Below are positions 1 through 64,000 of a stretch of 64,000 nucleotides of DNA, in pieces. Each line of letters starts with the position of its first letter. Within the stretch, counting starts at the first letter, position 1. Below the pieces are notes generated by a model. It was not told the origin of the DNA and ran no database searches. It saw nothing but the letters and a program-made list of their open reading frames with translations. Source of the stretch: Candidatus Freyarchaeum deiterrae. Lineage in GTDB: Archaea; Asgardarchaeota; Jordiarchaeia; Jordiarchaeales; Jordiarchaeaceae. Both the position numbers and the translations under genes were made by a program. Where the stretch lies: NCBI GenBank assembly GCA_037305845.1, contig CP147778.1, positions 960,001-1,024,000 on the forward strand. The letters are read 5' to 3'.

Positions 1-55
1 GCCTCCCACATTTCGCACAAATATTTGGAGTTTTTTCATCTGTTTTCTTACTCAT
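1..55 (-). CDS. 5' end of a Cys-motif protein running off the window edge (MSKKTDEKTPNICAKCGR...)
   Basis: ATG at 55 preceded by a GAGGTGA SD on the minus strand; CxxC begins; truncated by the window. Confidence 0.6.
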   Translation of the reverse strand, partial: MSKKTDEKTPNICAKCGR

Positions 56-393
56 TATTTTCACCTCAATAATTAAAAAATAATTAGTTTGGTATCGCGT
101 ATTTTGTGATAAATCTCGACCCACAATGTGGACAAATATTAATTGGAGCGAGTTCCTCAAAACTTTTTCCACATTTAAAACATTTCTAGTAAAATTGAAT
201 CTTTCCCATTTCATTTCACATCCACTATTCATTAATAATTAATATCTAAAAATTATCATAATAAAAAAAAGATGATTTATTCTGTCTCAGTTTGCTCTTC
301 AAGTTCTCAATTAGAGTATTAATGAGATTCTTACCATCTGGTGTCTCCCCGCGTCTCCAACAAAGACTCTCATTTATTTAAAAAACAAGATAA

Positions 394-951
394 TTAACTT
401 TGAGTAATGCCTAGATCCATCAACGTCTTGAGCACGTTATCAACGGCGGTGTAAATCTCCTCCTCTTTCTTCGCACCTGTAACGACTAGTTTACCGGTGG
501 TGAATAGGAGTAAGACAACTTTGGGGTCTTTCATTCGGTATATGAGTCCTGGAAATTGCTCCGGTTCATACATGACATCGGAGAGCGTATAAGCTGCAAG
601 CTCTAGATTGAGGGGGGTTCCCAGACTCGCGGAAGCCACAATGTTCTGAACTTGAATCACTGGTTCCTTGGTCGTTTCAACGATTCCCGCCTCTCGCAAA
701 TCAGCCAGTATAAGGTCAACCGCTCTATAAACATCCTTCGCGCTTTTACTTCCAGTGCACACCATTTTGCCTGAGCTGAAGATTAGTGTGGCTGTTTTTG
801 GTTTTTCCAGTCGGTAGACGAGACCTGGGAATTGTTCTGGGTCGTATTCTACGTTTAGTTTGGAACTTGTTATTTTTTTAAGGTCTATTCTTTGGTCTAT
901 GGTCACTGATGCGACTACATTCTCTATGTGGACGTATTGTACTTTTGGCAC
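394..951 (-). CDS. tbp: TATA-box-binding protein
   Basis: Two TBP repeats: NVVAS/NIVAS, YDPEQFPGLVYR/YEPEQFPGLIYR, LIFSSGKMVCTG/LLFTTGKLVVTG. Confidence 0.98.
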   Translation of the reverse strand: MPKVQYVHIENVVASVTIDQRIDLKKITSSKLNVEYDPEQFPGLVYRLEKPKTATLIFSSGKMVCTGSKSAKDVYRAVDLILADLREAGIVETTKEPVIQVQNIVASASLGTPLNLELAAYTLSDVMYEPEQFPGLIYRMKDPKVVLLLFTTGKLVVTGAKKEEEIYTAVDNVLKTLMDLGITQS

Positions 952-1000
952 ATGTGGTCCCTTGTAGGAATTTAAACTAGAAGAATTAATAGGGTTTTAA

Positions 1001-1008
1001 CTTATAAA
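1001..1008 (-). promoter_or_regulatory. Putative TATA box of tbp (TTTATAAG)
   Basis: Matches the archaeal TTTAWA consensus about 50 nt upstream of the tbp start. Confidence 0.4.
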
Positions 1009-1182
1009 TTTGTGCATCCATTATGGATTCATAGTCACATTTTGGTAAAGAATTGCTGAGGGATTTAAAAATCTTACATATGTTAGATTGTTTTTTGCTA
1101 TTGGTTTGGTTTGGGTTTACGAGAAATGTGTGTCGGTTGTTCGGGGTTTAGTTGGTTGGTTATTGGTTTTTGAAGCAGTAAA

Positions 1183-2388
1183 TCATTTTTTTGTGCTTCT
1201 TTTTTGTGGTTTGTTCTGTTGGAGTTTTTTGGTGATTTGTTCTAGGTCTGTTAGGAACTGTTCTATGTGTTGTGTTTTTATGTGGGGCATAACGACTATG
1301 CGTAGAGTGTTTGTGAATTTTCCTAGGGACCATTTTAGTTTTCTTAGTTCTTGGTCGATTTGGCAGATGTCTAGTTTTTTGGAGGTTATTCCTAGTATGT
1401 TTATGACTGGTTTGGTTGCTAGTTCAATGTCTTCTATGTGTTCTATTCCTTTTTCCAGCTGTTGTGTTGCGTTCATGCAGCTTTTTACGATTTTTGTGTA
1501 TCCTTCTATTCCCAGATGCTTTAGTATAGCCCAGGTAGCTATTACGGTTGCTCCGGAGCGGGTTCCGAGTATTATGGGGTGGGTGTAGGTTCCTCCAGCT
1601 AGGTATGGGATTTCGAAGCAGTTTTCTTGTACGTATGATTGGTTTTTGAATATGATTCCTCCTGCGGGGATGGGGGCGAGTCCCATTTTGTGGGGGTCTA
1701 TAGTTATAGAGCTGACTCCATTGTTTCTGAAGTCGAATTTGGGAAGTTTATAGCCCAGTCGTTCTAGGAAGGGAAGTACCATTCCTCCGAATGCTGCGTC
1801 TACGTGTAGGTAGAGGTTGTTTTCGGTGGCGATTTCTGAGAGTTCTTCTATGGGGTCTACTGTTCCAAGGGCGGTGGTGCCAGCTACTCCTACTATTGCT
1901 ATCGTTTTTTCGCTGATGGCTTTTTTGACTTCGGAAACTTTTATTCTGTATTCTTGGTCAAGTCCGATTCGAATTAGACGGAGGTCCATTAGGTCAGCAG
2001 CCTTGTCAAAGGATACGTGCGCGGATTCAGGGATGATTACTTCCAGTGTTCCACTTTTGCCTTCTTTTCTTCCAATGTTTCTGGCGATTCTCATAGCTAC
2101 AATGTTGGCTTCAGTACCTCCGCTCACAACGTAGCCACAGCTCTCGGGATTGTTCAAGAGCTTGCCTAGCATTTTTACTGTTTCTACCTCTAGCTCTTGT
2201 GTCCCCTGAAAAAGACCCGGATCTCCCAGATTTTTCTCTGTATAAATCATCATGATTGACTTTGCTAGTTCATGCGGGGTGGTGCACATGCTTCCCAGAA
2301 TTTTTCCAGACTCATAGGTCAAATCCTTGTTGAGCCTCTCGCTTAGTTCTTCGAGGATTTTTTCTTGTGAAATTCCTGTTTGCTTCAA
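1183..2388 (-). CDS. mfnA: PLP-dependent tyrosine/aspartate decarboxylase MfnA (beta-alanine supply for CoA)
   Basis: ILGSMCT, NLGDPGLF, SGGTEAN, LHVDAAFGG, SITIDPHKMG (PLP Lys), GTRSG; CoA gene context. Confidence 0.93.
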   Translation of the reverse strand: MKQTGISQEKILEELSERLNKDLTYESGKILGSMCTTPHELAKSIMMIYTEKNLGDPGLFQGTQELEVETVKMLGKLLNNPESCGYVVSGGTEANIVAMRIARNIGRKEGKSGTLEVIIPESAHVSFDKAADLMDLRLIRIGLDQEYRIKVSEVKKAISEKTIAIVGVAGTTALGTVDPIEELSEIATENNLYLHVDAAFGGMVLPFLERLGYKLPKFDFRNNGVSSITIDPHKMGLAPIPAGGIIFKNQSYVQENCFEIPYLAGGTYTHPIILGTRSGATVIATWAILKHLGIEGYTKIVKSCMNATQQLEKGIEHIEDIELATKPVINILGITSKKLDICQIDQELRKLKWSLGKFTNTLRIVVMPHIKTQHIEQFLTDLEQITKKLQQNKPQKRSTKK

Positions 2389-2405
2389 TTATTCTCACAC
2401 CTTTT

Positions 2406-3338
2406 TTAGCTGTTTTTTGTTGTTCTTTTTTCCAATCCTTTTACCAAAGCGGTTATTAGATCATTCACTGGTGTTAGAACACCGTGTTTTTTTCCGTATC
2501 CGGATATAGCTCCGTTTATAAAGTCGATTTCAGTGCGTTTTCCTCTCTCGATGTCCTGTAGCATTGAGTTTTTGTTCTGAGCAGTTCCCCTTGCCACCTC
2601 AAAAGTTTTTTCCACAGGGTCAGAAAGTAGGTTGACCCCGAGTTTTTCGGCAACTTTCATTCCTTCCAGTACCAGTTCCCTCATGCTTACCACTATTTCG
2701 GGAACCTCTAAGAGTTCACCGTTCTTTAAACCGGTGAGGGCGCCGAAGGGATTTATTCCTGCATTCACGAGAGCCTTCTCCCAAACTACTCCAGAAATAT
2801 TTTGAGCTATACTTGTTGGGAGTCCACTCTCTGAGATCATTCGGGCAATACTATCCACTTCGGGGGTGTTAGACCCGTAGCATCTCCCGATGATGGTCTC
2901 ACCGGTTCCAGTGTGAATGATTTTTCCGGGTTTTTCTAGTATCGCACCGTTGGTTGTTATCCCTCTAATTACCTTTTCCTTTCCGATTATGCGGGCTGCT
3001 ATTTCTCCATTACCCAGCCCATTCTGGAGGCATATAACCCAAGTGTTTTTACCAATTAGGGGGCCGGCATCGATTACTGCCTGTTCGGTATCGTAAGCCT
3101 TTACTATAATTAAAACCAATTCTACTACACCAACTTCAGAAGGCTTGAGAGCGATTTTGGCTCTAATGTAGTGGTCGCCGCTAATTCCGGTTATTTGTAA
3201 CCCGTGTCTCTTAATAGCATCCACAACGGGTTTCCTGTCAATTAGTGTCACGTCTACTCCGCTTTCGGCAAGAAATCCGCCGAACAGGCTGCCCATAGAC
3301 CCGGAACCCACGACAGCTACCTTCAATGCTTGCACCAA
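2406..3338 (-). CDS. panE: 2-dehydropantoate 2-reductase
   Basis: GSGSMG Rossmann motif, VKAYD, LQNGLG, WEKALVNAGINP, SMLQD, TEIDFING. Confidence 0.95.
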   Translation of the reverse strand: MVQALKVAVVGSGSMGSLFGGFLAESGVDVTLIDRKPVVDAIKRHGLQITGISGDHYIRAKIALKPSEVGVVELVLIIVKAYDTEQAVIDAGPLIGKNTWVICLQNGLGNGEIAARIIGKEKVIRGITTNGAILEKPGKIIHTGTGETIIGRCYGSNTPEVDSIARMISESGLPTSIAQNISGVVWEKALVNAGINPFGALTGLKNGELLEVPEIVVSMRELVLEGMKVAEKLGVNLLSDPVEKTFEVARGTAQNKNSMLQDIERGKRTEIDFINGAISGYGKKHGVLTPVNDLITALVKGLEKRTTKNS

Positions 3339-3531
3339 ATTTTTAAAAAGTCGCTTTTTAACAGAATCCTTTTTTCAGAATTTTATACAGACTCATATAC
3401 AACTATAAAATATTAACAATACTATCTAGGTTTGGAAAGTGGGGGTTATTAGAAAAATGTTTTGGGACGAAGGTTAAATATCTTTTTAATGCAAAATTTT
3501 GCAGAATTTCTTTTTTAGTAATTGGACTTAC

Positions 3532-5442
3532 CTATTCACTTTTTGTTTCTCTAGTTAGAAGTTTAATAACTGAGGGATACTCTTCCATTTGCTTATGGGG
3601 TATATACATGGAGTTCACAAATTCCTTTTGGAAGTCCGGATCTACGGCTAGCTCTACGTATTGCAATTTCTTCGAGAGGCTGTATGCTTTTTCTCGGGTT
3701 TCCTTGGAAGTTAGACACATTTTGGCTCCGGTAACAGCCGTGTTTCCTACGAATTTGATCTTTTCCGTTTGTATATCAGGCAACATACCAAGAATCTTGG
3801 CGCTTAGAGGATCTATGTGGTATCCGAATGCTCCCGCTACGTAGACGCGATCTAAATCTTCTTTTGTGTATCCCCTTCTTCTCATGGTTATGGCTACTCC
3901 CGTGTGTATAGCGCCTTTTGAGAGTTGTATTTCCCCTATATCCGCTTGTGTTATTGTAATCTCCTTGCCTGTGGCGGTTTCGTTACCCCAAGCGACAACA
4001 AACTCTTTCTGACCATTTTTTTGGACTAATCGTTCACTTTCTATTTTGTTAAAGCGACCCCTGTTATTGATTACTCCAGCTCTGAATAATCCAGCTATTC
4101 CATCTAGAATCCCTGAACCGCAAATACCTACGGGGGGTTCATCATCTATTGTTTTGTAGCCTATCTCGAGACTATCTGAATCAATTTCAATTTTTTCGAT
4201 TGCTCCTGTGACGGCTTTCATTCCGTATTTTATATGTGCTCCTTCAAAAGCCGGTCCAGATGCACATGAACATGATAGTATATTTTCACTATTTCCCACA
4301 AAAACTTCCGTGTTAGTTCCCACATCAATTAGAAGCGAACGCTCTTCGCTTTCACAAACACCCGTAGCAATAACATCTCCAACCGCATCAGCCCCCACAA
4401 AACCAGCTACACACGGCAGAACATACACGTTTACTTCTGGCTCAACAGCAAGATTCAAATCCGAGGCTTTTACGTTTAGAGGACTTTTTACAGCAGGAAC
4501 AAATGGGGTATAAGATACATATTTTGGTTGAATCCCAAGAAAGAAGTGATGCATAGCAGTGTTTCCCACAACGGTGAGTTCATAAATGTTCTTGGTAGTT
4601 ATACTCCTACTGCTACACGCTTTCTCCATCAAGGAATTTATGGCACCCACAGCTAGTCTCTGAAGTCTCTGTAGGTTTTTTTCGCCCTCAATAGTGTATG
4701 AAATCCTCGTCAAGAGATCCTCACCATTTGCTATCTGAGGATTTTCGACTGACACCATTTCCTCGGTCTCACCGTTCAATAGATTCACCAGATATCCCAC
4801 AATTTTGGAGGTCCCAATATCTACTGCAAACCCGTAGAGAACATTTGAAGTATCTCCGGGTTCTACAGCAACCAGCTTTTTGTCATTCCAAACGACTGCG
4901 GTGACATCCCACTTTTTTTCTCTTAAAACATCGGGTAGGTTACTGAGTAATCTCTGACTCAGTTCCGGTTCGGGAACCTCATACTCACCCCTTAGAGCTT
5001 CAAGCAACCTCTCAGCATCCGGCCTAATATCATTCAGAGTTGGCTTCGGTAAAACCACATGAAACTTTTTTATTAAAGGCTCCAGCTTTACCGGCAGCTC
5101 CATTCCTGTAATCTGAATACTACGAACCCTTATCCGCCCCTCTTCCGGAATCTCGACCACCAAGTCTCCTTTAACCATTGCACAGCATGCGAGACGATAG
5201 CCTTCAGATATCTCACTTTCCGACAGGAGTTTCTTTTCAGCGTCAATCAATTCAGTAACGCAGTTTTGATCCTGTATAATTACCCGACATTTACCGCATG
5301 TGGCTTTTCCACCACATTCTGATCTTATGCCGATTCCCGATTCTTCAGCGATGTCTAAAATTCTCTGATTCGGATCAGCGACGACTTTCCTCCCTTCGGG
5401 CTCAAACTTAACAGTAATTTTCCTCAATGATATGAACTCCAT
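3532..5442 (-). CDS. ASKHA-domain ATP-dependent corrinoid reductive activator (RACo/DUF4445) with N-terminal 2Fe-2S domain
   Basis: CGGKATCGKC...RLACC ferredoxin; DIGTS, VGNTAMHH, DVGTNTE, SGPAFEG, GICGSG, AGAFG. Confidence 0.9.
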   Translation of the reverse strand: MEFISLRKITVKFEPEGRKVVADPNQRILDIAEESGIGIRSECGGKATCGKCRVIIQDQNCVTELIDAEKKLLSESEISEGYRLACCAMVKGDLVVEIPEEGRIRVRSIQITGMELPVKLEPLIKKFHVVLPKPTLNDIRPDAERLLEALRGEYEVPEPELSQRLLSNLPDVLREKKWDVTAVVWNDKKLVAVEPGDTSNVLYGFAVDIGTSKIVGYLVNLLNGETEEMVSVENPQIANGEDLLTRISYTIEGEKNLQRLQRLAVGAINSLMEKACSSRSITTKNIYELTVVGNTAMHHFFLGIQPKYVSYTPFVPAVKSPLNVKASDLNLAVEPEVNVYVLPCVAGFVGADAVGDVIATGVCESEERSLLIDVGTNTEVFVGNSENILSCSCASGPAFEGAHIKYGMKAVTGAIEKIEIDSDSLEIGYKTIDDEPPVGICGSGILDGIAGLFRAGVINNRGRFNKIESERLVQKNGQKEFVVAWGNETATGKEITITQADIGEIQLSKGAIHTGVAITMRRRGYTKEDLDRVYVAGAFGYHIDPLSAKILGMLPDIQTEKIKFVGNTAVTGAKMCLTSKETREKAYSLSKKLQYVELAVDPDFQKEFVNSMYIPHKQMEEYPSVIKLLTRETKSE

Positions 5443-5473
5443 GGTGTGAGAAAAATCTCTTCGTGGTTAAATT

Positions 5474-6250
5474 TTAGGGAATGTTCATGCCTTTCTCAGC
5501 AATTTCGGTGAGTCGGTTTCGGATTAGTTTTAAAACTTCTCCCAAAACTTTTTTGTTATCATAATTTTTGAGTATCTTGTTGAGTTCTTCTTTTTGAGCA
5601 TCCTTTAATTTCTTAACCTCCTCGATTAGGAGAGACATACATCTGACTTGGTTGTCAACGATGGTAATGCTTGCTAATTGTGCGGTTCTACTCAGAGGGT
5701 TAAGATCTACTGCGATAACCGTTTTTCCCATCTTCCTCAAGGCTTGAGTCCTGTCGCCGTCCTCTATTGGTACTAGAACAGTGTCGGCAATTAGGATTCC
5801 TCTCGTGTCAACAACCCTTCTTACGCTTGAAATTTCAGGAATTTCACCATTAGCAGTTTCTCCTACTCCCAGAATTTCTTTAGCTCCCGCCTCTTCTAAA
5901 ACTCTTTTAATGGCTTCCAAGCGTTCAGGACTTCTGTAGAAAATATTGGCCTCTATTTTGGCTCCTGAAACTTCAGCGAGTTCCACTATTTCGTGGGGAG
6001 TAAGAGCCGCAGAGTTTCCATTAACACTAATGACGGGATACTGGGATGATAATAATGCCGCAGCCGCTGCTCTAATAGCCTTCTTGGCGGGGGGAGTTGT
6101 TACCTCTCCTAAGAGGTAGTCGAAAGCTTCTCCTCTACCTTGGGCTATTAATCCAGCTTGTGCAACAACATTTTGCTCCATCCCGTGTATTATTTTATGT
6201 CTTATTCTTAAGGATTCGGCACGAGGATGGCTGTCTGGAATTTCGCTCAA
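5474..6250 (-). CDS. pps: 4-phosphopantoate--beta-alanine ligase (phosphopantothenate synthetase)
   Basis: IPDSHPRAESL, GRGEAFDYLLGE, ISVNGN, EDGDR, DLNPLSRTA; start overlaps the pantoate kinase stop. Confidence 0.95.
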   Translation of the reverse strand: MSEIPDSHPRAESLRIRHKIIHGMEQNVVAQAGLIAQGRGEAFDYLLGEVTTPPAKKAIRAAAAALLSSQYPVISVNGNSAALTPHEIVELAEVSGAKIEANIFYRSPERLEAIKRVLEEAGAKEILGVGETANGEIPEISSVRRVVDTRGILIADTVLVPIEDGDRTQALRKMGKTVIAVDLNPLSRTAQLASITIVDNQVRCMSLLIEEVKKLKDAQKEELNKILKNYDNKKVLGEVLKLIRNRLTEIAEKGMNIP

Positions 6251-7185
6251 CAGGTTTGCCCTCCTTGAATTATTCTAGCTCCTATGTTGTCGATTTTTGT
6301 AACAAAAATAATTCCTTCAGGCATACACTCTTTAAAAACATCGCAAGCATCATTTGAATCTTTCTCACTAACAAAGCAGAAAACGGACTGCCCCAACATA
6401 ACCATACTGCAATACTCGAATCCAGCGTCTTCAAGACTCTTGATTGTGTTTATAACGGTTGGGGAAGCCAAACCGGTTTGCATAGTGAATTTTTTTGAAA
6501 GAGATATTAAATTATCAATAGAGGCTTCATTCAAAAGCTCTTTCACTAGCATTTCTCCTGCTTCGTTAATCTTTTTTCTTTTCTCCGGGTTAGAAAGAAC
6601 CTCCTTTGTTTCCAGAACCCCCACAGAACCGCAAACCACATCAAAGTCACAAACGGAGGGTATAATGTCTATCTGCCCGTATCCAGGCGCACCAGGCTTA
6701 ACTCTTATTTCCAATCCACCCCTGTTTGCGCCGATAACATCTCCCAAGCCAGTTTTATGAGTGACTTCTGCAATATGAGCCAACTGTGCACTATTGTTCT
6801 TGGTTAGTCCCAAATTTAGGGCTTGATTAAGGGCGAGGGCAGTGCTCAGAGCTGCCGCAGCACTAGCTCCGTATCCCGCTCCTATGGGAATCTGCATTTC
6901 CTGCGTGATTTGTACATCGTATTCCTGATTGTGTTTCTGAAGAGCCAAATCCAGCGCTAATCCGACTACAGTTTGTGTCACATTTGCTTCACGTTTTTTG
7001 CCATCAATAGATATCTCCACATACGTATGATCCGAAGGAGTTACCCGCACTTTGGTTATAACCCCTCTTTGTATGGAGAACCCTGCACCCTTTGAGCCCT
7101 TTAACAGAGGATCTATTGGTGCGTCACAGATTTGGAAAAATGCAGTAATATGTCCCGGCGAGAAGGCTTTCGCTTCGATAGCCAA
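6247..7185 (-). CDS. pok: Pantoate kinase (GHMP family)
   Basis: AFSPGHITAFF, GSKGAG, PIGAGYGASAA, AHIAEV, TGLGDV, MLGQSVF. Confidence 0.93.
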   Translation of the reverse strand: MAIEAKAFSPGHITAFFQICDAPIDPLLKGSKGAGFSIQRGVITKVRVTPSDHTYVEISIDGKKREANVTQTVVGLALDLALQKHNQEYDVQITQEMQIPIGAGYGASAAAALSTALALNQALNLGLTKNNSAQLAHIAEVTHKTGLGDVIGANRGGLEIRVKPGAPGYGQIDIIPSVCDFDVVCGSVGVLETKEVLSNPEKRKKINEAGEMLVKELLNEASIDNLISLSKKFTMQTGLASPTVINTIKSLEDAGFEYCSMVMLGQSVFCFVSEKDSNDACDVFKECMPEGIIFVTKIDNIGARIIQGGQTC

Positions 7186-7526
7186 TTTTACTTACCTCCG
7201 TTTTTAAGTTGTTAAATTTGATTAATTCTAAAGAGGATAATAGTCGCGAGCTTTTTATTATCTTTACAAGAAAAACAAACAGAAAATGAGAATAAAAAAG
7301 GTTTACCCTAAAAAATTGGGCGCCCCAATGTATCATTCGATAAATATAAAGGCACACACTGTTTAGAAATTCATAGAATATGTATATTTGAAAGAAACTA
7401 AATATTTCCAGTATTTTATGGCGAATCCGTTCTTTCTGTGCCATAAGCTTAAATATCGGGTGAATCCGTAAAAACGCAGAGTACCATGAGCCATTTGGGT
7501 ACTCAAAGGAAGTTCGGGGTAATAAT

Positions 7527-8828
7527 TTGCTGAGTAAACACACGTCTAAACAAATTATCGGAACCCAAAGCGAGGTTCTAAAGGGAAAGAATGTAGTTAT
7601 CTGTATCTCGGGCAGCGTAGCGGCTGTAGAATGCCCCATAATAGCAAGGGAGCTTATGAGAAACGGAGCAGAAGTTTATGCAGTTATGTCGCCAGCAGCC
7701 ACTAAACTTATTTCCCCGGATCTAATGGAGTGGGCAACTGGAAACCCCGTGGTAACCCAATTGACGGGAAAAGTTGAGCATATATCCCTCGCCGGCATAC
7801 ACCCCGACACAGCTTCGTTAATTCTGGTCGCTCCAGCAACTGCAAACACGATTAGCAAAATTGCTCACGGAATAGATGACACACCACCCACAACCGTGGT
7901 AAGTAGCGCTCTGGGTGCCGACATCCCCATATTAATCGTTCCGGCTATGCACGAGTCCATGTACCGCCATCCAATCATACTTGAAAACATTAACAAGCTA
8001 AGATCTTTAGGTATAGAATTTATAGGTCCAAGGTTTGAAGAGGGAAAGGCGAAGATTGCTCACATAGATACAATAGTGGCGCATATTATAGAGATTTTAA
8101 CCAAACCCAAAGATATGAAAGGTTTAAGAGTGTTAATCACAGCGGGTCCAACCAGAGAATACATAGACGCTATTCGGTTCATTAGCAACCCTAGTTCTGG
8201 CAAAATGGGGGTCTCCCTCGCGATAGAAAGTATTCAGAGGGGAGCAGAGGTAACCATGGTGTACGGGCCTGGTGATATTGAACCTCCGCCACTTGCTAAG
8301 GTTATAAGTGTAGAGTCAACGCAGGATATGCTTGACGCTGTGGTTTCAAGTCTAAAGAGAAAGCATTACGATGTAATGATTTCCAGTGCAGCAGTCAGTG
8401 ATTTCGCTCCCGATAAGAAAATTGATGCAAAAACGCCTTCAAGTAAAGAGGAATTCATGGTTAGATTAGTTTCGTTACCTAAGATAATTGATCAGGTGCG
8501 AGATGTTGCTCCAAACATTTTTCTAGTGGGGTTTAAGGCTGAATATAAACTCTCTGAGGAGCAGCTTATGAGCTCTGCATTGAACAAAATTAAGAAAGCT
8601 AACCTAGACCTTATAGTTGCTAATGATGTTTCACAAGAAAATGCAGGATTTGCATCTAATAACAACGAGGTTTATGTTGTTGACAAAAATGGTGAAGTGA
8701 CTCATATTCCCCTGAATCCAAAACGCGTAATAGCGTCTAGAATTCTAGATATCGTTGTTAAAAAGTATAACCAAAAACTTTTGGAGATTCAAAAAAGAAG
8801 TCTTAATCCAAAAGAAATCGCGGAATAA
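7527..8828 (+). CDS. coaBC: Bifunctional phosphopantothenoylcysteine decarboxylase/synthetase
   Basis: SGSVAA, APATANTISK, PAMHESM, TAGPTREYIDAIRFISNPSSGKMG, AAVSDF, VGFKAE, IVANDV. Confidence 0.97.
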   Translation: MLSKHTSKQIIGTQSEVLKGKNVVICISGSVAAVECPIIARELMRNGAEVYAVMSPAATKLISPDLMEWATGNPVVTQLTGKVEHISLAGIHPDTASLILVAPATANTISKIAHGIDDTPPTTVVSSALGADIPILIVPAMHESMYRHPIILENINKLRSLGIEFIGPRFEEGKAKIAHIDTIVAHIIEILTKPKDMKGLRVLITAGPTREYIDAIRFISNPSSGKMGVSLAIESIQRGAEVTMVYGPGDIEPPPLAKVISVESTQDMLDAVVSSLKRKHYDVMISSAAVSDFAPDKKIDAKTPSSKEEFMVRLVSLPKIIDQVRDVAPNIFLVGFKAEYKLSEEQLMSSALNKIKKANLDLIVANDVSQENAGFASNNNEVYVVDKNGEVTHIPLNPKRVIASRILDIVVKKYNQKLLEIQKRSLNPKEIAE

Positions 8829-8830
8829 GT

Positions 8831-9103
8831 TTATACTTGTGCTGCCATTAGAATCACTTTTACGAAGTCTTTGGGCTCAATGCCCACTAGTGATATCTTC
8901 TTTTTCTTGAAGAATTTGGAGACTGTATCACTCACTTTTTCAATATTTACTCCTAAGAGGATTTTTTCAAGTTCTTCAATTTCTTCTTCGGGGTGCATGT
9001 AAAAATCTCCACTTATGCGTATCTCACTTATTTTTTCATTTGATATCTTTACTTTAGCTTCCACCAGCTTCCCATTTGGAACTTTAAACTCGGCTGAACC
9101 CAC
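8831..9103 (-). CDS. Stand-alone lipoate-protein ligase C-terminal domain (LplB-like)
   Basis: KVPNGKL, ISGDFYMHPEE..EELEK signature. Confidence 0.85.
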   Translation of the reverse strand: MGSAEFKVPNGKLVEAKVKISNEKISEIRISGDFYMHPEEEIEELEKILLGVNIEKVSDTVSKFFKKKKISLVGIEPKDFVKVILMAAQV

Positions 9104-9107
9104 TCTT

Positions 9108-10058
9108 TTATTCCTCCTCCTTAGATTTTATTGTAATTAGGATTTCTTCTCCCTCACTAAGATTTAATCTTTCTCTTTTCTTAGGTATGAGTTTGATGAG
9201 AGGCTTTTTTAAATTCAGGTACAGTGATAACCCTCTCAAAACGGTTTCTTCACAGTTTATTGAGAGCGATTCAAGTTTTATCGCCGCCATATTTCGCTGT
9301 TTCTCAATCACATTACCGATATGAAGATCGCCTATGAAAACCTTTTGACCCAAGTCAAAATCGTTTTTTTCCAAGAGAATGCCTCCAAACCCGTAATGAG
9401 GCAGCCCACAATCAAGGAGTCCGAGCATATTATTTAATCTAGTTACAAAACCATAAAACATTCCCATATTAATAATCACCTGCCTGCTGGGCTCTACCAT
9501 TGCGTAGTCTGTTAGAACATTAACCACTTTGCATTTGAAACTGTTATCCGGTTCAGAATAGCCTCCCTTTTTTAGGGATAGAAGATGTATGGGATAGCCT
9601 CCCTTAGCTCGCACAGCATCCCCTGGGTCTCTTACTTCTACGTGTATGTGTGGATCTGTCCAATAATTAAAAAAGCCGCTCCTAATTAGTGTCCCCATAC
9701 AGTCCCCCACATCCAGATTCTCCCCAATTTTTACTTTGGGATTAACATGCAGTATTTTAATTAGATAATTTGGGTTCTCTTCGCTTTCGAGAATAATCAA
9801 ATAATCTGTTTCTTCGGCATCGAAATTTTTACGTATTGGTGCTCTAACTTTCCTAATACTGGTTACCTTTCCAGGAGAAGGACAGGGAGCCTCTGCTCCA
9901 AACTTTCCCGGGCCGAGGTAAATGTCGGCGGCGATTCCATGATTATGTGCATAATAGGGAGAATTAAACAGTGACATATACTCAAAGCTATCTAATAAAT
10001 AGAAATAAACACCACAACTCTCAGCTAGTTTTATTCGCTTGGACAAAGGCCACACCAA
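9108..10058 (-). CDS. Conserved archaeal hypothetical protein with M23/LytM-like metal motifs
   Basis: SPYYAH..GIAADIY, P.PGKV, ILHV.P.V..GE....GD..G, TDPHIHVEVR (HxH). Confidence 0.6.
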   Translation of the reverse strand: MVWPLSKRIKLAESCGVYFYLLDSFEYMSLFNSPYYAHNHGIAADIYLGPGKFGAEAPCPSPGKVTSIRKVRAPIRKNFDAEETDYLIILESEENPNYLIKILHVNPKVKIGENLDVGDCMGTLIRSGFFNYWTDPHIHVEVRDPGDAVRAKGGYPIHLLSLKKGGYSEPDNSFKCKVVNVLTDYAMVEPSRQVIINMGMFYGFVTRLNNMLGLLDCGLPHYGFGGILLEKNDFDLGQKVFIGDLHIGNVIEKQRNMAAIKLESLSINCEETVLRGLSLYLNLKKPLIKLIPKKRERLNLSEGEEILITIKSKEEE

Positions 10059-10251
10059 TTAGAAATGTTATTAAGGGCGAAATATTCTCCATTGTACTGA
10101 ATTATGCTCTTCCCAACTAATTTATTATCATATTAAGAAGTTAGGAATTTTAAACAGAATAAAATGGAAAAATGATATTTGACAAGATTTTTTGTCTACA
10201 ATAAAATTAGCTCCAAAAAAATGTTTCCCTACGATTCAGGTGTGATAAAAA

Positions 10252-11241
10252 ATGCCCAACCTAAAATTCGTTATTCCAAAAGGGTCCCTGCAGGAGGAAA
10301 CCCAAAAGCTTCTACAACAAGCCGGATATAGTATCAAAGCCGCTGAACGCTCTTACCGCCCCTGGATAAATGACCCAGAGATTAGCCTTAAGCTACTCAG
10401 GCCACAGGAGATACCAACCCTAGTTCAAGAGGGAGCACATGAATTGGGAATAGCAGGAATGGACTGGGTTGATGAAACTAGCGCGGATGTCCAGTTAATT
10501 TCAGAATTAGACTATGGTAAGGTCAGTATAGTACTAGCAGTACCAAATTTCTGGGAAAACATAAAGTCCCTATCAGATCTTATCAGGGATTACAACAGAG
10601 AAGGAAAAACCATTCGAATCACAACAGAGTACATAAACATAACCTCGAGATACGTAATGCAAAATGAGGAGTATCAGAAATGTTATGGAAATAAAACTCC
10701 TGAGATTATAACACCCTGGTATCGATACGGGGAAAACCCGAATGTTAAGATTTCGCTCTCTTTCGGCGCAACTGAGGCAAAACCTCCGGAAGACGCTGAT
10801 GCCATAGTGGACAACACTGAAACAGGCACCACTATAAAAAGTAACGAGCTCAAGATAATCGAAGTTCTCTCAGAATCACAGGCAGTTCTCATAGCAAATA
10901 AGAAAGCCATAAAAGAAAAATGGAAAGAGGAAAAAATCCGCGATGTGATGACCCTTCTATTGGGAGCGGTCGAGGCCAGGAAAAAGTTACACATTTTCAT
11001 GAACGTTAAAGAAGAAAACATCGAACAACTTTTAGAGCAACTACCCGCCCTAAAACGCCCAACCATCTCACCACTAGCAGGAGTCAAAGGATGGTTCGCA
11101 TTAAACACAATAATAGCCAAAGAAGATCTACTGAAACTCATCCCAGTTTTAAGAAAATTAGCACAAGGAATTGTTATCTACGAGCCAAAAGGAGTTCTAC
11201 CACTGGAAGAAATAAGGAACAAAAAGTTTAGAGAACCCTAA
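10252..11241 (+). CDS. hisG: ATP phosphoribosyltransferase, long form
   Basis: IPKGSL, RPQEIP, GIAGMDW, SFGATEAKPP, DAIVDNTETGTT, C-terminal LPALKRPTISPL domain; GGTG SD. Confidence 0.96.
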   Translation: MPNLKFVIPKGSLQEETQKLLQQAGYSIKAAERSYRPWINDPEISLKLLRPQEIPTLVQEGAHELGIAGMDWVDETSADVQLISELDYGKVSIVLAVPNFWENIKSLSDLIRDYNREGKTIRITTEYINITSRYVMQNEEYQKCYGNKTPEIITPWYRYGENPNVKISLSFGATEAKPPEDADAIVDNTETGTTIKSNELKIIEVLSESQAVLIANKKAIKEKWKEEKIRDVMTLLLGAVEARKKLHIFMNVKEENIEQLLEQLPALKRPTISPLAGVKGWFALNTIIAKEDLLKLIPVLRKLAQGIVIYEPKGVLPLEEIRNKKFREP

Positions 11242-11305
11242 GAATAGGTATCACACTGAAGAGACAATGATGGTATTTTACCGAGACTTTTGGAACTGGC
11301 GGAGT

Positions 11306-12253
11306 TTACATTTTGTTTTCTAGTTCTTGTATTTGTTTTTCTACTTCGTCCTTCTCTCTAATTTTATCTTCCATTGTTTTTTCTTCTTCTGGTGAAGCAA
11401 AGCCTACTTGAATCGCGGTTTTAAGATCGTTTATTTCTCCAATAAGTTTTAATTTTTTCATTTTCAAGTTTGTTAATCGAATGTATGAGGGGAGTCTTTC
11501 CTTTTCGGGCAGCTTAATCTTTTTTTCCATGCGATCAATCATGTCTAGTCCGAGTTCTTTTAATATTTTCTCGTCTTCCGCGCTAACGAACCTATCGAGT
11601 TCCGACTCAGGTTCCTTACTTATCTCTTTTTCACTCGTACTTTCCTCCGCGCTTATCTCCGTGGGTTTTCCTGTTATGGGCGTTTCTTCAATTTTCACCG
11701 GCAATTTTATCAGGTCAAGTTGAGTTAAGATTGTCGGTGTTTTGATAATTATTTGTTCCTCTTTTGGCACTTCTATCTTTATAGTTTCAGCAGTTTCTGA
11801 AGCCACCTTGGGATGAGTAGCTTCTGCTGCTAATGGTTTTTCTCTGGCAATTTTTTCCAAGGGTTCAAGGGGTATTCTTGTTTCGGGTTTAATGATTTCG
11901 GGTGCTATAGTTTTTACGAGATCTAATATAGCTTCTACTACGTTCCCCATTTGCATTCGTAGAGATTTAACTTCACCCTCAAATTGGTTTTTAAGGCTTG
12001 AGACATCTTCTCTAATTGCTACTATTTTGGAATCTATATCCCCAATTTTTTCCAAAACATTCTCGGTTATAACCAAGGATTCAATACCTGGTTTATTTTT
12101 TATGCTGTTTTCTATTTCATTTATTTTATCAAATTTGGATTCCAGCAGCTCCATCCTCTCGAGTAGAGCAGTTAATTCCGGGGTTTTTTCAACCTCGCTC
12201 AACAATTCATCTATTTCATTTCTCAACTTGCTTAAGCGATCTCGGTTTTTCAT
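11306..12253 (-). CDS. Hypothetical protein: coiled coil, low-complexity linker, coiled coil
   Basis: 315-aa ORF with GAGGTGG SD; heptad-rich termini; E/P/T/K-rich middle. Confidence 0.75.
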   Translation of the reverse strand: MKNRDRLSKLRNEIDELLSEVEKTPELTALLERMELLESKFDKINEIENSIKNKPGIESLVITENVLEKIGDIDSKIVAIREDVSSLKNQFEGEVKSLRMQMGNVVEAILDLVKTIAPEIIKPETRIPLEPLEKIAREKPLAAEATHPKVASETAETIKIEVPKEEQIIIKTPTILTQLDLIKLPVKIEETPITGKPTEISAEESTSEKEISKEPESELDRFVSAEDEKILKELGLDMIDRMEKKIKLPEKERLPSYIRLTNLKMKKLKLIGEINDLKTAIQVGFASPEEEKTMEDKIREKDEVEKQIQELENKM

Positions 12254-12341
12254 TTAAACCACCTCAAAGGAGAACCGTCATTTAATTCGGGAAGGAATCA
12301 AGATTTAGCGGGCTTTAAATAGCCCCTTATAATTATATTTT

Positions 12342-12510
12342 GCGAGCGTAATGGACTTCGCCGTATACCACGACTGGAGGTCTCGCCAATCACCCCGTCC
12401 GCCCAAACGAAACCTCAGATAAGAGGTTCGGTGAACCATTTCCCGATTTTAATGGAATTAAATTGCTCCATGGCGAGCCCCTTCTATGAAGGCATCGATA
12501 GTTAACTCGC
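12342..12510. ncRNA. Candidate structured RNA (about 170 nt) of unknown family
   Basis: GC-rich island in an AT-rich spacer; terminal GCGAG/CTCGC stem; nested stems CTCGCCA/TGGCGAG, TCACC/GGTGA, AACCTC/GAGGTT, CCATT/AATGG, CCTTC/GAAGG; TATA-like boxes on both sides. Confidence 0.5.
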
Positions 12511-12691
12511 TACTATTCCGGCAGTTAGCTTGCTTGTGAATATATATTATTTTGGTTCTTTTTATAAATATTCTTTGTACTGTTTGTAATAAAAAAATGA
12601 AAAATTGCGATTATCGCATCTTAAATGTAGAAAAATTAAAAAGATTTGAAAGAGACTTATAAACGTGTAATAAATTATAGGGGTTTAAAGT

Positions 12692-13585
12692 TTGGTATTG
12701 AAAACCGTTAACAGTAAAGACCTAGAATCTGGAAGCGACAAATCCAGTATTGATGCGCAAGGCAGTATATATAGTAAATTTGATTCGGAGCAACTGAATT
12801 TAATAAACGAGCTCTCCCCTGTGAGAGAGAGTGTTATAAAGTCTGTGGCAAACAGATTCCCAATGAAAGGCTTAGACACAATAATAAAACAAGCTTTCGA
12901 CGAGGCTGTGGCTAAAAACCAAGAGGAGATTAAGAAATATTTTTCAAAGACATTTTCCGGTAAGCCTCAAAAACCACAAAAAGAAGAGAGACTCGACAAC
13001 CAATCAAAAAACGATAAAGCATCTAGTGAGGAGCCCAAAAAGCTTCATGAACCAGAATTGAAAAAACCTGTAGACAATTTAAATGCATCAAAAAACCCAA
13101 ATAGAACTGATGGTTCACCCCAAGAAACCACGAAAAGTAAAAGCTCTAATTTAATGGTAGAGGATTACCAAAAAAAGGTTGAGCAACTTATCCTAGAGAT
13201 AAAGGTGCGTGACAAGAAGTTAAAAGAGAACGAAGAGCATATGGGCACGCTTAAGAACCGATTAGAACTTCTTGAGCAACAAAACCTGCCCCCCTTTATG
13301 GAGGATTTGAAATTAGAAAATGAATGCGATAAGGGAGATATTGAACAACTACAGAACCAGGTTAAATATTGGGAAATAATGTGGCAAAAAATGAGAACCT
13401 TTTTTAAGGAAGATCCTAAATTTAAAACCTTATTTATACTGCAACGCCTAGGAAGTATCAGCATCAAAAACTTATCCCAAGCTTTAAATCTCGACTCAAA
13501 CCAAATAGAACCGCTTCTACGAGAAATGCAAAAATCAAATTGTATCATATTAAATGGCGACACACTCAGCATAAAAACCGATTAG
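12692..13585 (+). CDS. Hypothetical coiled-coil protein with C-terminal winged-helix HTH
   Basis: C-terminus DPKFKTLFILQRLGSISIKNLSQALNL...IEPLLREMQ...IILNGD; start uncertain. Confidence 0.7.
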   Translation: MVLKTVNSKDLESGSDKSSIDAQGSIYSKFDSEQLNLINELSPVRESVIKSVANRFPMKGLDTIIKQAFDEAVAKNQEEIKKYFSKTFSGKPQKPQKEERLDNQSKNDKASSEEPKKLHEPELKKPVDNLNASKNPNRTDGSPQETTKSKSSNLMVEDYQKKVEQLILEIKVRDKKLKENEEHMGTLKNRLELLEQQNLPPFMEDLKLENECDKGDIEQLQNQVKYWEIMWQKMRTFFKEDPKFKTLFILQRLGSISIKNLSQALNLDSNQIEPLLREMQKSNCIILNGDTLSIKTD

Positions 13586-13684
13586 TAAAAACAGTATTGC
13601 TGCACTCAAATTATCTCTCTGTAATTCGCAATATTATGAGAGGGGGTTAGCACTTCCAAATATCATTACTCGCTAATCTATTTT

Positions 13685-14449
13685 TCAATTAGGTTTTCTC
13701 AAGTTTAAATTGAAAAAAGATATCGCGTTTTCGAACAATTCCTGTTCCACCTTTTTTTCGTTATATCGCTTAATGTCAGCAATTTTTTGAACTATAGTTG
13801 AGCAATCCTTTGGTTCCCCTCTTATTTTATTATACTCCACTGGTCCGTCGGATTCGCTCAACAGATGATCTAAATTGGCCTTTTCAGCCACATATTGTAC
13901 TTTTTTAGAGTAAGCGACTGCAGGTGTGATTGAAAAGTAGTAACCCTTTTTTATACCTATGTCAATCAAATCACTGGGACCCGTGTACCAGTGAATTAGT
14001 ATATTCTTCAGCTGGTACTCATCAAGTATTTTAAAAATAAGTCTCTCAGCTCCTTTTGTGTGGAGAATCACAGGGAGATTCAGCTCTTCTGAGATACTAA
14101 GCATTTCTCTAAAAATTTTTTCTTGCTGAGGGTAAAGCTCTTTATTCTTCACAAAAAAGTGATCCAAGCCAATCTCCCCAATAGCTACCAGATTCTCGGA
14201 ACTACTCCGCATTAATTCTATAGCTTTCTTCAAGTCTGTGTCGGTGGATTTGCCGCTTACCTCGGGGTGTAAACCTAAGCTTGGGAAAATAAAGCCAGAG
14301 TAACTTTTTGAGATATCCAAAATCATTTCCATGGATTTAACGTCCATGGAAACGGCTACGACCGCAACTATGCCAATTCTCTTTGCATTAGCAACTATAT
14401 CCTTCAAATCGGGATACAGGTCAACATGGCAATGAACATCAACAAACAA
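13685..14449 (-). CDS. tatD: TatD family hydrolase
   Basis: DVHCH, GLHP, AIGEIGLD, LPVILH, IHWY, ESDGP. Confidence 0.95.
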   Translation of the reverse strand: MFVDVHCHVDLYPDLKDIVANAKRIGIVAVVAVSMDVKSMEMILDISKSYSGFIFPSLGLHPEVSGKSTDTDLKKAIELMRSSSENLVAIGEIGLDHFFVKNKELYPQQEKIFREMLSISEELNLPVILHTKGAERLIFKILDEYQLKNILIHWYTGPSDLIDIGIKKGYYFSITPAVAYSKKVQYVAEKANLDHLLSESDGPVEYNKIRGEPKDCSTIVQKIADIKRYNEKKVEQELFENAISFFNLNLRKPN

Positions 14450-14597
14450 AGAACCACCGCCATTTATTCTGGGAGTACCTGTTTCTTAACAAGAATTTGG
14501 TTTCTAAAATTGTCATTGTAGTGAATTTAAGTGAATTGCCTTTTCATACATCTTACTTTCAATTTTGAATAAAAAGGTTTATAGTTTTGAAATATAA

Positions 14598-15176
14598 GTG
14601 ACTAATAGGAGAGAGATTGATTTGTCTTCGGTCAGGGGATACAAACCTAATTGGGAAAATTTAATAGAGAAATTTAATTCTTTTCTGGATTTAAATTTTC
14701 GACATGAAGCAGTGACGCAGCTTCAAGAATCCATTGACCGCTTATCGCGTAGTTATAAGGAAGCCTGGGAGAAGTTTTCCAAAAGCAATGTAAAGGCAAG
14801 CATGGAGAATGTCAGGAAATTTTTTGAGAAAACCAATGAGGGAGAGAGACTAAAAACCATTTCACTGCTCTTTGTTATTACATTAATAAGTGGCTTAATT
14901 ACCGCAATTGCTCTTCGTTTTCTTCTAATCCCGAACCTAGTATTCGCCGGATATTCTATTGCGCCAGCCACGGGAATCTATGGAGCGATATTTGCCCTTT
15001 ACTTCATTGGAGCATATTTTGTGTACCATTACTTTACTACCAAAACCTGGAAACAATCTTTGAAAAGAAATAAAGAATTGGCAATAGTGAAATTAAAAAA
15101 AGAAATCGAAAATATAAGGTTATACATAACATACTTGAGTGAATTCTCTAAGAAGGTTTCACCAAGGGCTATCTAA
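14598..15176 (+). CDS. Hypothetical membrane protein (2 TM)
   Basis: Two hydrophobic segments flanked by helical regions. Confidence 0.7.
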   Translation: MTNRREIDLSSVRGYKPNWENLIEKFNSFLDLNFRHEAVTQLQESIDRLSRSYKEAWEKFSKSNVKASMENVRKFFEKTNEGERLKTISLLFVITLISGLITAIALRFLLIPNLVFAGYSIAPATGIYGAIFALYFIGAYFVYHYFTTKTWKQSLKRNKELAIVKLKKEIENIRLYITYLSEFSKKVSPRAI

Positions 15177-15490
15177 AAAAGGCTTAAGAATCGTAGTCAC
15201 CTAAATTCCCTAAAACAAATAACCAATAATTAAGAAGAGAGACAGCAAAACAAGAGCCAAGTCGAAGGGAAAACCAACCGAGTAAAAGCCAGCAGTAGAT
15301 TAAAATCCATATTCCTCACAAAAGGATAGAGCATTTTTCAATCTTAATTCTGCTTTTAAGAAACATGCTTTTAAGTTTCGAATGATTTAACTGCCCAGTA
15401 TTATTATCGGTTAAATGTCGCAATCAACACAAATAATAAGTCCGAGAGGATTATTTTTTAATTAGAGTTATTATTATTACTGAAAGCAGA

Positions 15491-16333
15491 GTGGTGATGG
15501 TTTTGCCTACTTGTCCGAGATGTGGCCAAATAACAGAAGACTGGTTTGTTTACTGCAAATATTGCGGCTTTCCGATAAAGCAGGAATCAGAGAAACCCCA
15601 AAAACCAGTAGCAATAAGAGTAGAAGTAGACGAGCCTGAAAAACCAATTGCAACCAGAAAAATAAGAGAAGCCCCCAAAGTCGAGAAAAAGGAAGCAAAA
15701 CTAGAAGTAAAAAAACCAGTTGAGGTTGAAAAAATCCCTGAGGATGTTAAAAGAAACCTTATAGGAAGAGGCAAAACCTACCTCATTGAGACCCGCTTAA
15801 GGAAGCTAAACAGGGATTACGAAACCCTAAAAACACGACAACTCGTAGGAGAAATTACAGAAGAGGAGCTAGAGAAGAGATCAGAACCATTATGGCAGGA
15901 AATAAACGACATCAAAAAAACCTTAGGGGAAATGGGTGCTACAGAACAACTAGATGTCGAAGTACTATTAGCTGAAAAAGAAACACAAGTTGAGAGGAAA
16001 AAGAAACTAGAAGAGCTACTATTAAAGGGAGAGATCAGGGAAACAATCTATCAAAAACTGGTCTCAGAGTACGACGAGAAACTAAAACAGGCTCAGAAAA
16101 AGTTGAAAGATGGTGTCCAACAGATGGAGAAATGGTTTGTCTCACTTGAGGCAGAAAGACAAGGGTTTTTAGATCAGCAAGAAATGTTGATGGCTAAAAT
16201 GAAAATAGGAGACCTACCAGTGAAAGAATACGAAACCCAAAAGAAAGAACTGGAAACAAAAATAAAGGACAATGAACTCGCCTGCCAATTTCTAGAAGGG
16301 GTAATAGAAAGATTCAAAGTTACCCAAGAATAA
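15491..16333 (+). CDS. Zinc-ribbon protein with CdvA-like coiled coil
   Basis: CPRC...CKYC N-terminus; repeated GEI(T/R)E..(Y) helical units resembling the CdvA coiled-coil domain. Confidence 0.7.
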   Translation: MVMVLPTCPRCGQITEDWFVYCKYCGFPIKQESEKPQKPVAIRVEVDEPEKPIATRKIREAPKVEKKEAKLEVKKPVEVEKIPEDVKRNLIGRGKTYLIETRLRKLNRDYETLKTRQLVGEITEEELEKRSEPLWQEINDIKKTLGEMGATEQLDVEVLLAEKETQVERKKKLEELLLKGEIRETIYQKLVSEYDEKLKQAQKKLKDGVQQMEKWFVSLEAERQGFLDQQEMLMAKMKIGDLPVKEYETQKKELETKIKDNELACQFLEGVIERFKVTQE

Positions 16334-16696
16334 ATAAAAACCTCATTTTTAACCATAGAATAATTTGTCAAATACAAAAAGTAGATCTGTTTATTTTTTA
16401 ACTATTTTTTCATAAAAGGTACAAGAAACTAAATACCTTTAAGGAAATAACAAGTAAATTAAAGAAAAGTAAAAAATTACCCCGAAAACTAAAAGCCTCT
16501 TTAATTTTTATAAAAAACATCTTTTCCAAGTTGAAAAGACATAAATAACGCGTAAATAAATATAATTGCATACAATTCTTGAAAATTAATACACATAGGG
16601 GATAATAAAAAGTTCTCAAAATATCTCAATCTAGAAACTAGTCAGATACAAAAAATAGAGGAAGTCTAAAATTAATCAAAGACTTTTCAAAATAAA

Positions 16697-19600
16697 ATGG
16701 GAGAAGATTCCATGGATAGAAAGAAAAAAGCTATCATCGTATCCACTTTGTTCATACTCTCTATTTTCCTCTTGGTAACATTGATTCCAAAATTCTCATA
16801 CACACCTACACTACCAGTATCATCATCATCAATAGCAGCTAAGGCGGACCCCAACAGTCCGACTTATCCCTACTGGTGGAATACTAGTTATGCATACAGG
16901 CAGGAAATCGTCTTCAATAACACCGCCAGTCCCTACGCAGTGGTAAATGATCCAGTTGATGTTTTCATGAGTTTCGCAAACGGAAGATGCAATAATGGTA
17001 CAGTAAGGGTGCAGTATTGGAACAGCAGCAGTCTAATTTGGAGTCCAGGTGGCTCAAGCGGAATCCCATACCAAATCTGGAATGCCACAACTAATGGAAC
17101 CTTTTACCTCAGCTTTACAATAACTTTCTACATCAACGTATCTGCAGCCAGCTCGGCCTCGTACTTCGTCTACTATGATAGTGGTTCTGGAACTACGCCT
17201 AGTTTTCCATCACAAGTCAGTTATAGTGGTAGTGCGGGAAATTGGGTTTTTCAGGGACAGAATTATAATGCAAGTGTTAATCCATCCATCGATGGAGGAA
17301 AGGTATACGCTAGTTATAATAATGTCAACGGTTCAAATCTGTGGTCGTACGACAGTCAATTCGACTGGGACCCTGAGTACGATATCCAAGGCGTAACAGC
17401 AACTTCCTTTTTTGGTTTTATAGTTTCACCTTCGGCTTTTACGTGGAGATGGAGTAGTTCAGGTCCCGCCACTAGCCATGTAGACCCAGGACAGGGACAG
17501 CAAGGACCACTATTCGTTACGTTTAAAACAGGCACCGACCTTAATGGAACAAACTCCGGCTATGGACCTACTAATATTGGTTATGCGAACGTCACCTACA
17601 GGTTCTTCCAATGGGGATGGACTGCCGAAACCAGTATAAACATAACTTACAGTTTCACTTACGGCCAATATAGTCCACCATCGGGTTTTATTAGTACTGT
17701 CTACAGATTCGATACTGGAACTTTTATTGGAAACAGTTGGAGGTTTAATCCTCAACTTGGCAAAGCAGTTTACAAGAGCGGTTCTGGAAATAATCTTATA
17801 TCACCCTTTATCAGCACTTACGGTATTGGGCAACCGTTTTGGTTCGCCATTTATGATAATAGCACTGGTCGAGCAGCAGGAGTCGTTGACCTAAGGATGC
17901 CCGCGGTTAGCCGTGGTGCAAGCACTTGGAGCTATGTACTAACTGGTATCGGTAGCAATCCAGAACAGTGGCAGAGGCAATGGGGCAATCTTAATCTAAC
18001 GCGTTCTGACTATGAAAACGAAAAATACGCGTTTTATTTATGGAACGCAGCTGGTGACATTCTAGATCCCTTCAGAAGCTTTGCAGACGGGGTGAGCGCT
18101 ACTGAAAGACAACAGTATCCTCTGGTGATTAGCAGTAATCCCGAGGAACATGTTCACTTTACTGTCCATGTTCAGGTAACTGACCACGACGGCAGCACTT
18201 TGGCGAATGCAATTGTAGGCGTCAATAGCTCTAACATCACTAATAAGTTTACTGACCCTAGTGGTTCAGCAACATTCTATCTGGAACTGGGAACTTACAA
18301 CTTTAGCGCGGCTTGGAGTGGAACCACAAGTTACGAGAGTTATACAAGTTTCAATACAAGTACGATTAATACTCAAAACCAGAATGTTACCTTAGTATTC
18401 AGCAACATTACTACGTTATATTGCCGAACACAATTCCAAGATTCTAACCCGGTACAGAACAGCTACGTTAACATCACTAAAGCCTTAGGAGGGTCGTTTG
18501 TTGACAGCAGTCCTGTAAACTTAACAGGTTGGGCAGTGTTCCATGTGAACAGATCAAGCGTTTCAGGGAACTATACTATTAAAGCCTATTGGCAAAACAA
18601 CACACAGCTACAGGCAAACGAGAACCTTAATTATACAAATATATCTGTTGACAGTGTTACTTCAATCAATTTTACCGTTCCTCTTGGCGCTAACCTTATA
18701 GAAACTAGTATTATTGTCCCTGAAACTATCGTGAATCCTGCATGGGGAACGAATGTGCCTCTCAAAGTATACTGGAGGGATAGTTCGGGAAATAATCTCA
18801 GTACTTTAAATTCAAGTATCAGCGGATCCCTAAATTGGACTTTGAACTACGTTAATGGAACACTGGCACCTGGGGGTGCACCCACCCCTGTGTCCCCAAC
18901 AGTTAATGGCTCTGACATATACTATAACATAACGGTTCCTTCGTCGCTCCTCTTTGGAGGTGTAACGTATCAGGTTTACATAAATGCAACTGCTAATTCT
19001 TCCAGTCCTTACTTGCCTGCAGCTAATCAGACAATTATATCTGTTCAGAATGCTACTCTTAGCGTACTAGTGGCTCCGCTTACAGGTACTTACTTTTGGA
19101 AACATTCCGATGTCACTCTTTGGGCCTATGTTAATGATAGTATTACAGGTACGGCAATTACTTCCGCGACGGTCGCCTTTACCATAACTAACACAAGCTT
19201 CTCAGGGCAGTTAAGCGCTTCGTCTCAACCTGGAAATTACAGTTACACTATTCCCGCCAGTCTTATTCAAGCAAATCTCAATGCTCTTACATATACTGTG
19301 CAATTTGATGTTTCAAATACTAATTATAGTACACCTGATCCGACTTTTAGGCAGTTAGTTATTAATCCAGCACTAACAGTGCTTTCAGCTCCTACGGCGT
19401 TTCAGTGCTTTTACGGAGATTTGCTGAACATTTCTGTATCCTTTGTGGACTTGGCTAGTGGAACTCCAATTACTGATAGTAATCCTAGTACGACTGTTAG
19501 TTATTCCGTTTTGAATCAGGCTGTGGCTGGAAATCTTGTTTTCGATGGAAACGTTTCTAACAATTGGACTGGTACTTTACTCTCTACATTACTTGTGCCC

Positions 19601-20983
19601 GGCAACTATCTTTTACAGATAACTACTAGTAGTCCTAATTATAAGGGATCAACAAATACTCCTCAGCTTACTATTTCAGCGCTTTCCTTGAATATTATTT
19701 CCGTCGACCAAATTTTTGGTACAGTTAACGAGAATCTGACTTTGAGTGTTCAACTGAACAATACGCATCTTAACAGTTTCAATAATAATACATTTGTGTC
19801 AGGCGCCACTGTTTTGGGCAAAGTCTTTAATAGTTCAGGGACTCAAATAGTGCCAACAATAGATCTTGTTGAGACGGATCCTGTGAATAATCCTGGAAAT
19901 TATAGTGGTTCGTTGGTTCTATCACCTGATCAAATTCCTCCAGGTACTTATCGCTTAGAGATCGACGTGAGCATAACGAATTACGCTGTGGTTCCGAAAA
20001 ATATTGCTTTAATCGTTCAGGGTCTTCCAACTGTTTTATCCGCTTCCGAAGCGTATTTGTCGGATTTAAACGCTCCTGCGGTGATTTTATTCGGTAACTT
20101 TGGCATGACTGAAAATGATCTGCCTTTCGCGTTCTTTACTTTCAGTTTTCTGGACAGCAATGGGTCAGTGATTCCTAATGCTAATGTGTCTGCCAGCGGA
20201 GGCTACGTGGTTTCGCAAGGTAACGGCCAATATGCATTGATAGTTCCTACTTATGGTTTGCCATCCGGGGCCTACCCCATAGTGGTCACGGGGGATCCTA
20301 GTCTCTACGGGACTCAGCAGTCAGTCTTTCTACTGCAGATCAATGCGAGAACGGTTCTAATTCCATTTGCAAATGTTCGTGTGCCCTTAAGTCTGTTCTT
20401 GGTTGCGTTCTTCGCGGTAGCTATACCTGTTGTAGGGTTTACAAGTTACATGTACGTCAGGAGAGCTCGGATTCCTGTTATTATACGGAGAATCGACGAG
20501 TTGATAAGCGCTATGAACCGTGGAGTGAGAGTTGATGTGAGACTCATTCCGCGTGAGAAAGTGATATCCAGAATTCTAGGGGATGAAGTGAGTGTCATAG
20601 GTGTAGAACCCAGAGTTGAGGCGTATGTGCCTATTGAACTAGCGGATCGCTTGGTGCCTTTGCTGGTGGAGTCAGGAATGGGTGAGAAAGAAGCCTACGC
20701 TATGGTCGCGGAACTAAGGAAAGCCACTCCTACTAAACGCGAAAAATTGTTAGAATCAGTGGGAGTCCCAGAAGAAACAAGTGAAAGAGTGTTACAGACA
20801 ATCGAGAAAGAAGAAGAGAAAAGCGAACTGCTCAGAAAGCCTACCTGGGAAGTAAAAAAACCTAAGAAAGCCGCCAAGGCAGCAAAAGAAGAGACAGAAG
20901 AGATAGAAGAGACAGAGGAAACAGAAGAGAAAGAAGAGACAGAGGAAACAGAAGAGAAAGAGGATAAAGAAGAGAGAATATAG
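16697..20983 (+). CDS. Large cell-surface glycoprotein (DUF2341-like N-terminus, Ig-like repeats, C-terminal TM, cytoplasmic acidic tail)
   Basis: N-terminal hydrophobic signal; WWNTSYAYRQEI; many NxS/T sequons; T-x-L beta-sandwich repeats; TM followed by RRARIP; E-rich tail. Confidence 0.85.
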   Translation: MGEDSMDRKKKAIIVSTLFILSIFLLVTLIPKFSYTPTLPVSSSSIAAKADPNSPTYPYWWNTSYAYRQEIVFNNTASPYAVVNDPVDVFMSFANGRCNNGTVRVQYWNSSSLIWSPGGSSGIPYQIWNATTNGTFYLSFTITFYINVSAASSASYFVYYDSGSGTTPSFPSQVSYSGSAGNWVFQGQNYNASVNPSIDGGKVYASYNNVNGSNLWSYDSQFDWDPEYDIQGVTATSFFGFIVSPSAFTWRWSSSGPATSHVDPGQGQQGPLFVTFKTGTDLNGTNSGYGPTNIGYANVTYRFFQWGWTAETSINITYSFTYGQYSPPSGFISTVYRFDTGTFIGNSWRFNPQLGKAVYKSGSGNNLISPFISTYGIGQPFWFAIYDNSTGRAAGVVDLRMPAVSRGASTWSYVLTGIGSNPEQWQRQWGNLNLTRSDYENEKYAFYLWNAAGDILDPFRSFADGVSATERQQYPLVISSNPEEHVHFTVHVQVTDHDGSTLANAIVGVNSSNITNKFTDPSGSATFYLELGTYNFSAAWSGTTSYESYTSFNTSTINTQNQNVTLVFSNITTLYCRTQFQDSNPVQNSYVNITKALGGSFVDSSPVNLTGWAVFHVNRSSVSGNYTIKAYWQNNTQLQANENLNYTNISVDSVTSINFTVPLGANLIETSIIVPETIVNPAWGTNVPLKVYWRDSSGNNLSTLNSSISGSLNWTLNYVNGTLAPGGAPTPVSPTVNGSDIYYNITVPSSLLFGGVTYQVYINATANSSSPYLPAANQTIISVQNATLSVLVAPLTGTYFWKHSDVTLWAYVNDSITGTAITSATVAFTITNTSFSGQLSASSQPGNYSYTIPASLIQANLNALTYTVQFDVSNTNYSTPDPTFRQLVINPALTVLSAPTAFQCFYGDLLNISVSFVDLASGTPITDSNPSTTVSYSVLNQAVAGNLVFDGNVSNNWTGTLLSTLLVPGNYLLQITTSSPNYKGSTNTPQLTISALSLNIISVDQIFGTVNENLTLSVQLNNTHLNSFNNNTFVSGATVLGKVFNSSGTQIVPTIDLVETDPVNNPGNYSGSLVLSPDQIPPGTYRLEIDVSITNYAVVPKNIALIVQGLPTVLSASEAYLSDLNAPAVILFGNFGMTENDLPFAFFTFSFLDSNGSVIPNANVSASGGYVVSQGNGQYALIVPTYGLPSGAYPIVVTGDPSLYGTQQSVFLLQINARTVLIPFANVRVPLSLFLVAFFAVAIPVVGFTSYMYVRRARIPVIIRRIDELISAMNRGVRVDVRLIPREKVISRILGDEVSVIGVEPRVEAYVPIELADRLVPLLVESGMGEKEAYAMVAELRKATPTKREKLLESVGVPEETSERVLQTIEKEEEKSELLRKPTWEVKKPKKAAKAAKEETEEIEETEETEEKEETEETEEKEDKEERI
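20888..20977 (+). repeat. In-frame 9-nt-period repeat coding EEx, including an exact 27-nt tandem duplication (20906-20932 / 20933-20959)
   Basis: GAAGAGACAGAGGAAACAGAAGAGAAA occurs twice. Confidence 0.85.
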
Positions 20984-21035
20984 AGTTCAGGGAAACGGAT
21001 TTCATTCCAGAAATATAGAAATCAATTCATGAGTT

Positions 21036-21073
21036 AAGCCTCGTTCGGGGCTTTTCTATTTTTTATTTTTTTT
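21036..21073 (+). terminator. Hairpin plus T-tract terminator after the surface protein gene
   Basis: AAGCCTC-GTTC-GGGGCTT 7-bp stem followed by long T runs. Confidence 0.6.
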
Positions 21074-21140
21074 GTGAAAAATCTTATTTTGGAGACATTT
21101 TTAATTACTTGAATAAGGCTATATTTCTATTTGCTTGGTG

Positions 21141-21728
21141 ATGTTTTTGGGAAGGGTTATTATTATTTCGGGTTGTCCGGGTACTGGGAAAACAACTCTT
21201 AGCTCTGGCTTGGCCAGTGTTTTGGGTGTGGAGATTATAAGTTTGGGTGAGTTGGTGGAGAGAGAAGGTCTTTATAGTGGCGTTGATTCTGATCGGTATA
21301 CTAAAGTGGCTGATTTAGATAGGTTGGTTCCGAGGGTTGTGAAGCTTATAGAGGAAGCTGGGGGGCGTGTTATTGTGGAGGGGCATTATGCGGATATTGT
21401 TCCTTCTAAATTTGTTGATGTTGCGATTGTTTTGAGGACTCATCCTGAGGTGTTGGGTAGGAGGTTGGAGGCTAAGGGTTGGAGTGAGCGGAAGGTTAGG
21501 GAGAATGTTCAGGCGGAGATTCTTGGGTCTTGCACTTTTGATGCCTTGGAAGCTTATGGAGGTAAAAATGTGTACGAGATTGATACCTCCAATATTTCTG
21601 AGGGGGAAACGGTTTCGTTGGCGCAGAGAATAATTGATGAGAAGCCGAGTGAGTATAGGGCGGGTAGAATTGATTGGCTTTCCTTACTTGATGCTGACGA
21701 CCAGTTGGAAAAGTATTTTTCCTCTTAA
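21141..21728 (+). CDS. Adenylate kinase, AK6/Fap7/hCINAP type
   Basis: GCPGTGKTT, IVEGH, VLRT.PEVL..RL..KGWSE.KVRENVQAEILG, YEIDTS. Confidence 0.92.
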   Translation: MFLGRVIIISGCPGTGKTTLSSGLASVLGVEIISLGELVEREGLYSGVDSDRYTKVADLDRLVPRVVKLIEEAGGRVIVEGHYADIVPSKFVDVAIVLRTHPEVLGRRLEAKGWSERKVRENVQAEILGSCTFDALEAYGGKNVYEIDTSNISEGETVSLAQRIIDEKPSEYRAGRIDWLSLLDADDQLEKYFSS

Positions 21729-21744
21729 AAGAAGAGTTTTTGGT

Positions 21745-22143
21745 TTACCTTTTTTTCACTTTTTCCATCAGTTTTTGGACGGATATTTCGTAGAGTCCGT
21801 CTCTCGCCGAAAGAATCAGTGGTTTCCCGTTTACTAAGCCGTCCACATCGATTTCGAATACCCCGATGCCTTCGGCTCTGACGGCTTCTAATCCCTTTCC
21901 CTTTGATTTTTCAGAGTTGTTCTCAGTTATTATGCTGCAGGTTAAGGGAGAATGGGTTTCGTCGGGTTCTCTTTGTTCTTCTTTTACGTTTGTCTTTTTG
22001 ATTTCTTTTTGCACTTTTTCGAGTTTAAAAATGGTTGACCCGCAGTTAGAGCAATGAAATGTGCCTTGTTCAGGTGATAACTGTGTTCCACACTTTATGC
22101 AGTAATGTATGAATTCGGTTTTCGGTTTTTCTTCTTGATTCAA
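21745..22143 (-). CDS. oapC: Zn-ribbon protein OapC/ArvC (DUF2072)
   Basis: HYCIKCG...CSNCGSTIF; EAVRAEGIGVFEIDVDGL, DGLYEI; last gene of the oap operon. Confidence 0.8.
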   Translation of the reverse strand: MNQEEKPKTEFIHYCIKCGTQLSPEQGTFHCSNCGSTIFKLEKVQKEIKKTNVKEEQREPDETHSPLTCSIITENNSEKSKGKGLEAVRAEGIGVFEIDVDGLVNGKPLILSARDGLYEISVQKLMEKVKKR

Positions 22144-22157
22144 GTGGTGTATCCTTC

Positions 22158-22520
22158 TCAGTCTTGTTTGAGCATCAGGGAAATTATGCTGGATGTTTCT
22201 CTGAGAATGTTTACACTGTTTGCGGGTGCTACTATGGTTATTTTTGATTCTCCATTGGGTTTGTTTTTGCGTCTCATTAACCCCTTGCCTGTGGGGGTTT
22301 TTTTGTTGAAGGTTAGTAATTCTATCCCGGTGAATGTCTCGTAGTCTATTTCAACCATTGATTCTCTTATTAGGTCTGCTTGCTCCTCCGGTTTGAGAAC
22401 GTCTTCTATCACTAGAATTACGTTTTGTTTAACCTTCCCTACTATTAATTTTATTTTATCCTCGGAGGTTAAGCCGTTAACAATCCATTGGGGTATTATA
22501 TCTATTCTCGGATTCATCAT
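22158..22520 (-). CDS. oapB: OapB/ArvB (DUF2073)
   Basis: EDKIKLIV..VK, LKPEEQADLI..SM.EIDYETFTGIE, ITIVAPAN. Confidence 0.85.
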   Translation of the reverse strand: MMNPRIDIIPQWIVNGLTSEDKIKLIVGKVKQNVILVIEDVLKPEEQADLIRESMVEIDYETFTGIELLTFNKKTPTGKGLMRRKNKPNGESKITIVAPANSVNILRETSSIISLMLKQD

Positions 22521-22538
22521 TTTCCTTTCTCACCCTTT

Positions 22539-23153
22539 TTAGCGCGACTCCGCTATTACCTTGTAAAGTTCTTCTATGTTTTCTCCTGTTAGAGCGGATA
22601 TGGCTACGCTCTTATGATCAGGAAACGCGTCGTAGACCAGCTTGGGACGCGAATGAGGTAGGTCTATCTTGTTTGCAATGATAATGTTCGGTATGTTTTT
22701 TGCTTTCAGGTTTCCCAGAATAACAAGGTTAACCTGGTCGAAGGGCACCTTCGTGGTATCGAAGATGGTTAGAGCGAGGTCTACGTTGTCAAGCCATTGG
22801 ATAGCTTCAACCACACCTTTAGTAGCTTCTTTGGCTCTTTCAATTGCTTCCTCTTTCGATAATCCGTGCTTTAAAAAGGCCTTATAATCGACTTTACTAG
22901 AAATGCCGGGCATGTCTACAACATTCATTTTGAGGCGTCTTCCATTGTAGTGCATCTCTAGATGTTCTACGACGTTAGCGGTACGAGTTTCGTGTGGAAT
23001 AGGGGAAGCTTTCCCAGCTTCTTTTCCCATCCAGTCGGTGCAGATTCTATTTGCAAGAGTTGTTTTACCAGCGTTAGGACTACCATAAATGCCGAGTGTA
23101 AACTCACCATTTCTCCTAAAGGCACCCGAAACTTTTGAGAACCAGTCTACCAT
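22539..23153 (-). CDS. oapA: Era-like small GTPase OapA/ArvA
   Basis: GIYGSPNAGKTTLANRI, PHETR, DMPG, ERAKEATKGVVEAI, ANKIDLP, ISALTG. Confidence 0.92.
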   Translation of the reverse strand: MVDWFSKVSGAFRRNGEFTLGIYGSPNAGKTTLANRICTDWMGKEAGKASPIPHETRTANVVEHLEMHYNGRRLKMNVVDMPGISSKVDYKAFLKHGLSKEEAIERAKEATKGVVEAIQWLDNVDLALTIFDTTKVPFDQVNLVILGNLKAKNIPNIIIANKIDLPHSRPKLVYDAFPDHKSVAISALTGENIEELYKVIAESR

Positions 23154-23154
23154 T

Positions 23155-23367
23155 TTACTCCACCAATCCTACTCTACTAAACAAAACTTCAGAGGAATCG
23201 TTTCCTCCTACACCTAAACTAGGATAACAGTGACATAGAGCCGTTCTTAAAACATGTTTACAGTCCTCATTGGACTTTGAGTTTTCAGGGGACGTGGTAT
23301 AATGATAGAGTGTAGTGAAAGGTAGATTCGCAGTGCGAGAGTAAATATTCGAAAGTTTCAGCGACAT
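23155..23367 (-). CDS. Possible 70-aa ORF directly upstream of oapA
   Basis: ATG at 23367 with a GGTG SD; stop lies 1 nt before the oapA ATG; no recognisable domain. Confidence 0.3.
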   Translation of the reverse strand: MSLKLSNIYSRTANLPFTTLYHYTTSPENSKSNEDCKHVLRTALCHCYPSLGVGGNDSSEVLFSRVGLVE

Positions 23368-23691
23368 AACATTCACACCAGGTCCCTCAGTAAAAACAGA
23401 TTTAGCCGGCAATAGTTGTTTTGTTGTACTTATAATTTAAAAATATGTAATATGGGGATAACACTGAAATCCTACCTAGAAACAAAATTGTGGAAACACC
23501 AACATTTTTCTAACAAAATTCAAAAAGCTATTACATTTATCAGAAACTGTATCATTAGTTACATAATTAACTCGCATCGCCGTTTCAAATCGGTTTTAAA
23601 ACTAAATTCTTTATGAGGATAGCACTGATTCTGAGAAGTTTTATATATTATTTAATATTTATAGTTCAGAAAAACATATTGAGGAAAAAAA

Positions 23692-24177
23692 ATGTCCACA
23701 ATAAAGAGGAAAGTCTTCAAAGTTCTGAGTTGGACTGCTTTAATTGCAGGATTAGTCGGATTCGTGGTCAGCGCTCTCATTGTTCCGAATGCTTTACGAG
23801 TCCACTTTGTTCCATTGACGCCTATCCGAGGAGCTAACAACTTTGATCAACCAGTACTCTTAACATATGATGGCTACATTTACGATTTTAACGCGATGAC
23901 GAATATTAATCTGATGTTTCCAAATGGTACGGTAATCGGGAGTAATACAAGCCTAGCCGCATATCCTTTAGGATTGTACGCAAATTCATACTCTTTCGCA
24001 ATTATAGATCTTTCAATCAACTGTCCCCAGTCAGCCATCGATTGGTCAAAGGCAAACAATCAACCGTTATTTGTATTTACAATCATTGAAGCATGGTTCA
24101 ATCTTCCACTCGGTGGTCAGAACGTTCTCATAACTCCTGTCACAATTTATAACCTTTACCCAGTCTATCCTCAATAG
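23692..24177 (+). CDS. Hypothetical N-anchored exported protein
   Basis: Basic N-terminus, TM segment, then a beta-rich domain with sequons. Confidence 0.7.
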   Translation: MSTIKRKVFKVLSWTALIAGLVGFVVSALIVPNALRVHFVPLTPIRGANNFDQPVLLTYDGYIYDFNAMTNINLMFPNGTVIGSNTSLAAYPLGLYANSYSFAIIDLSINCPQSAIDWSKANNQPLFVFTIIEAWFNLPLGGQNVLITPVTIYNLYPVYPQ

Positions 24178-24192
24178 TATCCGGAGGAATGA

Positions 24193-24726
24193 ATGTTGTC
24201 ATTTTTTAAGACGATATTAAGAAATCCGCTTTACACTGGCATAGTCTACGGAGTGGAATACTTCGTCACTTTTTCAGTTGTACCCCTCTTAGTGGGTTCT
24301 GTCGCAGAGCAATTTGGTATCATAATACAGAGTTTTAATTCTCTAATACTGATAATAATTGGAGCAGGGATCGCCACGCTGATTTTCTTTCAGAAGTTTT
24401 TGCGCAGGAGCCATTTTAGGCTGAGTGGTGGTTTTGGAATAGCACGATATCTGGTATCACTGGGATATACCTATGTTCTATTTGACATGCTACACTTTAT
24501 TTGGGTCTATGGTTCCATTTATCAGATTCTCTTAAGTTCAATTTTGCATTCGAGTTCAATGACATGGATTACAGTTGATTACAGCTTCGTTCTATGGGTC
24601 GTAATAATTGCGTTCTTAATCAGATTCGTTCGATACAGCTATCAGATCATTTTCGCCAGTGACCTCAAAGGAGAAAAAGGAGTAGAAACACTAGAAGAAG
24701 AAATAAAAGAAGAAGTAGAAGACTAG
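24193..24726 (+). CDS. Hypothetical multi-pass membrane protein
   Basis: About 4 TM segments, GGAGG SD, acidic C-terminal tail. Confidence 0.75.
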   Translation: MLSFFKTILRNPLYTGIVYGVEYFVTFSVVPLLVGSVAEQFGIIIQSFNSLILIIIGAGIATLIFFQKFLRRSHFRLSGGFGIARYLVSLGYTYVLFDMLHFIWVYGSIYQILLSSILHSSSMTWITVDYSFVLWVVIIAFLIRFVRYSYQIIFASDLKGEKGVETLEEEIKEEVED

Positions 24727-24869
24727 AAGTGAAAAAGAGCGTACCCCGATAAAAAAAACATTTTTTTCTTTTTATGTTCAAAATAAAATGTTTCAGACTT
24801 AGGAAAAGTGGGAGTTAGTAAACTTTTTATAGTTTTATTTTGCTTTCAGTAAGTAGGGAAAGTGGTCTC

Positions 24870-25559
24870 ATGAAGCTTCTCGGCGCGGCTAAAATAAGCG
24901 ATAAGAACAGGATAACCCTATCAAAGGAGGTAAGAGATAAGTTAAAAGTAGACTCGGGGGATCTCCTTCTATTCTTTGAAGATGACGAAGGAAACGTTTT
25001 GGTTTGTACAGAGAACACCTTACCCTCAGGAAAAAGCGGCGTAGAAGCCCTTAAGTTGCTGGTAACCGGTCCCTACAGCGCTGGGAAGAGCACCGTTGTT
25101 TCTAATCTATCGAGAAAAGCTGCAAACATAGAGGCCTTCGGGACCACGGTTGGCCTAGACTTTGGTAGGAAATACGACGAGGTTAATGTTTTAGACATTC
25201 ACATTTTCGGTACTCCGGGTCACAAGCGTTTCGCCTTCCTGCAGGAGATACTCGCTCAGGGAAGCGCTGGGGTTCTCTTGGTGGTTGATAGCACAAATCC
25301 CGAAACCTTCAGTTTAGCTCAAGACATACTCTACCGAGTGAAGAGGGAGATAAGTGAAGACGCCCCCATCGTTATTTTGGCCAATAAGCAAGACCTAGAG
25401 GGCGCTCTATCACCCGAAGAAGTGGCCAAACAGCTGAACGTTGGAGTAGATGTACCAGTTGTGGGTACGGTAGCCACGCAGAATCAGGGCCTGAGAGAAG
25501 CCTTACAATTAATACTTAAACAAATAAGTAAAAAAGCGGAAAAAAAGACAAACGAATGA
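24870..25559 (+). CDS. AbrB/MazE DNA-binding domain fused to an MglA/Arf-like small GTPase
   Basis: AKISDKNRITLSKEVRDKLKVDSGDLLLF (AbrB); GPYSAGKST, TTVGLDFG, FGTPGH, ANKQD. Confidence 0.85.
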   Translation: MKLLGAAKISDKNRITLSKEVRDKLKVDSGDLLLFFEDDEGNVLVCTENTLPSGKSGVEALKLLVTGPYSAGKSTVVSNLSRKAANIEAFGTTVGLDFGRKYDEVNVLDIHIFGTPGHKRFAFLQEILAQGSAGVLLVVDSTNPETFSLAQDILYRVKREISEDAPIVILANKQDLEGALSPEEVAKQLNVGVDVPVVGTVATQNQGLREALQLILKQISKKAEKKTNE

Positions 25560-25676
25560 GAAGCCTCAACTTCCTCGCACTCCATAATTGACATAACTAA
25601 GCTTCGAATCAGCGAATGCTTCTAAATGTGAAATGCGTTGTATTTTATACTCTTCTTCTATAAAATTTATGATTCT

Positions 25677-26717
25677 TTAGTCTTCTATTTCGAATGTTCT
25701 TCGTATCGCCTTAATTATATGTAGTATTGAAGCGTTTTCTAGCTCTGAGGCAGTTATCAGTCCATCCTGAGAGATTATTAGGGGAACCGTTATCTCTTCT
25801 TCGGTGATTCCACCATGGCTTCCCTCTGTTTTCATATCTCCTAGCTCATAGCCCTTTTCAGCTGTTACAACTAAGTCGCCGCTTCTTGGATGGAGAAGTT
25901 TTAACTCGGAAATTCGTTCACTTTCCATAACTTCTTGGATGCCCTTGGTTTCAGTTAGAAATTCGTATATCTGGTGCTTTTGTTCTGGGGTGTTGATGTA
26001 TACGTGGGAGGTTCTATGGGTGGCTAGTGTGATAGCATCTAGATTTTTTTGTCTGAGTAGTTTGTTTAGTTGAATTTGTCTTTTGCCATCGGTCATCCCG
26101 TGGTCTGCGGAAACAATCATGCAAACTTCTTGGCCTTGGGAGTGATACACCTCAAAAATTTTCTTTAGAGCTTTATCTACGTCCTCAACGATTTTTATGG
26201 TTTCTTTGCTATTTGGTCCGTAAGTTTCTCCTATACTGTCAACTGCGGTATAGTTTGCTACTATAAGGTCTGGTTTTTCTTTTTTTATTAGTTTGATAGA
26301 TTCTTCTAATACTTTGCTATTCTGGGTTAGAACTGGGAAACTTTGAATGTAATTTTTCGAAACAATGTGTTTTGCCCCTTTTGTGACTGGTTCTGCTATA
26401 GCCGCTGTTTCTAATCCGGCTGAACTCGCTTCTTCGAAAATGGTTGCCGCTTCAATGCTAGCATTAGGGTCATAAAAGTCAAAATTTCTCGATTCCTTAG
26501 CTTCCCTATCATAGAACAGATTACCAACTATACCGTGCTCTTCAGGATATGTCCCGGTAATTATGGAGGCATGTCCGGTATAGGTTGCTGAGGGAAACAC
26601 CGTTTGGCAGGACATGGTAGATACGCCGTTATTTGACAGTTGGCTCAAGAAAGGGGTCTTTGAATTTTTTATCCAATTGACATTGCAGCCATCAAGAACC
26701 GCTAGGTAAACCTTCAT
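25677..26717 (-). CDS. Alkaline-phosphatase-superfamily nucleotide pyrophosphatase/phosphodiesterase
   Basis: LDG, FPSATYTGHASIITG.YPEEHGIVGN, SADHGM, GSHGG. Confidence 0.88.
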   Translation of the reverse strand: MKVYLAVLDGCNVNWIKNSKTPFLSQLSNNGVSTMSCQTVFPSATYTGHASIITGTYPEEHGIVGNLFYDREAKESRNFDFYDPNASIEAATIFEEASSAGLETAAIAEPVTKGAKHIVSKNYIQSFPVLTQNSKVLEESIKLIKKEKPDLIVANYTAVDSIGETYGPNSKETIKIVEDVDKALKKIFEVYHSQGQEVCMIVSADHGMTDGKRQIQLNKLLRQKNLDAITLATHRTSHVYINTPEQKHQIYEFLTETKGIQEVMESERISELKLLHPRSGDLVVTAEKGYELGDMKTEGSHGGITEEEITVPLIISQDGLITASELENASILHIIKAIRRTFEIED

Positions 26718-26786
26718 GTTCCTCCGCCCAGTAAGAATGAATGGTTCTTCACTAAATTTAAATTAATAGTGTGGTGAATTACTAAT

Positions 26787-28038
26787 ATGTATTTTCAGGA
26801 TATTATACACGGTGAGATTAGACCTGATGAACTAGGGTTAAACCTTCTTAAAACAGATACGATGAAGTCTCTTTCAGGCAAAATGGACATAGGCAATATT
26901 AACTTGGTTTATCCTGACGCTAAGCATACTCGACTTGAGCATTGCTTGGGAGTTATGTATACTGCAAACGAGATTTGCAGCTCCCTTTCAGGAAAAGGCT
27001 ATGAAATTGATGAAGAAGCAGTAATCATTAGACTCGCTGGACTGCTCCATGATATAGGGCACGGGCCTGAAGTGTTCTAACACTTTAGGGTGTAAACCTT
27101 TCTCACACGGGTCGGAGATAATATTTCAAGAAAAAACCGGTCTCACCCATGAACAAATGAGTCAAAAGATAATACGGGAGAAAACATCAGATATTAACTC
27201 GGTGCTTAGAAACTCAGGGATTAGCGACAAGGAAATCAGTGAAATTGCAGACATGATTCTCGGAGTGAATAAGAGGAGACCATTCTTAGGAGAAATAATT
27301 CACTGGATGGTGGACGCTGATAAACTGGACTATCTTCCCAGAGACTCACACTCGACTGGATTTTTACCATCCCTAGTTCAAAGCGCCCCCATAATTGATT
27401 CTATAAAACTTTCTGAAGAACATATAGTTTTTGATAAAAGCGCGATTCCCTACTTGGAGTCTATGGTTTTCGCTGAAGCTTTATACTACAACAACATTCA
27501 TCATCATCCATTAGTGAGAAAAGCTGATCAGACCCTCTCGAGAGCGATAAAAATTGCAATTGAAAAAGGTGCGACAAAACCCCTAGATATACAAAGGATG
27601 ACCGATAACCAGATTATAAATTTCCTCAAAAAAATGGGAGAAAAAGCAGCCCATCTAGTATTAAGAATGCAAAATAAGCCATTACACACTATTCTAACTA
27701 TAAACTGGGAAGAACTCGACAAAGATGCGATAAAACAAGTGTTAAAAATAAAGGATAACTACCAGAAAAGAGAGAAATTGGAAAGCGCCATCGCTAGTCA
27801 CGTCGGCGATGACCCAGATTTCGTCATGTTGGATATACCTCCGCTTCCATACATTCAGGAGGCGGATACGCCTATCATAACCGAAGAAGAAGAGGTAAAA
27901 CTGCTTAAAGGGGTCTCAAACTTAACCAGAGTGATAAGTGAAAATCACTATAACCAGTGGAGCCTTTGTGTCTACTCCGAAAAAGAGTGTAAAAAAAGCA
28001 TGGAAAGCCTTAGAGAATTCCTCTTATCCCAAATTTAG
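26787..28038 (+). CDS. HD-domain phosphohydrolase (dNTP triphosphohydrolase/SAMHD1-like), join(26787..27064,27096..28038), 406 aa after intron removal
   Basis: VYPDAKHTRLEHCLGV, LLHDIGHG|PFSH rebuilt across the intron, HEQMS, DADKLDYLPRDS, YY...HHPLVR. Confidence 0.88.
27065..27095 (+). other. 31-nt bulge-helix-bulge (tRNA-endonuclease-type) intron in a protein-coding gene
   Basis: Central 4-bp helix GCAC(27059-62)/GTGT(27090-93); 3-nt bulges GGG(27063-65) and AAA(27094-96); 10-bp intron stem 27066-75/27080-89; exon stem AGG/CCT; canonical cuts give CAC GGA CCT TTC TCA CAC = HGPFSH. Confidence 0.85.
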
Positions 28039-28202
28039 AGCCTTTAGAAGGTTGTATTAGTTTAAAAACAATAAATTTAGGTCAAAAAAGGTCAAAAATA
28101 ATTTATATTAGAAAGTTTTAAATTTTTACAAACCTATGGAACAATCAGAAAGCGATTGAGAAAATAATGTGATGTGCAAGATCAAAAAAAAGTAGTGGTA
28201 CT

Positions 28203-28730
28203 ATGTCTGGAGAATACGACTACCTGTTCAAGATAATCGTAATCGGTGATGGTGCGGTTGGAAAAACCAGCCTAACCGTGAGATTTTCACAGGGATACTT
28301 CAAAGAAGATTACAAGATGACAATAGGCGTAGATTTTGCTGTAAAAACAGTTACTATTGACACGAATAATGGGTCTAAAACCGCTAAGCTACAGATTTGG
28401 GATACTGGTGGTCAAGAGAGGTTTTCTTACATTCGTCCTTTGTATTATCGTGGTGCTATGGGTGCTCTTTTGGTTTATGACGTTACTAAGCGGGAGACTT
28501 TTGAACATCTAGAGGGCTGGTTAGCTGAGGTTGGTAAGCATTGCCCTTCGATTCCTATGGTGATGGTTGGTAACAAGACCGATATGCCGGGTAGAGCTGT
28601 TTCTTTAGAGGATGCTTTGGAGTTTTCGATTGATCGTAATATGATGTACTTTGAGACCAGCGCTAAGCAAGGAACCAATGTAGAGTTTGCGTTTAGCGAT
28701 CTTACTAGAATTCTGATTGATTACATGTAG
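28203..28730 (+). CDS. Rab-like small GTPase (eukaryotic signature protein)
   Basis: YDYLFKIIVIGDGAVGKTS, TIGVDF, KLQIWDTGGQERF, YYRGA, LVYDVT, GNKTD, ETSAK. Confidence 0.95.
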   Translation: MSGEYDYLFKIIVIGDGAVGKTSLTVRFSQGYFKEDYKMTIGVDFAVKTVTIDTNNGSKTAKLQIWDTGGQERFSYIRPLYYRGAMGALLVYDVTKRETFEHLEGWLAEVGKHCPSIPMVMVGNKTDMPGRAVSLEDALEFSIDRNMMYFETSAKQGTNVEFAFSDLTRILIDYM

Positions 28731-28778
28731 CCGAATTTTTTGGCAATTTCTTTATAGGTTTTTCTTGTTTCCAGATTT

Positions 28779-30137
28779 TTATTGATTGTTGGGGTGTGCT
28801 AATTCTTTTATTGATTCGCCTTTTGGAGTGTATACTGGGGCTTTGGGTAATTGGTTGAAGCTGTTTCTTAGTGCTAGTTGGTAGGCTCCGACGTCTAGAA
28901 CTGTGAGGATGTCTTCGGATTCTGTTTTGGGTAGTTTTCTTGGTCCGGTGTTGTTTTTTGGCCAAGAGAATGCATCGTTGCTGTCGCAGGTTATTCCTGC
29001 TATATTGTACCATTCTGTGGGTTTTTGGTCGGCTTTGGTAGCGTTAACTATTTCGAAGTATTGCCCTATCCAAACGGCGTCGTTAGTGTCGGTTAGGGCG
29101 CTTCCGTCTGTTATTATCCACTGGTACTGGTTTTGTGGGTTTTTGCGTGTTTCTGCAACTTTTAGTATCAGTATCATTGTGTTAGCGGTTAACCATCTTC
29201 CTGTTTCTGTTATGATTGCGGGTAGCTCGGCTCCGTTTTTTTGGTATACTTGAGTTATTTCTTGTATGATTTTTTGAGCGTATTCTTCGATGGTGTAGTC
29301 GGGGTTCAGGTTTGTCTGGTTTTGTGGTGTTTTGTAGTATTTGACTGCAATTCCTCCGCCTAGGTTAATGTCTTCGATGGGTGTTCCGAGTTCTCTTCCT
29401 ATTCTGATTGCGTGGTTGGATAGTAGGTTTGCGTTTTTTACCAGTTTGCTTAGTTCGGTTATCTGGGTGCCTATATGGGATTGAATGGCTGCTATTTTGA
29501 TTTTCGAATTTTTTAGAAGTTTGATTGCTGACGGTAATTGTTCGGTGTGGATTCCGAATCTTTCTGATCCCAGAGAAAGTTCTGAGTTCTGGAAGTGGCT
29601 GGCTAGATTTAGGGATAAGCCTGCTTTTAATTCGGTGTTTTCTTTTTCACAGAGATTTTTAGCGTACTTGATTTCCTCGATTGAGTTGAAATTCAGTGTT
29701 ACATCTATATCTTTCTGCAGTTCTATTACCGTTTGTATTATGCTTTTGTGTTGTTTGTTTTGGAGCACATGTTTTGAGGCTCCATTGCAGATAATGTAAG
29801 GTACATTCTTTAGTTCTGATAGAGCGTATTTTAATTCGTATATGCTTACTACTTCAATTCCAAATTTTAGGTCTACCAGGGTTTGGGTTACCTGTGGGAG
29901 AGAATTTGCGGCTACAGCGTAGCAGGGTTTGAATCGAGGATAGTTTCTGAATGCCGCTGTAAGTCGTTTAGCGTTTCTTTCAACTTGGTTTAGGCTTAGT
30001 ACATAGATGCGTGTTCCCAGAGTTTCCGCTAGTTTTTGAATGCTGGAATTTTCGAAAAAGAGTTGCTGCCCTTTAAATTTTAGGGGTTCTGCAAAATCTT
30101 CCATGCCAATGTAGTCTTCTGGGTTGAGTGAGGACAT
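28779..30137 (-). CDS. lysA: Diaminopimelate/ornithine decarboxylase-fold protein (LysA-like) lacking the PLP lysine
   Basis: HIGTQI, INLGGG, ETGRWL, GITCDSND, DVGAY retained; YAVAANS in place of YAVKANS. Confidence 0.75.
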   Translation of the reverse strand: MSSLNPEDYIGMEDFAEPLKFKGQQLFFENSSIQKLAETLGTRIYVLSLNQVERNAKRLTAAFRNYPRFKPCYAVAANSLPQVTQTLVDLKFGIEVVSIYELKYALSELKNVPYIICNGASKHVLQNKQHKSIIQTVIELQKDIDVTLNFNSIEEIKYAKNLCEKENTELKAGLSLNLASHFQNSELSLGSERFGIHTEQLPSAIKLLKNSKIKIAAIQSHIGTQITELSKLVKNANLLSNHAIRIGRELGTPIEDINLGGGIAVKYYKTPQNQTNLNPDYTIEEYAQKIIQEITQVYQKNGAELPAIITETGRWLTANTMILILKVAETRKNPQNQYQWIITDGSALTDTNDAVWIGQYFEIVNATKADQKPTEWYNIAGITCDSNDAFSWPKNNTGPRKLPKTESEDILTVLDVGAYQLALRNSFNQLPKAPVYTPKGESIKELAHPNNQ

Positions 30138-30253
30138 TTGCTTGAATCACTCCAAAGATTCTACTGTTAGAGAATATGAATCGAAACTAACTCGTCACTA
30201 TTGAGTTTTTTGGGATGAGTACAAACACGAAAATATTCAATGAGTGGCTTAAT

Positions 30254-31780
30254 TTAAGGTTGGGTTTCGTATGTTCTGATCGCTTCGGGGATTAGGGGTA
30301 TCAGGTCAGTTGCTGTTATGTGGAAACCTTTGTTTTCGACAGCTAAATCTCCAGCTTTTCCGTTGATGAAAGCAGCTGCAACGGCTGCTCTGAAGGGTTC
30401 ACAGCTTTGGGATAAAAAGGCAGCGCAGATTCCGCTTAAAACATCGCCCGTTCCTCCCACAGTCATTCCAGGGTTACCAGTCGTGTTTATTTTTGTTCTT
30501 TCACCGTTGGATATTATGTCCTCATGACCTTTGAGGAGTATGGTGACTCCTAGTTCTTTCGCCCAACTTTCAACTATTTTCATTCGCTCTTCCAGTTTTG
30601 AAGTAGAGGGAATCTTTTCTCCAGTTAGTTGCAAGAATTCCCCCTGATGAGGAGTTAGCACGGTTTTTGAGCCGTACAGTGTTTTGTTATCTTCCCCTAA
30701 GATTTTGATGGCATCCGCGTCCACGAGTAAAGGCAAGTTTCTCTTTTTTACAAGTTGGAAAACTTCGGGAATCGTTTCTCGGGTCTCGTCTTGTAATCCA
30801 AGTCCGGGTCCAACTGCTACCCCAGTCGCCCAGTCTTGAATTAAATCGCTTATAAGGGGTAGAGCTTCCCTGTTTAACACTCCACCTGGAAATTCTCTCA
30901 CGATCAAATCGGGGGAGTATCCTCTAACCACCGAAGCTATTTTTGAAGGGGTTGTTACAATTACTAGATCCACGCCGGTTCTGAACGCGGAAAGGGCGAC
31001 AAAGGTTGGCGCACCGGAATAGTACTCGCTTCCACCGATTACAAGGACTTTACCAAAATCTCCCTTGTGTGAGTAAGGGTCTCTTTTTTTAATTGCGGAT
31101 TTTACGTCGCCCGGACCTGCTATAATTTCCGCCTCAGGCGGTATACCTATCGGCCATACTTCAAGTTCTCCGGTACAATCCTTATTCAACAGTCCTGGTT
31201 TCGCTTTGTGAAATGTTACTGTAACATCAGCCTTAACCACTTTATCATGAATTTGGCCGCTGTCTGGATCCAACCCTGAGGGTAGATCTACCGCTACTTT
31301 AAATGCGTTTGAAGTGTTGAACAGGTCGATGGCTGTAGATAGTGGTTCCTGAATTTTTCCGATAATTCCAGTTCCCAGTATTGCGTCAATTACTACATCA
31401 GCGTTTTTGATGGAGTCTCTAATTTTTTTCAAGTCTGAAGAGTCTTTAATCAGAGTTTTCTCTATTGATAGTATCATTTTTTCCAAGGCGTTCCAGTTTT
31501 GCCTAGACTCAGGAGTACGAATTCTACTAGGGTCGCCTAGCAGAACTAAATGTACTTTGGCTCCGAGTGAGGCTAGGTGTCTTGCGGCGACAAAGCCATC
31601 TCCACCGTTATTTCCGGTTCCTGAGAGGATAACGATGCTTGTTCCATCCACTTTTCTTCTTTTTAGTATATTCTCTGCTATTCCTCTTCCGGCGTTTTCC
31701 ATTAAGAGCGCTCGGGGGATTCCCAAGTATTCCGAATTTTCATCGGCAATTCTCATATCTTCAGCGGATATAGTTTCCAA
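30254..31780 (-). CDS. nnr: Bifunctional NAD(P)H-hydrate epimerase/dehydratase
   Basis: LMENAG, GNNGGDG, DAILGTG, DLPSG, HKGDFG, GPGLG, DADA, TPHQGEF, GGTGDVLSG; TTG start chosen from its GGAGG SD (the ORF extends to 31840). Confidence 0.95.
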   Translation of the reverse strand: METISAEDMRIADENSEYLGIPRALLMENAGRGIAENILKRRKVDGTSIVILSGTGNNGGDGFVAARHLASLGAKVHLVLLGDPSRIRTPESRQNWNALEKMILSIEKTLIKDSSDLKKIRDSIKNADVVIDAILGTGIIGKIQEPLSTAIDLFNTSNAFKVAVDLPSGLDPDSGQIHDKVVKADVTVTFHKAKPGLLNKDCTGELEVWPIGIPPEAEIIAGPGDVKSAIKKRDPYSHKGDFGKVLVIGGSEYYSGAPTFVALSAFRTGVDLVIVTTPSKIASVVRGYSPDLIVREFPGGVLNREALPLISDLIQDWATGVAVGPGLGLQDETRETIPEVFQLVKKRNLPLLVDADAIKILGEDNKTLYGSKTVLTPHQGEFLQLTGEKIPSTSKLEERMKIVESWAKELGVTILLKGHEDIISNGERTKINTTGNPGMTVGGTGDVLSGICAAFLSQSCEPFRAAVAAAFINGKAGDLAVENKGFHITATDLIPLIPEAIRTYETQP

Positions 31781-31873
31781 ACTCCATGCCTCCGCCACTT
31801 TATAAGGAAACATTTTTTTAATCTTCGTTACAGTACTCAAAAGCTTTTTATTCTTTAAAGGTATTTTTCCATT

Positions 31874-32497
31874 ATGCCACCGAATGTATCGTTAGCGTTA
31901 AAGAAGGTAAAAGCGGGTATTAGAACCCCCAAGTTTGATTGCCAGCAATGCGGAACATGCTGTGTAAAGTATGTTATATGCGTAACTCATAAAGACGCTT
32001 TTCGAATATCAAAACAAACCGGATTAGATCCTCATGAATTCCTAAATTGCACAATCCCTGAAAAAGGAGTGGAAGAATCATTTAAGGGTGTTCCGAGATT
32101 CATGGGACAAGATGAAAAAAAGTGGATACTGTGCATTAAAGAAAATGAGAAGACTAGCGGTTGTATGTTTAACAGTTCTGGACCCTGTGGGATTTATCCA
32201 GCCCGACCGTATGTATGCCACGCGTTTCCCTTTCTTTGGAGAAGGGACAACGATACAGATGTATTCACGTTTAACAAGGACTCTGTGGAGTTTTGCAAGG
32301 GTTTGAAAGGAAAGGTGAACAAATACCCCTTTGATGCAGTAGCCAAGGATATGAGAATATCAGAAAAAGAGGACAAGGAATACGCTCAAATTTGTAAGGA
32401 ATGGAACGACCGCGTGGAAAAGAAAGAAATAGAGTCTCCTTCATTAGAATCGTTCATCGACTTTATTATGAAAAAAGCGTCAGATGAAGGAAATTGA
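31874..32497 (+). CDS. YkgJ-family (CxxCxxCC) Fe-S/Zn cluster protein
   Basis: FDCQQCGTCC, CMF, CGIYPARPYVCHAFPF, CKGL. Confidence 0.9.
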   Translation: MPPNVSLALKKVKAGIRTPKFDCQQCGTCCVKYVICVTHKDAFRISKQTGLDPHEFLNCTIPEKGVEESFKGVPRFMGQDEKKWILCIKENEKTSGCMFNSSGPCGIYPARPYVCHAFPFLWRRDNDTDVFTFNKDSVEFCKGLKGKVNKYPFDAVAKDMRISEKEDKEYAQICKEWNDRVEKKEIESPSLESFIDFIMKKASDEGN

Positions 32498-33357
32498 CCT
32501 ATAGAGAATTATACCTCACCCCTCAGAACGTATTCTTGGGAAGGACAACACTCTACAAGGAAGCAAAATTTGCACTATTCGGAGTTCCCTTCGACGGAAC
32601 TTCCTCTTATTTGCCCGGCGCGCGATTTGCCCCCTCAGCCATTAGAGAGGCTTCCCGTAATTTGGAATCATTCAGTCTAAGAAGTCTTAAGGATGCAGAG
32701 GACGCAAAATTCTGTGACCTAGGAGACATCGACGTGATTCAAGGGGATGTCCACCAGACACTTGACAGAGTGGAAAAGATAGTAGCGGAATTAAACCATG
32801 ACAACAAAACGACCATAATGCTGGGTGGCGAACACACCATGACGCTGGGGGTTGTAAGAGGATTGGGGAAAGATGTGGGAATAATAGATTTTGACGCTCA
32901 TATGGATTTAATAAGCGGATATTTGGACCAGCAATTAAGTCACGCAACATTCATGAGGAAGATATTGGACGAGGGCTCAGAAATTCTTCAAGTAGGAGTA
33001 AGATCAATTAACAGAAAAGAATACGAATTTGCCACTCAAAAAAATTGGAATTATGTAACATCTCTCGAAATTCAAAAAGAAGGAGTGAAGAAAGCTCTGG
33101 ATAAGATAAAGGAGTTTCAATCAGAAAGAGACCGCATCTACCTAACCATAGATATGGACGTCCTTGACCCCGCTTACGCACCCAGTGTGGGAAATCCGGA
33201 GCCAGGAGGACTAACTTCATCCCAGTTACTTGATTTACTAGAAGTCTGCGACAAAATTGTAGGATTCGATGTAGTAGAAGTAACACATGGAGAACGAATC
33301 ACCGCTATTACCGCGGCGAAAATAATTTTGGAATTATTATGCTTGACCAAAGTCTAA
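32494..33357 (+). CDS. speB: Agmatinase
   Basis: GVPFDGTSS, GARFAP, GGEH, DAHMD, SHAT, DMDVLDPAYAP, PEPGG, DVVEV. Confidence 0.93.
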   Translation: MTYRELYLTPQNVFLGRTTLYKEAKFALFGVPFDGTSSYLPGARFAPSAIREASRNLESFSLRSLKDAEDAKFCDLGDIDVIQGDVHQTLDRVEKIVAELNHDNKTTIMLGGEHTMTLGVVRGLGKDVGIIDFDAHMDLISGYLDQQLSHATFMRKILDEGSEILQVGVRSINRKEYEFATQKNWNYVTSLEIQKEGVKKALDKIKEFQSERDRIYLTIDMDVLDPAYAPSVGNPEPGGLTSSQLLDLLEVCDKIVGFDVVEVTHGERITAITAAKIILELLCLTKV

Positions 33358-33400
33358 ATACTGCCCAGAGCCTAATCCAAAATAAGCAGCCTGATTTATT

Positions 33401-34192
33401 TTATGTCTCAATTTCTTCCAGAGGCTTCATAAACCCAACATCTTTGTGCCTTATATAAACTCGAGGTAAATTGACCTTTTTTGCCAACCCTAGAAGAAGT
33501 TCAACGCTGGGCGACTTTAATTTTTTGAATTCATCACTAAAAGCATTAGCCGGCTCAAATTGTTGCAGGGTGTAGCTCGCCTCTCTCTTCTCCACTTTAG
33601 GGATATATCCGAGATCCCTCAAAACATCTCCTATATTCTCATAGTACCTCTCTTCGCCGTTCAACGTAGGAATAACAGAAGTTCTCAAATCCGCGTAGCA
33701 ATGACTCCCGAATACAATCTTTATGGTCTGTATCAGATTTTCAATTATCTTCTCTCCGTCGTCTAATCCCGTTAATTTGCTATACAGCTCAGGATTATTA
33801 AACGGGGCCTTAACATCTATGGAAACCAAGGCGGTCTTACTTACAAGTTCCTTTACACTTTCAGGGAAAAATCCGTTAGTATCAAATCCGAAAGAGAGAC
33901 CCTTCTTTTCACAATAATTAGCAATTTCCATAAGAAATTCAGGATAAAGGGTCGGCTCCCCACCAGAAACCTTAACCGCTTCAATAAAAGAACTAGCCTT
34001 TTCGATTCTTTCAAAAACCCTAGATAACTCAACCTCCCGATCCGAGGTCGCTTCCATCATCCGCCAATTGTGACACATAGGACACTGAAACCGGCAGCCC
34101 GCAACGAAAACAACCATAGCCGGCTTCTGAGGATAATCAATAGTGCTAAAATCCAAGATCCCATAAACATACGCTTTCACAGAAACCACCAA
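33401..34192 (-). CDS. Radical SAM activase (anaerobic RNR/PFL-activating enzyme family)
   Basis: STIDYP, GCRFQCPMCHN (CxxxCxxC), SGGEPTL, DTNG, DVKAP, LQQF. Confidence 0.9.
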   Translation of the reverse strand: MVVSVKAYVYGILDFSTIDYPQKPAMVVFVAGCRFQCPMCHNWRMMEATSDREVELSRVFERIEKASSFIEAVKVSGGEPTLYPEFLMEIANYCEKKGLSFGFDTNGFFPESVKELVSKTALVSIDVKAPFNNPELYSKLTGLDDGEKIIENLIQTIKIVFGSHCYADLRTSVIPTLNGEERYYENIGDVLRDLGYIPKVEKREASYTLQQFEPANAFSDEFKKLKSPSVELLLGLAKKVNLPRVYIRHKDVGFMKPLEEIET

Positions 34193-34317
34193 TAGGAGTC
34201 ATAATAGAAAAATTCTTTAATAACATAAAACATTTCATAACAACTAATCTAAACCAAGTATTTAAATATAATATATTTATTCCCGTTCTTTGAAAATGAG
34301 CAAAAGGGGCTCTAAAT

Positions 34318-34743
34318 ATGGAAAAGCGTGAAAATCCATACCAAGAAACGCAGTTCACAACAATAAACTCAAAGAATCGAATTGCACTCCCCCAAAAAAT
34401 TTGTGAAATGCTAGATATCAAAGAAGGCACCCGATTTCTAGTAATACCAGATAAATCAAAATCCAGAATCACACTCTACCCAATAATTCTTGGAAAAGAG
34501 AAATTCGCCGAGCTACACATGAAGCTAAGGAACATCCCAGGAGTTTTAGGTAAAGTGGCAACCGAGCTAGGAAAAATGAACATCAACATCGAATCCAGCA
34601 TAGTCCCTCCAAGTGCTGAGAAAATAAGTGATTTTTACGCAGTAATCAACTTTGCACAATGCAAACTCTCAATAGTAGAAGCAGAAGAAAAACTCAGAAA
34701 ACTCGAAAACATCATCGAAGCCGAAATTATACCAATCGAATAA
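34318..34743 (+). CDS. AbrB-domain plus ACT-domain regulator
   Basis: INSKNRIALPQKICEMLDIKEG (AbrB); NIPGVLGKVATELGKMNINI (ACT). Confidence 0.85.
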   Translation: MEKRENPYQETQFTTINSKNRIALPQKICEMLDIKEGTRFLVIPDKSKSRITLYPIILGKEKFAELHMKLRNIPGVLGKVATELGKMNINIESSIVPPSAEKISDFYAVINFAQCKLSIVEAEEKLRKLENIIEAEIIPIE

Positions 34744-34840
34744 ATAAAAAACGGGAAACCTTGAAAAACAGGAAAAAAGTTTTATTCATTCAATAGGGCT
34801 AATTCAAAAAACTGAACCAATTTTTTCAGATTATTTATCG

Positions 34841-35581
34841 GTGGTATTATTATTGAAATCAAGCAAACGCAAGCATGAGGACGATGAGCTTGTCCCAATC
34901 ATCCCAAGCGAATTCGAGACAGTTCAGGGCATAGAACATAGGAACACGGGGATACTTTTGGGCTTTGGGATTACTGCGTTGGCTTTGATTATTTCTTTTT
35001 TGTTTGCTTATCGTTATTCCGTTTTGGATTCGACTATGATTATTACTGCGTTGGCTTCTTCTATTTCGTTTTTTGTTTTTTCACTTAGGACGCGTATTCT
35101 TGCTCTTTATCTTACTCATCATGAGTCGATAACCAAAGATAAAACCTTCTTAAAGGATATTTGGAGGTTGACTTTACGTGCGGATGCTTCTAATGAGGTG
35201 GGGTTGGCTTTGATTTTGGTTGGTATTTTTCTTTTTCTGATGATTATTGAGTTGGTGATTCCTGCTGTTGTTATGATGATAATTTTGAATCTTCTTTTCG
35301 GTAGGTGGAGTTTTCAGAGGATGGAGGTGGGTGTGAAGGAGAGGTTTAAGGCTATGCCGCATACTAGGGCTTTGATATCTAGGTTTAGGAATTTCGCTAG
35401 GTTTATGATTGTGTTTACGAGAGTCTGGATTCCGGTCTTTATGACGACGTATTATCTGGTTGCGCAGTATTCGGAAATTTTTCCTGCGGATAGTTTTTAC
35501 TGGGTCTTATTATTTTTGGGTGGGGTAGTTCTCTCGGTTGTTTATGTTTTTAGGACGGAGGAACAAGTTTCAATCATATGA
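34841..35581 (+). CDS. Hypothetical membrane protein (about 6 TM)
   Basis: Multiple hydrophobic segments. Confidence 0.7.
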   Translation: MVLLLKSSKRKHEDDELVPIIPSEFETVQGIEHRNTGILLGFGITALALIISFLFAYRYSVLDSTMIITALASSISFFVFSLRTRILALYLTHHESITKDKTFLKDIWRLTLRADASNEVGLALILVGIFLFLMIIELVIPAVVMMIILNLLFGRWSFQRMEVGVKERFKAMPHTRALISRFRNFARFMIVFTRVWIPVFMTTYYLVAQYSEIFPADSFYWVLLFLGGVVLSVVYVFRTEEQVSII

Positions 35582-35739
35582 ATTTTCTCTCAAAAGACGG
35601 GTTTTCCTTCTTCTTTTGTTGTTTGAATATTTTTACTTGCTTGGGCTTCTTTGTTGTTGATGGAGGATTCTTTTGTGGGATGGTTATGGTGTGAATGGGA
35701 AAAAATGGTTATTTTTGATGGATTTTTTTTGGGTGGGTT

Positions 35740-36399
35740 TTATTTTTTGGGTTTGTTGGATGTTAATTCTGTGTTTTGTAGTACTTTGAGTGTTTTCGTG
35801 TGGTTGCCGCCGTGGTTAATGAATTTTTTTATGTCTTCGATTTCGTCTAAGTCGAGGGTTACTCTTGGTGAATTGTAGATTTTTGGTTCTATGTTTATTT
35901 TTCGGGATTCGTCGAGGTGTTTTTGGAAGCTGTTTTTTCCGAATTTTGGTTCTATGATTTTGGGTGGGGTTCTGTAGAGGATGTTTGTTCCTCCGGTTAG
36001 TGAGGGTGAGAGGATTACGGTGGGTTTTGTTTTTCCTCTAGTGATTATTGTGTCGATGTCTTGGGGTTTGATTAGGGGTAGGTCGGCTGGGATGACGAGT
36101 GTGGCTTCAGCGTTCATCTTTGTTGTGCTGTATTCGGTGGCTTCTGTTATTGCTTGGTTTATTCCTCGGGGTTTATCCTCGGGTAGTAGTGTGGCGTTTT
36201 TTGGGATGATGCTTTCTATTTCTCTGTCGGAAGTTATCACGATAAGGTGATTTGCCCTTTTGGATGAGGATACTGCTAGGATCACGTCGGAAAGCATGGC
36301 TGTTACTAAACGTTTCCTTAGGTCGTCTGAGATTTCGTTTGCTAGGCGTGATTTGGATTCCGCCAGACCTTTGAAAGGAATTATAACGTTTACGTTCAA
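35740..36399 (-). CDS. cofC: 2-phospho-L-lactate/PEP guanylyltransferase
   Basis: IIPFK...KSRL, AMLSDV, PADLPL, GGTN, FGKNSF..H, DLDEIED. Confidence 0.93.
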   Translation of the reverse strand: MNVNVIIPFKGLAESKSRLANEISDDLRKRLVTAMLSDVILAVSSSKRANHLIVITSDREIESIIPKNATLLPEDKPRGINQAITEATEYSTTKMNAEATLVIPADLPLIKPQDIDTIITRGKTKPTVILSPSLTGGTNILYRTPPKIIEPKFGKNSFQKHLDESRKINIEPKIYNSPRVTLDLDEIEDIKKFINHGGNHTKTLKVLQNTELTSNKPKK

Positions 36400-36458
36400 T
36401 GTTTTTCCTCTGGGAGGGATTTCTGTGTATAGCTTATTTATATTGCCTACCTAATATT

Positions 36459-37238
36459 TTATGCCTTATTTTTTTTTAGGGCGTTCTCAACTTCTAGTGC
36501 GAGTTTTCCAACCATTTTGGGGTCGCTGAGTGTGTGTCTCGCGACCGAGACTGCTTGTGCTCCTGCTTTGAGCATTTTTAGAGCTTTATCTACGCTGTTG
36601 ACAGAGTTGTTGCCGATTAAGAATGTTTTACTTTTCTTTGATACTCGTCTGATGGTCTCCAAATCTGCTTGGGGATAACCGGGTTTCATAGCATCGATGT
36701 GGAGAGCGTCAACTCCAAGGGATTCCAGAATTTTTGCTAGTGATACATCGTCTACCACATTCGCCCGCCACTTTACGATTAGTGGAATCTTCAATATTCC
36801 TTTCAAACTTTTTATCCATTCTATGAGTTTTTCAGGATTGAAGAGTAGAGCTTCGCCTCCGCCCACCTGTGTGATTTCCGGTTGTCTGCAATGAGCATTT
36901 AGTTCGAAAGCTTCTGCTCCACTGTTTTGTACAATTTCTACCGCCTTTAGCAACCCTTTCTGGGTAGCCGCCCTAACATTCACTGCTACAGGGGTGGTTC
37001 CTTTTTTTGCTATTGCTACCTCTTGAATCAGAAAATTTTCCAGATTACCTAACTCCACGTTAAACTCGCTTCTTCCACTGGCTTTTATTTTGAGCCCTGC
37101 GCTAATTGTTGGAATGTCGAAGTTTATGCCGCCTATTGTAACCATTCCCGCTCCCGCTTTAGCCGCTTCAAAACAGAATTTGCCATCGCAGATACCAGCC
37201 ATTGCAGCTAAAATTACAGGGTTTCTAATGCTTATCAT
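36459..37238 (-). CDS. MJ0144-type dihydrouridine-synthase-like FMN TIM-barrel oxidoreductase
   Basis: LAAMAGICDG, ELNAHCRQPE, GEALL, LHIDAM, IGNNSV, VSVAR. Confidence 0.85.
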   Translation of the reverse strand: MISIRNPVILAAMAGICDGKFCFEAAKAGAGMVTIGGINFDIPTISAGLKIKASGRSEFNVELGNLENFLIQEVAIAKKGTTPVAVNVRAATQKGLLKAVEIVQNSGAEAFELNAHCRQPEITQVGGGEALLFNPEKLIEWIKSLKGILKIPLIVKWRANVVDDVSLAKILESLGVDALHIDAMKPGYPQADLETIRRVSKKSKTFLIGNNSVNSVDKALKMLKAGAQAVSVARHTLSDPKMVGKLALEVENALKKNKA

Positions 37239-38179
37239 TTTTCAGCCCCTAATCTTTTTATTACAAGCTTAGCGAGATTCACTTTATCATTTTCATTCTT
37301 CATAATAATATTAGCGCAAAAAACTCTGATACCTAGCGCCCTGATTCTTTCAGTAAGAGCCTCATCACAGTTATCTATGAAAATTTCATCTATGAGCCCT
37401 TGATAAACAAGGGCGACACCGAAGGAGGATACTTCTACGCCTATTCCGCTCAATAGATTCCCAGCCGGTCCACTAATTGGTTCACTTCCCACTATGGGGC
37501 TGATGCAAATTCTCTTAACTTCAGTGCCTTCCAAGGCTTTCCTTATACCGGGTACACCAAGAATTGGATTTATACTGGTGACTGGATTGCTGGGACCGAT
37601 TATTATCCCATCGGCTTTGTTTATTGATTCGGTTACCCCTGGAGCCGGTTTCGCTTTTTTTATTCCCCTGAAATTTACGCCTAAGACCTTATCTTTCCCT
37701 TTTCTCTTTACCCAGAATTCTTGGAAGGGAAGGGTTCCTTTGTCTGTTTTTACAAAGGTGCTAATTTTTTCATTGGACATGGGTAGAATTTTCACTTTTA
37801 TATTGAATGCGCGGCATAGGGAAGCAGCGACTTCGGTGAGGTTGTGCCCTCTCTTAAGTAGCATAGTTCTGTGGAAATGGGTCGCTAGGTCTCGGTCTCC
37901 TACTGAAAACCAATCTTCATATCCGTATCTTTTAATCATATTTAGGAAGTGGAAGGTGTCTTCTTTGATTCCCCAGAACTTGTTTTCGTCGAGGAGACCT
38001 GCCAGAAGGTAGACAGCCGTGTCTAGATCCGGGCTGACGTATAGACCCAGCCATTCAAAGTCGTCAGCCGTGTTAACTATAATTGTTAATTCTTCAGGTT
38101 TTAAGAGAGTAAGGAGTCCCTGAACGAGTTTAAGACTGCCTGTTCCCCCGGACAGTACGGTTATCATTGTTTCACTCAC
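37235..38179 (-). CDS. cofD: 2-phospho-L-lactate transferase
   Basis: SGGTG, VNTADD, SPDLDT, GDRDLATH, FQEFWV, GPSNPVTSI, SGPAG. Confidence 0.95.
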   Translation of the reverse strand: MSETMITVLSGGTGSLKLVQGLLTLLKPEELTIIVNTADDFEWLGLYVSPDLDTAVYLLAGLLDENKFWGIKEDTFHFLNMIKRYGYEDWFSVGDRDLATHFHRTMLLKRGHNLTEVAASLCRAFNIKVKILPMSNEKISTFVKTDKGTLPFQEFWVKRKGKDKVLGVNFRGIKKAKPAPGVTESINKADGIIIGPSNPVTSINPILGVPGIRKALEGTEVKRICISPIVGSEPISGPAGNLLSGIGVEVSSFGVALVYQGLIDEIFIDNCDEALTERIRALGIRVFCANIIMKNENDKVNLAKLVIKRLGAEK

Positions 38180-38186
38180 TCTCTGT

Positions 38187-38933
38187 TTATCGGAACATGT
38201 CCTTTTCGGACCGTCTCATTAAATCGTTAACAGTTCCTTCTCCCTCAATATAGTTGAATCCTCTTATTATGACGACGGGAATTCCTTCGTTAGCCTCTCC
38301 CATTATGAGCTCCGCGGCTGAAGCCAGTTCATCTGCTATGCCAACTATTGTGGATTTTAACACGTAACCGAATAAATCCACATCGCCACGTCTATCCCAC
38401 AGAGGCTTCATTCCAGACACACCCAAAGCAACATTTATCGCGCCCTCTCTGAAGGGTCTACCGTGAGTGTCTGAAATTATTACCGCAACCTTGACTCCAG
38501 TCAACTTTTCCAATTCAGTCCTTATTTCTCTAGCTGATTTCACTGAATCCTTGGGCAGAAGAGTGACGAAATTCTCACCGGGCATGTTTGATTTGTCTAC
38601 TCCAGAGTTTGCGCAAATATAACCATGCTTGGTTTCTGTGATAATAGCGTACTCCATTCTAATGATTTGTCTTGCTTCCCTAAAAATAACCTCGACTTGG
38701 CGGGGATCCTTTTCGAACCGTTCACCAGTTCGTATAGCCAGATCTGAGGGAACCACTGTATTGAGATTGACTATGCTGCCCTCTGCTCTAGAAACTATGG
38801 TTTGGGCGATGACGAAAACATCCTTGTTTTGAATTTCTATTCCTTGAGCCTCAGCGGCTTCTACAATTAATTTTGGAACGTTGTCCCCTTCCTGAACTAT
38901 AGGAATTTCTTTAATGCCCATTATTTGAATCAT
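38187..38933 (-). CDS. cofE: Coenzyme F420-0:L-glutamate ligase (single domain)
   Basis: IVSRAEG, ANSGVDKSN, ISDTHGRPFREG, DELASAAELIMGE, DMFR. Confidence 0.95.
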   Translation of the reverse strand: MIQIMGIKEIPIVQEGDNVPKLIVEAAEAQGIEIQNKDVFVIAQTIVSRAEGSIVNLNTVVPSDLAIRTGERFEKDPRQVEVIFREARQIIRMEYAIITETKHGYICANSGVDKSNMPGENFVTLLPKDSVKSAREIRTELEKLTGVKVAVIISDTHGRPFREGAINVALGVSGMKPLWDRRGDVDLFGYVLKSTIVGIADELASAAELIMGEANEGIPVVIIRGFNYIEGEGTVNDLMRRSEKDMFR

Positions 38934-39168
38934 TTTTCAACCCTCTAAATGTTGAAGTACATAGAGAAAATATGGTATTTAAGTGAACTGTTAGAAGAGA
39001 ATAACCAACTTTTACGGGTTTTTATATTTTAAGAATGGATTTAGGGGCGGCTCTTATAAAAACTCTTTGTCCAAAAAATGGGCTTATTAAAAAAAGATAG
39101 GGAGTTGCATTTATTGCCTTACTTGTTAATTAGGGAAGCAAAACCAGAAAGTAAGTTTATTGCATTTT

Positions 39169-39603
39169 TTACTCATCGGGCGCGAGTGTACCGTCTACTA
39201 TTTTGGCGATTATGTTTTCATTTGCGTAGAATGTTGCATTTTTAAAATCAAATCCTTTTGTGTCTATGCTCAGTTCGTCAATCATGTTCCCGAATGTACA
39301 CACGTTAACAATTTCAATGATCTTTTTGGTTATATCATACTTTTTTGACTTGTATCTCACTATAATAGTCTGGTTTTCCCAATCTACTTCAGCGCCGTAC
39401 ATTTGCCTCTGTAAATTTATAGCTTCCACAATGTCGATGCTAGGATTTGATTTCATCATTTGTTCGGGTGAAGGGACACTGATTCCTTCTTTTCTTAAAA
39501 GTGAGTGTTGAACAAACATTCCAAGAAGCCAACAGCGATTAAATCTGGCAGACCAAACTTTAGGTCTTAGCGCATCACCATTACCAGACAACAGTTTCAC
39601 CAA
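39169..39603 (-). CDS. Hypothetical protein
   Basis: 144-aa ORF with globular-like composition; no motif recognised. Confidence 0.65.
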   Translation of the reverse strand: MVKLLSGNGDALRPKVWSARFNRCWLLGMFVQHSLLRKEGISVPSPEQMMKSNPSIDIVEAINLQRQMYGAEVDWENQTIIVRYKSKKYDITKKIIEIVNVCTFGNMIDELSIDTKGFDFKNATFYANENIIAKIVDGTLAPDE

Positions 39604-39804
39604 TTATTATATAAACAAGTGGGTCTAATAAACGATTTCAAGTGTGTAAATATAAATATAATTTTTAATAAATAAAAGCATAATCACAAAAATATAGTGT
39701 TATAAATGTATTAAAGCATGATGTCACTAGTCCTAGAGAACAGAAATCAAAGTAAATTGAACATCACAATAATCTTTTTTGGTAATTTAATTGTAGCTAA
39801 TTTG

Positions 39805-40377
39805 TTAATTCGTAGAGTCCTTTTTAGTGAGGCTTCTACCTAGTTTAACCCCTCTTATTAAAGCCTGAACGTTTTTCTCCTTTACATTCTCTTTCAAGTC
39901 CAATTGTTCCATCACGTCTAGTAAAGAATTCAGAATTGATTCTTCTGAAACGATATCTGTTATCCCTATTAGGGCCCCAAGCATTATCATGTTAGCAGTT
40001 GTTGTTGACTGGAAATCGGACTCAGCGATTTGAGTCGAAGGGATTCTGAAAATTTTAAAATTATTTTCCTGGGAGAATTTAGCATTCTCATCGATTAAAA
40101 GTAAACCTCCCTCCTTTAAACCGCTGGTAAATTCCTCCAAGGATTCGTCGGTTAATGAAACCAGAATGTCAGGCTTCGTTACGATAGGACAAACCACCTC
40201 GTTATCAGAAATTATGACATCAGAAGTAGTTGATCCTCCTCTCATCCTCGACTCATAGTTTTGAATATTAGTAGCGTTTTTTTCCTCATAAATCACCGCG
40301 GCACGTGACAAGACAAGCCCCAAAAACACGATTCCCTGGCCGCCTCTTCCAATAAACTGTATCTCTAAGGTCGCCAA
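39805..40377 (-). CDS. korC: 2-oxoacid:ferredoxin oxidoreductase gamma subunit
   Basis: GRGGQG, RMRGG, NMIMLGAL. Confidence 0.92.
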   Translation of the reverse strand: MATLEIQFIGRGGQGIVFLGLVLSRAAVIYEEKNATNIQNYESRMRGGSTTSDVIISDNEVVCPIVTKPDILVSLTDESLEEFTSGLKEGGLLLIDENAKFSQENNFKIFRIPSTQIAESDFQSTTTANMIMLGALIGITDIVSEESILNSLLDVMEQLDLKENVKEKNVQALIRGVKLGRSLTKKDSTN

Positions 40378-40404
40378 AATTAATTCCCTTCTTCTTCTTC
40401 TATC

Positions 40405-41325
40405 CTATTCTCTTAAAGATAATTCAAGCCAGTCCAAGTGCGGCTTCTTCAGTTTAATGATTCCCCTTTGCACACCCTCAATTAGCTTCCTATACTCAAA
40501 AGTCATTTCCGGTCTTTCCCGGTCAACAAATTCACCCAGTATCAGTTTACCAGCTGTTTCCCTTTGGGGAAGATTCTTCGCCCTTTCCAGTTTTAAAGTA
40601 CGCTCGTTAAACCAATCCATTAGTTTCTTAGGGTCTGATAGTTCGTTCTTTCTACCAAACTGTGTGGGACACTGACTGATAACTTCTATATAAGAGAACC
40701 CCCGCTTTTGTATGCCCTTGATTATTGAATTTATCACTCTCTTGGGTTGAACGGTACTCCATCGAGCCACATAACTTGCACCGGCACTCGTTACCAGTTC
40801 GCAGAGATCAAAAAAGCCTTCAATAACGCCATAGGGAGAGGTGTAGGTGTACGCGCCCACGGGTGTAGTGGGGCTCGTCTGGCTACCGGTCAAAGCATAA
40901 ACCAGATTGTTAACGCTGATTACGGTCATATCGATGTTTCTCCTAGCAGCATGCACCAGATGTGAAATTCCTATAGCTCCGCTATCACCATCCCCGGTGA
41001 AGACGATTACTTCGAAATCAGGGTTGAAGAGTTTAATGCCCGTAGCAAAGGCCACGGCTCTCCCATGCGTGGTGTGCAGACTATCAGCGTTAATATATCC
41101 AGGTATTCGCCCCGAGCATCCTATCCCGGAAACAAAAACAGTTTCATCTATGTTTATGCCCAGTTCGTCAATAGCCCTAAGGGCGCAGTTAAGTACTATT
41201 CCATTTCCGCAACCCGGGCAGAAAACCGTGGGAAGCCTATCCTCCCGCAAATATTTTCTCAAAGGCTGAATAACACCAGTAGTTTCGCTCATGTTTCCAC
41301 ATCCTTCGCCTTCTATAATGTTCAC
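40405..41325 (-). CDS. korB: 2-oxoacid:ferredoxin oxidoreductase beta subunit
   Basis: FCPGCG, SGIGCS, HTTHGR, GDGD...NN TPP motif, SQCPT; start may be 41292. Confidence 0.95.
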   Translation of the reverse strand: MNIIEGEGCGNMSETTGVIQPLRKYLREDRLPTVFCPGCGNGIVLNCALRAIDELGINIDETVFVSGIGCSGRIPGYINADSLHTTHGRAVAFATGIKLFNPDFEVIVFTGDGDSGAIGISHLVHAARRNIDMTVISVNNLVYALTGSQTSPTTPVGAYTYTSPYGVIEGFFDLCELVTSAGASYVARWSTVQPKRVINSIIKGIQKRGFSYIEVISQCPTQFGRKNELSDPKKLMDWFNERTLKLERAKNLPQRETAGKLILGEFVDRERPEMTFEYRKLIEGVQRGIIKLKKPHLDWLELSLRE

Positions 41326-42482
41326 ACCAGTTTTTTAATCTCGTCCAGAATTTCATTAGGCTTAAATTGCCTAGCTATACCCATAATTGGAAGAACTTCC
41401 GCTTTTCCCTTAGCCGCCTCAGCTACACTGTGAATTATTTGACCCGTATTCAATTCAGGAACCAGTATGTAATCCACCTTCTCTGCAATGTTGAGCACCT
41501 CCTCGTAGGGAAAAGGCCAGACTGTGATCAAACGCAGATAGTCAATGTTTATTCCCTCTTTCTCCGCCTCAATAACCGCCTTTAGAGCGACTCTGGAAAC
41601 GCTCCCAAAAGAGACAACTGCGATCTTTGGATTTTCGGAACTACGTTTTTCAAGGTAGGTAAACTTTGATGAATTATTAATTATTTTATCTCTTAAACGC
41701 CTAACAAGCTTTAGATGTTTTTCTGGATCATCAATAGGATAACCCTTTTCATTATGGCTCAAACCAGTGAAATGAATATGATAGCCGGCTCCAAGAGTGG
41801 GAAGTGGTGGAGGAATCCCCTCCTCGTCAGCTTTAAAGGGTAAAAATTCTTTTGGAGGAATTTCAGGATTCCTTCTCCAAACTATTCTCAACTCATCATG
41901 GTCAGGAACCTCAACCTTTTCTCTTACATGAGCCACCTCTTCGTCAGCCAATATTATAACTGGAACCCGGTAAGTCTCCGAAATGTTGAAAGCCCTAATT
42001 GTCAAGTCAAACATCTCCTGTGGAGAAGCGGGGGCAAGAGCTATAATCATACCGTCGCCGTGTCTGCCCCAAAGAGATTGCATAACATCCCCCTGAGAAA
42101 CACGCGTAGGCAACCCTGTGCTAGGCCCAGCACGCTGACAATCAACAATTACACAGGGAACCTCACACATAACCGCCCACCCCAAATTCTCCTGCATGAG
42201 AGAGAAACCAGGCCCGCTGGTAGCGGTCATTCCCTTTGCACCAGCCATAACAGCACCAATCACCGCCCCGATAGAAGAAATCTCATCCTCACACTGGAGA
42301 AAAACTCCGCCAATCTCTGGCATTCTACGGGCCATAACTTCCATAATCTCGGTAGCAGGAGTTATGGGATATCCGGCGAAGAATTTACACCCCGCGGTTA
42401 TCGCTCCTTCCGCACAAGCCTCATTTCCGCTCATGAAGTAAATTCCAGATTCCAAGAGAAAATCTTTCAAACCACTTCCCAT
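41322..42482 (-). CDS. korA: 2-oxoacid:ferredoxin oxidoreductase alpha subunit
   Basis: GNEA, GYPITPATE, EDEI, TATSGPG, QRAGPSTGLPT, WPFP. Confidence 0.95.
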   Translation of the reverse strand: MGSGLKDFLLESGIYFMSGNEACAEGAITAGCKFFAGYPITPATEIMEVMARRMPEIGGVFLQCEDEISSIGAVIGAVMAGAKGMTATSGPGFSLMQENLGWAVMCEVPCVIVDCQRAGPSTGLPTRVSQGDVMQSLWGRHGDGMIIALAPASPQEMFDLTIRAFNISETYRVPVIILADEEVAHVREKVEVPDHDELRIVWRRNPEIPPKEFLPFKADEEGIPPPLPTLGAGYHIHFTGLSHNEKGYPIDDPEKHLKLVRRLRDKIINNSSKFTYLEKRSSENPKIAVVSFGSVSRVALKAVIEAEKEGINIDYLRLITVWPFPYEEVLNIAEKVDYILVPELNTGQIIHSVAEAAKGKAEVLPIMGIARQFKPNEILDEIKKLV

Positions 42483-42816
42483 AGGCTACACCAATCAATA
42501 AATATCACTGAATCTATTTTAATTTATGTAAAGTTTCCTTTTTTAATTATGTGTAATTGTTTAGATTAGTGTATTTCTGGTAACATAATAGAAATCTGCA
42601 ACGACCCCGATAAAAATAGTAATGGAACAAACTTATCAAAAAACAAAGATGAGAGAATGTCAATAACCACGAAAACTAAACGATTAGTGAAGAGGTTGAC
42701 ATATATTTATAAAAAATACAAGCCCCTCAGAAGCCCCTAAAAGGGTAAACATATTTTGTAAAAAGTTTGAAGAAAAACTCAAAAAAAAGAAAGGTGTGGG
42801 TGAAGTAGCAGTTGTT

Positions 42817-45354
42817 TTAACAGACAGTAAGTGGTTTCGTGCAGCTACAGAAGAAAGCTCTTCCACCTATGGCGAGCATCTGTGTTGATGTTTCTTCTCT
42901 GTAAATAGTTAGAATGATTTTTCCGAGTACGCCCTCACCGTAGTAGAATTCGAATTGCCCCATCCTGCAGTGTTTTGTAATGTTCCAGGTGGCTATTTGG
43001 TCGCCTACCTGTATTCGAATCATGTGCTCTGAGAGGAACAGGGTAGCATTCCCACTAAACCATTGTTTGCCTATTAGAAGACCGCCACAGCCCTGGAATG
43101 CCTGTTCCATAATGACTGTGGTTGTTTTCGGCGTTTCTTTGTTTCCTGCGTTATCAACGCTGTAGTAGTCTATGGTGTAGGTTCCGATTGGACCCGTGAT
43201 ATTGAAGGCTCCAACATACTCAGTCCAGTTACCACCGTTGATACGGTAGTAGGTGTTTGCAACTCCTGAACCGGGAGCAGCGTCGGTGGCTGTGAGAGTG
43301 AAAACCGTGCTGGATGTAACATAGATGCTGCCATTCCCGTCAGTGTAGTGGGTTCCAATAATTAATGCGGTTGTAGGAGGCGTCTTATCGATACATATTG
43401 TTTCAGACTTTACAGTTTCCATGTTGCCTGCATTGTCTGTTGACCTGTAATATAATGTAGTTACTCCCTCGTCTGTGAGGGTGAATGAACCGGTGTAAGT
43501 GATCCAGTTGACGTTATCAAAGCTGTAGTTTGTTATGTTTACACCAGAACCAGAAATGCCATCTGTTGCCGATAAATTGACCATGACATTTGTTACATAC
43601 CAGCCTCCGAGCCCTAGGGTGCCGTCTAAGCTAATCGTGGTAGTTGGAGCTGTCTTATCGATCAATATTGTCTCGGAATTTGTTGTTTCCACGTTGCCTG
43701 CGATGTCAGTTGAGTTATAATAGACTGTCGTGGATCCCTCATTTGTGATAGTGAACGGACCTGTATAGTTAATCCAATTAATTCCATCGAAACTATACGC
43801 TGTGTTGGCTACACCTGAAATGTCGTCCATTGCGGATAGCTTGGCAGTCACATCTGATACATACCAGCCTTCAAGTCCTGAGATGCCGCTTAAATTGATC
43901 GTAGTAATTGGCGGCGTCGTATCCCAGGGTAGTAGCATAAATGCATCTGCTTTTTCGTCCCTGGTATCCCAATTCTGTATTGTTAGAGTGTAAGTGTATA
44001 CTGGATAATTGCTTTCTATTCTGCCTATTTCATCCGTAACCAGGTTGTCTTTGGGTTGGTTTGGATTTTGTACTCTGTGAGGGGGGTTAAATGTCTGTCC
44101 AGCGTTCAAGTATACAGTGTATTCGAAAACGCCGTCATAGTTGATGTCTATTTTTATTTCAGTGTTATCATGTGTTGCACCTATGGTGTAGGCTTTCTGG
44201 TAACTTGTTCCAAGTTGACTTGTTGGCTCAAGCAGTTGTGAGAAGGTGTAGTGTCTGTATACTCCAGCCCAAATGTCGCGCGCATAGATATCGAGTAAAT
44301 ATACTACTCCGATTGGCTTATCACTTGTAATGTGTGAAGAAAAACTTGTGCCTGTTTGGTATGGTAAGGTTCCGCCTTCATTTAAGGCGTAGTTGTTGCC
44401 ATCTATGTTGATTAGTGTGTTATCTTGGGTTGCTACTATTCGAAAACCAGAATAGTCAGTAGCATCCACGTATCTGAGTGAGATATCAAGATTGAACCAG
44501 TAGTCGGTTCCTAACCTGTTTGTGGGAAGCACTGCGTAAGAAAAGGTGTTGTCTCTGTTAGCCCAGTTCATGCTAACTGCAACCACTCCTATAGGATTGT
44601 TAGAAGTTATGTGCGTTCCAGCCGGTGGATTCTGGTAATTTAAAGCAGCTCCTATTCCCTGATTAGCCCAGGTCATTTCTGGGAAACCGTCGTTATTTGT
44701 GTCTATTTGGATATTAGTGCTGGGTGTGGTTGAAACTATGTAGAGGGCCATACAATTGGAAGGAAGATAATAATCCATTCCTAAAACATTGGTCGGCAGA
44801 GCCTCGTAACTCAAGATTACACTGTCATATATACTATAATCTTCAGAATATATGTGATAGAAAACTGCAACTGGTTTATCACTAACGATGCGAGTCCCTG
44901 AAAGCGGATTTGAAAACGTTACTGGTTGGTTCGCTACCAAATTTAATACGTAATCAAAGTTTCCATCGTTATCCAAGTCTATTTTGACCTGTGTATCTTG
45001 AGCTGAAAACATCCATATATAAGAACCAAAGTTATTTGGACCCCTAAAAGTATTATCCGAGAAAGGCAGGTAATAATCTGTTCCTACGGTTATAATTGGT
45101 GCTTCAGTTGGGTCATTCGGAAATTGTTGCATCGTGTTAGTTTCTTTGTTCACTGCATTCTCAACTAAGGCATTTAATCCTTTCATATTTTTTAAGCTGT
45201 TTTGAAAATAAGTTTGCGTTAATGTATTTGTTAGTGAATTGTACTGTACCGCTTGTTGGTTATGAAAGGCTAATAATATTGAACCGGAAGATAAAGCAAA
45301 AGCCGTTATTAGGATAAGTGCTAGAATTCTTTTTCTATTTTTGAATGTACTCAT
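42817..45354 (-). CDS. Exported multidomain protein: IgGFc-binding-like repeats plus three Ig-like (OmpL47-type) repeats
   Basis: N-terminal TM/signal; GTDY...T.I.ID...ITSDKPI.V repeats with DxDxDG loops; three D.T.P.TT...SGV..T.Y...W..Y..PF...D.AGN.E units. Confidence 0.8.
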   Translation of the reverse strand: MSTFKNRKRILALILITAFALSSGSILLAFHNQQAVQYNSLTNTLTQTYFQNSLKNMKGLNALVENAVNKETNTMQQFPNDPTEAPIITVGTDYYLPFSDNTFRGPNNFGSYIWMFSAQDTQVKIDLDNDGNFDYVLNLVANQPVTFSNPLSGTRIVSDKPVAVFYHIYSEDYSIYDSVILSYEALPTNVLGMDYYLPSNCMALYIVSTTPSTNIQIDTNNDGFPEMTWANQGIGAALNYQNPPAGTHITSNNPIGVVAVSMNWANRDNTFSYAVLPTNRLGTDYWFNLDISLRYVDATDYSGFRIVATQDNTLINIDGNNYALNEGGTLPYQTGTSFSSHITSDKPIGVVYLLDIYARDIWAGVYRHYTFSQLLEPTSQLGTSYQKAYTIGATHDNTEIKIDINYDGVFEYTVYLNAGQTFNPPHRVQNPNQPKDNLVTDEIGRIESNYPVYTYTLTIQNWDTRDEKADAFMLLPWDTTPPITTINLSGISGLEGWYVSDVTAKLSAMDDISGVANTAYSFDGINWINYTGPFTITNEGSTTVYYNSTDIAGNVETTNSETILIDKTAPTTTISLDGTLGLGGWYVTNVMVNLSATDGISGSGVNITNYSFDNVNWITYTGSFTLTDEGVTTLYYRSTDNAGNMETVKSETICIDKTPPTTALIIGTHYTDGNGSIYVTSSTVFTLTATDAAPGSGVANTYYRINGGNWTEYVGAFNITGPIGTYTIDYYSVDNAGNKETPKTTTVIMEQAFQGCGGLLIGKQWFSGNATLFLSEHMIRIQVGDQIATWNITKHCRMGQFEFYYGEGVLGKIILTIYREETSTQMLAIGGRAFFCSCTKPLTVC

Positions 45355-46112
45355 TATTCCTTTTCCCCTTTTAGATTTTTTCTTCTTTCTTGTTTTTGGG
45401 TATTTTTTTCATTGCGCCCCTCCTCGGCGCTCCCTACAGGTACTGTAGAGAGGTTTATCCCCTCTGCATTGCGCCATTTGTAGTGGTTGAATCCCCTCAC
45501 TATTTCCCCGAATCCCAGTATTTCAGATTCCCAAGAAATTTTGAAAACGTTTTATTTATTTCTTTTAATTTATATATAAATTTTTCTTTGAAATTAAATA
45601 TAAGTGATTTATATAAGTGCTTTATTTTGATATAAACTTTGTACAGATTTTTCATAAATTCATCAAAATTCCAGAGAGCCGTCTTGAACATCACCAAAGG
45701 GGTTACCACACCTGGCGTGTAGAAATGGGTATAACGGATTTATAAAAGTTCAAAATGTACTTCGCAGGTACTGGGAATGGGAGAATAAGTAAAATTTGGG
45801 GGATGAGAGAGGAAAATTTCTGTGTGCCATTAGATAAATTATAGCGTGACATATACCGTTATTGAAGGGGTATCCGAAAAAGCTTTACAAGGCAATTGGG
45901 GTGATTAGCAACGTAGCGAACTGACTTCTTTTTAAATAATGTTTCATATCTCTCTGAGCTATATAAATAGTCTCAGCTAGCATCCGTCGGATTACTGCTG
46001 GGATGCGGATGCAAGTGAGTTATTAAGATTACTTTAAAAAATATTATTATTGTAAACTGTTTTTAAAAATAGTAAAATTTGTAATTTAAAAATTTGGGGG
46101 GGGTCTAGGCAT

Positions 46113-47003
46113 TTATGTTGTGGATCTTCTGAAGAGGTATGCTCCTATTAGTACCATGCCTACAAATATTAGTGAAAGTATTGCTAAATCGTATAGTAGG
46201 GAGCCGCCGACTCCGATAAATGCGAAATCTCCGTAGAGTGGTCCGAACTGTCCACCGAGGAGGCAACTTCTAACTGCGTCGACGGCGTAGGTCAGAGGAT
46301 TAAACTGAGCGGCGGTCTGTAGCCAGCCGGGCATGGACGATAAAGATGTGATTGCTGGGCTGACAAAGAAGAGCGGTAATAGGATCATTTGGATTATTCC
46401 GAAAAAGGCTTCAACGTTGGCCATTCTTATTCCTGCTGCTGTGGAGATGCCTGCGAGTCCTAGGGCGAAGATTACCAAGAAGGGGATGGCTAGAGCTATT
46501 CCTATGATTCCCGTGTAAATTTTTACTCCTAGAAGAACAGCTACTGCGATAACCACTACGGCTTGGATTAGGCTTCTGATCATTGCCGCTATCATTTTTC
46601 CGAGAATTATTGAGGAGCGGGGAATTGGAGCAGCTAACATCTTGGTGAAGAATCCGAACCGCTTATCCCAGATAACACTAATTCCAGATATGAAAGCTGT
46701 GGACATTACGGCGTAGGCGATCATCCCGGTTGCTAAGTAAGTGATGTAGTTGATGTTTACCAGATTGGATAGTATGTATTTCGTGATATAGTCGACTGGG
46801 AGGAGATTCACGAAAATTTGTAGTATGTTAACTGAGCCTAGGGATAGTGAGCCGCCGGCAAGACTGGCTATTCCTGAGCTTAGGGCGAATCCGAAGAAGG
46901 CTAGCCAAACCACGGGCTGTATGAGTGAGGTTATCACCTGTACTTTTCGTCTGATGAAGTGCTTGAGTTCTCTTTCGGTTATGTACCATGCTTCTCTTAA
47001 CAA
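46113..47003 (-). CDS. ABC-2 exporter permease (DrrB-like)
   Basis: DKRFGFFTKMLAAPIPRSSIILGK, NPLTYAVDAVR. Confidence 0.93.
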   Translation of the reverse strand: MLREAWYITERELKHFIRRKVQVITSLIQPVVWLAFFGFALSSGIASLAGGSLSLGSVNILQIFVNLLPVDYITKYILSNLVNINYITYLATGMIAYAVMSTAFISGISVIWDKRFGFFTKMLAAPIPRSSIILGKMIAAMIRSLIQAVVVIAVAVLLGVKIYTGIIGIALAIPFLVIFALGLAGISTAAGIRMANVEAFFGIIQMILLPLFFVSPAITSLSSMPGWLQTAAQFNPLTYAVDAVRSCLLGGQFGPLYGDFAFIGVGGSLLYDLAILSLIFVGMVLIGAYLFRRSTT

Positions 47004-47080
47004 TCACTTTTCCTCCAATAAACCATGTTGGTTCTGTAATTCGTCTTATCCAGGATTAGCTTTTTATCGAGATTCCATTT

Positions 47081-47983
47081 TTATTTTAGTGCCCGTCTAA
47101 ATACGGTCACCCCTATCGAAACCATGATAACTATGAATAAGCCTAATACGGCAGCGTCTACCAGAAGGTTTCCTAAGATTCCCATGAAGGCGTAGTCACC
47201 GCCTAGTTGTCCGAACGTTCCGCCGGCGAGCGACAATCTTACGGCATCAACGGCGTATGTTAGAGGATTACCAGAAGCCACCCCTTGGAGCCATCCGGGC
47301 ATAATCGCCACAGGAATTAAGGCTCCTGAAGCGAAGAACAGCGGCAGCAGTACTAGCGCTATGACGCCGAAAAATTCTTCATGCTCCGCCATCTTGATTC
47401 CGACGGCGGTGGACATGCCTGAAAACCCTAAGGCGAAGAGTGCCAGGAAGGGTACTACCAATATTATTCCTATGATTCCAGTATTTGTTTTTGCGCCTAA
47501 AAGTAGTGCTAAAGCTACGACGATGAGTCCCTGTATCATCGCTCTAATTGTTGCCGAGAGCATTTTTCCTAACATTATGGAGCTTCTCGGAATTGGGGAA
47601 ACGAGCAGTTTGTTGAGGAACCCGAATCTTCTATCCCAGACTATAGAAACTCCCGCAAACATTGCGGTGAACATGGAAGTCATCGCCACAATGCCCGGAG
47701 CGAGGAAAGAGACGTAACTCATGCTTGTCAAATTTAGAAGAATGTAGCTAGTTATGGGTTCCAAATTTAGTGATAAAATTATAAAAGTAAGCGTCGTAGG
47801 AACACCTTGCACACCTGTTAGACCCAAACTACTCAGATTAAATCCAGGCAATCCGCCACTAAGCGAGTAACCGAACAGTGCTAACCATATCACCGGTTGC
47901 ACCAGTGAAGTGATCACCTGAACCCTTTGCCTGTAGAAGTGCCTAAGTTCTCTTGTCGCTACGTACCACGCTTCACTCAGCAT
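47081..47983 (-). CDS. ABC-2 exporter permease (DrrB-like), paralogue of the neighbouring gene
   Basis: DRRFGFLNKLLVSPIPRSSIMLGK, NPLTYAVDAVR. Confidence 0.93.
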   Translation of the reverse strand: MLSEAWYVATRELRHFYRQRVQVITSLVQPVIWLALFGYSLSGGLPGFNLSSLGLTGVQGVPTTLTFIILSLNLEPITSYILLNLTSMSYVSFLAPGIVAMTSMFTAMFAGVSIVWDRRFGFLNKLLVSPIPRSSIMLGKMLSATIRAMIQGLIVVALALLLGAKTNTGIIGIILVVPFLALFALGFSGMSTAVGIKMAEHEEFFGVIALVLLPLFFASGALIPVAIMPGWLQGVASGNPLTYAVDAVRLSLAGGTFGQLGGDYAFMGILGNLLVDAAVLGLFIVIMVSIGVTVFRRALK

Positions 47984-47984
47984 T

Positions 47985-48977
47985 CTATTTCCGCCTTCTC
48001 TGCATTAACATTCTATTCTTCATTAACTCTAAAGCATCGGTTTTTTCCGCTCTTAGGCTTCTTCCAGTGACTTTGACGAACACATCGTCAAGGGTTGGTC
48101 GGTTAAGGGAGATATTATCTATGTTAACACCAGTTTTATTGGCTTCCTCAAAAAGTTTAGGTATCGCGGTTTCGCCATTCTTAACCGTTACTCGTAGTCC
48201 ACCCTCTTGCGGTAATACTTCGGAAACAAATTCCAGTTCCTTAACGTGATTCAGAAAAGCTTCACTATCATTCGTGTGAACCGTGACTATGTCGCCGCCT
48301 AGCATTCCCTTAAGTTCGTTGGGAGTGCCCATGTTCACAATTTTTCCGTAATCAATTATTGCGATGCGGTTGCACAGTTTATCCGCCTCATCCATGTAGT
48401 GGGTAGTCATAAAAATCGTTATTCCCTGCTCATTTAGACTTTTAACATAATTCCAGATGCTGACTCTGCTTGATGGGTCAAGCCCAATTGTCGGCTCATC
48501 GAGGAATAGTATGTCTGGTCTGTGCATTAGTCCTTCGGCTATTTCTAGTCTGCGGCGCATTCCCCCCGAGAAGGTTTTGACTAGGGAGTTTTTCCAATCA
48601 GTTAATTCTACTACACTCAAAAGTTCTGGTATTCTTTCTTTTATGAGCTTTTTTGGCATGTGGTAGAGTTTGCCGTGTAAATCCATGTTTTCTCTTGCGG
48701 TTAGGTCGTCGTCCACGCTTATGTCTTGTGGAACTAGACCAATTTTTTTCCTCACTTCGTCTGGTTGTTTTTTTACGTCTATTCCTGCTACTTTGGCTTC
48801 GCCTTCCGTTATTTGGGTTAGTGTGCATAACATGTGTACAGTGGTTGTTTTTCCGGCTCCGTTGGGACCTAGGAATCCGAATATTTCTCCTTTTTCCACT
48901 TCGAAGTTTATGTGGTCTACTGCAGTATATTTTCCGCCGAAAACCTTTGTTAGGTTGTTTGTTTCCACTATGGACAT
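47985..48977 (-). CDS. ABC exporter ATP-binding subunit (DrrA-like)
   Basis: GPNGAGKTT, FSGGMRRR, LDEPT, TTHYMDEA, PTLDDVF. Confidence 0.95.
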   Translation of the reverse strand: MSIVETNNLTKVFGGKYTAVDHINFEVEKGEIFGFLGPNGAGKTTTVHMLCTLTQITEGEAKVAGIDVKKQPDEVRKKIGLVPQDISVDDDLTARENMDLHGKLYHMPKKLIKERIPELLSVVELTDWKNSLVKTFSGGMRRRLEIAEGLMHRPDILFLDEPTIGLDPSSRVSIWNYVKSLNEQGITIFMTTHYMDEADKLCNRIAIIDYGKIVNMGTPNELKGMLGGDIVTVHTNDSEAFLNHVKELEFVSEVLPQEGGLRVTVKNGETAIPKLFEEANKTGVNIDNISLNRPTLDDVFVKVTGRSLRAEKTDALELMKNRMLMQRRRK

Positions 48978-49541
48978 TACGGGACACCGCCTATAACGGG
49001 CATTAGGGTATATATATTGACTAAGTATTAATGCGAATTATTTGAATCTGTTCCACTGATATTTCGGTGCTTGTCAATTTTTATTTTCAATATTCTTATT
49101 GGGGCTTGTTTGTTTTTCTTTTTCTTAGCTTGCGGAATTCATTTTTTATTGATGTTGGGTTTACAATTAAAGAACATTAATTTTTTAATAATAGATTGAT
49201 TTTCTCCTAACTAAAAGGGTCTTTTTCTCTCTTGTTGGGCTCTTCCCAGATGGGGATTTAGATAGAGTTAGAGTTATTAGTGTTGTAGCTAGTCTTCGGA
49301 ATACGTATTTAGCCAGACAGGTTTGAAGTATTGTACCGTTGGGCTTCTTATGCCGTTAGAAAGAATTTAAAAAGCTTATCTCCTACTTTTTCATTATTCA
49401 AAATGAGTGCCTTCAGGTTATGGCTTGGAGTAATAGTTAAACGAAAGCTACGCGTTATGGGCCTAAATAATTCAAGGCGTGAAAATGAGTTTATTAAATC
49501 AGCAGTTTTGAATTTAAACAGTGCGTGTTAGAGGAATTATA

Positions 49542-50615
49542 ATGGATATTCAAACTATTCTGTATATTATTTGGCTTGCTACTTCTTTTGGGTTTTGCGC
49601 ATTTTGCATTTTCCAGAGGAATATGATGATATACTCCGAGCTTCGAAGAATAAGAAGACGTGTTAAAGCGGTTTCTAAAATGATTAAGGAAACCAGAACT
49701 ATGTTGACGTCGTTGTTTGATGATAAGTTGACTGAGGAGAAGAGGTTTGAGGGTTATGATAAGGTTATGGATTACTTTGTAATTGCACCTATTGAAACTG
49801 ATCCATCAGGTGTGATGAACCGCCTTGAATATCTTCTTGATACTGGTGACGAGACTCTGGAAAAATTAGTTCAGCCTTTATCTCCTGATGGGGATTTGGA
49901 AAGAATGGAGAATCTTAAGCAGATGTTTAAGGAGGCAATAATTCTTAATAGAATTTACAAAATGTTGAGGGAATTGTATATCTCCAGTAAAAAGTCCCGA
50001 AGCCTTGAAACAGTGATGCAATCAACAATGAATCTTTCAACGTTTATTCGAGATGCAAAGATTCGTTTTAAAGCTGTAAAGGCTTATGTAGACCCTCAAC
50101 CTATTGGTAATGGTATCGCCCCCTTGGTAGCGTCGAAACTTATAGAGGATTCACCTTTCGAGGTTGAAGATGGGGTGGTTATTTCTGAGAGGAAGTATAA
50201 GGATAGGGATCTTGTAATAATTAAGCCTAAAGGTCCTGGAGCCCGGATGAGAAAATTGGGTAGAGTAGCCGAAACCAAAATAAGGAAGGAGAAAGAGATA
50301 GCGGGGGTAGCGGTTGTTACTGCGCAGGTTAAACTTGAGGGAGAGAAAACGGCTATTATTGTACCCGCAACTGGTGTTTCTTTCATCTCAGAACCGGATA
50401 AGTTCAGACTTGAAGAACTAGCGTCAGAGAGAAAAATTCCTTTAATATCAATTATTGTGAAAATGTCTGAAGAAGAGTATTACACAAAGATGAGCGATGA
50501 AATCCGCGATGCAGCGCCTAAAGTAATCGAAAAGTTTGAGGATGAAATAGAGCAATGGGGCAAAGGAAAAGTAATCGTAATTGGTTCAGGGAACACGATG
50601 TCCATAGAGCCGTAA
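49542..50615 (+). CDS. DUF1512-family membrane-anchored protein
   Basis: N-terminal TM; YFVIAP...DPSG...RLEYLL, QPIGNGIAPLVA, KLEGEKT, IGSGNT; the ORF track starts at 49521. Confidence 0.8.
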   Translation: MDIQTILYIIWLATSFGFCAFCIFQRNMMIYSELRRIRRRVKAVSKMIKETRTMLTSLFDDKLTEEKRFEGYDKVMDYFVIAPIETDPSGVMNRLEYLLDTGDETLEKLVQPLSPDGDLERMENLKQMFKEAIILNRIYKMLRELYISSKKSRSLETVMQSTMNLSTFIRDAKIRFKAVKAYVDPQPIGNGIAPLVASKLIEDSPFEVEDGVVISERKYKDRDLVIIKPKGPGARMRKLGRVAETKIRKEKEIAGVAVVTAQVKLEGEKTAIIVPATGVSFISEPDKFRLEELASERKIPLISIIVKMSEEEYYTKMSDEIRDAAPKVIEKFEDEIEQWGKGKVIVIGSGNTMSIEP

Positions 50616-50662
50616 CTCCAATCAAATGAGGGAATCAGAAGAGAGGTATTCCAGTTTAGAAG

Positions 50663-51283
50663 TTATTCTATTACCGCGTGTCTTTCTTTAAGAGTCTTCT
50701 CGTCAGTCCCTGTTTTTTCCATTAGTTCAGTTATCAAACCATCTAGAAATGCTAACACCGTAGATTCAAACAGTGTGCCTAAAGGAGTCAGCGGGAAGTG
50801 CTCTCCTTTGATTTGACGCTGTATGTAATCATTTTGTTCTGTTATCTTTGTTCTGCCCCTAATCTCTACCACAAGGTCAGCTAACTCGGCTAGAGGTGAA
50901 TCAGGGTAAGATGTAATAACAACCAGAGTTGCGTCCACATCTTGTTTGGCGATGCGGGAACTCTCAACTACGAGCTTTGTTCTTCCAGAACCGCTAATTG
51001 CTATTAGTATATCCTTTTTTGTAACGGCAGGAGTTATGGTTTCTCCTACGACGAAAACCTCAAATCCGAGGTGCATAAGCCGCATAGCGAACGCTCTAAC
51101 CACCAGCCCAGAGCGGCCGGCCCCCACAACGAAGATTCTCTTGTTAGATTTTAATCCGTTAATTAAGAGTTCAACTAGTTGGTCTACCTCATTATCATCT
51201 ATTATTTCAACAGTATTCTGTATATTTCCACTGATCTCCAACATCGCTTGTTTTAAGGTTCTATGCTTTTCCAAAGCGCACAC
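50663..51283 (-). CDS. hxlB: 6-phospho-3-hexuloisomerase
   Basis: GAGRSGLV..AFAMRLMHLG, VVGETITP, SGSGRT, PLGTLFE, RHAVIE. Confidence 0.95.
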   Translation of the reverse strand: MCALEKHRTLKQAMLEISGNIQNTVEIIDDNEVDQLVELLINGLKSNKRIFVVGAGRSGLVVRAFAMRLMHLGFEVFVVGETITPAVTKKDILIAISGSGRTKLVVESSRIAKQDVDATLVVITSYPDSPLAELADLVVEIRGRTKITEQNDYIQRQIKGEHFPLTPLGTLFESTVLAFLDGLITELMEKTGTDEKTLKERHAVIE

Positions 51284-51650
51284 CTGATTCTTAATACTTG
51301 CTCAATTTTCTCATTTAAGGTGACCACATATTTATACCCTACGTTCTAGCTTCATGCTTATATACTAAATGTTTTCTCTTTAAAATAAACATGAAAGTGT
51401 ATAGATTAAGTTGTTAAACAGTAAATTTAACTTTTTGCTAGACCAATTTTTTAATGAATAACCAAGAGAATGTAACCAGCCTCAAAACACGTCCAGAACT
51501 CGTCGCTCCGCGAGTACATTCACCAGGAATTCAGAGATTAATGGAGCCTCTTGTGGATAGCGAGGTTTAGTTGACCGAAATTTATATTATGTTTTTATAA
51601 TTGTTGTTTTCTGATTGTTTCGTTTCATTGTGTTGCAGGAGGTAAACTGT

Positions 51651-52127
51651 TTGACGGTTAAAAGGCAGAAAAGCAGGTTTTTCGAAGCGGATATTTGGTG
51701 GCAACATCAACTAAATTTTAAAGCTGAACTAGACGGTTTGCATAAGGCGGAGATAGATGAACTGGAGCCTAATGGAACAGATCTGGCTCCGAATCCCGCT
51801 GATTATTTGCTTCTCGCTGTAGGTGGTTGTCTTGCATCATCATTTATGTTTTCAGTAAGCAAATTCGATTTGAATCTGAAAAGGATGCACGCTAAAGTGA
51901 GAGGGAAGTATACGAGAGTTAATGAGCGTATAAGAGTTGAGAGGGTGGATGTAGTTTTGGAGGTTGACCCAGCAACGGAAAAAGACCTTCAAGAAATCAA
52001 AGAATGGTGTATGGGGGTATTTCGTAATTTTTGTGTTGTATCAGAATCGATAAGAAAAGGTTTACCGATAGGTGTAACTTTAAAAATGGGTAACAGTGAA
52101 TTTGAAATTCCCCCACCAGAGGAATAA
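51651..52127 (+). CDS. OsmC/Ohr-family protein
   Basis: DE...G...PNP..YLL.AVGGCL...FCVVSESI; TTG start with GGAGG SD. Confidence 0.88.
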   Translation: MTVKRQKSRFFEADIWWQHQLNFKAELDGLHKAEIDELEPNGTDLAPNPADYLLLAVGGCLASSFMFSVSKFDLNLKRMHAKVRGKYTRVNERIRVERVDVVLEVDPATEKDLQEIKEWCMGVFRNFCVVSESIRKGLPIGVTLKMGNSEFEIPPPEE

Positions 52128-52172
52128 AATTACAGTTATTGATTGTGAATTATCTCGAGTTTTGAACCTAAA

Positions 52173-52550
52173 TTAATTGCCTTTTATTTCCATTATTATT
52201 TCTCTGTAAAGCTTCTTCAATTTTTTACACTTGTTTTTTATTTCCTTTTTCGTGACAGTATGACTCTCTGGGCATTCTTTATCGGTGATACAACTTTTCG
52301 CATCGAAGTTCAGTATGATAGGATAAAAAACACATCCTTCTGGACGCGAGGGGTACACTATGCACTCATTTTTGAAAAAAAAGCACTTGCCTTCTATGTT
52401 TCTGAGTTGATGAAATCCCTCTGGAGTGGTTACCATAAATTCTTTGCGGTCGTATCCCAAAGCCTCAATCCTAGCAATATCCTTTGAGGACAGAAGCATT
52501 TCGGTGTTTTGACAACATAAACCGCATCGACTGCACTTCAATTTTACCAC
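52173..52550 (-). CDS. YkgJ-family (CxxCxxCC) protein
   Basis: CSRCGLCC, CFF, CIVYPSRPEGCVFYP. Confidence 0.9.
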   Translation of the reverse strand: MVKLKCSRCGLCCQNTEMLLSSKDIARIEALGYDRKEFMVTTPEGFHQLRNIEGKCFFFKNECIVYPSRPEGCVFYPIILNFDAKSCITDKECPESHTVTKKEIKNKCKKLKKLYREIIMEIKGN

Positions 52551-52651
52551 TTCATTCCTCTAAAAGAAGATAGACATAAAATAAATAGTTACAATTTTTT
52601 TAAAAATTCAGAGGTGTTGTTGAAAGTGTTTTTGGTAATTATTTTTCATTT

Positions 52652-53623
52652 TTAAATTCGACCGTATTTCTTGACTAGCCATCTGACATATTTTCTTATC
52701 GCTTCGTCTATTCGTATTGTGGGTTTCCATCCCTGGTTTTTGAGTTTGGATATGTCAAGTAACATGAGGGATACATCGCCGGTCCATCCCTGCTCACCAC
52801 CGGTATAAGTAAGTTCAACATCTTGAAGTTTTAACTCGTTTATCACTAGTTTTGAAATGTAGTTTACGGTTACCCACTCCTCAGACCCTATATTGAAAAT
52901 ATTGAATCCTTTCTCGGATTTCTCCGAGACATACAGTGAAGCGTTTATACAGTCTGAGACATCCATGTAGGATTTTCTCTGGTTTCCGTCACCTAGTATT
53001 TGAAGGCTTTTATGCTCCTTCTTGAGTTTTTGGTAAAAGTCGAAAATTACTCCATGTAAACTCCTAGCTCCTATTATGTTCGCGTATCGTAGGACCACTC
53101 CGCAAAGCCCATAACACGCACAGTAGGCAGAAATATAGGCCTCTGAAGAAGCCTTTGAAGCTCCATACGGACTTATAGGCTGGGAGGGATAGGTTTCAGG
53201 AGTGGGGAGTGTCTCAGCTAATCCGTAGAGGGTTCCACCGCTGGAGGCTAAAACTATGTTTGAAATATCTTTTTTTCGCATAGCTTCTAGTACATTGACC
53301 ATTCCATTAACGTTGACATCAAAATCATACATAGGATCTGAAACGCTTCTCCGAATATCATACTGAGCTGCGAAGTGGAAAACCACGCTTATATCTTCAA
53401 GGCAGCTTTCAACGGTTTCAAAATCTCTAACGTCTCCTTTAACGAATTCAATTTGGCCTTTATCCAAATAATCTTGGATATACTCTGTGGTCGAGTTTGA
53501 AAGATCATCTAGAATTGTTACTTTGCAGCCCTTTTCGACCAAGTTGTCAACTAGATGGCTTCCTATAAAGCCCGTTCCACCAGTTACTAAAGCTTTTTCA
53601 CCCTTTATTTTCAAAAACTTCAT
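52652..53623 (-). CDS. NAD-dependent sugar epimerase/dehydratase (GalE-like)
   Basis: VTGGTGFIGSHL, PYGASK (YxxxK), RYANIIG, GDGNQRKSY. Confidence 0.93.
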   Translation of the reverse strand: MKFLKIKGEKALVTGGTGFIGSHLVDNLVEKGCKVTILDDLSNSTTEYIQDYLDKGQIEFVKGDVRDFETVESCLEDISVVFHFAAQYDIRRSVSDPMYDFDVNVNGMVNVLEAMRKKDISNIVLASSGGTLYGLAETLPTPETYPSQPISPYGASKASSEAYISAYCACYGLCGVVLRYANIIGARSLHGVIFDFYQKLKKEHKSLQILGDGNQRKSYMDVSDCINASLYVSEKSEKGFNIFNIGSEEWVTVNYISKLVINELKLQDVELTYTGGEQGWTGDVSLMLLDISKLKNQGWKPTIRIDEAIRKYVRWLVKKYGRI

Positions 53624-54027
53624 CTCACAAACTCTGTAACTTGGTAATGGAGTATTGTTCTATTTTTGAGGAGAATAATTAAAAAACCTTCCCTTCCAAT
53701 TTCAAATGATAAAAAATAGGCCAAAAATGGAGAACTAATCGAGCATTTTACGCGTCTTCATAGTCGATGTTATTTTACAATATTGAGAGAAATAAGGGGA
53801 AAAAGTGAAGGTTTAATGGACTAATTTACACAAAAATCGTAATTATTATATAGAAATATTTTAAAGTATTAGAAGAGGAGTTATTACTAGATAATATGAA
53901 AATTTTTCGGAATATTTAATATTAATGGGGAAAGCTCCGAAAAATTCACTCAACCAAAATGAATTTACTAAAAAATTTGTAAAAAAAATCTTGAAAAGAA
54001 ATTGGTAAATTTCTGAAGGTGATATGA

Positions 54028-54564
54028 TTGGGTCTTTTGGATTATAAAAGCTATATAATCGATCGAAAGATGTCTCTAATATTGGACAACTTTTCTATCA
54101 TGAACGATTCAAACGAAGAGATAGGAGCAGTTGAAAGTAAATTAATCTCACTTAATGGAGAATTCAAAATCTTGGACAAAGCAGGGAAAGTTGTAGGAAA
54201 AATTAAAGGAAAGCTTTCGCTAAGACCAGCCTTTAACATTTATGATGAAAAAAACAGCCTTATAGCAATAGCAAAGAGAAAGATAGTTGACTCAGGAGGA
54301 AGCGAATACTGGGTTGAAAATCAGGAAGGACAAAAAATTCTTGAAGCAACACCAGACTTCTCCGGGCAAGAATATCAAATAAAAAACCCTGAAGGAGAAT
54401 TAATTGCTGATATTTCCGAAAAAATATCCAACCTCAATGATGCATACATAATAAATATACACAACCATATTGACCCACTAATTATACTTGCCCTCACAAT
54501 TTCCATCGACTGCTATGAAAACAAGAAAAACCAATTAGAACTAATTACTGGCTTTGAAGATTAA
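54028..54564 (+). CDS. LURP-one/scramblase (Tubby C-like) protein
   Basis: Repeated F.I.D..G..(I/V)G.I units; C-terminal DAY.I...DPLIILALTISID. Confidence 0.85.
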   Translation: MGLLDYKSYIIDRKMSLILDNFSIMNDSNEEIGAVESKLISLNGEFKILDKAGKVVGKIKGKLSLRPAFNIYDEKNSLIAIAKRKIVDSGGSEYWVENQEGQKILEATPDFSGQEYQIKNPEGELIADISEKISNLNDAYIINIHNHIDPLIILALTISIDCYENKKNQLELITGFED

Positions 54565-55141
54565 ATAAAGTAACCGAGAAAGCCAAAAAGGCAATAATTA
54601 CCCAAAAAAACAAAAAAACTATTTTTCAACCTTCAAAAAATTAACGACCCAAAAATGTAAGGGTGGGAATCACCAGCATCGAAAAATTGAAGGATTGAAG
54701 GGAATTACACGGGGACCCGCACTGGCGCCCGCATAATTCCCTTTCTCCCTCCTCATGGGGTAGATCGCATGGATAAGCTTTATTTTATTATTGAGTTTGT
54801 TGGAGGGAAGTTCCCATTTTTTAGTATAAGATAATCTTGATTAAAAGTATTTTTTTGTTTCTATTAATTTATTATATTGTTATTTTTCTTATTTATATCT
54901 TTCGATTAGTTAATTTGAGTTATATTATCACAGATTTTGGTTTATTAATGAAAAAGCCGAAGCTTAATTTATTTTATTTTTGCAAAAGAAATCTTTCGTT
55001 TTTCAATAAATTTGATTGACAAGTGTATATTTTTAGGATAAATGAATCAGAGAGATTATGCTTATTGTAATGTGTTCAAGTACTTTTGAAAAGAAAGTTA
55101 ATAAAAAAATGAATTTTTGAATGTTTATTCAGTTAGTTGGA

Positions 55142-56362
55142 TTAGAAATTCTTTTTGATAAGTTCTAAGGCCTTTTCTCCATCCTTTGATTTCACTAGAA
55201 TCTTGATGCTGCTGGCGGTTGGGAGGAAACTGTACACATTGATTCCGTTTTCTGTTAGCGGTTCAGTTAGTTTGGAGATTATTCCCGGGGTTTTCACGTA
55301 ATCCTGCCCCTTTACAAAAATCAGGCTTAGGTTATCATAGCAGGTAACTGATTTCCCTATGCCTCTCTTTCTTATTACTTCGTGAACCACATTGAAGGGA
55401 TTAAGTTGTGCATTATCGATGACTAGCAGCATAATACACCACGTTTCAAGAGTAGCACCTACAACCTCAACTTTCTTTTTGTAAATGTCTTCAAAAAACG
55501 TGGATAAAATCCTGGGTTCTGTTACGTTATCACCGATTATGGTAATTAATTGAACTGGTTTTCCCAGTATAGAAATCTCCATACTTGGAATACTTTTGCC
55601 AGTGATTACTGTTCCGTCCTCTGTAATTTTTCCTTTATCCATACCCACTATATGGATCGCCGAATCATCAGATTTATACTGGAGTGCTTTTGACTGAATC
55701 ACCTTAGCTCCTGAAGTTGATAAAATTTGGGTTTCCATGGTATCCAATGCTTTGATTGTATTCGAGCTCTCGACTTTCTTAGGATCTCCCGACTTTACGC
55801 CGGAAACATCCTTCACGAGTACTACTGAATTGGTGTCCAGACATTTCCCAAGCAGTATTGCTGTTAAATCACTACCTCCTCGACCTAATGTTGTAATTCT
55901 CCCGTTTTGATTTTTTCCCAAGAATCCACAGATTACAGGAACCTGTTTTTTCTCTAATAGAGGGACTAGAAAATTTTTTACATGCTGCTTCGTGAGTTCT
56001 AGGTCAGGGTTTGCGTTTCCATAATTGTCATCCGTGAATATAGGCCATAATTCACTTTCGGGATCTATCAGTACTGCGTCAACTCCCAATGATTTTAGTG
56101 CCATACACATTAGCCTTGCGCTAGTTCTTTCGCCCATTGACAGTAGGCTGTCCAGATCGCTTGATGAATTTGAGCTGTTATCCACTAGTTCGGCCATTTT
56201 GATTAGTTCATCTGTTTGACCCTTTAGGGCAGATACCACAACCACTATTCTCTTTTCGTTGTTATGTTCGTTTTTTATCAGCTGTGCGACTTTTTTAACA
56301 TTAGAGACGCCGTCTAGTACGGAGCCACCGAATTTGTATACTACTGTTTCAGGTTTGTTCAT
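55142..56362 (-). CDS. lysC: Aspartate kinase
   Basis: KFGGS, VVVVSA, GERTSA, TTLGRGGSDLTA, KDVSGV..GDP, two ACT domains. Confidence 0.93.
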   Translation of the reverse strand: MNKPETVVYKFGGSVLDGVSNVKKVAQLIKNEHNNEKRIVVVVSALKGQTDELIKMAELVDNSSNSSSDLDSLLSMGERTSARLMCMALKSLGVDAVLIDPESELWPIFTDDNYGNANPDLELTKQHVKNFLVPLLEKKQVPVICGFLGKNQNGRITTLGRGGSDLTAILLGKCLDTNSVVLVKDVSGVKSGDPKKVESSNTIKALDTMETQILSTSGAKVIQSKALQYKSDDSAIHIVGMDKGKITEDGTVITGKSIPSMEISILGKPVQLITIIGDNVTEPRILSTFFEDIYKKKVEVVGATLETWCIMLLVIDNAQLNPFNVVHEVIRKRGIGKSVTCYDNLSLIFVKGQDYVKTPGIISKLTEPLTENGINVYSFLPTASSIKILVKSKDGEKALELIKKNF

Positions 56363-56708
56363 GGTTAACCACTCCGAAGGAAATTTATTTCTGTAAAAAG
56401 AGTTTCTAAATAGAGGACGGATTTTTCAAAAGAAGCAGTCAGTAAGTATTTTACTTTTCTTTGCGCTTTATCCGGTTTTTTAAGCTGGGAAAAAATAATC
56501 CATCCGCATCTTTTTTATCACCGCTTCTCTCCGTTAAGAGAGTATAATTAAAAAGGTTTTCGTTTTTAATGAGGGTAGTTATATTTTCTTTAAATATATG
56601 ATATTCGGGTATTTTGTGTGTATTACACACTTTTTTTATTCTTTTTTCACATATTCTCCAGTAGAAATTGACCAGTACTACTTAGATAAGTGTTTAATTA
56701 AAGGAGAT

Positions 56709-57464
56709 ATGGGAATGTCAAAAAGTGGCAGCGAAGGATTGAAAAAAAACGGCGAATTTGTAAAAATGCGCGGCGTAGGCATCCCAATAAGACTCTACAA
56801 GCTCCAAAACGCAAAACTTGATGGAGACGAGGTTGTCAAACTCATGAGAAAACACCTCTGGGGAGAAGGAACTGAAGAAGGCTTCATTAAACCCCGGAAG
56901 AACAACGGCGAAGTTCAAGCAGAATACGTTGTGACTTACCCCTACCATTACTATAGGTTGGATGAGCGGGGAAGGATAGTTCCCGTTTCGGTTATGGCAC
57001 AAGACAAGGGAGAAATCCACGTGCGCTACGACACCGGAGTTATAGAGCTCAGAGGCAGTTATCACGCGACAAAACGAAGCATGGAGAAAACTGTTGAAAT
57101 AACAGGAGTCAAAGCAGAGCCAATGACTATAAGTGATGATGCAATGGACAAGTTGATGACAAAGGCGAATGAAGTGACAACAATCACAATTTCGAACCTT
57201 GATAACCCTTACCTAAATTCCCTAGAGATTAGGGGAGAGGCGGTCAAGCGTGCCCCTGAGATTCTAATATTTAGGAAAAGACAACGTGGAAAAATCCAAA
57301 CCCTTCGAGGAACCTATTCTTTGCCATCAGGACAAATGCTAACCTGTTTCTTCAATTCGAAGGGATCATTCATAATTTATAGAAAAGGGGAAGGAATATA
57401 CGCAAATGACCTTGAATACCTAGTCGGTTATCTAGAAAAACTGGCTTCACCCGAGATGCAGTAA
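56709..57464 (+). CDS. Hypothetical protein
   Basis: About 250 aa with an AAGGAG SD before ATG 56709/56715; the 56598 extension looks non-coding. Confidence 0.7.
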   Translation: MGMSKSGSEGLKKNGEFVKMRGVGIPIRLYKLQNAKLDGDEVVKLMRKHLWGEGTEEGFIKPRKNNGEVQAEYVVTYPYHYYRLDERGRIVPVSVMAQDKGEIHVRYDTGVIELRGSYHATKRSMEKTVEITGVKAEPMTISDDAMDKLMTKANEVTTITISNLDNPYLNSLEIRGEAVKRAPEILIFRKRQRGKIQTLRGTYSLPSGQMLTCFFNSKGSFIIYRKGEGIYANDLEYLVGYLEKLASPEMQ

Positions 57465-57617
57465 AACTTCCTCTTTCCACCCTACCCGGCGGCCCCCGCT
57501 CGACCTCTCTCCTATTTTTTACAATTTAAGAAGTTTTAACCTAGTGGCAGATATCGGAAAATAATTTTTCTTGAGCTATTCGTTATTCTATGCACGATGG
57601 GTTGAAATTGAGTCGAA

Positions 57618-58211
57618 TTATTTAATATGAGTGTTTATTTTTTCTATTATTTCTTGGGCCGTTTTATTTACTTCTCGGTTATTCTGGACACGGATGACAT
57701 TTGGGTTGAATTTATCGAAAACTTTTTCGTACCCCTCAATCACTTTTTCGATATAGTTTCTGTCTATTTCATTCCATTCCACGGGATGCTTCTCTTCCCT
57801 GTTTCTTATTTGTTTTATTAATTGCTCAGGGCTTTCTTCAAGATAGAAAACCGTTGTTTCTTCCCATTTCACAGCTTTGTAGAGGTTTTCGATAGTTTGA
57901 TAGTCTTCACTGGTACATAATGCGTAGGTGTAGCTGAGTAGACATAAAGGACTACGATCACAGAAAACAATCCCTTCCGTTCGACTTCTTATTTCCTCAT
58001 TTCTTCTGATCATTTGCTCCAGGAACCATAGTTCTGCTCGTAAGGCAATTTGTTTATCTTTGGATCCAAAAGGGTATCGAGGAGTGTTTATGTTATCTGG
58101 AAAAAAGGTCCAGTTTCTGCATTTCTTTTTGAGTATCTCATAAATGGTGGTTTTTCCGGATCCGTGTACGCCTGATAGTGCGAAAACGTATTTCATTGGG
58201 GAGAGCCTCAT
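57618..58211 (-). CDS. P-loop deoxynucleoside/thymidylate kinase family protein
   Basis: GVHGSGKTT, CDRSPL, lid IRNR. Confidence 0.8.
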   Translation of the reverse strand: MRLSPMKYVFALSGVHGSGKTTIYEILKKKCRNWTFFPDNINTPRYPFGSKDKQIALRAELWFLEQMIRRNEEIRSRTEGIVFCDRSPLCLLSYTYALCTSEDYQTIENLYKAVKWEETTVFYLEESPEQLIKQIRNREEKHPVEWNEIDRNYIEKVIEGYEKVFDKFNPNVIRVQNNREVNKTAQEIIEKINTHIK

Positions 58212-58383
58212 TTTAACTTCTCTCGGGCTAATAAAAACTTCCCGTTTATATGCATGAGTAAGACGAGAGTATACCAGTTAAGGTTTAGCAGTTTAGATTA
58301 AAATTATTTTTTAGGATATTCTTGTAATATTTAATTTTTAGCTTGCGGAATTATTCTTTTCTTTCAATTTGTTGAATGTTTGG

Positions 58384-58905
58384 TTAATCCTCATTAAACA
58401 TTGTGGGTAGGCTTTTTTCGATTAATTTTGACAGATGTAAAATCTCAAACAATGCATCTATCTTATCTGCAATCCAAACTGTGAAAGCCTCTCTGCTTTT
58501 GGGCACCCCGCCTATGGGGGACATGTGAGTTCTTATTACTTCCACAACTCTAGGGTTTTCTCCAATTTTCCGCGCTAAAGCTGCTCCTTTTTTCGCGTGT
58601 CCAAAAGTTTGGCTTAATGGTTTATGGATTTCCCGGTAATCATAACCTATATCGTGTAGAATACCCGCTCGGGCGCAAACTCGGGCATCTCCACCCAAAA
58701 GGGTGCAGAGGCGAAAGCTGAGGTAACCAACTCTAATGCAGTGGTCACGCCTTCTATTTTTCTTCTGTTTAGTTTTTGAGAATCTATGAGACGGATACTT
58801 TTCCAACATTCTCAGATACTCAGAATTCTGTAAATCTTCTACAATTTTTTCAAAAAGCATAAACGTATCCTTCTCGCATTTCTTGCAATCTAATTTAAAA
58901 GACAT
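58384..58905 (-). CDS. HD/HDIG-domain phosphohydrolase
   Basis: DHCIRV, AGILHDIG, H..GA, IRTHM, IADK. Confidence 0.85.
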   Translation of the reverse strand: MSFKLDCKKCEKDTFMLFEKIVEDLQNSEYLRMLEKYPSHRFSKTKQKKNRRRDHCIRVGYLSFRLCTLLGGDARVCARAGILHDIGYDYREIHKPLSQTFGHAKKGAALARKIGENPRVVEVIRTHMSPIGGVPKSREAFTVWIADKIDALFEILHLSKLIEKSLPTMFNED

Positions 58906-58974
58906 TATTATAGTCCCATATAATTAATCGGGTTAGGATATATTTTTCCACTCAATTTCAAGAAAAAGGAGGGT

Positions 58975-60972
58975 TTAGGTGAACCAATCGGGTTCAGGTT
59001 CGGGTGGTGGTGGGGGCGGTGGAGGTGGTCCTTCACCCTGTCCAAACTCGAAAAACTCTGGTGGAGGCTTGGGTTTTCTGCGTCCAGCCCAAACAATGGC
59101 AACTAATCCAATCACTACAACTGCCCCTATTCCCACAATACCGCCAATAACCAAAAGATTATTCACGGGTCGGGAACTGCCGAAGAGCAAAAGTAGCAAA
59201 TAAAGCAAGCTGGGTTTGACGCTCGGTGGAGATAAAGGAATAGTGAACAACACGCTTCCATTTCCACTTATATTAACGAACATCAGAGTTCCAGAGAAAT
59301 TGGAAACAGACATATTTGGAGGAACTGTAAAGCTGATTGGTACAAATTGTTGTTCGTCAGTAAGATTGAAAGTGTTGAGGGGGGGTAGAGTCGTATAAGC
59401 GCTAGCATTGCCATTTACACTGAAAGTCGCATTAATGATTGAAGTATTGTTAGTCAAGTTTCCCACAACAATGGTCAGATTGAGGATTGTGATAGATGTG
59501 TTGCTGAGTGTCATAGGAGGCGTGATAGCCCTTATTGGAGTTATTATCAGAGGCGGTATGGTGGTAGCGTTCTTTATGTAATAATCTTGTAGATAGTTGT
59601 ATGCACTGTTAATGTTTATCAGTCCGGCTCCTTGTGAGAATGGATTGTCGCTTAGGTCCGTCGCTTTCATCATAATTGCAGCTTTAACGGTGTTTGGGGA
59701 AATCCAAGACACATTAGAATGAGCATCAAGTAATAGAGCTATTGCACCAGACACAACAGGTGTAGCGGCACTAGTTCCGCTGAAATAATTATGTAGGATA
59801 CTGTGATTATCGTTTGATAGAACAGTTAAATCTTCCCCAGGAGCTACTATGTCTGGTTTGGACCTGTTATCGTCTGTTGGTCCCCGGCTAGAAAAGTAGG
59901 ATACGGAACTGTGACTAGTATCTACCGAGCCGACAGTGATAATATAGGCTCCTAACCCGGGTGAATTTATAGTTCTGTAGATGGGTATAATTCCGTAGTA
60001 GAGGGAAAAACCGTCTCCACCCTCATTGCCAGCAGCTGCGACTACAATCGTGCCGTTATTCCATGCACGGTTGGCCGCAATGCTCAAAGTATCGTCGGAG
60101 GTCCCGTTTGAGTTACCCAAAGACATTGAGATGATATTGGCTTTAGGATGGCTTGTACTATTAGTCAACGCTTCATCTATCGCATTTATTGCCCAAAGAT
60201 CCTCTCCGTTACCGTTTTTATCTAATACCTTCAAGTTCAAGAAAGTTACCGCGGGTGCAACGCCTTTATCGGCGGAATCGTTGATTCCTGATGCTCCGAT
60301 TATTCCAGCTACAGCCGTTCCGTGACCGTTTAGATCATCTGTGGAACTTTCACCTAGTACGAAACTCTGGTTGTAAATTATCTGGCTTCCGGGCAAATCT
60401 ATGTGGGGATTGATTCCGGTGTCTAGGACTGCAACGACAACTCCTGTTCCGTTTAAGCCGTATGTTGTTTGGAGTGTACTGGCTCCTATTGCATTGTTGG
60501 CGCTTTGGTCTTCTGCTTGTATTTCGTTTGTCGTTATTTGTTCGGGTGCTAGTTTTATTTCTTCGTTGTAAGTTATCGAGCTTACATAGTTTTGTTGAGC
60601 TATGATTGGAGCTATTTTTATTGGGGCTTTTATGCATATGCCGTCGAGTATGGTGTAGTTTGAGATAATTTCGAAGTCTCCTAGGTTTTTGAGCAGGTTT
60701 ATTCCCTGGGTGTAGTTGACTGTTCCATCAAAGAATATTATCATCTCGTATTCTGTTGATGGGTCGGAGGTCTGTAGTAGTTGTTGTAGGTGTGTTCCCA
60801 TCTTTGAGTTTAGACTGGTTGAGCTGGTTGGGTTGGTTGGTTGTGTGGGGATTGTTAGCGTGTTACTGGTTGTGGATTGTTGGTTGAATGTGAGGAATAG
60901 TGAGAATGAGAGGATTAGTGTTACAGTTATGAGTAGGATGATGTTTTTTGTTCTTTTCCTGCACATTCTCAT
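58975..60972 (-). CDS. Membrane-anchored S8 subtilase with propeptide and cytoplasmic polyproline tail
   Basis: Catalytic triad VLDTG, HGTAVAG, SGTSAATP; AAGN oxyanion motif; KPDIVAPG; C-terminal TM. Confidence 0.93.
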   Translation of the reverse strand: MRMCRKRTKNIILLITVTLILSFSLFLTFNQQSTTSNTLTIPTQPTNPTSSTSLNSKMGTHLQQLLQTSDPSTEYEMIIFFDGTVNYTQGINLLKNLGDFEIISNYTILDGICIKAPIKIAPIIAQQNYVSSITYNEEIKLAPEQITTNEIQAEDQSANNAIGASTLQTTYGLNGTGVVVAVLDTGINPHIDLPGSQIIYNQSFVLGESSTDDLNGHGTAVAGIIGASGINDSADKGVAPAVTFLNLKVLDKNGNGEDLWAINAIDEALTNSTSHPKANIISMSLGNSNGTSDDTLSIAANRAWNNGTIVVAAAGNEGGDGFSLYYGIIPIYRTINSPGLGAYIITVGSVDTSHSSVSYFSSRGPTDDNRSKPDIVAPGEDLTVLSNDNHSILHNYFSGTSAATPVVSGAIALLLDAHSNVSWISPNTVKAAIMMKATDLSDNPFSQGAGLININSAYNYLQDYYIKNATTIPPLIITPIRAITPPMTLSNTSITILNLTIVVGNLTNNTSIINATFSVNGNASAYTTLPPLNTFNLTDEQQFVPISFTVPPNMSVSNFSGTLMFVNISGNGSVLFTIPLSPPSVKPSLLYLLLLLFGSSRPVNNLLVIGGIVGIGAVVVIGLVAIVWAGRRKPKPPPEFFEFGQGEGPPPPPPPPPEPEPDWFT

Positions 60973-61414
60973 GGTATTACTTCCTTTGAATTAAGGGTTG
61001 ACAGATTAAAATTAGTTAATTTAAAATTGCTTTCGTTTTGTTATCTACTTTATTGGATTATTTTCATATATTTGTATCGATGTGTGTGTTTGCTTATTTT
61101 CGATTATTTTTAGAAGTGTTGGACTAATTCTCTTTGAAAAGTTTTTTGTGGTTTATTTTTAGGGATGAGGGTATAGGTGTTACCCATTACTGAAACACGA
61201 GGTCATCGCTAGCCTTTTACTCGCTGTGCACTATTATAATGGGTATACCCTCAGGATATATTATCTAGATTTGTTGAAATACGTTTTGGTGTTTTAGAAT
61301 TGGACGCTGTTTTTTGAGTGTATATTGCAGTAGTTTGAATTTTTTGTTAGTCTTTGGTGTTGTATTCTTTTTTTGTGAGGAGGGTTTTTATAAGAGTGGA
61401 TTTTTGGTTTGATG

Positions 61415-62431
61415 TTAAGTTTTGTTTGGTTTTTCTTGTTCTATTTGTGCTAGGATTTCTTTCGCTTTGTTTTCTAGGTCTTTGGGGTTTGTTTCTCTTT
61501 CTGTGCGGGCTTTTTCCACTAGTTTTTCTGCCTCGTTCAGCCAATCCGTAGATTTTCTTTCAGCTTTTTCTCTGCAGATGTGGTAGTTTAGTTTTGCGTA
61601 TAGGGCGCTGACCGGGCTTCCGATTATTTGTAATATTTCCGAGGCTTTAAGATGGTTTTCTGCTGCGAGGTTCCAATCTTTTTGTTCTTCGGCGTTTCTG
61701 GCGGAGGCTGAGTAGGCGTAGTATTCGGCGATGAGGGCTTTTTCTTCTTGGTCTGTAGCTCTTAGGAGTTTGGCTATCTCGGTCTGGTGTTCGGACACTT
61801 TTTTCCAGTTTTCTTTGCTTCCCTCGTAGATTACCAGTAATTCGTGGGCTCTTATTAACGCTGGTTCCTTGTCTTGGAAGCCTGTTTTTTCTATAATCTC
61901 GGCAATCTGGAAGTAGAGCTCGGCTGCTTTTTCGAATTCCTGTTTTGTGTATAGGATCTCTGCTTGGATGTTTAGCCTTCTCCTTCTGGCGGTGAGTGCA
62001 GCTTTTTTTCCGAGTTTTTCGAGTGTTTCTTCGGCTTCGGAATAAAGGGTGATTGCTCTTTCGGGGTCGTCGATCATTAGACTGTTTTCAGCTTCTCTGA
62101 GGTTATTGATAGCTAGGGTTAGCTCAGCGAGTTTTTCGTTTTTCTGACTGCCGAGGGTTTTAGCGGCCTCTTTCCAGAGGGTGGTTTCTGGGGGGGAATA
62201 GCTTGTAACCCTTTCCATTTTGCTTCTTATTCTTATGCTTTGAATCCAAGATTCTACAGCCTCTCTTATTAGAGAGAAAGTGTTAATTTCTTCTTGGTTA
62301 GTGGTTTTCTCGATGATTTTGTCTATGAACCAGAGAGAGTCTTCTAGGATGTTTAATCCCGATTCTTTGAGTTCAAATGCTTGTAATAATAGTTCGAAAA
62401 GTCTGTCGATGTAAGAGTTTGCTTCATCCAA
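61415..62431 (-). CDS. Alpha-helical repeat (TPR/SNAP-like) protein
   Basis: Repeats A..LY.EA, KAAELYFQIAE, AAENHLKASE; GGTGA SD. Confidence 0.7.
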   Translation of the reverse strand: MDEANSYIDRLFELLLQAFELKESGLNILEDSLWFIDKIIEKTTNQEEINTFSLIREAVESWIQSIRIRSKMERVTSYSPPETTLWKEAAKTLGSQKNEKLAELTLAINNLREAENSLMIDDPERAITLYSEAEETLEKLGKKAALTARRRRLNIQAEILYTKQEFEKAAELYFQIAEIIEKTGFQDKEPALIRAHELLVIYEGSKENWKKVSEHQTEIAKLLRATDQEEKALIAEYYAYSASARNAEEQKDWNLAAENHLKASEILQIIGSPVSALYAKLNYHICREKAERKSTDWLNEAEKLVEKARTERETNPKDLENKAKEILAQIEQEKPNKT

Positions 62432-62637
62432 AAAAATTTCACCAAATAAAATAGTGAAAGAAACGAATTTAAGAAATTTGGTTTCTTTAAAAAGCTTTCA
62501 AAAACAATAATTGGCGGCTTTAAATTTTTGAGGAGATTAGTATCTTGAGTTGATGTTCAATAAGTATACATATGGTTTGTATTGTAGGAGTACTAAATAT
62601 TAGCGGAGCTTTTTGACTTAGGATGATTATTGGAGGT

Positions 62638-62913
62638 TTATTTTCGGGGGATTGTCGAGTTCGGTTGCATTTCTTCTAATCCTTTAAGATACACTTCTAG
62701 TTGTCTTGCGCTTTTGAATATGTGTATGCTGTCTTGGTCCGCCATTCTTAGTATTGCTGATTTTTTTTGAATGGTTACGTATATTCCTCCGAATGTTGAG
62801 TCATGTTTTAGGAATAAATCTCCTTCGCTTGATCTTTTGCACCAGAATCCGTTTCTTCTCAGAACATTTCTAAACATTCGGGCACCCGCTCTTACTATAA
62901 ATTCTACTCGCAC
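62638..62913 (-). CDS. Small hypothetical protein
   Basis: 91-aa ORF with a plausible alpha/beta pattern. Confidence 0.55.
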   Translation of the reverse strand: MRVEFIVRAGARMFRNVLRRNGFWCKRSSEGDLFLKHDSTFGGIYVTIQKKSAILRMADQDSIHIFKSARQLEVYLKGLEEMQPNSTIPRK

Positions 62914-63117
62914 CCTTAATTATGCAAAAAGAAGTATTAGAAAGTTAATAAGATAAGGATAACACTAAAGAAATACCTAAACCGATATTAGAATTTCAAA
63001 GTTTAAGAAAGTTATCTGATTTGATTAAAGCGAGTATAATAATTGGTCTTCTTTGATGGGTGATGTTTCTCAGTTCCGGAGCAGTTTTGGTTGAATTATT
63101 GCAGGTCTGCAGCAGTA

Positions 63118-63858
63118 TTACTCTTTTCTTTGGGTAGCGTCTATGATTATCGAGGAGATTACAGGAATCTTACTGTCTGTTTTGTTTTTTATTTCCATCT
63201 TGTAGGTTTCTGGTGAAGTTTTTAGAATGGTTACGACGGTTTGTCCGTTCTTTACCAGTGAGTATTCTTTCTTTGTGGGGTCGCCCTTGATTTTGAGCGT
63301 CTGGTTATTCTCAAGGTCTTCTATCGTGTAACCCTGTTTTAGGACGCCTTGTTGCTGTATTGTACCAATTGTTTTTTGGCAGCGATCTTTTAGAATATAC
63401 TTTGTGTACTGTAGGTTTCCCTCGGCACTACCTACAACTAGTCCTTTTGCATTTCGTATGTGTACTATTAATCCCGATGAAGTATTCTCGCACTCCACGA
63501 ATCCTAGAAACTCATTCCCAGGATTTTTTATCTCGTATTGGAACAGATTCTTCGAACCTACAACATTTATTGAGAAACCAGTTCCGGGAAAATCTAGAGA
63601 GTCACAATCTTTGGGCAAACTCTGTTCTTCTATTATTCTACTTGGAACAAAGGACGCTTCTTCCTTTTTTGAACGTCTTGAGGTTCGTGCAAGAGGAATA
63701 ACTATCGTTGCTCCATCTTCAGACAAGTTTGACACCGCACTCTCGGGACTGGATTCTGATTCTGAGGTGTAGGGTTTTCCGCAATTCGGACAGTTTTTAC
63801 GCCCAGATAAGAACGAGCTCCCACAATTCGAACAAATTCTTACCTCAAGTTTACTCAT
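63118..63858 (-). CDS. Zinc-ribbon plus LURP-one/scramblase-like domain protein
   Basis: CSNC...CPNC N-terminus; C-terminal Y.I...G..IG.I repeats ending ISSIIID. Confidence 0.75.
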   Translation of the reverse strand: MSKLEVRICSNCGSSFLSGRKNCPNCGKPYTSESESSPESAVSNLSEDGATIVIPLARTSRRSKKEEASFVPSRIIEEQSLPKDCDSLDFPGTGFSINVVGSKNLFQYEIKNPGNEFLGFVECENTSSGLIVHIRNAKGLVVGSAEGNLQYTKYILKDRCQKTIGTIQQQGVLKQGYTIEDLENNQTLKIKGDPTKKEYSLVKNGQTVVTILKTSPETYKMEIKNKTDSKIPVISSIIIDATQRKE

Positions 63859-64000
63859 ATTTCTTCCCCTAGTGTTTTCCCTTTTATTAAATAGAGCAAG
63901 TGCTTCCTTATGAATATAATGCTTTATAAATTATCAAAATTTCTTTTTATTTTAAAAATTTTCTCAATATTAACGTTAAATTTTTTTGAAACTCCAAAAG

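What the first reader, a model, noticed from the sequence alone, without database searches (positions are those of the whole stretch)
27050..27108. Canonical bulge-helix-bulge intron inside an HD-domain mRNA
Seen in sequence: the ORF track splits one HD protein into 97 aa and 293 aa pieces in different frames, and the break falls in the conserved HDxGHGPFSH motif. The extra 31 nt fold as a BHB. The exon stem is AGG(27056-58)/CCT(27097-99) with further imperfect pairing. The central helix is GCAC/GTGT, the two 3-nt bulges are GGG and AAA on opposite strands, and the intron stem is CCTGAAGTGT/ACACTTTAGG with a TCTA loop. Established: the archaeal splicing endonuclease EndA cuts after the second nucleotide of each bulge and RtcB ligates the exons. 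Those positions excise exactly 27065-27095, join GG|A as Gly, and yield an intact 406-aa protein. BHB introns are typical of tRNA and rRNA; the classic mRNA case is crenarchaeal cbf5. Inference: this lineage splices a metabolic mRNA with the tRNA machinery, analogous to non-spliceosomal HAC1/XBP1 splicing, and some of its annotated pseudogenes may hide more such introns.
Basis: partly seen in the sequence, partly recalled or inferred. Interest (0 to 1): 0.95.

Follow-up and report, generated by a model that had tools for sequence, protein, structure and literature searches.

The report
tRNA-type intron in Asgard hydrolase gene
A nucleotide-hydrolase gene of an Asgard archaeon is interrupted in its active-site motif by a 31-base insert of the kind normally cut out of tRNAs, and comparison with relatives indicates that it is cut out of the messenger RNA, which the papers I could search document inside a coding sequence for only one archaeal gene (cbf5).

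Summary
Confirmed. The 31-nt insert (27065-27095) forms a complete bulge-helix-bulge (BHB); cutting after the second bulge base restores HDIGHGPFSH and a 406-aa SAMHD1-like HD hydrolase. It is not an assembly error (identical in Logan assemblies of 7 runs). Ten orthologs (63-79% identical) carry a 29-31-nt insert at this site: 97.6% of BHB pairs hold, five pairs show compensatory change, and both exons are under purifying selection (dN/dS 0.07-0.21). Seven other ortholog loci are intact and intron-free. The genome, probably Ca. Freyarchaeum deiterrae (Jordarchaeia), encodes two EndA subunits and RtcB. A genome scan gave 7 frame-restoring BHB inserts against 0 for a mirror-geometry control, including single-copy cbf5 and kae1. 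Best reading: an endonuclease-spliced mRNA intron (0.9). Ribosome hopping, frameshifting, a split gene and a pseudogene fit poorly. HAC1-like regulation is unsupported. Earlier notes of this scan report the same kind of intron in many other Asgard genes.

The parts
26787..27064 (+). Exon 1 of the HD-domain (SAMHD1/dGTPase-like) phosphohydrolase gene, codons 1-92 plus GG of Gly93; carries the RxEH and HD metal ligands
27065..27095 (+). 31-nt BHB intron; shifts the frame and holds an in-frame TAA (27078-80)
27056..27058 (+). Exon-exon helix, 5' strand (pairs with 27097-27099)
   Evidence: 93% of cells paired, one A-U to G-C change
27059..27062 (+). Central 4-bp helix, exon strand (pairs with 27090-27093)
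   Evidence: 40 of 40 cells paired, one C-G to U-A change
27063..27065 (+). 5' 3-nt bulge; predicted cut after 27064
   Evidence: cut rule as in PMC2738675
27066..27089 (+). Intron hairpin: 10-bp stem, 4-nt variable loop
   Evidence: 98% paired, 3 pairs with changes on both sides
27090..27093 (+). Central helix, intron strand
27094..27096 (+). 3' 3-nt bulge AAA, invariant in 10 of 10 orthologs; predicted cut after 27095
27096..28038 (+). Exon 2: A of Gly93, then PFSH...DADKLDY to the stop (residues 94-406)
25677..26717 (-). Divergent nucleotide pyrophosphatase/phosphodiesterase-family gene (PF01663), 69 nt from the HD start; conserved neighbour, not part of the intron

Best explanation
The insert is an archaeal BHB intron in a messenger RNA. 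The transcript folds so that four exon bases (GCAC) pair with the intron's 3' end between two 3-nt bulges. The tRNA-splicing endonuclease EndA (two subunit genes here) cuts after 27064 and after 27095, and RtcB joins GG to A, rebuilding Gly93 in HDIGHGPFSH and the frame for a 406-aa HD phosphohydrolase. Unspliced RNA yields only a 97-aa fragment lacking the HGPFSH histidine and the DADKLDY aspartate. Shown: geometry, conservation, covariation, selection on both exons, presence of the enzymes, existence of an exactly intron-free copy in a relative. Inferred: that EndA and RtcB act on this RNA in the cell. The intron is probably a tolerated passenger, gained once or twice within Freyarchaeia where the exon already offered a 3-bp stem with a 7-nt loop (like an anticodon arm); no regulatory role is shown.
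For: Insert absent from five congeneric genomes and two further assemblies, whose ORFs are uninterrupted. Identical insert in Logan contigs of 7 runs. Same-site insert in 10 distinct orthologs; 97.6% of 169 cells pair, 5 pairs and 6 cells change on both sides (5/500 and 0/500 shuffles; slid controls 27-62% paired). In L044 a synonymous CAC to CAT exon change is matched by G to A in the intron; in L045 a divergent 29-nt hairpin keeps the same geometry. The third base of Gly91 is G or A (able to pair with U) in 10/10 intron-bearing rows but T or C in 3 of 6 intron-free rows. dN/dS 0.08-0.20 (exon 1) and 0.07-0.21 (exon 2), like intron-free pairs (0.08-0.30). L061 (SRR28530378, 3,979 nt) equals L050 (SRR28530383, 4,010 nt) over 3,156 nt with 0 mismatches, minus exactly the 31 nt in the BHB register or its indistinguishable neighbour. 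Two EndA genes and RtcB. Seven frame-restoring BHB inserts of 28-34 nt at <= -8 kcal/mol against 0 for mirror geometry; cbf5 and kae1 are single-copy, and the cbf5 insert is in all 5 relatives checked.
Against: No 406-aa product of this genome's own gene is on record. The BHB is not the single-sequence minimum-energy fold. The covariation rests on few events among related sequences, and the tool's shuffle control overstates significance. The gene has an intact distant paralog (28% identity), so it need not be essential; two intron-bearing orthologs (L055, L056) end early at 338 and 355 aa.
Confidence: 0.9

Rival explanations
1. Translational recoding: the ribosome hops over the hairpin (T4 gene 60 style) or frameshifts inside it, so no RNA is cut.
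For: In 6 of 10 orthologs, including this one, the codon after Gly (CCT) matches the landing codon (CCT); a hairpin with a stop codon lies between them.
Against: Take-off and landing codons encode different residues in L050, L051 and L045 (TCT/CCC, TCC/CCC, TCC/CCT). The exon-2 frame has a stop inside the insert in L056 and L050. Insert lengths of 31 and 29 need opposite shifts. Recoding does not explain the conserved exon-intron 4-bp helix, the invariant AAA bulge, or the exact deletion in L061.
Confidence: 0.03
2. Pseudogene: a hairpin-like insertion has inactivated a dispensable paralog.
For: An intact distant paralog exists; two intron-bearing orthologs have early C-terminal stops.
Against: Both exons keep dN/dS 0.07-0.21 across lineages separated by dS of 0.5-2.3, and eight of ten intron-bearing orthologs give 405-406-aa ORFs after excision. 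The insert itself is conserved with compensatory changes.
Confidence: 0.02
3. Split gene: the 97-aa and 293-aa ORFs are translated separately and assemble into an enzyme.
For: Gene callers annotate both pieces in every intron-bearing contig.
Against: The 20 codons between the insert and the second Met (PFSHGSEII...THEQ, with conserved histidines) would be untranslated, yet they are conserved in protein with free synonymous change; L051 has Thr instead of that Met.
Confidence: 0.02
4. The insert is excised precisely at DNA level in part of the population, or intron-free alleles supply the function.
For: L061 could be a DNA contig: it spans a divergent promoter and shares both ends with L050's contig.
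Against: No intron-free copy in any of 10 loci from 7 runs of this organism; no mobile-element features; pairing conserved with G-U pairs points to RNA-level recognition; single-copy cbf5 and kae1 carry the same kind of insert.
Confidence: 0.03

Closest known systems
cbf5 pre-mRNA intron of Crenarchaeota (Desulfurococcales, Sulfolobales; Watanabe 2002, Yoshinari 2006, Yokobori 2009 = PMC2738675)
   Same: Short (16-44 nt there, 29-31 here) BHB intron inside a coding sequence, at a catalytic motif; cut after the second base of each bulge; hetero-oligomeric EndA; patchy presence among relatives.
   Different: Different gene (HD phosphohydrolase, not an RNA-modifying enzyme), different lineage (Asgard Jordarchaeia), a strict canonical motif where most cbf5 introns are relaxed, and one of at least seven such inserts in one genome. 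cbf5 splicing was shown by cDNA and cleavage; here it is inferred.
BHB intron in the 5' UTR of Haloferax volcanii HVO_1309 (PMC7714728)
   Same: mRNA substrate of the splicing endonuclease; short intron (46 nt).
   Different: Untranslated region there, so the frame does not depend on it; homodimeric EndA (own knowledge).
Multi-intron tRNA genes of Freyarchaeia/Jordarchaeia and Atabeyarchaeia (PMC11291895; bioRxiv 10.64898/2026.10.13.758758)
   Same: Same lineage, motif and enzyme; repeated intron gains.
   Different: Those papers treat tRNA genes; the preprint has no occurrence of 'mRNA'. No copy of this intron's sequence lies elsewhere in the genome within 8 mismatches.
HAC1/XBP1 non-spliceosomal splicing in eukaryotes (own knowledge)
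   Same: Protein-catalysed removal of a short frame-shifting intron; ligation by a tRNA ligase (RtcB in animals).
   Different: Cut by Ire1 at two stem-loops and stress-regulated; here a single BHB and no evidence of regulation.
SAMHD1-like HD dNTP triphosphohydrolases (PDB 2hek, 2q14, 2o6i/EF1143, SAMHD1)
   Same: An intact ortholog matches 2hek at E 1.5e-31 and SAMHD1 at about 1e-16; RxEH, HD, HGPFSH and DxxDY motifs present.
   Different: The usual QRLRxIxQLG segment reads KSLSGKMDIG, so substrate and allosteric sites are probably altered; substrate untested.

Membership tests
Archaeal BHB (EndA-spliced) intron | hBHBh' motif: 4-bp central helix, two 3-nt bulges on opposite strands, flanking helices | tested here: met
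Archaeal BHB (EndA-spliced) intron | Borders fall after the second base of each bulge | tested here: met
   Homology-defined insert fits this register; it gives GGA as in G002; the L050/L061 difference fits it
Archaeal BHB (EndA-spliced) intron | Structure conserved by compensatory change in relatives | tested here: met
   5 pairs with changes on both sides, central helix 40/40 cells
Archaeal BHB (EndA-spliced) intron | Host encodes splicing endonuclease and RtcB ligase | tested here: met
Archaeal BHB (EndA-spliced) intron | Intron absent from mature RNA | tested here: inconclusive
   Exactly intron-free contig L061 in a relative, run type unknown; read tools not usable
Archaeal BHB (EndA-spliced) intron | Cleavage by EndA in vitro; circular excised intron | not testable with these tools
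   needs bench work
Programmed translational bypass (T4 gene 60 type) | Matched take-off and landing codons, stop codon next to the take-off site | tested here: not met
   unmatched in 3 of 10 orthologs, CCT/CCG in a fourth; stop is 4 codons on or later
Pseudogene | Relaxed selection on the coding pieces | tested here: not met
   dN/dS 0.07-0.21
HAC1/XBP1-type regulated splicing | Ire1-type nuclease, two stem-loop sites, stress-dependent splicing | not tested
   The site is a single BHB; no expression data
SAMHD1-like HD dNTPase | H...HD...D metal ligands and HGPFSH motif | tested here: met
   (after excision)
SAMHD1-like HD dNTPase | QRLRxIxQLG substrate/allosteric segment | tested here: not met
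   reads KSLSGKMDIG in this and related proteins

The most novel reading that the evidence does not exclude
Jordarchaeia, among the closest prokaryotic relatives of eukaryotes, routinely splice the mRNAs of many unrelated protein genes with the tRNA endonuclease; such introns are gained and lost gene by gene, sit in conserved catalytic motifs, and make many 'split' genes in Asgard annotations intact. This HD intron is one member, seen both with and without the intron in one relative.
Probability: 0.8. Interest if true: 0.85.

Novelty: new variant of a known kind. Interest (0 to 1): 0.75.

Why it matters
In the papers I could search, endonuclease splicing inside an archaeal coding sequence is documented only for cbf5 (PMC7714728 says so as of 2020; later searches found nothing more, though subscription journals are mostly missing). 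A conserved, covarying example in a metabolic gene, with at least six more in the same genome, means mRNA splicing is a normal step of gene expression in an Asgard lineage. It changes how Asgard genomes are annotated (this gene is deposited as two fragments in every intron-bearing assembly), and gives a natural system for asking how introns arise, spread and are lost without a spliceosome.

Tried and rejected
I did not send the spliced protein to look-up tools, since they accept only proteins encoded letter for letter. Searches for the run accessions in papers and supplements found nothing. A first genome scan with shifted-length controls was uninformative because false positives dominated; it was replaced by the mirror-geometry control (one search timed out). 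A pattern search of 400 Asgard genomes found an insert at this motif only in this genome, and a pattern scan of genome contigs found none: the intron-bearing relatives are in metagenome assemblies. No copy of the intron elsewhere in the genome, so no donor was found. Rfam gave no match in the window; the promoter scan was at chance level. The tree does not settle one gain versus two: two changes needed, one clade not rejected, p-AU 0.45. Assembly artefact, pseudogene, split gene and ribosomal recoding were considered and rejected (see rivals).

Full report
Observation. The gene is read as a 97-aa ORF (26787-27080) ending HDIGHGPEVF-stop and a 293-aa ORF (27157-28038) in another frame. Removing 27065-27095 gives 406 open codons with HDIGHGPFSH. 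For this sequence alone the complete BHB is 0.3 kcal/mol less stable than a fold with the central helix open, so folding of one sequence is not proof; the comparative data below are.

Source. The genome is one contig of 3,576,204 bases. Homologs are named Ca. Freyarchaeota or Jordarchaeaceae, and the size matches the complete 3.58-Mbp Ca. Freyarchaeum deiterrae genome, curated from short reads and checked with long reads, in which 92-95% of tRNA genes have introns (PMC11291895). The identification is an inference. The genome encodes two EndA-family proteins, as expected for the two-subunit enzyme common in Asgard archaea, and one RtcB.

Not an artefact. Ten loci from Logan assemblies of seven runs carry the insert, with no mismatch to the window in the gene and no joined form.

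It is an insertion. Five congeneric genomes and two further assemblies have uninterrupted orthologs (405 aa where complete), and the DNA alignment shows a single 31-nt gap. One of them has GGA CCT, the codons produced by the BHB register.

It is conserved as a structure. Homolog searches led to nine further distinct orthologs with an insert at the same site. Over ten sequences, 97.6% of 169 cells form standard pairs; five pairs change on both sides; sliding the partners drops pairing to 27-62%. The central exon-intron helix is paired in 40 of 40 cells, with four variants: G-U, G-C or A-U at the first pair, and C-G, U-G or U-A at the last. The 3' bulge AAA is invariant, the loop varies freely. 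L045 has a divergent 29-nt hairpin with the same borders. RNAalifold returns the full BHB as consensus. These are few events among kin, so the shuffle counts should not be read as probabilities. The intron differs from this genome's at 1-7 of 31 positions while synonymous sites differ at 37-72%.

The gene is alive. dN/dS against intron-bearing relatives is 0.08-0.20 for exon 1 and 0.07-0.21 for exon 2, like intron-free pairs. The 20 codons between the insert and the next Met, which a split gene would leave untranslated, are conserved in protein with synonymous variation. Eight of ten orthologs give 405-406 aa after excision; two end early.

A joined copy exists. The 90% cluster of one intron-bearing fragment holds a 405-aa member. 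Its contig, L061 from SRR28530378 (3,979 nt), is identical to L050 from SRR28530383 (4,010 nt) over 3,156 nt except for the 31-nt intron, removed in the BHB register or the adjacent indistinguishable one. If that run is RNA this is direct evidence of splicing. I could not establish the run type, and the shared contig ends and the spanned divergent promoter leave an intron-free DNA allele open. I treat it as supporting but not decisive.

Other genes. A scan for strict BHBs of 20-45 nt whose removal joins two coding frames gave 7 hits at -8 kcal/mol or lower, against 0 for a mirror geometry that EndA does not cut, from similar numbers of raw structures (6,463 and 6,101). By their sequence motifs (my reading, not family searches) they are cbf5, this gene, a flavin oxidoreductase, an aconitase-family large subunit, kae1, pcm and a porA-like gene, all 28-34 nt. 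cbf5 and kae1 have no second copy, so the cell must remove such inserts. The cbf5 insert splits the catalytic Asp codon, as in Crenarchaeota, and is present in all five relatives checked. Relaxed motifs are missed, so seven is a lower bound.

Mechanism. Most likely EndA cuts after 27064 and 27095 and RtcB joins the exons (cut rule: PMC2738675). The geometry, conservation, selection and enzymes are shown; catalysis on this RNA is inferred. Ribosomal hopping fails because take-off and landing codons are unmatched in three orthologs; frameshifting fails because the second frame is closed inside the insert in two, and 31 and 29 nt need opposite shifts. The spliced exons form a 3-bp stem with a 7-nt loop and the intron sits after the sixth loop base, as in an anticodon arm; intron-free G002 has nearly the same bases, so the site could accept an intron without change. 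One gain with losses or two gains cannot be told apart. Nothing here shows that splicing is regulated.

The protein. An intact ortholog matches solved HD phosphohydrolases and SAMHD1. The metal and catalytic motifs are present after splicing and are divided between the exons, but the QRLRxIxQLG segment is remodelled, so the substrate is uncertain. A distant intact paralog exists.

Known and new. Published BHB introns in archaeal mRNA are cbf5 in Crenarchaeota and a 5' UTR intron in Haloferax; recent work on this lineage covers tRNA introns only. Nine literature searches found no report of mRNA introns in Asgard archaea, within the limits of the library. Earlier notes of this scan describe the same kind of intron in many genes of this and other Asgard genomes; these are unchecked leads, of which I re-derived pcm, kae1 and porA. 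The mechanism is the known cbf5 kind; the breadth and the lineage are new. Verdict: real, very probably spliced, interest 0.75.

Noticed in passing
G000 C1:1483415-1483446 (-); L062-L066: The single cbf5 gene has a 32-nt BHB insert splitting the catalytic Asp codon, as described for Crenarchaeota; present in all five relatives checked. Shared origin or independent gain not tested.
   Followed up: partly
G000 C1:2203742(-), 2244134(+), 1589381(-), 2494680(+), 2636190(-): Further frame-restoring BHB inserts of 28-34 nt in kae1, pcm, a porA-like gene, a flavin oxidoreductase and an aconitase-family subunit.
   Followed up: partly
G000 C1:1876927(-), 2860631(+), 3124210(+), 3572787(+): More BHB candidates from the looser scans; the first looks like S-adenosylhomocysteine hydrolase.
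   Followed up: no
window 27065-27069 and 27096-27099: In six intron-bearing orthologs the intron begins ACCT or ACC and exon 2 begins the same way, a short direct repeat at the borders like a target-site duplication; this genome has G instead of A at 27065.
   Followed up: no
window 26865-26894: The QRLRxIxQLG segment of SAMHD1-like enzymes reads KSLSGKMDIG throughout this ortholog group, suggesting a changed substrate.
   Followed up: partly
window 25677-26717 (-): Nucleotide pyrophosphatase/phosphodiesterase-family gene head-to-head with the HD gene in both intron-bearing and intron-free loci.
   Followed up: partly
   Followed up: no
L055, L056: Two intron-bearing orthologs end early (338 and 355 aa after excision); a cluster mate of L056's fragment is full length, so this may be strain variation or assembly error.
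   Followed up: no
whole genome: ARAGORN finds only 17 tRNA genes, several clearly mis-called, as expected for multi-intron tRNAs.
   Followed up: no
window 22539-23153, 24840-25559, 28203-28730: Three small GTPase genes nearby, one apparently fused to an AbrB-like N-terminus and one Rab-like.
   Followed up: no
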